DNA of 64,000 bases from Eledone cirrhosa (Eukaryota). How positions within the stretch are numbered: position 1 is the stretch's first letter; each line of letters starts with the position of its first letter. The stretch covers positions 1 through 64,000 of the forward strand of contig CAXHJY010000234.1 in NCBI GenBank assembly GCA_964016885.1. The letters run 5' to 3'. Of the stretch, positions 1-64,000 are shown piece by piece. Below the pieces are notes generated by a model. The model saw only the letters and a program-made list of their open reading frames with translations. It searched no databases and was not told the origin of the DNA. Position numbers and translations under genes: made by a program.

Positions 1-3816
<3,816 letters not shown>

Positions 3817-4420
3817 TCAGGTCACCAGTTGGTGCTACTGGTAACATGTATCCAGTACAACCTGTCCCATGGTCGGGTCGTTGGCGACTAAACTGGCAAC
3901 CCCACCAAGGTTTCTTGGTGAGGAGGGTGACTTTGGACATCCTGCAGGACTAAAAACAAGACCTGTCAAAGGGCAAAGGAGCTCTTAAGAGTCAATGGCC
4001 ATCCAAAATCACCGGGAGAGATGACCCCTTAGCCTTTGTCAAGCAGAATTCTAGGAGAAGGAAAACTCTGATATAACACCTGCAACTCTGATGGTATCCA
4101 ATGATGTTGACTTGTTCTTCTTTTTGGTAAATATCATCTTGGTTAAGAGAGTGGGACTGGCTTTGTGCAGTGCCTTTGCTCACTATAAAGCTTCACGGCA
4201 CAGGCATTGCTTTATATCTGGAGATCTCTCTGCACTTGTCGTCACAGGGTACCATGGCCCCAGCACTATGTGTCAATATTTGTCACAAGTGTAGTGTTTG
4301 TACCAGAGTTTTCAAGTCGCTGGCTGGACTAAGAGGTCACACTCGTTCACTGCATCGGTAGGGTTCTCCTATATGGATATAAAGTAGTGGCCGTACTCGA
4401 AAACGAGTTGGCAGCCACCA
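3817..4420 (+). mobile_element. Short internally deleted RTE-family non-autonomous element (5' UTR-like part joined to C-terminal C2H2 finger and 3' tail)
   Basis: 5' part carries RTE 5'-UTR-like motifs (gtcgttggcgactaa; ctaggagaaggaaaactctga). 3' part encodes [22 protein letters not shown]-stop, like the last finger of the RTE at 42085-42200. It ends gtggccgtactcgaaaacgagttggcagccacca, homologous to the reverse complement of 41793-41830. Confidence 0.75.
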
Positions 4421-9720
<5,300 letters not shown>

Positions 9721-9780
9721 CAAGGGCGGTGCCCCAGCATGGCCTCAGCCGGATGGCTGAAACAGGTAAAAGAGTAAAAT
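9721..9780 (+). mobile_element. Isolated 3' end of a SINE/retroposon inside microsatellite
   Basis: ggcggtgccccagcatggcctcagccggatggctgaaacaggtaaaagagtaaaa resembles the SINE tail at about 38280-38330 (ggccctggatggccgcaatctaatgactgaaaccattaaaaaag). Confidence 0.55.
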
Positions 9781-12339
<2,559 letters not shown>

Positions 12340-15085
12340 TATGTATAGTTGTATATATATATATGTATAGTTATGTATATATATATATATGTATAGTATG
12401 TATATATATATGTATATGTATAGTATAGTTGTATATATGATATATATATGTATAGTTTGTATATGTTATATATATGTATAGTGTATATATATATATATGT
12501 ATAGTTGTATATATATAATATGTATAGTGTATATATAGTATATATATTGTATATATATATATATGTATAGTTGTATATATATATGTATAGTTGTATATAT
12601 ATATATATGTATAGTTGTATATATATATATATGTATAGTTGTAATATATATATATATGTATAGTTGTATATATATATATATGTATAGTTGTATATATATA
12701 TATATGTATAGTTGTATATATATATATATGTATAGTTGTATATATATATATATGTATAGTTGTATATATATATATAGTATAGTTGTATATATATATATAT
12801 GTATAGTTGTATATATATATGTATAGTTGTATATATATATATATTGTATAGTTGTATATATATATATATGTATAGTTGTATATATATATATATGTATAGT
12901 TGTATATATATATATGTATAGTTGTATATATATATATATGTATAGTTGTAATATATATATATGTATAGTTGTATATATATATATATGTATAGTTGTATAT
13001 ATATATATATGTATAGTTGTATATATATATATGTATAGTTGTATATATATATATATGTATAGTTGTATATATATATATATATGTATAGTTGTATATATAT
13101 ATATATGTATAGTTGTATATATATATATATGTATAGTTGTATATATATATTATGTATAGTTGTTATATATATATATGTATAGTTGTATATATATATATAT
13201 GTATAGTTGTATATATATATATATGTAATAGTTGTATATATATATATATGTATAGTTGTATATATATATATATGTATAGTTGTATATATATATATATGTA
13301 TAGTTGTATATATATATATATGTATAGTTGTATATATATATATATGTATAGTTGTATATATATATATATGTATAGTTGTATATATATATATATGTATAGT
13401 TGTATATATATATATATGTATAGTTGTATATATATATATGTATAGTTGTATATATAATATATGTATAGTTGTATATAATATATGTATAGTTGTATATATA
13501 TATATATGTATAGTTGTATATATATATATATGTATAGTTGTACTATATATATATATGTATAGTTGTATATATATATATATGTATAGTTGTATATATATAT
13601 ATATGTATAGTTGTATAGTATATATATGTATAGTTGTATATATATATATGTATAGTTGTATATATATATATATGTATAGTTGTATATATATATATATATG
13701 TATAGTTGTATATATATATATATGTATAGTTGTATATATATATATGTATAGTTGTATATATATGTATAGTTGTATATATATGTATTATTTGTATATATAT
13801 GTATAGTTGTATATATATATATGTATATTTGTATATATATATATATGTATATTTGTATAATATATATATATGTATAGTTTGTATATATATATATATGTAT
13901 AGTTGTATATATATATATATGTATAGTTGTATATATATATATATGTATATTTGTATATATATATATATGTATATTTGTATATATATATATATGTATATTT
14001 GTATATATATATATGTATATTTGTATATATATATATGTATATTTTGTATATATATATATATGTATATTTGTATATATATATGTATATTTGTAATATATAT
14101 ATGTATATTGTATATATATATATATGTATATTTGTATATATATATATATATGTATATTTGTATATATATATATGTATATTTGTATATATATATATGTATA
14201 TTTGTATATATGTATATATGTATATTTGTATATATGTATATTGTATATATATATATATTATGTATATTTGTATATATATTTGTATTGTAATATATATATA
14301 TGTATATCTTGTATATATATATATATATGTATATTTGTATATATATATATATGTATATTTTGTATATATATATATATGTATATTCTGTATATATATATAT
14401 ATATGTCTATTGTATATATATATATATATGTATATTTGTATATTTGTTAATATCTATATATGTATATTTGTATATATATATAATATATAGTATATTTGAT
14501 ATATATATATATATGTATATTTGTATATATATATATATGTATATTTGTATATATATATATTTGTATATATATATATATGTATATTTGACTATATATATAA
14601 GTATAATTGTAATATATGTATAATATTGTATAATATAGTATATTTGTATATATATATATAATGTATATTTGTATATATGTATATTTATATATATGTATAT
14701 TTTGTATATATATATGTATATTTGTATATATATATATGTATATTTGTGTATATATATATATTGTAATATTTGTGTGTATATATATGTATATTTGTGTATA
14801 TAATGTATATTGTGTATATTTGTGTATATATATATATGTATATTTGTGTATATATATATATGTATATTTGTGTATATATATATATGTATATTTGTGTATA
14901 TATATCTATATGTATATTTGTGCTGTATATATATATATATGTATATTTGTGTATATATATATATATGTTATTTGTGTATATATATATGTATAGTTGTGTA
15001 TATATACATATGTATAGTTGTTTATATACATATGTATAGTTGTTTATATACATATGTATAGTTGTTTATATATATATATATATGT
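12340..15085. repeat. About 20-24 bp minisatellite derived from TA microsatellite
   Basis: Unit (ta)n-tgtatagttg, switching to (ta)n-tgtatatttg near 13800-13950 and to tgtatatttgtg near 14740. Confidence 0.92.
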
Positions 15086-15868
15086 ATCATCATCATCATC
15101 ATTGCTTAACGTCCATGTTCCACGCTTGCATGGGTTTGGACGGGAGTTTTCCCACTTGAGGCATGAGTGGTTGTCTTGCTTGCATAGGACTGTCTGGTGG
15201 GTTTTCTACAGCTGGATGCCCTTCCTAACACCAACCACATTTACAGTGTGGAACTGGGAGGTTTTTACCGTGTTACCTACACGGCCACATTACAGCGTGG
15301 ACTGTGCGTTTTTTGTCGTGACACCTACACGACCTCATTTGTTTCGGGCTGGATGTTGTGGTTCCAACATAACTTTACATTGAAAGAGGTGGTGTGGATG
15401 GGGTGGGGGTGGTGTGACGGGGCGTATTTTGTTAGAGATGCCTACTGACTGTAGTAGGTTTCACTTTGTACTTAGGTAAGGCGGGTCTTCTCTATTACTG
15501 TGTAGCGCCAAAGATCTCGGTCCAGTGACATTGTCTTGGGGAGGTGTAAGTGTGTGAGGTCGGAATTTATCAGGTCGTCCCAAGTTTTTCTGGGTCTGCC
15601 TACTCCGTGGCTACCGTCTATTTTTATTGCCCTGCACTTTTTTTATACAGCTGTCGTCTTTCATGCACATCAAGTGACCATACCAACGTAGTCTTCTCTC
15701 GAGTAAACATCTGATCCCTCTTATTTCTAATTTTTCCCTTAGTTCGTTTATGCTTTGCCGTTCACGTATATTACTATTACACATCCAGCAGAGCATGCAA
15801 GCTTCATTCCTCTCCAGTCTGCGTATATCCTCTGCACAGGTCTCACTGCCATGTAACATTGCTCTTTG
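15086..15868 (-). mobile_element. 5'-truncated RTE LINE copy (family A, same as 38848-41436)
   Basis: Minus-strand AMLHGSET...EDIRRLERNEACML...RRLRWYGH is nearly identical to the C-terminus of ORF 40419-41048; full 3' UTR and (GAT)n tail at 15086-15102. Confidence 0.92.
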
Positions 15869-16009
15869 TATATATGTATTTATACATATTTGTATATATA
15901 TATATATATGCATATATGTATGTATATATATATGTATATTTGTATATATATATATATATTCGCTTAAACTTTAATATGTTATTTTAATATATATATATAA
16001 TTATATATT

Positions 16010-16281
16010 CAACATCCGGCCCTCAATAAATGAGGTCGTGTAAGTGTCACGACAAAAAAAAAACACAGTCCATGCTGTAATGTGCCCGTGTAGGTAACGG
16101 TAAAAACCTCCCAGTCCACTCTTTAAACGTGGTTGGTATTAGGAAGGGCATCCAGCTGTAGAAAACCTGCCAGACAGTCCTATACGAGCGAGATGACGAA
16201 TATTGCCTCAAGTGGGACAATTCCAGTCTAAACCCATGCTGGCATGGAAGATAGACGTTAAACGATGATGATGATGATGAC
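16010..16281 (+). mobile_element. RTE family A 3'-UTR fragment with (GAT)n tail
   Basis: Matches 41170-41436 (ggttggtattaggaagggcatccagctgtagaaaacc...aacccatgctggcatggaa...gatgatgatga). Confidence 0.85.
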
Positions 16282-16605
16282 CGTTTAACGTCTATTTTTC
16301 ACACATGCATGGGTTAGGCGGTCAGATGGTTGCATCTCACTCATACGTTCCAATCTGGCATGGTTTTGTATGACAGGCTGCCCTTCTTAATGCCAACCAT
16401 TTAAGTGTGTACTGTATGTATTCTATTGCAGCACCAGCACTACGACTTTAGAAAATAGGCTAGGTGCTTTTTATTGTGACAACAATACCACTTTGTAATG
16501 TGGTCTGGATGCATTTTGTTATTGCACCAGCACTACCACTTTACAAAGAGGGCTGTAGTGTATTTTATTGTAGCAGCAGTGCTACCATTTTAGTACACTG
16601 AGTAA
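16282..16605 (-). mobile_element. Diverged RTE-A 3'-end derivative, tail-to-tail with the previous copy
   Basis: cgtttaacgtctatttttc...catgggtt...gcccttcttaatgccaacca followed by degenerate ~48-bp units. Confidence 0.65.
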
Positions 16606-16842
16606 TGCATTCGGTCAGACTAGGAAAGAGATTGATGAGAGTGGTGTGTACGGGATGAGCGCAGGAGATGTACCTTATTCACAATAACTCCTCTTAAATA
16701 TATTGGTCACTACATTATCTTGTATGTCCTTTTTTTTTTGTAAGATGGTTGGATGGGATTTGAGGTCATTTTCTAAATAATTTTGAAAATAACGAAGAAT
16801 TTGGACTACTATAACTAACTTTCTCATTATTAAGTTGGTGCA

Positions 16843-17050
16843 AGGGCAGTGGATTGGTAGTATCAGTAGAGTGTTGGACAACATGCTTTGTGGCATATAG
16901 TTACATCCCTTTCCATTTTGAGTTTAAATTCTGCCGAAGTTGGCTTTGTCTTTCATTTTTACGAGGTTGATAAAATAAAGTACAAGTAATCGGAGTCAGT
17001 GTTTGTCCCCACCCCTAAAAAAATTGTTGGCCTTGTGCTTAAATCAGAAA
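16843..17050 (+). mobile_element. tRNA-derived SINE (family with gcctttcatcc...gataaaataaagtaccag core)
   Basis: Homologous to copies at 22553, 27800-28322, 28833 and 63571. Confidence 0.75.
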
Positions 17051-18211
17051 TCATTAAGTTGGGGTTTGAAACATAACTTAAAGCTTCTTACATAAAATTA
17101 TGATGGAAGGTTTTTAGATAAATATATTCACTTTAAAATAAACAGCTTAATATTGTAGAATTAGGGGCAGTTACAGGCAATTTAGCATTTAAAGGGCCTG
17201 CCTTGTCACACACAGTCTTCTGAATCCCTCTGAGAATTACGGTAAGGGTGCATGTATTAGGAATGTTCAACCACTTCTTTAATTTCATGGACATGCTGAT
17301 CCATTCATTGAACAATTGGAACACTCATCATTGAAACTGATGGAGATCCATTCATTATTACCTTAGAGTTTATTCCTCAACCAACCATTAGATATTAATA
17401 CCAGAATGCATTATAAGGCCTTACATAGGGTTAGAAGAGCGTCTGAGAAATAACTCTTGTGACACTAAACTGCCTGAAACCACCTCTGGTTTTATGATAC
17501 AAAACTTTTTATTTTAAAGTGGTTCATCATATTTTAAAGTGTTTCATCAAACTTTCACCATAGTTTTATATAAGGACCTTTGTTATGTTCCAAGTACCAG
17601 CTTAATCAGAAAGTTACATTACTAAATCCCTCCAAATTCTAAATTATTTTCAAATTATATTTGAAAATCAGTACTTTTCATTAGAAATACAGTAAGGAAA
17701 GGTTAAAAATATAAATGAAATTATAGACACATAGGATCATTTAATCCTAGGTACACTATGCTGGAATGTCCTTGAATATAGGTTGACTCAATCAAGACAG
17801 ACTTAGTCCTAAAGAACATGGTAGCTCCACAGGTTGCTTTTAGAAGTGTTAAATATTTCAGCTATTAGCTGTGTACAGTAGTCACCTGAGCACTTGTGTT
17901 AGGCTATATATGTGTCAGTAGTAGTCGTAACTACACCGTATTGTGAGAGTTTTCTTTAGAGCTAACAGTGTCACCCATTGCTCCATATTCCCCAATAGCT
18001 TGCAGCCGTTTAGTCCAGGGGTTGTTTATTCGTCTGGCAGGTGCTCATATCACAAGAATCCATCATATCTGGTGGCTGTATTGCTATCCACCACCTGCGA
18101 CATGTTCTCTAGAACAACTCTACCTAAAATAGTAGTAGTCATAATGTAAAATTTGTATGTTTTATAATATGCATGATTTTGTTTTATATTTGATTTCTTG
18201 AATACTTATTG

Positions 18212-18384
18212 CAGACCTGCCAATCTCTAAAAACTCAAACGGGGAGTACCATGAAAAAAAGGTCCCCAAAATGGGGAGATTTTACATGATAACGGTATAC
18301 CCATTTCCACAAGAGAAGACACCTCTCACCCACCCAAAGTGGGTAGGAGATCTCCCTGTCCAATGGGGGAGAGTTGATAGGTCT
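18212..18384. mobile_element. Short MITE with CAGACCT terminal inverted repeats (hAT-like)
   Basis: cagacctgccaatctc ... gagagttgataggtctg termini. Confidence 0.5.
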
Positions 18385-18664
18385 GTTATTGCTCGAGTTC
18401 ACAATCGAAAGCCATTCATCATCTGAAATGTTTGTAAACTGAAACTATTTTTCCCATACAAACTGTTGAGAAAGACTGAGAGCGAGAATGTGTGTGAAAG
18501 ACAGATAGATATCACCAGAGTAACTAACTACACAGCAAGTAACACTTTCCTGACAATACTCCCAGCTTGTCGCTAACTGATGTTGCCAGCTTGAGACACC
18601 ATCATCCGAGTTGTTTTATGTTCGGAAAAATTGTTCGTGAACCGAGGTTCTACTGTGTGTGTAC

Positions 18665-18759
18665 AGGATGTCCCCCCAAAATGTATTCACAATTACCTGT
18701 ACAGGCAATAATTAATAGAATGTTGTTGAGGTGTGTATATATTTTTGGGGGACACCCTG
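18665..18759. mobile_element. Tc1/mariner-type mini-MITE
   Basis: ta|caggatgtccccccaaaa ... tttttgggggacaccctg inverted termini, TA on the left flank. Confidence 0.6.
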
Positions 18760-18769
18760 CATGTATATG

Positions 18770-19085
18770 TAGGCCCTCTTCAGTCATGAATGATCATGAC
18801 CTCTGAGGTGCAACCCTGGACAAGATGTGTTTGTGGAAGACCAGCAGTCGCCCATGCATATTAGTCTCCGCTCTCCATGCCATCAATGCCTTTCCAAGGG
18901 AAAGGCAATGGCTGATACAGCTTGGCACCAGTGATGTCACAACTCATTTTGACAGCTGAGTGAACTGGAACAGCATGAAATAAAGTTTCTTGCTCAAGAA
19001 AATAATGCATCGCCAGTCCTTGAATCGAAGGCGTATCCTTACGATTGTGAACTCAACACTCAAACCACTAAGCCACGCGCCTTCT
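18770..19085 (-). mobile_element. tRNA-headed SINE
   Basis: Reverse complement begins gaaggcgcgtggcttagtggtt (A box) ... ttcgattc (B box); related head at about 34965-35085. Confidence 0.65.
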
Positions 19086-19097
19086 CAAATATGTATA

Positions 19098-19520
19098 TTG
19101 GACTTTCGTATTTCAGAAGAAATAAGGTATGTTTAGAATAAACATTTAGAGAGCATAGCTATGCCAAAACACCGACTAACGCCGTCTGGCGGTGTCCAGC
19201 TGAAGCAAGGGGGACAATCGTGGATGCACATTTGGAACTCAACAGGTTCTCATCAGCCCGATCCCTCCCACTCTTGCAATTACTGGACTTTGAAAACAGG
19301 TGAGAATAAATGGTTTTCTTCTCTGTAAATGAGGTGATTAATCTCATTTGCATATGAAACTGTATAAGTTGGCTCAACTTATAATAGAATAGAACTACAA
19401 TTTAGCTTCAGGCATAGCTGTATACAGATGGCATTAGTCGCTAGTGTTTTGGCATAGCTACGGCTCTCTAAATGTATATTTTAAACATTCCGTATTTCTT
19501 CAGAAATACGAAATTCCAAT
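19098..19520. mobile_element. MITE with ~110-bp terminal inverted repeats
   Basis: ttggactttcgtatttcagaagaaata...atagctatgccaaaacac...gctgaagc versus gcttcag...gtgttttggcatagcta...tatttcttcagaaatacgaaattccaa. Confidence 0.8.
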
Positions 19521-19527
19521 GCATATC

Positions 19528-19559
<32 letters not shown>

Positions 19560-19565
<6 letters not shown>

Positions 19566-19803
19566 TACGACAAAAAGCACCCAGCCCACACTGTAAAGTG
19601 GTTGTGTAGGTGTCATGATAAAAAGCATCCAGTTCACTCTGTAAATGTGGTTGGCATTAGGAAGGGCATCTAGCTATACAAATCAAGCTAAAATCAGTCT
19701 AGTATGATCAAGACACGGTCATTTGATCTGGCTTGTCTCACAATGGGACTCGTTTAACCCATGCTAGCATGGAAAAAAATGGACGTTAAATGAGGATGAT
19801 GAT
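19560..19803 (+). mobile_element. RTE-A 3'-end derivative
   Basis: Two ~48-bp units, then ggttggcattaggaagggcatc, aacccatgctagcatgga and a gatgatgat tail. Confidence 0.75.
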
Positions 19804-21234
19804 ATAATATATATATATATATATATGAATATGAAAACAAACGTGCTGCGTGGTTGCAAATGGGTTACATATGAATAAAGTTAGTCCTTCATCAGTGATC
19901 TTCCAACCTTCATTGGTATTTCATCGCTTTAAAGACCATATACCTCCGGTTGGTGCGAGCAACGGCTAAAGAAAGTCGTTGGGACACGTAAATAAGGGGA
20001 ACGAGCGAGACTGTAAACAAACAAAGATGGTAATGCAACGAAAAGTGAGGAAGAAAGCGTCAAGTCCCAGATTTCCATGAATATAAGTTCGGTGAAATCA
20101 TGAACGAGAGAGAATAAAGACCATCAAACCTAGTCGAAATGTGAGCAAGGAAGGAATTCCGCACATATATATATATATATGAATGCATATGTATATATGA
20201 ATGTATATAGCACAAATTGGCACAGTATTTGTTCCAGTTCCCGTGTTTAAATCTCTCTGAGGTCAACTTTGCTTTTCATTCTCCAGAGGTCAATATATAA
20301 AATACCAGTCTTGTACTAGGCTTGGTACTTCCTCTATATCTTTCTCTGGAATAAATCAGTTGTGTTCAGGCCTGGAGAGGGATGGGCTCCACCAGGTTTA
20401 AATACCCAAGACATGTTGTACATCATTATAATGTCTCTAACTCATTCAAGAATGTATATAATATATGTATGTATATATAAATATCTATTTGTTGCTAAGA
20501 AGTTTTAGAAATTAAACTATTGCAGTGAAAATTTTACAAGTATAGTGTATTCCTGAAGCAGGTGTTCTAGGAGAAAGTAATCTTCTTATAAACTGGAATA
20601 TATTGTATAAATAATACAAATCTGAAGCTTGTAAGGATATATAGCAACAGTTGTCTGAGTTAACAGGTTTTATACTGTTAAACTGAGCTATGCTACCATC
20701 ATCATGATGATTGTACCAGACTGACGTAAGTTGGGCTGATTTGTAAAACTTCCATTATTTCAGGTGTTCCAATTCTTCTCATTTTATGTGAGACATAGTT
20801 TTCCACGATATAATCTTACCAATTTATTATTTCAAGTCTTTTTTTTTTATTCTTTGGTCTGTCTTTATTATACAATCTACCACCAACTGTTATTACAGAA
20901 CTTCACTTCATTCATCCAAAAGCATCACCACTATATATTTTGCTATGAACTTCCACATTGCACATAACAATAATACAGTAGGAGTTGCTGTTGCAGTATT
21001 TTTATACACTCGAGTACATTTAAAAGCAACAACAAAACATACAAATACTTCTACCTAAGTACCATAGTATCCAGTACACATTAGAGAGAGAGAGAAAATG
21101 GATCAAAATAATTATGTTGACTATGAATTAGTCATTTTCATAGCAAGTGAAATGTAAGAGCTAACAAACTGTTTTGCTAGGACTTACTGAGTATTTTAGT
21201 TACACAGAACAGTGATTGCGTACTGCTTTTATCA

Positions 21235-21945
21235 TGTAGGTGTCACAACAAAAATCACCCAGTCCACACTCTAAAGTGGTCGTGTAGGTGTCACAACAAA
21301 AATCACCCAGTCCACACTCTAAAGTGGTTGTGTCGGCGTCACAACAAAAAGCACCGTCCACACTGTGAAGTGGTTGTGTAGGCGTCGTGTCAAAAAGCAC
21401 CCTGTCCACACTATAAAGTGGTCGTGTAGGTGTCACAACAAAAAGAACCCTGTCCACACTATAAAGTGGTCGTGTAGGTGTCACAACAAAAAGAACCCTG
21501 TCCACACTATAAAGTGGTCGCGTAGGTGTCACAACAAAAAGCACCCTGTCCACACTATTAAGTGGTCGTGTAGGTGTCACAACAAAAAGAATCCTGTCCA
21601 CACTATAAAGTGGTCGTGTAGGTGTCACAACAAAAAGAACCCTGTCCACACTATTAAGTGGTCGTGTAGGTGTCACAACAAAAAGAACCCTGTCCACACT
21701 ATTAAGTGGTCGTGTAGGTGTCACAACAAAAAGAACCCTGTCCACACTATAAAGTGGTCGTGTAGGTGTCACGACAAAAAGAATCCTGTCCACACTATAA
21801 AGTGGTCGTGTAGGTGTCACAACAAAAAGAATCCTGTCCACACTATAAAGTGGTCGTGTAGGTGTCACAACAAAAAGAACCCTGTCCACACTATTAAGTG
21901 GTCGTGTAGGTGTCACGACAAAAAGCACCCGGTACACTGTAACTG
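21235..21945 (+). repeat. 48-bp tandem minisatellite (~14-15 units) expanded from the RTE-A 3' UTR
   Basis: Unit tgtcacaacaaaaagaaccctgtccacactataaagtggtcgtgtagg; the 16-aa periodicity of ORFs 21200-21967 and 21365-21958 agrees with 48 bp. Confidence 0.95.
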
Positions 21946-22112
21946 TGGTTGGCGTTAGAAAGGGCATCCAGCTGTAGAAACCAAACCAAAATCAGTTCTG
22001 TAGGAGCAAGACATGGTCACCTGACCTAGCATTGCCCACAACAGGACAATTCGTCTAACCCATGCTAACATGGAAGAATGGATGTAAAATGGTGATGAGG
22101 ATGATGATGATT
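21946..22112 (+). mobile_element. RTE-A-like 3' terminus contiguous with the 48-bp array
   Basis: ggttggcgttagaaagggcatccagctgtagaaacc...aacccatgctaacatggaag...gatgatgatga. Confidence 0.85.
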
Positions 22113-22344
22113 ACATATTTTGCTAGATTCTGCTGAGCATTTTGGTTACGTAGGACAGTGGTTGTCTATGGGTTTTATGTACTAGGTTTTGTTAGCACTT
22201 GCTGAGTATGTCATTTATATGGGACAGTGGTTATGTACTGGTTTTATGTGAAAAACACCAAACTGACACTGGCTGAGAGCAATTTCAGCTTTCTTTTTTG
22301 GGGTGGGGGTCAGGCGGAGAATGTGATGAGAAATCACAACTCAT

Positions 22345-22495
22345 CTGGTATAGTCTACAAGCTTTTCTACAATTTTTGGGATTAACCAGAGGCTTTAGTA
22401 TAAAAAAAGACTTGCCATGGTGCTGTACAGTGGGATCGAACCCCAAATCACATGATTGCAAAGCGAATATCTTAACCACAAGACCATGCATGCTC
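22345..22495 (-). mobile_element. tRNA-derived SINE (second family; relatives at about 33947-34110, 37992-38140, 63845-63975)
   Basis: Reverse complement gcatggtcttgtggttaag...ggttcgatcccactg has Pol III A/B boxes. Confidence 0.65.
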
Positions 22496-22552
22496 AAGAA
22501 CAACTCTTATCAGATAAAGTGGTATTATAATTATAATACCACTTTACCTGAA

Positions 22553-22740
22553 GGCAGTGGATTGCCAGTATCGGTAATGCGCCAGACACCATGCTTTGCA
22601 GCATAGTTACGGCCCTTTACATTCCGAGTTCAAATCCCACTGAGGTTAACTTTGCTTTTCATCCTTACAGGGGTCGACCAATAAAGCACCAGTAATGCGC
22701 TGGGGTTATTGCTGGCCTTGTGCCAAAAGTAGTAACAATT
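22553..22740 (+). mobile_element. tRNA-derived SINE
   Basis: ggcagtggattgccagtatcggta...gagttcaaatccc...ctttcatccttacaggggtcga...gctggccttgtgccaaaagtag. Confidence 0.85.
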
Positions 22741-23589
22741 ATAATTATTATCATCATTGTATATATATTTACAGAACGAAAGCTAGTGATGATGGCCAGA
22801 TTTGTATCATAGAACCAGCCCGGTTTCAGGTGGTTTAGTATCAAAAGGGTTATTAAGGCTTATTAAATTCTCATATATTCTGTAATAATTCTACAGGTGA
22901 CTATAAATTGCTATGAATACTAACAGGATATCAGTAGTTGTTACTAGTCTGGAAAACCCAACAGGTTGTGAACCAATGAAGAATCTTTTATGTACTTGCT
23001 TCACTTACTTTAACCTTGTGACACTAAGCTGCATGAAACCACTCCTGGTTCTATGATACAAAACTTTATTTTAAAGGGTTTATATTTCTCTAAAATCCTT
23101 CCATCATAATTTTATATATGGACCTTTAATAAGTTATGTTCCAAGCATCAGCTTAATAATTAGAAAGTTACATTACTAAATTCCTCCAAATTCTGGATTA
23201 TTTTCAAATTATTTGAAAATGATAGTGTTTTTCATTAGAAATATGGTAATGAAAGGTTATAAAAAGAAATGGAAGTATAGATGCATAGAATACTTTAATC
23301 CTAGACACACTATGCTTGACTGTAAAAATTAATGGCAATGGCTGAACATTTTATGTATGACTGTTGTGTGTTGGTTCTATGTTAGGAATTGCTGAGTATT
23401 TTGTTTACATGGAACAGTGGTGTACTGGTTTCGATATACTACATGTTGTAAGATTATAATTTTTCTGGCTATTACTCTCATCTTCAGCGATGAAAAGAAT
23501 TTTTAATATTTACAGGAAGTCAGGAGGCTGAATTAAGTGTAAAAATTAGTTGGTGTAGTAATGTGCCAGCTTCAGTAATCAGAAGAAGG

Positions 23590-24075
23590 GAGGTAGGTAG
23601 GTGTAAAAGCCAAACTCACTATCTTCAATTCAATATTCTTGCCAACCCTTACCTATGGTCATGAATCTTGGGTAATGACTAAAAGAATACAATCACGAAT
23701 ACAAGTGGCCGAAATGTTGTTCCTCCAAAAGGTCTTTGTTGTTATGTTACTTGATAGTGCATAGCTCGGAGATCAGAGAGTCATTCCAGATAGAGCCACC
23801 ACTCTGAATTGAGAGATTACAGCTCTGATATTATGGGCATGCAGTTAGAATGTCTTAGGAAAGACTTGCTGGACAGATTTTATGGGCAAAAACAACTGGC
23901 AAGAGACCCAGGGATAGATCGAGCAAGATGGTTGGATAACATCCATGAGCTCAGCAGGTCTCACTTGGGGATTCAGCCGGATCAATTGGAGATGGATGCT
24001 TCTGATAGGACCCGCTGAAAGGAATGTATGATGACTCTGCCCTCACCAACCTCCCTAGAATAAATGGAGGAAGAA
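23590..24075 (+). pseudogene. Degenerate RTE (REX3/Expander-like) RT C-terminal fragment
   Basis: Translates KAKLTIFNSIFLPTLTYGHESWVMTKRIQSRIQVAEMLFLQ; later RARWLDNI; frameshifted. Confidence 0.8.
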
Positions 24076-25555
24076 GATATCTGTGCTACATATTGCTTTG
24101 ATTTTTTATCACCATCAGATATTTTATTTATGGGTGTGTAAACAATACTAGGACCTTTCTTTCTAAACTAAAACAACCTTTTTAATTTTTAGCCATGCCT
24201 GGAATTTCCTGCTTAAATTTAAACATCCCTCTAACAAAACATCTTGTTGCTTTGTTTGCATGCACAAAAAAAAAAGCTTTTTTTTTTTTTTGCTTTTGTG
24301 TTCTTGAGTGTTTGCTCATGCTGCATCATATAACTTATATAGAGATTTTTTAAAGTGCAGTATTCATGTCCCAACATGTGATTTAAATGTAAAGCTACAC
24401 CAGTAGAGACTTAAAGACTATAAAAATAGTAGAAAGTGAAGAAAAATGTGAGGACTTGCACTGTTAACTTTAAAGCCATAATGAATTCATATGACAAAAT
24501 AAAAGTTGCCATGCAAAATTCAAGTGAATGCTCAGCTTCTAAACAAATGCACATGCCAGTAAGATCATGGTAAATATGGAGAAAATGTTAATTGTTTAAG
24601 TGTATGATATATCACAGATTACAGATTCATCTGTCAAGCCATTATATGGCAAAAGGTGGAAAATCTAATCAGTTGAAACAAGAAGTTGAGCAATTTGCTC
24701 AAATGTTTGTTGTTATCTGGGAAGATTAGGCTACCCGCTAGAGCAAGGCTTGCAAATTGGAGTGGCAGTTCCAGCATGTCGCCTTCACCATCCTCCAGGG
24801 ACAACATCTTTTCTATTCTGTCTGCTGGGATCACGAGGCGTGCTAACTCTTAAATAAGAGTGAAGTTGATTGTCAACCTTAGGTAAAAAGTTATTTTTGA
24901 CACTCAATAAAAGAACCATGTATTTCTCGTTTACATGTTATCGGTGTATATATAAGGCATCAGAGGTTTGCCACATATTGTTGTGAGGAGCAAATACCAC
25001 ATTGTGGGATAGCACAGGTCAACATACCCATCAGTGCTGATTGAACGAGTCAGTTTGACTTTGATCAACGTTGTCGTTCAGCCAACATGTCAGCTCTGAT
25101 TGAGCAGGCCTATAAACAAAGGTGTTCCAATCGTGACCAACTCATTTTTTTTTTTTTGTATATCAGTGACTGCATTATTATCCTGAAAATGTATCCTCTT
25201 ATATTTAAGATTGTAGAGTATGATTTGAGGGAGATTTGGCTGTTATTTCTAGCAACGCGAACTATAATATAGATTCCCTGGTCGGCTAGTTGACAAAATT
25301 GTTATTTTACTTTTAATTCCTATTTAGTTAGTCATATTTTATACTGCCACGTCATGTTCTTTTTAAAAAAGTGATTTGTTTGTTACTAATTCAAAACATT
25401 TCATTTTGCTATCATCTTGTCACTAAATATAAACAAAACCTTGACTGGAATGAAGGAAAGGTTAAAACATATTTTTGCGTTTTCACTGCCCGTTTTTTAC
25501 CCTTGTGGCTCACTAACGAAGTCGACCCTACTCCCTTCCACACATGAATAGTTTC

Positions 25556-25670
25556 TTATATAAGCACAAGGCCAGCAATTTTGGGGAGGGGAAAACGATT
25601 AAATCGTCCCCAGTGCGTGACTGGTACTTTATTTTATCGATCCCCGTAAGGATGAAAGGCGAAGTTAACA
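25556..25670 (-). mobile_element. SINE fragment (same core family as 22553)
   Basis: gcacaaggccagcaatt...ctggtactttattttatcgatccccgtaaggatgaaaggc. Confidence 0.75.
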
Positions 25671-26049
25671 CATGAATGGGTGTTTAACATGCTATAATAC
25701 CTAAAACATTCTAACATTAACTGAATGAGAACTCAATATGTGCAAGTAGAGCGTAGGAGAATATGAACACACACACACACACACGTAAGTATGCGGACGT
25801 GCCTTGTCATTTACACATATGCATTTTAATTACATGTCAACTATGTTATCAAATTTGGCGTCAGAATATAGTGAAGAATATAGAATAGGAATTTAACGTA
25901 CAATGGTGATTACAGTAAAATGCTTATCGTCTGATCGAAGACCACTATTGTCACTAAGAAAGTTACCAGTGTCTTCGCCTTCTCTGTCGTTTCTGTGAAT
26001 TAGAAAGTAGCATCCTGTTGCTTATAAAAAAATGACAATAACCAACACA

Positions 26050-26215
26050 CAATGGCGTTCGAGACATTTTGGGGAGCTTGGGCTTCAGAAAGTGAGGTTC
26101 TTGTTGGCGGCTCGCCTTACCGACGTATCAGGCGATGTTCGTGAGGGTGCTTGGTTATTCTAGCGTCTTAGTCTCGCTATCACCCCCGGTAATGCAGCAA
26201 GTGTGTTGGCCTGTC
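26050..26215 (+). pseudogene. Remnant of restriction-like endonuclease C-terminus of a CRE-type non-LTR retrotransposon
   Basis: Reads, with frameshifts and a stop, MAFETF-GAWASESEV...ARLTDVSGDVREGAWLF*RLSLAITPGNAASVL, matching the motif P.A.ET.G.WG ... LFQR.S.AI.RGNAASVLG. Confidence 0.7.
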
Positions 26216-27039
26216 AAAAAAATTATTAGAAGGGAAACTCTAGCATCCTTTGTATGTAATTCAGTGTGCATATCTTCTCAGTTTTTTTCCATCTTTTAGA
26301 TAAATTGTGTTTATATCTAAAGAAAAAAAAAAAACCCATTAAAGATATGCTTGCAACATCGTGTGTGTGTTTATTTCTACAATAACAGCGGAACTGACTT
26401 TTGTTGAATTTGGGATAGATTCATTGTGGAAGGAAATGAGATTGTGATGATAGTTATGTCTTTCTCAAGTACTTTACTGATGTGAGTCAAGTGAAAGAGC
26501 TTCAACCACAATTGAAACCGAGTCGATGACTTTTGCGCACACACACACACACTACCTCACACGAACATGTATGTGAAGAGTGAAGGACGAAACTGTGTAT
26601 CTAATTTTTATATAAAAATTAAAATTATTCATAAGCTTATTCTTTATACCAAAATAATCTTGCCGTAATTTTAAGCATTGTTTTCATTTCACTCCCGTGA
26701 TTATATGCTAATATCCAGCAAACACATTACTATCAACCGTTATTTATTATCAAAATTACTTCTTTGTGGGTGGCAAATCCGTCTTTTGTTCTTCAAACTA
26801 ATTTGGTTCAAAACCAAACTAACAAACAAACAGAAAAGAAATGTTTGTAATATGAACGAATAACTAATAAATATTTGTGCTAATAACAATCAAAGATATA
26901 TTTTTAAATACGTAGTTTAAATTAGTTTGTGTGGGAATGTTGACAGCAATCAACAGGAGGGTGTTATAAAAAAGCTGTGACTAATAAACAATTTTTTTTT
27001 TTATTGCTTCTCCTTTCTCTCTTGTTTATTCTTTTTCTC

Positions 27040-27230
27040 TCTCTCTTTCCTTACTCCCTCTCTGTCTGTTAACTCTTTCCTTTCTCTCTCTCTCTCTCTC
27101 TCTCTGTTAACTCTTTCCTTACTCTCTCTCTCTCTCTGTTAACTCTTTCCTTACTCTCTCTCTCTCTGTTAACTCTTTCCTTACTCTCTCTCTCTCTCTG
27201 TTAACTCTTTCCTTACTCCCTCTCTCTCTT
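27040..27230. repeat. Pyrimidine-rich minisatellite, ctgttaactctttccttact(ct)n, about 5 units
   Basis: Direct inspection. Confidence 0.85.
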
Positions 27231-27799
27231 TTTTCTCCACTCTTTCTCCCTACCTTTATCTGCTTTCTCTCCCTCTCCTTTCGTCTCCCCCTCTCTCCTT
27301 CTCAATATGGGGAGTACTTAGTGACATCCTGTTCACATTTTCATCGTAGTTTAACATTGATTTAAAAAATATATCTTGTCTTTCTAATTGTTTTGTCTGT
27401 CTGACTAGATACGATTGTCACCTCTCACGTGTTCCATTTTAAACCAAAGAAATTGACAAAATATTTAGTCAAGAAAATAGCAACAACAATAAAAATCTGG
27501 GCGGGTATTAATATCTCCACAAACAAAAATACAAGTCTATTCAAAGACCCCAGTATTCAGTGACAACAGTACCTATAATTATTTCTAACATTGGTACAAT
27601 GTCTCCTATTTTGTGGTAAGGTTGGTTGTGCGAGTCGATTAAATCGAAACCAGACTTATATTTATTTTAACCACTATGAGATAGAAAAAAGTCCAACACT
27701 GCTCTGACGAGATTTGAACTTGAAAATATAAAAAGAAAGAAGCTTACTAAATGTATGGCATTTTACCATTTCTGCTACTCGACATTCCTATTTTTTGGT

Positions 27800-28322
27800 T
27801 TGGCAGGATCGGTAGAGTACCAGACATATTTTACAGCATGTTTCTTTACGTTCCGAATTCAAATCACGTCGAGGTTAGTTTGCCTTTCATCCTTACGGGA
27901 TCGATAAAATAAAGTACCAGTAATGCACTGGGTTGATTTAATCGACCCCCCCCCCCCCCCAAAAAAAAAAAATTACTGGTCTTGTGCCTATACTAGAAAT
28001 CATTATTATGACTTTAACTTTGCCTTTCATCCTTATGGGGTCGATAAAATAAAGTATCAGTAATACACTGGGTAATTGCTGGCCTTGTACCAAAAGTAGA
28101 AACAATTATTATGACTTACATATAGGGCGGTGGATTGGCAGTATCGGTAGAGGGTCAGACGCCATGCTTTGCAGCAAAGAATTACGGCCCTTTATGATCT
28201 GAGTTCAAATCCTGCCGAGGTTAACTTTGCCTTTCATCCTTACGGGGTCGATAAAATAAAGTACCAGTAACGTACTGAGTAATTGCTGGCTTTGTGCCAA
28301 AAGTAGAAACAATTATTATGAC
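27800..28322 (+). mobile_element. Head-to-tail cluster of three SINE copies (middle one 5'-truncated)
   Basis: Core gcctttcatccttacggggtcgataaaataaagtaccag recurs at about 27882, 28022 and 28229; each unit ends attattatgact. Confidence 0.88.
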
Positions 28323-28832
28323 TTACATATATTTAACATATATAGGAAAGTGTAAAATAGTGAGGTGAATATATGTTATTGAGAGATATATCAGTGCATG
28401 AGTGTATACACCTAGTATATATTTCTAAAAGTTTGTGTGTATATCCATCCCCCTCCCCCCACTTCCTCTTATTTTTATGTAACACTTCTTCCCCCTTCTG
28501 CCTCACTTCAGACTTTGTGTTTTACATTTGCCTCATTCATTTGCACTCTCTCTCTCTTTCTTTATCATCTATTTCTCTTTTATCATTCTCCCTTATTTTC
28601 AACCCTTCGCCTTGTTATGACAAACGCTTACACTATCGCTCTGTATTTCTCTTTTCCTTTTTATTTCCTTTTCTCTCAAAACTTTGGGACATTTTCTTTA
28701 ATCCAGTTGTCATTTAAATAATTGATCGTACATCAAAAATTATTTCATGAGAAAAAATTAACAAAAAACAAACAAACAAACACAATATGCTGTGTACACA
28801 CGCATACACATTAAACAGTATGTCAAATACTT

Positions 28833-29012
28833 GTTTCTACTTTAGGCACAAGGCCAGCAATTAACCAGTGCATTACTGGTACTTTATTTTATCGACCCCG
28901 TAAGGATGAAAGGCAAAGTCAACCTCGGCGGGATTTGAACTCGGATCGTAAAGGGACGTAACTATGCTTGAAAGCATGGCGTCCGACCCTCTACCGATAC
29001 TGCCAATTCACC
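28833..29012 (-). mobile_element. tRNA-derived SINE, full length
   Basis: Reverse complement of the 28126-28322 type; very similar to 63571-63752. Confidence 0.88.
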
Positions 29013-29419
29013 ATGTCAAATACTATTTCTAATTCATGTAATTTGTTTTTAGGCTGTTGATATTCAGTTAAAATTGCTGAAAGTTGACTTCTTCATAAAA
29101 GACATGTGCAAGGAAAGAATTTCAGAGGGATGACGTTCTATGAAGAAAGGACTGAACGTATTGGTTAGTGCAATGTCTGGAGAGTTGAACATAATATGAG
29201 TAATGAGAAGAGGAGTGACGAGTGAAGCGAGAGTGCTTGAGTGAAGGTGGCACAGGTCAGCCAAATCTGAAAATCGGATGCCATTTTATTAGTGGTTGAA
29301 ATATCTAGGGTGTATGCGTAGTATCACTGTTACGTTGCGATGTGGGAGCAAGATTCCCTTGTGGGTCTTACCTGAACATTGTTAGGGGTTGAAGTATTGT
29401 CATGAGGGAGCTATAGAAT

Positions 29420-30535
29420 TTATATTTGCATCTCCACACGACTCCAGACTGAATCTCCCTGTGCTGGTGTTCGCCTGTTTTACGCCCGGCCAAAATATAC
29501 AGTCTCTCACACATAATCATAACACTCATGAACAAGCACGTCCACACGGTACCGCGTCCTGACCAAAAAGAGGGTGTGAAAGGGCCGCGAACTTTAACGC
29601 CCTGTCACTGGCCTTTTGCTTCGGGCATGACTTTCCCTGCATTTCCGGCACCCTAGCTCCTATCCTGATCTCAAGAATCGATCATCCCATCATATTACTC
29701 CATGTCAAAGTCGGTCATCCAGCTGGGTGGACGGCGTTCCCGTTGCGATCCCTGCACAGTTGGGACGGCGCTTTTGTTCTCTTCTCAGAAGTCCGTCAAA
29801 TCAACCACTCAACAAACATCCAAGACGTGATGCGGCATTCCGTCCACAGACATATTCTTTTGGGAATTTACGGCCGTTACTGTTCCCTTTCCCCATTGAG
29901 ACGTGTAACGCACATTCGGAGGCTTAACACAGACTTCTTTGCCCACTTGTACAAATGCATTCTCTCTCTCTCCTCCACAGGTTGTAATAATGTGCACGGA
30001 TGTTGCCAGTCATATCTATATATCACCCTGTGTGGTACCAACTCCGAGGAGATATGTTGTACCAGAACACTGCCTCCATTTGTGAAATGTGTCCCCTCTT
30101 CGCCACGGCCTTGATTGTGCGATGGTGTCTTTACACGATCCCATTTCCACTCGGCTTGTATGCCTCTCTGAAGAAGCAGCTCACGTTCCACCCATCAATC
30201 ATCTCTTTCAGCATCTCCGAGCGAAACGCCGTCCTGTTATCCATCAACAGTTCATCTACAGGGCTTCGCTCCAAGAATATCTCTTTCAGCGTCCGTGCAA
30301 TTTCTTCCGCAATCCCCGTTTTCATCTTCCTCTATATTGCCATCCGCAATCGACCATCTAGAGATACGTCCCCTGTCGGTAGAAAGTCACACCCACTGCC
30401 AATCGCTTCCAGTTATTCTCCACTGGGATGTTACCCGTGTCATGCACGCCTGGAGTTGGGTCGATAAACCGACATCTGTCACAACTCTCGACCACTTTCT
30501 GGTATACCCTACGATCAAGCTTAAACCATTTCGAT
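29420..30535 (-). mobile_element. Degenerate Ty3/Gypsy-like LTR retrotransposon 3' part (integrase core, C-terminus, probable LTR)
   Basis: LKEIFLERSPVDELLMDNRTAFRS...AYKPSGNGIV (rve core); VQVGKEVCVKPP...SQWGKGTVTAVNS...VDGMPHH; terminal SQRERRPPSWMTDFDME-stop near 29695-29750. The LTR boundary is a guess. Confidence 0.8.
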
Positions 30536-32419
30536 GGCAGATCTATCTTATAATAATATCTCCACTCTACTTTTCTTAAGTATGAAATACATAGTTTTAA
30601 TTACTAACATCTTATTCTCACCCACCCACATACCTACCTATGTAATGTTATAAGCTGCTAAAATGCTAATAAACAATTTGTGTTCCGCAAGTCATCTTGC
30701 CGGGAAAGGAAATAATCATTTTTTTCCCTTGAGCATGTTTGATTCCTTCTCTTAAGATGATAAATTCGCTACAATGCATTACCTAAATGGTATGAGAAAG
30801 TTATCGCTTGGTTTTGCACTTTCTTTGTTTTCATAAGTTGATCACAATCATTTCAGTTTTCTCGTCCGTTATACCTAAATTCCGAGATCAACCTCGCCTT
30901 TCATCCATTCGAGGTTGATAAAAAAGTACCAGTCAAGTACTGAGATTCGATTCTTCCTCTATATCTCTCACTCGCTCTATCTTTCTCTGGATGAAATCTG
31001 CTGTATTCAGACTTAGTGAGGATTGGGTTCCGTCAGGTTTAAAAGATGCCCTTGAAACACTGTCAATACGATGCCCCTACGACTCCCTCAGGAATTACGG
31101 GACTATACCATGCATAGCATACCATGTCTAAATTCTCTCTGCTGTTGTTTCTGGTTTTTGTGACTGGTATTTATTTACACTAGTCTTTGCGTCATTGCGA
31201 AGAGAATATTTTAAGTGAACTTAACCTAAACCTAACCTAATTCTCTACTGTTGTTGCGAAAAATGTAACTGAACCCTCTATTTCCTGTCATCGTGCTGTT
31301 AGTCCTGCCTTTCTTTTCCCCTCACAAAGTTTATTAGTTTCTTTCTTATTTCCTCTCCTTCCTCTCTTTCGTCTCCTCTTTCTTTCCCCCCTGTTTATCT
31401 GGTTATTCTTTTTTTCTTGATTTTATTTTTACACTCTTCTCACTTTACCCTCTCTCCCTCTGCTTATCTATTTCTTTTTCCTTCCCGTCTGTCTCATTTT
31501 TTACTTTGTCTGCCTGTCTCATTTTTTCCCTCCCTCTATTTGTCTTACACTCTCTTTTTCACTTTCTATCCATCCATCATTCTTTCTTTCTCTGTCTTTA
31601 ACAACGTTTGGTGTTGTATTTCTCTCCTACTTTCCCCCTCTATCTTGTGTTAGTGTCTCTTTCTCACGCCCGCTCTCTCTTGTTACCCGTTTCTCTCTCT
31701 CCCCATCTCTCTCAAGTTGTTTTACCTGATTTGTTTACATGAAACTGGGTCGATCGACTGATTATGAGCGACGAAAGCTAACTTTATCTTATTTGTTATT
31801 CCATCAAATTTCAGTGACTTCCCCGTTCAACCGCTAGCTGGAATGGATCTTCCAGCGCGTCTCCCTCACCATCCCCCGGGGAAACGCCTTCTCTATTCTG
31901 TCCGCCGGGGCTATGGGCGGCCAGCGCGTGGGCAGCCTTTTGCTCATAATAGTGAGAGATGGGAAGAGCGGGAGATAGGGAGTTTAGTTCCTTTGTGTTC
32001 GGACCTGGTGTATATGTATGTTTCACGGACACACACTTACATGTAAACATTCTTTTATAATCACAAAAACCAATGTACACACACTTAGTTTTACCTAACA
32101 CTTGTCTTATCTGATAAAACCACTGCTTAAAAAAATACACTGAAGATTAAGAAACACGCGCACACAGGCATGTGCACTGTAAAGAGTGTACATACACACG
32201 CGCACTCTCACACACGCGTGTACTCACGTGTACACACAGACACACTCATACTATCACATACAAACATACGGAAAGTCAGAGTGAATAGTGAGTCGTTAAT
32301 CAGAAAATAGTTTAGTTTTTCATCTTGTTCATACTACACTGTTTATCATCACAGCATAAATTTAGTTTAGTCTCCCTCCATCGACTTTGTTTTCTCAAAG
32401 CTTTCACAGTAATACTTCT

Positions 32420-32822
32420 TCCCCCACTTCTTCCTAGGAGGGTGTGGAGGAAGAGTTCTCAAACACTCCTTCCAGCGGGTCCTTTCAGGAGCAACTGTCC
32501 CCAAGCCAGGTTCATTGATGCTATCCAACCATCCTGCTGGTTGTTTTTTTTTGTCTGTAAAATCTGTCCAGTGATTCTTTCCCGAGACATTCTAACCACA
32601 TACCCATAGTATCGGAGCTGTGATCTCTTCTGGAGCAACTCTGATCTCTGAGCTACACATGTGAGTAACATAGCTCCAGAGTTTCTTCGGAGGAACCCTA
32701 TTTCAGCCACTTGTATTCCCGATCGTATTCTTTCAGTCATTACCCTAAATTCATGTCTATATGTAAAGGTTGGTATGAATAGCGAATTGAAGATGAGTTT
32801 GGCTTTAACACCTACCTCCATT
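32420..32822 (-). pseudogene. Degenerate RTE (REX3/Expander-like) fragment, same family as 23590-24075
   Basis: KAKLIFNSLFIPTFTYRHEFRVMTERIRSGIQVAEIGFLRR...SQLRYYGYVVRMSRER. Confidence 0.8.
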
Positions 32823-33267
32823 CAACGTTAACACTTTTTACCTGAAGGATAGCACATTAGAAAAAAACTCTGAGTATTGACATTGAAATACGAGCTTTAA
32901 ATGAATAAACTCTATTACATATGTTATGTACTTTTTCTTCCATATGTGTGTGTGTGTATGTGTTCTTAATCATGACACTATTTCATGTTGCTCCATTCCA
33001 CTAAGTTGACAAAAATAATTTGTGCCTGTAACTTACAAGACCAGCATTGTGACATGCTGAATCTCCCTGAGAACTATGTCAAGGGTACATGTCCCTCTGG
33101 AATGCCCATCCATTTTCACGTTAATTCCATGAGCAGACTGTTTCAGTGTTTGATCAACTGGAACACAAGTCAGAACCGATGGATGTTCAATAATACAAAT
33201 GTTTTCATGAGAAAGCTGTTTCGTTGTTCAAACAACTGGAACACTTGTCGTAATTGAGTGTGTGTGT

Positions 33268-33718
33268 CATCATCATCATCGTTTAACAGCCATTTTTACA
33301 TGCTTCCATGTGTTACTTTGATACTTTGATAGGTTTCAGCCAGTATTGGCTCAGGCCATGTTTAACTTAATAGCACCACCTGGCAAACAGGTTGCCAAAT
33401 TATAAGAAAATTTAGGTCAGGTGACCATGTCATGCTTATGTGGATTTGTATTCTGGCTTGATGCCCTTCCTAACACCAACCACATTACAGAGTGGACTGG
33501 GTGCTTTTTATCATGGCACTGAAAAGACAATCCAACAGGGTTGACTGGATGCTTTTTGTCATGTCATCAACACAGCCTCCTTACAGGGTTGACTGGGTAC
33601 TTTATGTTGTGTCACAAGCACGACCACTTTACAGTGTGGACTGGGTGCTTTTTTTTGTGTCACCAACATGACCCCCGCCACAGAATGGACTGGGTGCTCT
33701 TTTTGTTGTCGTACTGGA
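33268..33718 (-). mobile_element. RTE-A 3'-end derivative with degenerate 48-bp units and a nested CR1/L2 3' tip (33315-33390)
   Basis: (CAT)n tail at 33268; gatgcccttcctaacaccaacc at about 33460. 33330-33388 is the reverse complement of the LINE 3' end 51353-51405, with an (atcaaagt)2 tail. Confidence 0.7.
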
Positions 33719-35595
33719 TCAGTATACATGGTGAGAAAAAAATTACTTGATACATGTAAAATTTATTTCAATGAAGTCAATAAAGGCAGCAAATTTGGAG
33801 AGTTGTTAGGGCATGGGATTAAAAATACCTTGTTCAAATCCTGCCGAGGTCAACTTTGCTTTTCAGCATTTTGAAGTTGATAAATAAATTGGTATTTTAA
33901 ACTATTCAAAAAACAACAAACAAACACAAAATGCTATTGTGGATGCAGCATGGCCCAATGGTTAAGAAGTTTGTTTTGTAATCATTAGATTCTAGGTTCA
34001 GTCCCACTGTGTGATATCTTGGGCAAATGTCATTTATAATAGCCTCGAGTCAACAAAAGTTTGTGAAGGAAACAGGGTAGACAGAAACTATTCAGAAGCC
34101 CGTTAGATGGACTGTACCTGTAATTCAAAGGACCAACCCTGTCACACAGTCTCGTGCTAAATCTCTCTGATGAGAACTATGTTAAGAGTGCACATGTCTT
34201 TGACATGCAGGTTGTTCTGTTGATCAAACAACAGTAACACTCACCATTGAAACCAATGGAGATCCATTTTAAAATGTTTTAATTAAACAATTTTTTGAGA
34301 TAGTTTAAATTAGAAACAAAAATATTTCTTTGTTTCATATGGACACCCATCTATAAACATTTCTATGTGCCATCTCACAAAATTCCATTACCAATGCTTC
34401 AGATAAGCAACACCCTAGTTTGTTGATTTTAATTCAATTATATTTATTAAGTTTATTTTATCTACCTTGTGTTTATTTATTTAAGCTGTTTAATTACAGG
34501 AAATTATGAGGAGAAAATAAAACAGCCAAACAAACAAAGAAATGTTGTTTAGCCTCGAGTCTGACTTAAGAGCAAATACGTTTCAGCTATGACTGTCTTA
34601 TCTTTTTAGCGGGTGTGTGTATGCACGGACATATAACTCCTAATGGAGTCATAGGAATTTAAAATCCAGTGGGGCCCATCCCCTCTAGTGATTGAAATTG
34701 ATTCCAGTATTGGACTGGTGCTTAATTCATTGACCTCAAAAGATGACAGTTTAAATTCAAAGTATAGTGAACTAGAACAAATGTCAAGGCATTTGACTCT
34801 GCCAATTTGCTGCCTTAAGATCTCTATTCACAGATTGTGACAAGATCCCAGACCTCACTTGCTTTACTGAATAGGGTTGAACACATCAGATGGAGCTAAG
34901 GAAACAATGCTTTGATTGGTCTTTCAAATTGGTGTTACTATCTACCAGTTGCAATTCCTAGCAGGAGTAATGTGAAATAAAGTGTCTTGCTCAAAGACAT
35001 AATGCATCGCCCAGTCCAGGAATCAAACTCACAACCTCACAATTGTGAATCCAGTTCTCTAACCACTAAGCCACATGTCTTCACTAGATCCCTATAGAAA
35101 GTGTAATTTCAGTGATGTTTTGAACTAGCTGAGCTTATTGTTATTGTAATGTAGGGATTACTGGCCACAGTTATTTTGTTGCCCTGGATTTATAGAAAAA
35201 AACCCATGCCAGACAAGTTGTCTGTCAAATGATTAGGTATGCCCCACATAATCATTATTCCAGGTACATCATGTCTCTGTCTAGTTGAGGAGTAAAAGTG
35301 TGTGGCTTGGTGTGAATTTGATGCCCAGCAGCACCTTATATCCTTCAGCAAGTCACTATATTTTACATTGCTCCAGTACATTCACATGGAATAAAATTGA
35401 GCTGTACTTTGTAATTCAAAGGGCCAGCTTTGTCAGACTCTGTATCCTGCTAAATCTCCATGAAAACTACGTTAGTGGTACAAGATTTTGTGGAATGTTT
35501 AACCACTTGCACATTAATACATTAATTTCATGAGTAAGCTGTTGACAAAGAATAATTGGAATACTTGTCAGAAACAATGGTAGTCTAACATTACA

Positions 35596-35823
35596 TTAAC
35601 CCTTTAGCATTTACATTACTCTATATATACTATTATATTTTCATGGTAAAGTCTTTATCTCACATCATTATCTCACATAATATTGAGCCTATGAGATTTT
35701 GATATTACTTATTTTGAGAACAATACCTTAACATCAGTATGAGTTGCCAGTTACAGCCGGTTTGAACAGAAAGAGGTGACAGATTCTGGCCGGATACTGC
35801 CAGGTTAAATGCTAAAAGGTTAA
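35596..35823. mobile_element. TTAA-flanked piggyBac-type MITE (relatives at about 54643-54870 and 55907-56104; a related family at about 17450-17706, 23010-23260, 36848-37104)
   Basis: ttaa|ccctttagcattta ... taaatgctaaaagg|ttaa termini. Confidence 0.75.
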
Positions 35824-38465
35824 GACTAGCAGAGGATTACACTGCATATTCCAACAAGAAGTAGCCATTAGTATGGGTTGTAGTGTTTACACTCTTAACA
35901 TATTGCACTCTTCCCATTGTCCAGTCTATTTCTGTATGCCTACTGTTACAGCCATTGTCTAGCATAAGGTCAGCTCAAATCCTGTAGATATATGATCAAA
36001 GTTATTCCAGCTTTGACCATCTTATTCTTTTTGTATAAACTGACCTACAATGTCCAATGTTCTTTCTTAATTTAGGGTGGTAGTGTGATTCGAGTGAATC
36101 TGTTTGTTATTTCTAGCAGGTCAAGCCAGAATGTGGAGACACTTATATTCTGATATTGTCTATAATAATGGCAGCCAAGGTGGATATGGTCAAATCATGT
36201 AGTCACTTGTATGACTAGATGCTATTTTATGCTCCAGGTGCTCTATTTGCTAGAATAAGTAGCTAAATCTTACCTACTACTCTATGAGAATATCTTTGAA
36301 AGAGTCCAACCTAAAATGTATGGACCTATAACTTTGGATGAAGTTGTAGGGCCAGTACCATGATATATGGTATTTTAAAAACCTGACGAAGCCCATCCCT
36401 TCTTCAGGTCTGAAAATAGCATATTTCTTCCAGAGAAAGAGAGAGAAGAGAAGTAAGAGAGAGATGTAGAAGAAGAATTGACCCTAGTATTAGACTGGTA
36501 CTTTTTGTTTTATCAACCTCAAAAGGATGAAAGCGAAGTTGATCTCTGGAATTTCAACTTGGAGTTCAGAGAGCCAGAATAAATAACACAAAGCATGCTA
36601 TTCCATGTTCTAACAGCTCTACCAATTTGCTGCCTCCCATCTTAAAAACATGTCAAAAACAATTCATAAGATAGTCACTATGGTGTTGAATGGTGGCCAA
36701 ATATTAAAAAAGCCTCATTTAGTTTAAACATGATATATTTTTTCAAAGGTTTTCACTATACAAAGTTTTTTTTTTTCAGTGACATTTCATGTTGTAAAGA
36801 GATGATGTCACTTAAACAAAATACTTTCTAAAGTTTATTATGCATAGTTAACCCTTTCACTGCCATGTTTCTAATGAAAAACATTGGCTATGATTATCAA
36901 ATAATTTTGAAATAATCAAAAATTTGGAAGAGATTTTTAAAACATTTAACTTTAGGGTCAGGAAGGGAGCAAACCTTAAGGTGGTGTTTGGAGCATAATT
37001 TAATTTTTATTTTTATTTTTTAGATAAATATCAATGCTTTAAAATAAAGTTTTGTATTATAGCACCAGAGGCTGTTCCAGGTGATTTAGTATCGAAAGGG
37101 TTAATAGAAACCTTATACAGTTTTATAATAATAAGCGATGTTATATAAACTTATGAATGTGTTGTCATCATCATCATCATTTTACATTTGATTTTCTATG
37201 CTTCCTTGAATTGGCCAAGTCTTTTACAGCATAGCTTCCCCCCACTTGTGTTCCTTTGTTATCTCCACTGTAACGTTCAATTTGAGATCAGCCCAGACCT
37301 TCATTGATTTTCTTCTGCTGTAGCATCTTTCCACTGGGATCTCTTGGCACTTCTTCATAACATGCTATGAATTATAACTACTGTGGTTAAACCACAGTAG
37401 TTATAATTCTTGCTGGATAGAGAAACTGCACTAATGTTATGGAAGTTGAAGTAGACCAACTTTGGTGAATTAGGGGAGCTGCTAGAGCTCTGTATTAAAT
37501 GCTCTACACTTTGGTTCCAGCTCTCTGCACACTGAGTTCAAATCCCACTGAAGTCAACTTTTCCTTTAGAGATCTTAGGGTCAATAAATTACTACTCCAA
37601 AGCAGTGGATTGGCAGAATTCTTAGTGTTGGTTGTTCTATGCATCCTAAATTCAAATCCAGCCTCATGTCTCTAGAAAATTGTGACAGAAGAGGACTAGA
37701 ATTTCTATCATAAAAACGTCCAAGAAAACTCCCATAACGTATCATTTCTTAAACTTATACAGATTTGAACTGTGACTACCTCAATAGTATACTGTTAAAA
37801 GCTATAAACTATTGTTCTCTTTGCTGAAGTGATAAAAATGATGAAACTAGTTGTGTAGGTCTCCTTTTTCTGGCTGCTTTTTCAACCATGTGGTTTGAAC
37901 ACAATATCTACTTTTCACATTTAGTCTAAAAGTGTGTGTTTACTAAAAATATACTTCAGGAAGTATATTTTACATCTCAGCTTAATACACAAGCATGGCC
38001 ATATGGTTAAGGAATTCACTTTGGAACTATGTGGTTGTACGTCAAGTCATGCTGTGAGACACCTTGGTCAAGTGTCTTCTACGATAGCCTTAGGGTGACC
38101 AATACCTTGAGTTGAATTTGTTAGACGGAGACTGCACAAGTCCTGTGTGTGTGTTTGTGTGTGTGTGTGAGACTGTCTGTGTTTACGTTTGTATTTGTAT
38201 TTTAGCAGTTTGACAAAAAGAGTGCTAAGTACCATACATGTAAAAATAAGTGCAGGGGTCCATATGATCAACTAAATCAAGGCAAAGGCCCTGGATGGCC
38301 GCAATCTAATGACTGAAACCATTAAAAAAGTCAAATAGGAAGAGTATATAGCTTCTTGCTTTGGCATATATGTATATGATGTGTTTATATACTTGTATAC
38401 ATTTGTAAACAAATCATCTGTAAAATTTCCTGTTTTGGTGAAGAAAGCAAATTTTTGGCTGTGTT

Positions 38466-38510
<45 letters not shown>

Positions 38511-38549
38511 ATCCTTTCCTGACATCAGTTAAGGACACACACACACACA

Positions 38550-38800
38550 CATCATCATCATCATCATCATCAGGTTTAGCGTCCGTGTTCCACGCTTGCA
38601 TGGGTTTGGACGTGGGGTTTTCCCACTTGAGGCAAGAGTGGTTGTCTTGCTCGCATAGGACTGTCTGGCGGGTTTTCTACAGTTGGATGCCCTTCCTAAC
38701 ACCAACCACATTTACAGTGTGGGGCTGGGAGGTTTTTACCGTGTTGCCTACACGGCCACATTACAGCGTGGACTGTCTGGCGGGTTTTCTACAGCTGGAT
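38550..38800 (-). mobile_element. RTE-A 3'-UTR fragment, inverted relative to the adjacent long copy
   Basis: Reverse complement of 41222-41436, with (CAT)n at 38550-38571. Confidence 0.9.
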
Positions 38801-38847
38801 GATATATATATATATACATATACATATACATATATATATATATACAT

Positions 38848-41436
38848 ATTTCAAAGCATATTACTTGATGCTTTCGACAGTAAGGAAGAACATTTAGAGT
38901 CGGACAATATAGAGGGACAGTGGGAATTTCTGAAAGCAAACCTGCTGATGGCGACAGACGAAGTCTGTGGCTGGAGCAGGCCTGTAGGCAGGAGGAGAGT
39001 AACATGGTGGTGGAACAGTAAGGTGGAGGGGTCAATTAAGGCCAAAAAGCAGGCTTGGAAAGTATGGCGGGATGGGGGAAGTAGAGAAGACTATCAAGTG
39101 GCCAGGAGGGAAGCTAGGAGACAAGTGTACTTAGCAAGAAGGGAAGCAGAGGAAAGAAAGTTCAAGCATGTTCTACAACGCGAGGACCAAAAACGTGAGG
39201 TGTTCAGGATTGCTAGGCAATGCGTCAAGGAAAACCGTGATATTGTCGGGGAGAAGTGTGTACTTAACGATGATGGCATACTTGCCATCACCGACGCTGA
39301 TAAGAAGGTAGCTTGGAAGTGTCACTATGAAAGGCTACTAAATGAGGAGAATAAATGGGAGAAAGACAGTCTCCCCCATATCGACCCAATAGAGGGACCA
39401 GCAGTGTTAGTCGAGGGGAGTATAATAAGTAAGGCAATCAAGGATATGAAGACGGGTAAGGCGGCTGGGCCTTCGGAAATAGTTGCTGAGATGCTGAAGG
39501 CATCTGGCACGGTGGGACACACCATGGTCACCCGCATAGTTAACCAAGTCGTACAGAATGGGGTTGTTCCGAAGGACTGGCATAGCAGCATCAGGGTAAA
39601 GGAGACGCCCTAGATAGGAGTAACTATAGAGGCATTAAATTAATCGACCAGGTCATGAAGGTCACGGAAAAAGTAATAGCGCAACTAATCAGAGAGAGAA
39701 TTGACCTAGATGAAATGCAGTTCGGGTTTGTGTCAGGCAAAAGTACCACAGACGCTCTGTTCATTGTACGACAACTACAGAAGAAGTACCTAGCTAAAGG
39801 TAAACCCCTCTACTTAGCTTTTGTCGACTTGGAGAAAGCCTTCGACAGAGTCCCCCGCTCCATTATCTGGTGGGCTCTTAGAAAACTAGGCGTTGACGAA
39901 TGGCTTGTGAGGGCTATACAAGCCATGTATAAAGAAACAGTCAGCAAGGTTAGAATTAACAACGAATATAGTGAAGAGTTTAGCGTAAAAGTTGGCGTCC
40001 ATCAGGGCTCTGTTCTCAGCCCCCTACTATTTATTATTGCCCTTCAGGCTATAACAGAGGAGTTCAAGACCGGCTGCCCATTGGAACTCCTATACGCAGA
40101 CGACCTGACACTCGTAGCGGAATCAATGGCCGAGCTAGAGAAGAAATTCCAAACATGGAAGCACGGCCTAGAATCAAAAGGACTTAAAATTAACCTGGCT
40201 AAGACTAAAGTTCTAGTTTGTAGGAAAGAAAATTAGGCGGCGGTCCCTTCTGGGAAATGGTCGTGCTCGGTGTGTAGGAAAGGTGTAGGTAGAAACTCCA
40301 TTTTATGTCCTAAATGCAAAGTATGGGTGCATAAAAGATGTAGTGGGATCACAGGTAAGCTAACTAAAAACATAGATTTTACATGTGGCCGGTGCTCTGG
40401 TGCAATAAGTAGCAGCAAGTGCCCACAAATACTAGCTCTTTCAATTGCGCAGAGGGTTCTATAGAAATAGTGGACAGCTTCCGTTACCTGGGCGATAAAA
40501 TCAGCAGTGGGGGAGGGTGCTCTGAAAGTACAGTAGCTAGAGTCAGAACTGGTTGGAAAAAGTTCAGAGAGCTTATACCACTATTAGCTGCTAAAGGTTT
40601 CTCCCTAAAAATGAAAGGCAGGTTGTACGATGCCTGCATACGAACAGCAATGTTGCATGGCAGTGAGACCTGGGCATTGTGTGCAGAGGATATACGCAGA
40701 CTAGAGAGGAACGAAGCTTGCATGCTCCGCTGGATGTGTAACAGTAATATACGTGAACGGCAAAGCATAAACGAACTAAGGAAAAAATTAGAAATAAGAG
40801 GGATCAGATGTTGTTTACTCGAGAGAAGGCTACGTTGGTATGGACACGTGATGCGCATGAAAGTCGATAGCTGTATAACAAAGTGCAGGGCAATAAAGAT
40901 AGACGGTAGCCACGGAATAGGCAGACCTAGAAAAACCTGGGACGAGCTGATAAACTCCAACCTCACACACTTACACCTCTCCAAGACAATGTCACTGGAC
41001 CGAGACCTTTGGCGGTACTCAGTAACAGAGAAGACCCGCCTTACCTAAATACATAGTAAAACCTACTACAGCCAGTAGGCATCTCTAACAAAATACACCC
41101 CGTCCCACCACCACCACCCCCACCCCATCCACACCACCCCGTTCTATGTAAAGTTATGTTGGTGCCGCGCCATCCAGGCCGAAACAAATGAGATCGTGTA
41201 GGTGTCACGACAAAAAACACACAGTCCACGCTGTAATGTGGCCGTGTAGGCAACACGGTAAAAACCTCCCAGACCCACACTGTATATGTGGTTGGTGTTA
41301 GGAAGGGCATCCAACTGTAGAAAACCTGCCAGACAGTCCTATGCGAGCAAGACAATCACTCTTGCCTCAAGTGGGACTACCCTCGTCCAAACCCATGCAA
41401 GCGTGGAACACGGACGTTAAACGTTGATGATGATGA
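38848..41436 (+). mobile_element. 5'-truncated RTE-clade LINE (family A); RT pseudogene with internal PHD-like Cys/His cluster, 3' UTR and (GAT)n tail
   Basis: ORF pieces 38848-39613, 39655-40236, 40270-40464, 40419-41048: QFGF, FVDLEKAFDRV, GVHQGSVLSPLLF, LLYADDL, FRYLG, RLRWYGHVMR, GRPRKTW. Broken by two frameshifts and a stop. Confidence 0.95.
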
Positions 41437-41792
<356 letters not shown>

Positions 41793-44381
41793 AATGATGG
41801 CTGCCCCCTCGTTATCGAGTATGGCCATTGCACGACGAGACAAAAAAAAAAAAAATTTTTAAATTAACAAATAAATAAAAAAGAAAATTAAAAAAAAAGA
41901 AATTTATATATACACACACATATATACACACACACAGATTAATAACAATAATAATAATAATAATAACAACAATAATAATGACAACAACAATAATAATATA
42001 CATATACATAAATATATACACATACACGTACACACATAAACATATCTATACATACAGACACACACACGATAGCAACTAACAGCACTACGATCGAATGTGG
42101 CTTTCTAGCCCAGCCAATGATCTAAAATGTCTTGCACAGTCGGCAACCAAAACATTCACTGAGAATAGTCGGCTGTGGTTGGAGTTTGTGAACTTTTGCA
42201 TGTCGCTTGAGCCCTCCTGCTGATTTACATTCTCTACCACATGTTTGGCAAGCATGATGAGTAGCGTCTCCAACAACAGCCTGGTAGTCAACCACTGGTC
42301 TTACTTTATGACTGCGAAGATGACTTTCGAGTCCAGCTTTGCTTAGGCAGAGTCTCGCACAGACGCTGCATGTCAGCACCATAGGAGGACCCTCGCCGTC
42401 TGGAAGTGCAACAGCAATGCCCTTCCTCACATCCCGCTTTACTTTCTCGTATGCGATTCGAGATGCCTCAAAGGCAACTTTTCCCTCATATACAGTCTTT
42501 CTCCATTTGTTACGATCAGCAGCAATATTTTCCCATGTATCAGCAGAGATGTTAGCGTCTTTCAGAGAGGCTTTCAAGGAATCCTTATACCTCTTTTTTG
42601 GTTTATGTGGCGGTCGTTTTCCTTTAACCAACTCTCCATAAAAGAGTTGTTTTGGTATTCTAGAATCCTTCATCCTGGCAAGGTGACCACTCCAACGGAG
42701 TCGTTGCTTAAGCACAAGAGCTTCTATACTGTCACACATAGAGCTTTCCAAAATCTCGACATCACTGATGTGGTCCCTCCACTGAATGCCATGGATCCGT
42801 CTGAGACACATCTGATGGAAACGCTCCAATGGCTTAAGGTGGTGTCGATATGTGACCCAGGTCTCGCAGGCATAAAGAAGACAAGAGAGCACACATGCCC
42901 TGTACACCTTTACCTTTGTCCTCCTGCATATGTCTCGCCGACCCCAGAGTCGCCTTTCTAGCTTTCCGAAAGCATCACTTGCTTTCCTAATCCTAAGTGA
43001 GATTTCACTGTCAAGGTTGCCGTATCGATTGACAGTGCTTCCCAGGTAGACAAACTGATCAACAACTCCAAGTCATTTACCATACACATAGATATTTGGT
43101 TCAGTGTACTGCTTACCAGGGGCAAGTTGGTACATGACGACGGTTTTCTTGAGACTGACAGTCAATCCTAGGGCAGTGCAAGCGTCAGAAAATGCATTCA
43201 AAATGTGCTGCATATCACTCTCTGTGTGCGCTACAAGATCGCAATCATCTGCATACAAGAGGTCTCTTATGATTGATGTAAATACTTTTGTCTTTGCAGC
43301 AAAGCGCCTAATGTTAAATATGCTGCCTGAGGTTCGATATCGGATGTAAACACCATGCTCGCAATTCCTGAATGCAATACAGAAAACCATTGCAAAGTAT
43401 ATGGCAAACAGGGTCGGTGCTGGAATATCCCCCTGTTTCACTCCATTTTTTACTGAGATAGGCTCCGACATGTTACCTCCGACATTAACCCAAGTCTCCA
43501 TGTCGTCATGGAAAGACCTAACTAAAGCAAGGAACTTATCAGGGCAACCAAGTTTCTGGAGAACCTTCCATAATGCATCTCTGTTAACAGTATCGAAAGC
43601 TTTTGACAGATCGACAAAAACCTGATACAGATCCAAACTTCTCCTGGAGCTGTCTAGCTGAGAAGATCATATCAGTAGTGCCGCGTCCAGCACGAAAACC
43701 AGATTGACTTTCAGGAAGAACACAATCTGCAATGTGTGTCAGCAGACGGTCCAGAAGCACCCTACATAAAACTTTCCCTACGACGGAAAGCAATGATATA
43801 CCTCTGTAGTTCCCACAATCATTCCTGTTACCTTTTCCCTTGTACAAGACCACCATTACTGCATCTCTCCAGTCCTCAGGTACGGATTCATTAGCCCATA
43901 TCCTGCAAAACAAAGAGTGAAGATGTTGCAGGAGTCTCTCACAAACCATATTGTAAGAGCTCAGCATGTATGCCATCCATACCTGGAGATCTTCCACTGT
44001 TCAGCTTCGAAATAGCCACTGCAACCTCCACAACATCGGAGGTTCTGCGAGAGCTACTTTCACAGGACTTTCTCGAATGAGATTGAGGAAATCTTCACTG
44101 ACGACAGACGGCTGATTCAAAAGATCATCAAAGTGCTCTTGCCACCTTCGTAGAATTCCTTGTGAGTCACGAAGAAGTTCTTTGCCATCCTTGCTGTGAA
44201 GCGGTGTCACCAGAGAAGAAGACGGTCCATAAACCTCATGCAAGAGACTGTACAACAGCTTTGTGTTATTGGAATCTGACGCAGTTTGTATCTCACCAGT
44301 CTTCTCACTCCACCACTGATCCTTCATCTGAGAAAGACTCCGCCTAACACGTGATTTTACATCCTTGAGTTCCTCATGCAA
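41793..44381 (-). mobile_element. 5'-truncated RTE/BovB-like LINE (family B) pseudogene with three C-terminal C2H2 zinc fingers
   Basis: NYRGISLLS, PESQSGFRAGRGTTDMIF, FVDLSKAFDTV, GVKQGDIPAPTLF, LLYADDC, LRWSGHLARM, KQLFYGEL; fingers CSVCARLCLSKAGLESHLRSH, CQTCGRECKSAGGLKRHAKVH and a frameshifted third; 3' hairpin tail at 41793-41830. Confidence 0.95.
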
Positions 44382-44431
44382 TATATATATAATATATATA
44401 TATCTGTATGTATATATATATACACATATAT

Positions 44432-44654
44432 ACAGTCCACGCTGTAATGTGGCCGTGTAGGCAACACGGTAAAAACCTCCCAGCCCCACACTGTAAATGT
44501 GGTTGGTGTTAGGAAGGGCATCCAGCTGTAGAAAACCCGCCAGACAGTCCTATGCGAGTAAGACAACCACTCTTGCCTCAAGTGGGAAAACCCCCGTCCA
44601 AACCCATGCAAGCATGGAACAGGGACGTTAAATGATGATGATGATGATGATGAT
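44432..44654 (+). mobile_element. RTE-A 3'-UTR fragment with (GAT)n tail
   Basis: Near-identical to 41222-41436. Confidence 0.9.
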
Positions 44655-45084
<430 letters not shown>

Positions 45085-45147
45085 GTTTTAATATAGAAGA
45101 GATTCTACAGGACAAGAACTGTTTCATTCATTAGAAATCATCAGCGT

Positions 45148-45220
45148 GGTCAGGTAGCTCAGTCGGTAGAGCAGCGGACCGGCAATCCGAAGGTCGTGGG
45201 TTCGATTCCCACCCTGATTA
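45148..45220 (+). tRNA. tRNA-like cloverleaf, nominal anticodon GGC; probably a tRNA-derived element or pseudogene
   Basis: Acceptor GGTCAGG/CCTGATT, D arm GCTC/GAGC, anticodon arm CGGA-CCGGCAA-TCCG, T arm GTGGG-TTCGATT-CCCAC; 73 nt; intact A and B boxes; TTTT immediately downstream. It has C33 instead of U33 and no G3:U70 pair. Confidence 0.6.
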
Positions 45221-45373
45221 CTTTTCCTATCTGCACTTCTTCCTATTCATTATTATTTATTTAACTTATTTGTTGATAAATATTTTTAATATTAATATAA
45301 TATCCTTGCATTGCCTGGTAAAAAAAGTGGATTACAGGGAAAAATGCGGGCGCATGTAAAGAAATATTCTTAA

Positions 45374-46487
45374 ATTAATAAACCTAGAAAAGTTAAGGAC
45401 AAGTTATTACACCTGGAAAAGTAAAGGACAAGAAAACTTCTTAAAATATTGCAGCTAAAGTCTAAATTTGAAAAAAAAATATTTAGATTATAAAACTAAA
45501 AATAAATAATTATAAGTTAATTGTTAAAAAAATATCACTTTAAAGGACTGGAAAAATGACTGTCTTATAGGGAGAGTTGACTACTGTATACTTAATTTTT
45601 TTCTTGGTGTATACAAATTAATCTTTTTAAAATAAAATTTGTACAATAATTTGTACAATAATTAATTAATAATAATAATAATAATTAATATGTACAATTT
45701 ATTAATTTATGTTATAAGATATTTAAACATTTTCACTCTTAATCAAATTATATTTTAAAAAATTTAGTTATAAAATAATGCAGTAAAATAAATCAAAAAC
45801 AGTGCATCATATAATTGCACTTTTTATGAGTATTACAGATTTTTTTAATAATATAGTAAAATTCAACATCTCAAGGGGCAAAATTAGGTAAAAGTCAATT
45901 CATCAATTATTCATTTATAGTGAATCAATCAATTATAGTGAATTCATCAATTCATTAGATGAACTGTTGAATTAGACAATGTTTAATTTTTAATTGTAGT
46001 CTAATTTTACTCTACCTAAAAATGTAGATTGGTTATTTTGATCTCTGACAGATCTTAAATTTCATTATTAAACAATTATAATTTGTTATTATTTATCATT
46101 ACAGTTGGCTCCCTAATTAATTATTAATTAATTGTTAGTGTCATTTACACGCCAAAATTTTGTTTTATTTGATGTTTATAATTGCCACTCATTTTTTCAG
46201 TCCCATTTAGTAAAGTATATAAAGTATATTTATTTAATGACCCAACCACTATGGTGTAAATTAGGATCACAAAATTAAATAAATGATCATAAATTAGTAT
46301 TATTATCAATTAGAGAGTCAAATGTATTATTAGAATTTATCACTTTCTATGTATATTTAAATCAAATATTTTTTATTATTCAAATTTATACTATAGCTGC
46401 AATATTTTAAGAAGTTTTAAGAAGTTTTCTTGTCCTTTACTTTTCCAGGTGTAATAACTTGTCCTTTACTTTTCTAGGTTTATTAAT
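45374..46487. repeat. ~85-bp inverted repeat pair (45374-45457 / 46394-46487) enclosing very AT-rich DNA; MITE or foldback-like
   Basis: attaataaacctagaaaagttaaggacaagttattacacctggaaaagtaaaggacaagaaaacttcttaaaatattgcagcta and its reverse complement. Confidence 0.8.
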
Positions 46488-46489
46488 CA

Positions 46490-46692
46490 AAAATTGACCG
46501 GTTAATACATTTTCATACATCTATATTATTATATATTTGAAAATTGACCGGTTAATACATTTTCATACATCTATATTATTATATATTTGAAAATTGACCG
46601 GTTAATACATTTTCATACATCTATATTATTATATATTTGAAAATTGACCGGTTAATACATTTTTCATACATCTATATTATTATATATTTGAA
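46490..46692 (+). repeat. Four tandem 50-bp monomers at the 5' end of the LINE
   Basis: aaattgaccggttaatacattttcatacatctatattattatatatttga starting at 46491, 46541, 46591, 46641. Confidence 0.95.
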
Positions 46693-46704
46693 ACCACGTG
46701 TTTT

Positions 46705-47159
46705 CGAACTTGTGAGTACATTTTCCTTTAACTACAAATTATTATTATATACTTTCGTCTTTTCATTAATTTCAAATAACCAGAATATACATATATATAT
46801 ATATATATACTCATATTTATATATATACGCTTCTCACTCACACACAAGAAAAACAAAAAACAAAAATAAATTTAAAAAAAATATATATATATTGAAATAC
46901 TTAACTAAAACACACACACACGAACTTGTGAGTACATTTTCCTTTAACTACAAATTATTATTATATACTTTCGTCTTTTCATTAACTTAATTAATTTCAA
47001 ATAACCAGAATATACATATATATATATATATACTCATATTTATATATATACGCTTCTCACTCACACACAAGAAAAACAAAAAACAAAAATAAATCAAAAA
47101 TAAATTTATAAAAAAAAAAAATATATATATTGAAATACTTAACTAAAACACACACACAC
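46705..47159 (+). repeat. Tandem duplication (~216-bp period) in the LINE 5' UTR
   Basis: cgaacttgtgagtacattttcc... starts at 46705 and again at 46921. Confidence 0.93.
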
Positions 47160-47170
47160 TCAAAACTAGA

Positions 47171-48331
47171 ATGGCTAACCAGCAAAAATCCAAACAGAAC
47201 TGGTCTGATAATGAAATCGACATTCTAATAAACACATGGCATTGCCTTTCCCAAACAGAAAATATAGATGCTTCATCTCTGAACGACATTGCTAAACGTA
47301 CAGTTCAATTTTTGAAAACTCGATCTGAACAACAGATTCAAAATAAATTAAAGCAAATCGAAATTGCTTTTAAATTAATCAATAAACATTTGGATAAACT
47401 ACGGTGTGTTTTCTCTTCGAATGCTGTCCAGCAGCAGCAACAACAACAACAGCAGCTACAACAGCAACAACAACAACAGCTACAACAACAACATCAACAA
47501 CAGCTACAACAACAACATCAACAACAGCAACAACAACAGTGTGAACCACTCCTTGATTCATCAACAATGGCCGATCTACTAAATGAAACTATTGACCCCC
47601 CAGTAGCCTCTGTCTCACAGCATGAAACGCCACATCCTTTCTCTGGCCCAGCAGTCCAATCATCACCACTGCCAACATCTCTGCCTACTACTACTACTAC
47701 TACTACAACATTTTTGTCTACTGCTATGTCAAGGAATTTACCTTCTAATACCAGAACAAGAACTCTCCCTCCCACAGTCCACAAAGGTCGTCAAATCCTA
47801 CCCAAACCATCATCTACACCTCTCACAACACCCACACCCATATACCCACCCACTCGAAACCCCATCATTTGCCGCTACTCTCTACGCTATAGAATATGTA
47901 CGGATAGTGGCTGCAAATTCACCCATTTACCTAGGACAAAACGATCTATCCCCACAAACAGCCACCACCATAATACATACTCTAATTTAACACCAACACA
48001 ACCACCAATAACTCAAACAAGGAATCCACAAATCTGCCGTTTTTCCCTGCGAGACAGATTGTGTTTAGACCGGGATTGTCCCTTTACCCATCTCCCGGGG
48101 ACCCGTCGGATAAATGAAAATAAAATTAAAAATAAAAGCAAAAACAAAAACCATAACCTACATAAAAATAACCACTACCACAGTCACCAACAGTCTTCTA
48201 AACAGGAAACTTCTTCCTCTTTTTTAGCCATAATGAATCTGGCAAAAGAACTGGAAAAAAACATTCGAGCTATCACCCAGCACCACCCTCCACTATCACC
48301 CCACTGCACAAACTCCCATTGCTGCCATTAA
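47171..48331 (+). CDS. LINE ORF1 protein: Myb/SANT-like N-terminus, polyQ, Pro/Thr-rich linker, two CCCH zinc fingers
   Basis: ATG start; NWSDNEIDILINTW...IAKRT...TRSEQQIQNKLKQI; CRYSLRYRICTDSGCKFTH and CRFSLRDRLCLDRDCPFTH (C-x8-C-x4-C-x3-H). Confidence 0.85.
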   Translation: MANQQKSKQNWSDNEIDILINTWHCLSQTENIDASSLNDIAKRTVQFLKTRSEQQIQNKLKQIEIAFKLINKHLDKLRCVFSSNAVQQQQQQQQQLQQQQQQQLQQQHQQQLQQQHQQQQQQQCEPLLDSSTMADLLNETIDPPVASVSQHETPHPFSGPAVQSSPLPTSLPTTTTTTTTFLSTAMSRNLPSNTRTRTLPPTVHKGRQILPKPSSTPLTTPTPIYPPTRNPIICRYSLRYRICTDSGCKFTHLPRTKRSIPTNSHHHNTYSNLTPTQPPITQTRNPQICRFSLRDRLCLDRDCPFTHLPGTRRINENKIKNKSKNKNHNLHKNNHYHSHQQSSKQETSSSFLAIMNLAKELEKNIRAITQHHPPLSPHCTNSHCCH

Positions 48332-51300
48332 CAAACAAACAAATTAACAACACACCAAAACAATTAAAACCATCCACTCTCGCCTCTACATTTTTGCTTA
48401 ACGCCCAAGGCATCAGCCCTTCCACCAATACTCAAAAATGGAAGATCAAATTCCTGGAGGACTGGATTGATGTCCATCCAAACCACATCCCTTTCTTCGT
48501 CCTCACTGAAACCCATCTCAGTAACCTCCACTTGGAAGCCGAGGTGAAAGTGAAAAATTTCAAAGCCATCCGTGCTGATCGCGCTGGCAGAAGAAAGGGC
48601 GGAACTGCCATTTATGTCCATAATTCTTTCTCAACAGAGGCTATGAACATATTCACTAATGGATACTGTGAGGCAGTCACTGTATTCAGTCAAACCAACA
48701 ACCTATTAGTAGTTGGGCTCTATAGGCCACCCCAAACGCCTGTACCATGCTTCAAGGAATGCCTCAACAGCATAAAGTGTTTCATCCAAGAGTGTCACCC
48801 TGACAACATCTTAATGATGGGGGACTTCAACCTCCCCGGAGTTGACTGGTCCACAAACACCCTGCCACCAGGTTCTTCTGCCTCAACCTCTGACAGGGAA
48901 GCTGTGGAATCGCTTCTTGACTTCATGGATGATTTCTTCCTATCCCAACTAGTGCTCGAACCAACGAGGTGCCACAAAAACGTCCTAGACTTAATTTTCA
49001 GCAATCACACTGACAATATCCACAATATTGCAGTGGAGAAAACTCTACTCTCTGATCATGACATGGTTCTCTGTGATCTGAGATTCCACCGTCCAATATA
49101 CAAACCCAATGTCATTTCTCCTGTCCATCCGTTTGACGCTATGGATTTCCACAATGCAAACTGGGAAGCGATCAGTCATGATCTTGCACATGTCGACTGG
49201 TCCTTCACGCACACTCATACACCCACTAACATCAAAAAGTCCTGGCAGACATTTGTGGACACTGTTACAAACATATGTGCTAAACACACCCCATTAAGAA
49301 CTATAAACAAATCTAAGAGCAGAATCCCTAGAAATAGAAAAACGCTCATCAGAAAAATTAAGAGAACGAACAAAAAAATCAACAATCTGAAATACTGTCA
49401 GCAGCAACACATCAACTTGACTGCCATTTCATCACTAGAGATTAAAAAACATAACCTCCAAAACAACATAATGTCCCTCATCAACAATCAGAGAAGAGCT
49501 GAAGAGGCCTGGGCCATTGAGAAGATCAAACTCAATCCCAAAGTGTTCTTTTCATTTGCAAAAAAACACAAAATCACTGGCTCTACTGTTGGCCCTCTAA
49601 TTGATGAAAATGGCACTCTTCAAGACAATGCTAAAACCATGGGTGAGATACTGCAGAAACAATACTGCTCTGTTTTCAGCAATCCTGATATGGCCGATCT
49701 GGGCTGTATCGGCGATGTTACTCCCCATTACACCTTATCGGACATAACGTTTGGCGCCCCTGATGTCTTGGCGGCAATAAAGGAAATCAAGCATAATTCA
49801 GCAGTAGGTCCCGATAGGTTCCCTGCTTGTGTCTTGAAGGCGTGTCAACACCAACTTGCTTCTCCTCTTGCCAATCTGTGGCGGAACTCACTGGATGCTG
49901 GATATGTGCCAGAAAACCTTCTATCCCAGTCTGTTGTCCCAGTTTTCAAAAAGGGAAACAAATCCCTTGCCGTGAATTACCGTCCAATCTCACTCACCTC
50001 TCATATCATTAAGGTATTTGAGCGAGTGGTGAGATCGCGAATGACCCACTTCCTTGAGAGTAACAATATGCTGAACTCCAACCAGCATGGATTCCGTAAT
50101 GGAAGGGATTGCCTGACGCAACTACTGCATCACTTTGATGACATTTTGAGAGCCTTGAGAGAGGGTTCCAACACTGATGTTATCTACCTTGATTTCAGCA
50201 AGGCCTTTGACAGGGTTGATCATAACATTCTACTGAGAAAGCTGTCCAATATTGGTGTCACTGGAAAGCTGCTGCAGTGGATCAAGAGCTTCCTGTCAAA
50301 CAGAACCCAACATGTTGTAGTTGAGGGAGTCAAATCAAGCCCAGCCAAAGTCAGTAGTGGAGTCCCACAAGGCACTGTGTTGGGCCCACTTCTCTTCATC
50401 ATCTATATTAATGACATCACTGACATCATCAAACACAGCAACATTAAAATTTTCGCTGATGATTCCAAGCTCCAAAAGGTCATCAATGGCGTGGATGACC
50501 GGATAAGCCTTCAGTCAGACCTACTGGCTGTTACCCAATGGGCAGAAAAGAACAACATGTTACTGAACGAAGACAAATTCGAACTGATCCACTTTGGAAA
50601 AGAGGATGCTCTGAAACTCCCGTACTCCCTTCCCTCCGGGGAAACTCTCGTGGCATCTAACAACATCAGAGACTTGGGAGTAACCGTGGACAGCAACATA
50701 AGCTGGACCACGCATATAAGCAGCAAAGTTGACATGGCCCGCAGAATGTGTTCCTGGATCCTCAGAACCTTCCAGTCGAGAGATTCCCGCACCATTATCC
50801 TTCTCTTCTCTACTTTCGCCCGACCACACCTTGAATACTGTTGTCCACTGTGGTCTCCCCACACGAAACAAAGTATCATGAAACTTGAAGCTCCTCAAAG
50901 GGCAATCACGAAAAAGATAGATGGCATGTCAGACCTTGACTACTGGGGTCGATTGGAAAACCTGAAACTTTACTCACTCCAACGTCGCCGTGAGCGTTAT
51001 ATTATCTGCATGATGTGGAAAATGTTCCATCATCACTGCCCAAATGATGTTGGCATCGCCTTCAAGATACACCCAAGGCTTGGGCCCCGTGCTATCCGTC
51101 CCATTCAAAAATCTAAATCGCAACTCATAACAACAATACGGCACAATTATTTCACCTCAATCGGCCCTGCTCTCTTCAACATCACACCAGGACACGTCAA
51201 AACAGAAACTGACCACACAAAATTCAAGAAGTCTTTGGACAAATTCCTCCAAGTAATCCCGGACAAACCACCCACACCCGGATATGTCTCCGCAAACAGT

Positions 51301-51339
51301 AATTCTCTTCTCGAATGGGCCATGGTGCCCAAATCCTGA
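48319..51339 (+). CDS. LINE ORF2: APE-type endonuclease plus reverse transcriptase (frame open from 48202; annotated start is TTG)
   Basis: EN motifs LNAQG, LTETHL, YRPP, GDFNLP, LDLIF, SDHD; RT motifs [41 protein letters not shown]; CR1-type [14 protein letters not shown] and [10 protein letters not shown]. Confidence 0.96.
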
Positions 51340-51414
51340 ATTGAAAGACTTCGCCAGGTGGTGCTATTAAGTTAGACATGGCCTGGGCCAATACTGGCCA
51401 AAACATTTCAAAGT

Positions 51415-54002
<2,588 letters not shown>

Positions 54003-54062
54003 TATTTTGATTTAACACTTCACTGCTCGCAAGTGTTTTTTAAACTTCATATCATGTCTCCC

Positions 54063-54133
54063 TATTTTATCTGATGAGAACGCAAATATCATCCCATGAT
54101 GTTATTTGTTTTTGAAATGCGGATAATAAAATA
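54063..54133 (+). ncRNA. Minimal type I hammerhead ribozyme motif (Penelope-like or retrozyme type)
   Basis: Stem I tattttat/ataaaata; core CTGATGA; long imperfect stem II; GAAA; short stem III at-gcgg-at; cleavage triplet ATA. Confidence 0.65.
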
Positions 54134-57100
54134 CATTGAACTCTTTTAACCATCTTTTGATTTTATATTCATCATTATCATCATCTTCGTTTAATGTCCA
54201 TTTTCCACGGTAGCATGGGTATATATATATATGGGTGTGTGTGTGTCCGTGTCTTTAACTGATGTCAGGAAAGGATACACACGCACACCCACGCACGCAC
54301 GTGTGTGTGTGTGTGTGTGTGTTTTTATGTGTATATGCTTATATATCCTTTCCTGACATCAGTTAAGAAGGAAGAAATATATTCCATTTGCTTCAGTATT
54401 GATCAACAGGGAGAGGGGGTAACTAGCTGACAAGCTTTACCAAACCAGACTTGGTTGACTAACAAACAAATTACAAAAAAAATAAAAGCAAACAAAAAAA
54501 CAAAACAAGCATCATTGCCATCACTAGGCTATACATGTTTATAAACATATCAACATTTAAATAGAAAGAGATACTGCTCTCTGTGTGTAGACACAGAGAG
54601 ACCACAAACATCACATGAGCTAATGGACTGTTGGAAAGAGCATTTAACCCTTTAATGTTCAAACCGGCCAAAACCGGCCAGAATTCTCTACCTCTTTCTG
54701 TTGAAACTAGCTGTAACTGGTCGCTCAAACTGATGTTAAGGTATTGTTCTTAAAATAACTACTTTCAAAATCCCATAGATTCGATATTATGTGAAATAGT
54801 ATGTGAGGTAAAGCCTTTATCATGAAAATACAATAGTATATATAGAGTAATGTGAATGCTAAAAGGTTAAACTTCTCTCAAATTACAGACAATAAATTAT
54901 GTAGTGCTACATACCTTTAAAAAGTAGGGATGGTCATTGCTAGAATGCCTTTGATCATAGGTCTGCTCAATCAGGGTTGATTTAGGCCAAACAACATATA
55001 TACACATACCCTATACACACATTACATACACAGAGGAAGGCTCTATGTGGTCACTTGACCTGTTAAAAACAGCAGCCAAATCTCTTTCAAATGTACCATG
55101 TTAAAGAAAGAACACATTTAATAATGTATTCATACACGCACACACTTTCATCATCATCGTCATGGGTTGGATAGGTCATTATGTACCTGGTCAGTACTTA
55201 ATCAGAGCTATTGTCCCCCTAGGCAGATCAGGAGATCCATCCACATCTCAATGTTTCACTTTGGCATGATGTTTAAGCCCAGTTGTCCTTCCTAATGCCA
55301 CCCATTCTTAGTTAATGCTAATGAAAACATGATACACTCCAGCCATATAAACTTTTCAGCCAGACTTTAACCCTTTTGATACAAAACCACCTGGAATTGC
55401 ACTGGGTTATTTTGTTTATTTTAAAGTGTTTATATTAATTTGAAAACCTTCCAGCATAATTTTATCATATGTAAGAATCTTTATGTGGTTATGCTCCAAA
55501 CACCAGCTGAATACCAAGAAATTATAATACTAAATTAGATCCCTACAAAATCTTTATTATTCGAAAAATTATTTTAAAACCATAGGCATTGGAAGTGTAT
55601 CAGTGATCAGTTTGCAAACACAGTTGCAACAATTTTGACACCAAGAAATAAATGATAAAAATAAAGTGAAGATAATAGTTTTTGTGATTTTCAATAGCTA
55701 AAATGTCTCTTCCACGATTTTAGTTTCAAGACATGGTCTCAGATCTAGTTACTTGCCAGCAGTGTTTATTTTACTGTATAGTTCACCTCTGCTTGTTACA
55801 CTTCTAAATCTAATTTTGTGCAGTTCTAAATTTAATTTTATGCGGTAAGTTTACATTTTATGTCATATTACATGTCCTTACATGATATATGATGGTTAAA
55901 AACACTTAACCCTTTAGCATTTACATTACTCTATATTTATTATTGTATTTTCATGGTAAATACTTTATTCCACATAATTATCTCGCATAATATTGAATGT
56001 ACAAGATTTTGATACTATTTATTTTGAGAACAATACCTTAACATAATTATGGGCAGCCAGAGAATTCTGGCCGGATATGGCCAGTTTAAATGCTAAAGGG
56101 TTAAAACACTCATAAAATGTTAAAAATAACCTTTATATTAGAAATGCTTCTAGACTCAGAGAATATTAAACACTGGGTTATGGCACCTGCCTCTAAGATT
56201 TGTGCTGTTCTAAAATTTACTAAAAATAAACCCTGCCTTGTCAGAAAAATATGGTAATGAAAGGGTTAACTAAACAAGCTGGATCTGTTAACAACAATTG
56301 TTGCCACTAATTAGAAGCTGGTGGTCAATTAATTACCCCATCCACACAACCTGTTTCTCATTATCAATTAGCAGATTTATAAACAATGAGTAATCACCTT
56401 CAAAGTCTAGGGCAAACCTCAAATGTAAAAAGAAAAAAAAAACAGTAATTCCTTTTCATTACTGAAAAAAAAAAAATAATAGAAACAATTATTTCCTCTC
56501 AATCTTTCTCTACTCTCTTTTTTGTTCTTTATATATTTTTCTAGCCACACCATCACACTTACACCCCCCCCCCTCTCTCTCTCTGTATATATATATATAT
56601 ATATGAAAAGAGTCAGGACCCCGACGACAGAGCTCAAGCCGTTTTGACAGCTATTTCTGGACTAAATTAAATTTTTAGCGTTGTGTAGATATAGCCACTC
56701 TACTACCCAAAGTATCGAGCACTCTGGCGCGTTATGGTCCACTTAGTTCCTTACCACACTCCCTTCGTTATATATATGCACACACACACACACACACACA
56801 TATATGTACATGTTTCTCTCTCTTATATATATATATATATATATTAAAAAAATAATATATATCTTTGCCTCTCTCCTACCATCTCTCTCTTCTAGTTTCT
56901 CCCTCCCAGTCTTCATCTTTTCTAGTGAGCTGGATGTTGACATAGATGTCAAATAGCTTGACCTGAGGATAAAACCAGATCACAGAGCTTATAAAATATA
57001 TTTAAAAAAAATGAAATTATTTACATGGTTTGTTGTAATTCTGTTTCCTGGGACCATGAAGCAGAACTATAACAACCTTTTATTGGTTGGTTTGTGCTCT

Positions 57101-57259
57101 TCCCACCTATGGCCACTACATATATACATACACACATGTACATACACATGCATACACACACATGCACACACACACACTATTAACCACACTATTGCCATGA
57201 TTTATATTAAAATAAAACTAGGATTAGTAATCAGTTTTGAATATGTGGTATAGAGGTGA

Positions 57260-58095
57260 GAGGTCAGACCTCTCTTTAATTTTTCATGCTCCACACAACA
57301 TTTTTCAAATTCCTATTTTCCATTAAACACTGTTTTCCTCCAAGTTGGTTGATCTAATGTCTTCCCAGTTATCTTCTCTGATATTTGACTTTATCAAAAC
57401 TTTTTGATTCAGTCTTTATAGCTGAGTTTTGGTTTATGCCTTGGCCATTTGCCTTTGACAAACTCCCCATACAGTAACTGCTTACAGCATGGCTGCCCCA
57501 GTGCAATCTATATTGAATTATGAGAGATTCAATACTTTCAAAATGACTCCGTTCCAGCACTTCAACACCAATCATATGTGATTCCCAGTGGATACTGAGT
57601 ATTTGGTGAGGATACTGTTAATGAAAATGTTCAAGCATTTTTATATGTTGGTGGTATGTGAACCAAGTTTCCCATGTATACAGCAATGGAGTCAATACAC
57701 ATGTTCTGTACACCTTTAACTTTGTATTAATGGAAATTCCACATTGGCATCAGGGACGCCCTTCGAATTTACCGAAAGAATCACTTACTGTCTTTAGTTG
57801 TAGAGACGTTTCATCATCAAGGGTGTTTGCCATGTTAACTGTGCTGCCTGAATACATAAATATATCCACAACTGTCAATGTTTTGCCATACACATAAATG
57901 CTAGGCTCAGTGAAATCCCTACCTGGAGCATGACAACTGTCTTGGTCAGACTGATTGTTAGACCCAACATGCTGCATGCCTCTGAAAAAGAATCCATCAG
58001 GTGCTGCATGTCACTCAACAATCATCTGCATACAACAATTCATGTATTAAAGAAGTGAATGCCATTATTTTGGCAGAAAACCATCTGATGTTAAA
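57260..58095 (-). pseudogene. Old degenerate RTE/BovB-like RT fragment related to family B
   Basis: EPSIYVYGKTLTVVDIFMYSGSTVN...SDSFGKFEGR and ESIESLIIQYRLHWGSH parallel the 42600-43300 region. Confidence 0.8.
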
Positions 58096-58598
58096 CAACT
58101 TGCCCATTGAATGATACTATATACCTAACACAAACACGCACACGCACATGCACACGCACACGCACATAACACACGCACACACACATAACACACGCACACA
58201 CACACAACGTACACACACACACACACATGCATATCACGCACACATGTATGATAGGCTTTTGCAGTTCTTGGTTACCAAATTCCACTCATCACTCCTTTAA
58301 ATCTCACTTCATTTGTCATAGACCCATGACAACATACTTATCCTCCCTCCCCTCCTACATATTGTCACTTATGACGTACCTATCAATTTTCTTATCTCCT
58401 CATCTTATTTTTCCCAGACACTTGGACAAATCATTAACGCACACCTTCTCATTGGAGTGGTTCAATGTGATTTGAGGTCACAAGGGTTAATATTACAAAT
58501 ACTTTGATAGCTAGAACACTTGAAGATAGCTGTAATTGCTTGTAGATAGGTGAGCTTAGGAGAAAACTTAAGAATATCATTTAAAAAAATCTTGGTCA

Positions 58599-58663
<65 letters not shown>

Positions 58664-58664
<1 letters not shown>

Positions 58665-59776
58665 TAGTAGATTTACCCGGCATTGCTCGGGGTTTGAAAT
58701 TATGCTAAGAATATACAGCTAGGAAGTAAAAGAACATTATTTGTCCCCAACCTGTCAAAATAAGCAGAAGTCTTCAATAATTAATGCAAACGAATATTTA
58801 GTGCAATCTTTGTACACATAAAACTATGTTGATAATGAAGGAAAACACTAAACAGGATGTAGTTATGCAAATGATTAAATAAAAAACAGGCAGTTTGCTA
58901 AAGTACAAAAAGTTGTAATGAAAGCAGTTGTATACAAACAAAAAAAAACAATGAGAGTAGAATAAGAGAAAATCTATTCTTTGAGAGCATCCTTTGCTGT
59001 GTATGGTTAAATTTTGAACTTATAATCCAAAATATCCTGCATGACATATTCATTGGTATGTTTTGTAATGAGTAAGGTGAAGTCAAGGCAGAGCTGTAAT
59101 AAGTTTTTTTGTTAACACTAAAGCACTTCAGGATAGACAATATTCTTTGTTTTTCTTTTCGGAACAAACGCAAAGAGATTATCTCAACTGCCAACTCGTG
59201 AGCAGACGTTTTGCACCGAAAGAGGTCATTTGAAACGCAATGTTGTACTGTCGGATATGCTTCAGAAAATCACGTGATTGTGAATGCTTACCTGTTAGAA
59301 ACATCTGGATAGGTTGCGGTGGTTCCCTAAGGGTGGGCAAATTAACCTTACCGTTGGAGCAGCACATTCCAGCTGAATCTCCCCCCCCCCCCACTTTTTA
59401 GCTCTACAATGTTGGCAAGTATTTGACATGGCATATATTTGAATATCGGGATGGATTTGATAGGGTCATAATTATCTGCCTTAAGGTACCATCGTGAGCG
59501 TGATGCCTTTGAAATACCCCGCGTGAAAAGTTGGTTATCTCCCTTTTTTTCTAAGGATTGTCAATAAAGTTTATCTCCCTTACATCAATTTTTCTACCGA
59601 TAATCTTGATATCGATTTTTTTTTTTTTTATTGCTCAACGTGGGTCGATTTGAAAAATATTTGTGATGTGACGTGCACAGAAAATTTGGTCAAATTCAGT
59701 TGGTAATTGTAAAAGCCTTATGTATGCAAAGTTGTACACAGACACACACACATCCTCGCTTTTATATATATAAAGA
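58664..59776 (-). mobile_element. Internally deleted Helitron with both termini and a RepHel N-terminal remnant
   Basis: Minus strand: A|TCTTTATATATATAAA 5' end; 3' hairpin cccgagcaatgccggg then CTAG|T. 59190-59430 encodes CQHCRAKKW...GMCCSNGKVNLP.L.EPP...SRDFLKHIRQYNIAFQMTSFGA. Confidence 0.88.
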
Positions 59777-60429
59777 TATTTCAAATTAATTAACGGAGTT
59801 AAAAACTTGCATTAATCCCCTATAATTTAGGGAGCTCAAGGAGTATATATATTCCGGTCTCTTTATAAATCAACACATATCTCTATGTTGATTTATATAT
59901 ATATATTTATCGTTGTTGTGGTATAAGTATGGCTACTGCCTTCAGCTGTTATTCTTGGTGTCATACCTTACAACTGTTGTGTTTTACTCTGGGCAATAAT
60001 GTTTAGCTTCTCAATCCATTGAGTGCTTTGTGATTGCCTCAAACTACTCGATTAATACCTGCTATATGGTGGCTACAACTTTGATTGATATCCAATATTA
60101 TATATATGCCAAAAATAAGCAGAAAACAACAAAGCAAACAATACAGTACAATTCAGATATGAATTATTTTTGATATAGTAAGAAAAGACTAGTCTTTTAT
60201 CAGAAGATGAAATGAGAAATAAAATAAGAAATAGCAAGATAGAGAAGAGTGAGAAGAGGAAAAAATGTTCTGAATCTGTGTGTTTCACTGGGTGAGTCTA
60301 ACAGACATGCTCAGGTCCTCATGTATGTATATATATATATATATATGTATATACATATATGTATATATATATGTCGTTTCTGAATTTGTTTAGCAAGATT
60401 CTTTATCTGAAAACGTGTGTTGAAACCGA

Positions 60430-61101
60430 TATTGTTATACTTTGGGAGGGTCATGTTGCCAATAAGAAACACACGCACCAGTTGCTTTCACTTCAATTTA
60501 ATTTATTATATATTTATAAATTTACAAATTTATAAATTTCTGGTTGGTTGGTTGGTTCCACAACCAGATAGTTGTTTATATATATATAGTCATAGTTCTT
60601 TCGTCACACACTCTGTGACCTCTTCAGTGACTGCGGATTTCTTTCTTCGTTTCTGTGCCTTTCCTTTCTTCTATCCTACGCCATCAAGAAGAAAGGAAAG
60701 GCACAGAAACGAAGAAAGAAATCCCCAGTCACTGAAGAGGTCACAGAGTGTGTGACGAAAGAACTATGACTATATATATATAAACAACTATCTGGTTGTG
60801 GAACCAACCAACCAACCAGAAATTTATCCTACGCCAAACAAAATGGCGTAGGATAGAAGAAAGGAAAGGCACAGAAATGAAGAAAGAAATCCCCAGTCAC
60901 TGAAGAAGTCACAGAGTGTGTGACGAAAGAACTATGACTATATATATATAAACAACTATCTGGTTGTGGAACCAACCAACCAACCAGAAATTTATAAATT
61001 TGTAAATTTATAAATATATAATAAATTAAATTAAATTGAAGTGAAAGCAACTGGTGCGTGTGTTTCTTATTGGCAACATGACCCTCCCAAAGTATAACAA
61101 T
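60430..61101. mobile_element. Inverted plus tandem duplication carrying three hammerhead-like motifs; Penelope-like non-autonomous element
   Basis: 60430-60683 is the reverse complement of 60843-61101; 60688-60825 is an extra partial copy. Motif agtca-CTGAAGA-g-gtcac..gtgac-GAAA-gaac-TA-tgact. Confidence 0.7.
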
Positions 61102-61132
61102 ATATATATATATATGTATATATATATATGTA

Positions 61133-61178
<46 letters not shown>

Positions 61179-63570
61179 CAGTGAACACAAATGTTGATTA
61201 GCAAACAGAAGTATACAATAATGAAAGTATTTGAAAAAATTAAAATAATCAGCAAGAAGAGAGAAAAAGGTAGGAATGAAGAAAATAAAAATAGGAGGAA
61301 GGGAGAACAAACTCTGCAGTCCATCTCAGATGTGTCCTACAAACAAGTTGGTGAAAGCATTGCTTCATAAAACAGCCAGCAACACCTGCTGCATCAGCTA
61401 TTCCACCTCACAGGGCTTCTTCCTCAGGCAAAAGACCCTCCTCCTGATTTTGCAGAGGAAACTGGTACTCCAAGAACTGAAGAGATATGAAGTCACCATC
61501 CATAGCACATGAAGGAATCTGTTTAGTCAATGCCCTGGTTATCTAAAGCATATTTTATGAGACAAAATGAAAATAGTCCACTTCTGCTAGTTTATTTATT
61601 TTACGTTTTCATATTTATTTATTTTATTACCTATATATTTATATACAAGCACCTGCTTTGTAATAACAATGTACTTTGCAACTTAATTGTTATTCTGGTG
61701 ACTTTAGTTAATCTTTAAACTAATTACTAGCTTTGCTTACTACTAAAGTAGTGAGGGGAAGCATTTGTTATATTCTACTATGATATAGCAATAAATAAAC
61801 TATATTCATATATGTCACACCCTTACAAGCACGCAGGGAAACGCAGACGTAAAATGATGATGATGATGATGATGTCACTAGTACATAACCCATTGTTATA
61901 TGGTTAGAGTAACTAATATTTGGATTTTTCACTTCACCAAAGCTATGTTTGGGAATATGTACACGCATACACGTGACTGAATACATGCTTTTTTCTCTAA
62001 AAGATTTTATTTCTCATGCCATCTTCTGATGGACAAACATCTGAAACCTTAACACTCTTTTCCTACTACATCAAGCATTAAACTAATATATACCTTCATT
62101 GTGCTGTATTGTTGTCCCCCCCCCCCCCCCCCCACACGCGCGCGTGCTCTCGCTCGCTCTCTCTCTCTCTCTCTCAATAAAACCATTTACAACCTTCAAG
62201 GCAAACACCATATTCATGATAAGAAAGTTGATAAAAACAACAGAGTTTAGGGAATCAAATGATGAACAACATCAAGAAAAAACTGGCTCTTTTGATGTCA
62301 ACCCACATGAGACTGCCTCTGGTTCTATAATATTAAATTTCCTGTTTTAAAGTATTCATATCTAAATTAAGCCTCCAATTATAATATGTAAGAAACTTTG
62401 TGATAAATTATGTTCTAAATTCTAAATGTATGAACTCCTGGTGGAATCATAGTGGTGCCGTAGTGTCATACAGTGTTTCTTGGACATTTTCTAAACCTGG
62501 TGGAGCTCATCTTCTCTTTAGGTCTGAACACAGCATATTTCTTCCAAAGAAGCATAGAGAGTGTGACAGAGAAAAAGTGAGAAAGGTATAGAGGAAGAAT
62601 TGACACCAGTACTGGACTGGTACTTTTTTTTATCAACCTCGAAAGAATGAAAGGCAAAGTTGACCATGGCGAGATTTGAACTCAGAATGTTCTAAATACA
62701 AGCTAAATAAAAAAAATAAATGTAACCCTTTTACTAACCCCATTAATACCAAACCACCTGAAAATTTGTGGTATTTTATGCAAAACTGTTTGTTATAAAA
62801 GTGTGTTTGTATTTATCTAAAAACCTTCCATTGTAATTCTGTGAGGAACTTGAAGTTATGTTCCAAACACTAGCTTAATAATCTGACAGTTAAGAGAGTA
62901 TTGTAGTTTGCTTAAAACATTCTGTTATTTGAAAGCAATACAAAATGGATGGTAGATTTTGGAATAAATTGAAGGCAACAAAGATGTTGGTGTGTCACCT
63001 ATTATTTTATTTACCTGTCCTAATATTTCAGATCTAGAAACCCTTTGTCAGAAGACTATAATAAGAAACTGAAAGCTCGTGCTTTTGTTGTCGTTACTGG
63101 TTCACCACTTTTCTTTGTTTGTTTGTAAGCGGTGGTCTATTTATAGTTGCCGGAAAGTTAATTCACTAAATCTCCAAATTCTTGATTATTTTGAAAATAA
63201 TTTGAAAATCCTCAACAGTAATAGGGTAACAAAAGAGATGTAAATGCTTCTCAAAATTAATGGAAACATGGAACATTTCCTTAGAAGTAGGATTAGGAAA
63301 AGTAAATATAAATGCACACAGTACACTCTGTAAAGTGGTTGGTGATAGGAAGATAATCTATCTATAGAAAACTTATCAAATAAAGGATAGGAAGGACTCT
63401 TTGTGTCAAAGACATGACAACCTTTCTAGCCTTGATGTCATGATTAAATGTACCTGGTGCATTCTGGAGAGTGTCACAATGCATATAAGCGAGATGCTGG
63501 CCCCTAGCCTGTCTGAGAGATCAGTAGCTCCATTTAAGTACTGACGATCTAGGGAAAACACATTAAATAA

Positions 63571-63752
63571 TTGTTTCTACTTTTGGCACAAGGCCAGCAA
63601 TTACCCAGTACATTATTGGTACTTTATTTTATCGACCCCGTAAGGATGAAAGGCAAAGTTAACTTCGGCGGGATTTGAACTCAGACTGTAAAGGGACGTA
63701 ACTATGCTAGAAAGCATGGCGTCCGACCCTCTACCGATACTGCCAATCCACA
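63571..63752 (-). mobile_element. tRNA-derived SINE, full length
   Basis: Very similar to 28833-29012. Confidence 0.88.
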
Positions 63753-64000
63753 AATAATGATGGTTTTGTATCATAGAGCTAAGAACAATCTTAGCAAGGT
63801 TGGTAAACAGAGAAATTTAATATGACACACTGTGTAAACAATTTCCATCCACCCAATGTTACTCACAAGGTTTGAGTTGACCTGAGACTACAGTAAATGA
63901 CTCTTATCCACTAACTGGGATTGAATCTGCAACCTCTTGATAGAGGAGCAAACTTCATAAATATTCTACCATGCTTGCATTAATGGTGCAACTGAAATTA

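What the first reader, a model, noticed from the sequence alone, without database searches (positions are those of the whole stretch)
60430..61101. Three minimal hammerhead motifs in an inverted/tandem Penelope-like structure within a TA tract
Seen: copies at 60588-60632 (minus), 60727-60771 (+) and 60895-60939 (+). Each has stem I agtca/tgact, CTGAAGA, stem II gtcac/gtgac preceded by one extra purine, GAAA and a tiny stem III (gaac) before TA. The layout is one inverted unit followed by two direct units, with near-identical arms and a small junction hairpin (atcctacgcca/tggcgtaggat, 60826-60854). Known: Penelope-like elements have pseudo-LTRs with minimal type I hammerheads that act as dimers, and often an inverted 5' copy; retrozymes are non-coding tandem hammerhead units. 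Inference: a recent non-autonomous PLE or retrozyme insertion that could release a ~168-nt monomer or circular RNA and long dsRNA.
Basis: partly seen in the sequence, partly recalled or inferred. Interest (0 to 1): 0.72.

Follow-up and report, generated by a model that had tools for sequence, protein, structure and literature searches.

The report
Penelope retroelement stub with three hammerheads
This is a short, rearranged leftover of a very abundant Penelope-type jumping gene, with three copies of its hammerhead motif (a predicted self-cutting RNA), likely pasted into a TA repeat in one event; it is an ordinary member of a known kind, and its two-copy tandem occurs only here, so it is not a spreading retrozyme family.

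Summary
The three motifs, the layout and the junction hairpin are real; 0 motifs in 100 shuffled windows. The insertion spans 60373-61103 between two (TA)n runs. It is made wholly of pieces of the pseudo-LTR of a 4.26-kb coding Penelope-like element: telomerase-like RT, CX4CxxC linker, C-terminal GIY-YIG. The 35-nt ribozyme core has 8,461 exact copies in the genome. Both junctions occur once, so the 168-nt tandem is a one-off, not a retrozyme family. One arm ends with a ~56-nt tail and the other without, as in 40 of 42 sampled head-to-head pairs; this suggests priming from both cut strands. Core and stems are nearly invariant while loops vary, but no compensatory changes were seen. Cleavage is untested; the dimer fold lies 11 kcal/mol above the minimum. 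No read spanned the inversion. All general features are in print, and this scan found the same anatomy before, in this genome and in others. New member of a known kind; low interest.

The parts
60324..60372 (.). Left (TA)n target tract
60373..60684 (-). Left arm: pLTR copy from unit position ~12 to the long 3' end (~335), including the tail
   Evidence: blastn to a natural full unit (L034): u12-335, 93%
60373..60428 (-). ~56-nt tail, which is the start of the parent ORF beyond the short end
   Evidence: the same sequence continues into the ORF in L034; 12,083 exact read-throughs into the tail in the genome
60588..60632 (-). Minimal type I hammerhead 1; predicted cut between 60593 and 60592
60685..60686 (.). 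Inversion junction with 2 extra bases; unique in the genome
60687..60827 (+). Middle piece: partial pLTR copy (unit positions 24-162), likely a re-copied segment after a template switch
60727..60771 (+). Minimal type I hammerhead 2; predicted cut after 60766
60825..60836 (-). 12-nt inverted piece that starts where the left arm ends; 3-nt microhomology with the middle piece; forms the junction hairpin with 60844-60854; junction unique in the genome
60836..61103 (+). Right arm: pLTR copy from unit position 5 to the short 3' end (275)
   Evidence: 13,652 exact short ends followed by TA in the genome
60895..60939 (+). Minimal type I hammerhead 3 (extra purine is A rather than G); predicted cut after 60934
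61078..61103 (+). First codons of the parent ORF (MTLPKYNN...)
61100..61175 (.). Right (TA)n target tract

Best explanation
The stretch 60373-61103 is a head-to-head set of three partial pseudo-LTR copies of a high-copy coding Penelope-like retrotransposon (Neptune/Nematis-type linker) lying in a (TA)n tract, likely made in one insertion in which both cut target strands primed reverse transcription and one strand likely switched template. Shown: every base derives from the parent's pLTR; the arms end at the family's two fixed 3' end points, one each; the junctions are unique. Inferred: the endonuclease nicked both strands of (TA)n; one 3' end primed at the long (tail) site and the other at the short site of an uncleaved RNA; both cDNAs ran to near the RNA's 5' end. 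The right-hand cDNA then copied 12 nt from the end of the left-hand cDNA, jumped back to the RNA through a 3-nt microhomology, re-copied 141 nt, and joined the left cDNA. That would give the 168-nt tandem and the small hairpin as a one-off. The hammerheads are passengers here; in the parent they are likely functional, dimer- or protein-assisted ribozymes.
For: Parent element: 4,260-bp unit in a tandem array (L034/L041) with a 921-aa RT-EN frame. Pfam RVT_1 E=2e-4 and GIY-YIG E=4e-4, both below the curated cut-offs. AlphaFold model pLDDT 92.7; its 9 best Foldseek hits are telomerase RTs. Copy number: 8,461 and 11,314 exact matches. Ends: 72 short, 62 long and 1 other among 135 arms; 116 of 135 directly followed by (AT)3; 40 of 42 head-to-head pairs mixed, p=2e-10. 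37 of 40 mixed in an overlapping sample listed by exact patterns, against 2 of 6 for tail-to-tail neighbours. Genome-wide 13,652 short ends and 12,083 tail read-throughs, 460 matches continuing into the ORF. Paired arms differ by a median 0.8% against 4.3% for random arms. 121 of 135 arms reach upstream of the cleavage site; 17 of 57 resolvable 5' ends lie at unit -5..17, as do both window arms. Junctions unique. Literature: inverted pLTR with a one-sided tail (PMC8557442, PMC3846280); two internal RT start sites, both strands extended, and uncleaved RNA as template (PMC11167929).
Against: The order of events is read from one locus. The duplication could have arisen after insertion by slippage or repair. 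The right arm carries two substitutions and 5 extra bases not shared by the other two pieces; each substitution occurs in other copies but never both together, so one template is not proven. 2 of 42 and 3 of 40 pairs break the end rule. The two pair samples overlap and come from the first 63 Mb of one contig. Paired-arm similarity could also reflect gene conversion. The absence of 5' ends at the cleavage site (0 of 57, 1.5 expected) is not significant alone. No target-site duplication can be read in (TA)n. No fully intact single ORF was seen among the copies read (the L034/L041 array is frameshifted). No reads spanned the inversion.
Confidence: 0.8

Rival explanations
1. Non-autonomous retrozyme: the 168-nt hammerhead-to-hammerhead unit is a mobile family that is cut out, circularised and re-inserted.
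For: Two direct hammerheads 168 nt apart meet the two-unit criterion of bioRxiv 10.64898/2026.07.22.740005. A nested double-hammerhead can be drawn. Earlier notes report real retrozyme-like families in this genome.
Against: The unit junction occurs once in the genome. The array has only 1.8 copies. No short same-strand tandem among 109 sampled sites. The hammerhead is the minimal type, which cleaves poorly in vitro (PMC4209133), whereas retrozymes carry canonical ones (PMC7229834). The dimer is 11 kcal/mol above the minimum fold.
Confidence: 0.04
2. The inverted pair is one ordinary insertion, but the middle piece arose later by a local duplication (replication slippage or repair at the palindrome centre).
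For: Long palindromes are unstable (general knowledge). The middle piece is as close to the left arm (1 difference in 141) as to the right (2 in 141). Short microhomology at the junction.
Against: The 12-nt inverted piece begins exactly where the left arm ends, which a switch onto the other cDNA's end explains directly. Other copies show similar internal switches.
Confidence: 0.12
3. The rearranged centre is an assembly artefact on a small contig (C261).
For: No record in 4 runs spanned the inversion. Such structures often trouble assemblies (PMC8557442).
Against: The three pieces differ at several positions. The ends obey the family rule, and the same head-to-head form is common on the large contigs. 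The runs laid were unitigs or RAD-seq and could not be expected to span it.
Confidence: 0.04

Closest known systems
C-terminal endonuclease Penelope-like elements of the Neptune/Nematis type (Craig et al. 2021, PMC8557442; passages, abstract and supplement parts 54-55 of 59 read)
   Same: RT plus C-terminal GIY-YIG with CX2-5CxxC linker and CCHH motif; pLTR with hammerhead; partial tandems; inverted 5'-truncated copy; one-sided tail; (TA)n target.
   Different: The tail is ~56-60 nt, not 30-40. The endonuclease linker has the short Nematis-like spacing (7 aa) while the RT motifs look Neptune-like by eye. About 70 extra residues lie between RT motifs 3 and 4. The clade was not resolved by a tree.
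Minimal hammerheads of metazoan PLEs (Cervera and de la Pena 2014, PMC4209133; parts 1-2 of 4 read)
   Same: 5-bp helix I, 6-bp helix II with G10.1-C11.1, an extra nucleotide between 9 and 10.1, tiny helix III needing a dimer; opposite-strand pairs 100-700 bp apart; thousands of solo copies.
   Different: Here the motif is very homogeneous; loop III is AA or GA rather than a true palindrome; no octopus example turned up in the passages read.
Poseidon PAc of Anolis (Frangieh et al. 2024, PMC11167929; parts 1-2 of 4 read)
   Same: Two internal start sites inside the start of the ORF define the tail; both strands are extended; AT-rich target; uncleaved RNA is the main template.
   Different: Different clade. 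PAc starts at sites not homologous to the target, whereas both end points here finish in ATAT, which matches (TA)n. A strict one-long-one-short pairing is not stated in the parts read.
Non-LTR retrozymes (PMC7229834, passages read; bioRxiv 10.64898/2026.07.22.740005, part 1 of 5 and passages read)
   Same: Short direct repeat with a type I hammerhead in each unit; derived from a pLTR.
   Different: Single occurrence, 1.8 units, minimal rather than canonical hammerhead, and no RNA evidence.

Membership tests
EN+ Penelope-like element (parent family) | RT closest to telomerase RT | tested here: met
   The 9 best Foldseek hits of the model are telomerase RTs, best E=3e-8; weak RVT_1 hit
EN+ Penelope-like element (parent family) | C-terminal GIY-YIG endonuclease with CCHH motif | tested here: met
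   GIY-YIG E=4e-4, 21.1 bits, below the cut-off of 22.6; motifs VVYSIRCTEGQC..YIGET..EH..QH and RQITEA..PKLN
EN+ Penelope-like element (parent family) | Tandem organisation forming pLTRs that hold a hammerhead and overlap the ORF start | tested here: met
   L034/L041 array with a 4,260-bp period
EN+ Penelope-like element (parent family) | Inverted 5'-truncated copy and one-sided tail | tested here: met
   window arms; 40 of 42 pairs
EN+ Penelope-like element (parent family) | Intact single ORF / present activity | tested here: inconclusive
   RT-EN frames open for 921 aa; frameshift upstream in the array; L036 reads through that region but breaks later
Neptune or Nematis clade | CX2-5CxxC linker before GIY-YIG | tested here: met
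   CIDKKCITC
Neptune or Nematis clade | Placement in an RT tree with named references | not tested
   No named reference sequences came from the sequence tools; compared by eye with Figs S1-S2 of PMC8557442
Hydra clade | CCHH absent, CxCX5C linker, DKT motif | tested here: not met
   CCHH present, CX4CxxC, DKS
Naiad/Chlamys | N-terminal endonuclease, no canonical hammerhead | tested here: not met
Minimal type I hammerhead | CUGANGA, GAAA and NUH core with helices I and II | tested here: met
Minimal type I hammerhead | Core and stems conserved relative to loops | tested here: met
   68 arms: columns with >=5% minor allele 0 of 33 (core and stems), 4 of 10 (free positions, p=0.002), 16 of 157 (rest of the non-coding pLTR, p=0.04); copies share ancestry
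Minimal type I hammerhead | Compensatory changes in stems | tested here: inconclusive
   The stems hardly vary (8 of 1,492 cells), so no covariation could be seen
Minimal type I hammerhead | Self-cleavage | not testable with these tools
   needs an in vitro assay
Non-LTR retrozyme | Multi-copy family of the short unit | tested here: not met
   junction unique
Non-LTR retrozyme | Expressed linear or circular monomer | not testable with these tools
   no RNA run listed

The most novel reading that the evidence does not exclude
The insertion is a snapshot of retrozyme birth: during two-sided priming a single template switch placed two pLTR hammerheads 168 nt apart behind the element's own likely transcription start, creating a dimer that cuts out and circularises a new non-coding unit the parent enzyme could spread. 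The locus would then record both the two-strand priming step of Penelope-like elements and the first step from pLTR to retrozyme.
Probability: 0.08. Interest if true: 0.6.

Novelty: new member of a known kind. Interest (0 to 1): 0.24.

Why it matters
As a locus it matters little: it is one of more than ten thousand pLTR stubs. The family offers a large natural record of how Penelope-like elements insert. The near-strict pairing of one tailed and one tail-less end, the matching of paired arms and the pile-up of 5' ends upstream of the ribozyme give testable predictions for the unresolved second-strand step. The 168-nt tandem is a ready-made construct for asking whether an accidental pLTR duplication can become a retrozyme.

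Tried and rejected
Rfam scan: no hammerhead family among 37 matches; the miRNA hits only reflect the palindrome. Sequencing runs: no RNA holder listed. Reads: 4 runs laid on 60560-60800; none spanned the inversion, which proves nothing for unitigs or RAD-seq; the second junction was not examined in reads. Empty-site search with the left flank: only other repeats, no paralogous empty site. PDB sequence search: only weak RT hits. VIA-align job was unfinished when last polled and is not used. 5' ends beyond unit -137 could not be mapped because the alignment broke at a subfamily indel, so only 57 of 135 arms enter that count. Rejected: Hydra and Naiad clades (motifs), retrozyme family (unique junction), chance motif (shuffles). 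Literature searches found no paper on this octopus-type family or on a strict one-long-one-short rule; the library lacks most subscription papers and Repbase, and bioRxiv supplements were closed, so this does not show it is unpublished.

Full report
Observation. The three motifs lie at the stated coordinates and are the only hits of a minimal-hammerhead descriptor in the window; 100 block-shuffled windows gave none. Stem II is 6 bp with a 5-nt loop. Helix III is two pairs around a 2-nt loop that cannot close in one molecule, and the cleavage triplet is CUA. Rfam gave no hammerhead hit. The direct repeat (period 168, 98.6%) and the inverted arms (96.9%) are as described.

What it comes from. 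A search of the own genome (3.0 Gb) returned many near-identical copies. Several continue upstream into a coding frame. Longer stretches showed a tandem array with a 4,260-bp unit on C6 (L034, L041), in which the window's sequence is the repeat between ORFs, that is, the pseudo-LTR. The protein has weak Pfam RT and GIY-YIG hits, both under the curated cut-offs. A model built on 97 sequences has pLDDT 92.7, and its 9 best structural matches are telomerase RTs. The best named homologue is an Octopus vulgaris protein at 67%. The endonuclease is C-terminal with a CX4CxxC linker and the CCHH motif, which excludes Poseidon, Hydra and Naiad as defined in PMC8557442 and leaves Neptune or Nematis; I did not resolve which. 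No fully intact ORF was among the copies read: the array is frameshifted in a low-complexity region, and L036 reads through that region but breaks later. The hammerhead core has 8,461 exact 35-nt matches, and a neighbouring 25-mer has 11,314.

Anatomy. Against a natural unit the window is: unit 12-335 on the minus strand, 2 extra bases, unit 24-162 on plus, a 12-nt inverted piece, and unit 5-275 on plus. No other part of the element lies in the window. Both junctions occur exactly once in the genome. Among 109 hammerhead sites sampled on C1, the closest same-strand pairs were 2.4 and 4.1 kb apart; among L002-L030 there were same-strand pairs at 447-2,038 nt, mostly with more diverged copies. 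The 168-nt tandem is therefore not a family.

The end rule. Of 135 terminal arms from the first 63 Mb of C1, 72 end at unit ~275, 62 at ~335 and 1 elsewhere; 116 are directly followed by (AT)3. Of 42 head-to-head pairs, 40 have one of each (p=2e-10). Seventeen of those loci were fetched because they held several nearby hammerheads, nearly all opposite-strand pairs, not for their end type. A second, overlapping sample of 180 exactly matched ends gave 37 of 40 mixed pairs within 6 kb, against 2 of 6 for tail-to-tail neighbours. Genome-wide there are 13,652 short ends and 12,083 read-throughs into the tail, with 460 matches that run on into the ORF. Paired arms differ by a median 0.8% against 4.3% for random arms. 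The window obeys the rule. A one-sided tail is described in PMC8557442 and PMC3846280, and PMC11167929 shows in vitro that the tail lies between two internal start sites and that both strands are extended. I infer that both nicked strands prime, one at each site.

5' ends. 121 of 135 arms extend upstream of the predicted cleavage site, so their templates were uncut. Of 57 arms whose 5' end could be placed, 17 stop at unit -5..17 (p=1.5e-7 against a uniform spread) and none at the cleavage site (1.5 expected, not significant). Both window arms stop in that cluster. It is likely the transcription start; the YY1-like and NRF1-like labels for the motifs there are recalled and come from no call.

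The centre. The 12-nt inverted piece begins where the left arm ends and shares 3 nt with the end of the middle piece. The simplest account is that the right-hand cDNA reached the RNA's 5' end, copied a little of the left cDNA's end, jumped back to the RNA, re-copied 141 nt and then joined. A later local duplication is not excluded. The right arm has two substitutions and 5 extra bases of its own.

Is the ribozyme real? In 68 arms chosen through a motif outside the ribozyme, minor letters make up 2 of 748 core cells, 8 of 1,492 stem cells, 66 of 678 free cells and 352 of 10,366 cells in the rest of the non-coding pLTR. Reads of one RAD-seq run show common variants at N7, loop II, loop III, position 17 and the outermost stem I pair, plus one minor stem II change. 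This fits selection on the parent's ribozyme, but the copies are related and no compensatory change was seen. The common loop III variant (30 of 68 arms) would give tandem G-A pairs in a dimer, -1.7 against +2.4 kcal/mol for the window's form, which fits dimer geometry. For the window's own dimer, the double-hammerhead fold is -53.2 against -64.3 kcal/mol for the minimum (nearest-neighbour model, no tertiary contacts). A transcript through the whole insertion pairs the left arm with the right arm and isolates the middle hammerhead. Minimal hammerheads cleave poorly even as dimers (PMC4209133), and 8 of 9 Xenopus dimer constructs did not cleave (bioRxiv 10.64898/2026.07.22.740005). No RNA run was listed.

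Verdict. A real and tidy but ordinary stub of a Neptune/Nematis-type Penelope-like element. Earlier notes of this scan describe the same anatomy and end rule in this genome and in others; none matched this sequence or place. They are unchecked leads, not support. Novelty: new member of a known kind. Interest 0.24.

Noticed in passing
L034:2061-4400 (-), model residues ~230-365: The parent RT has 133 residues from motif 3 to the GAAIG of motif 4, and 110 of 120 homologues have 132-138. By my count from Fig S1 of PMC8557442, canonical C-terminal-EN elements have about 63 and human TERT about 121. So this widespread group has an insertion of the size and place of the telomerase insertion-in-fingers domain, which that paper ties to N-terminal-EN elements and some Coprina. 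Homology was not tested.
   Followed up: partly
L034/L041 (G000:C6:65201600-65219000): Array of at least four near-identical 4.26-kb units; the three whose ORF start was read share a frameshift in an N/T/H-rich low-complexity stretch, which recalls the N-rich inserts of rotifer Penelopes (PMC3846280).
   Followed up: partly
pLTR position matching window 60930 and 60934: Family variants at loop III (AA or GA, 38:30) and at position 17 (A or U, 56:12) mark subfamilies; GA would stabilise a dimer helix III.
   Followed up: partly
G000:C1:132947043-132947576: 46-bp tandem array (at least 12 units) made from the long-end region of the element.
   Followed up: no
window 1-15087 and 51418-54005: Very long AT-dinucleotide arrays (15 kb and 2.6 kb) with strong GC skew.
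   Followed up: no
window 21235-21937, 15234-15339, 33472-33703: Three arrays with a 48-bp period that look related by eye.
   Followed up: no
window 62606-62690 and 63605-63689: Two 82%-alike copies of another short dispersed repeat, SINE-like by recall.
   Followed up: no
window 60000-60262: The left flank is itself repetitive (2,781 candidates), so the element sits among older repeats.
   Followed up: partly
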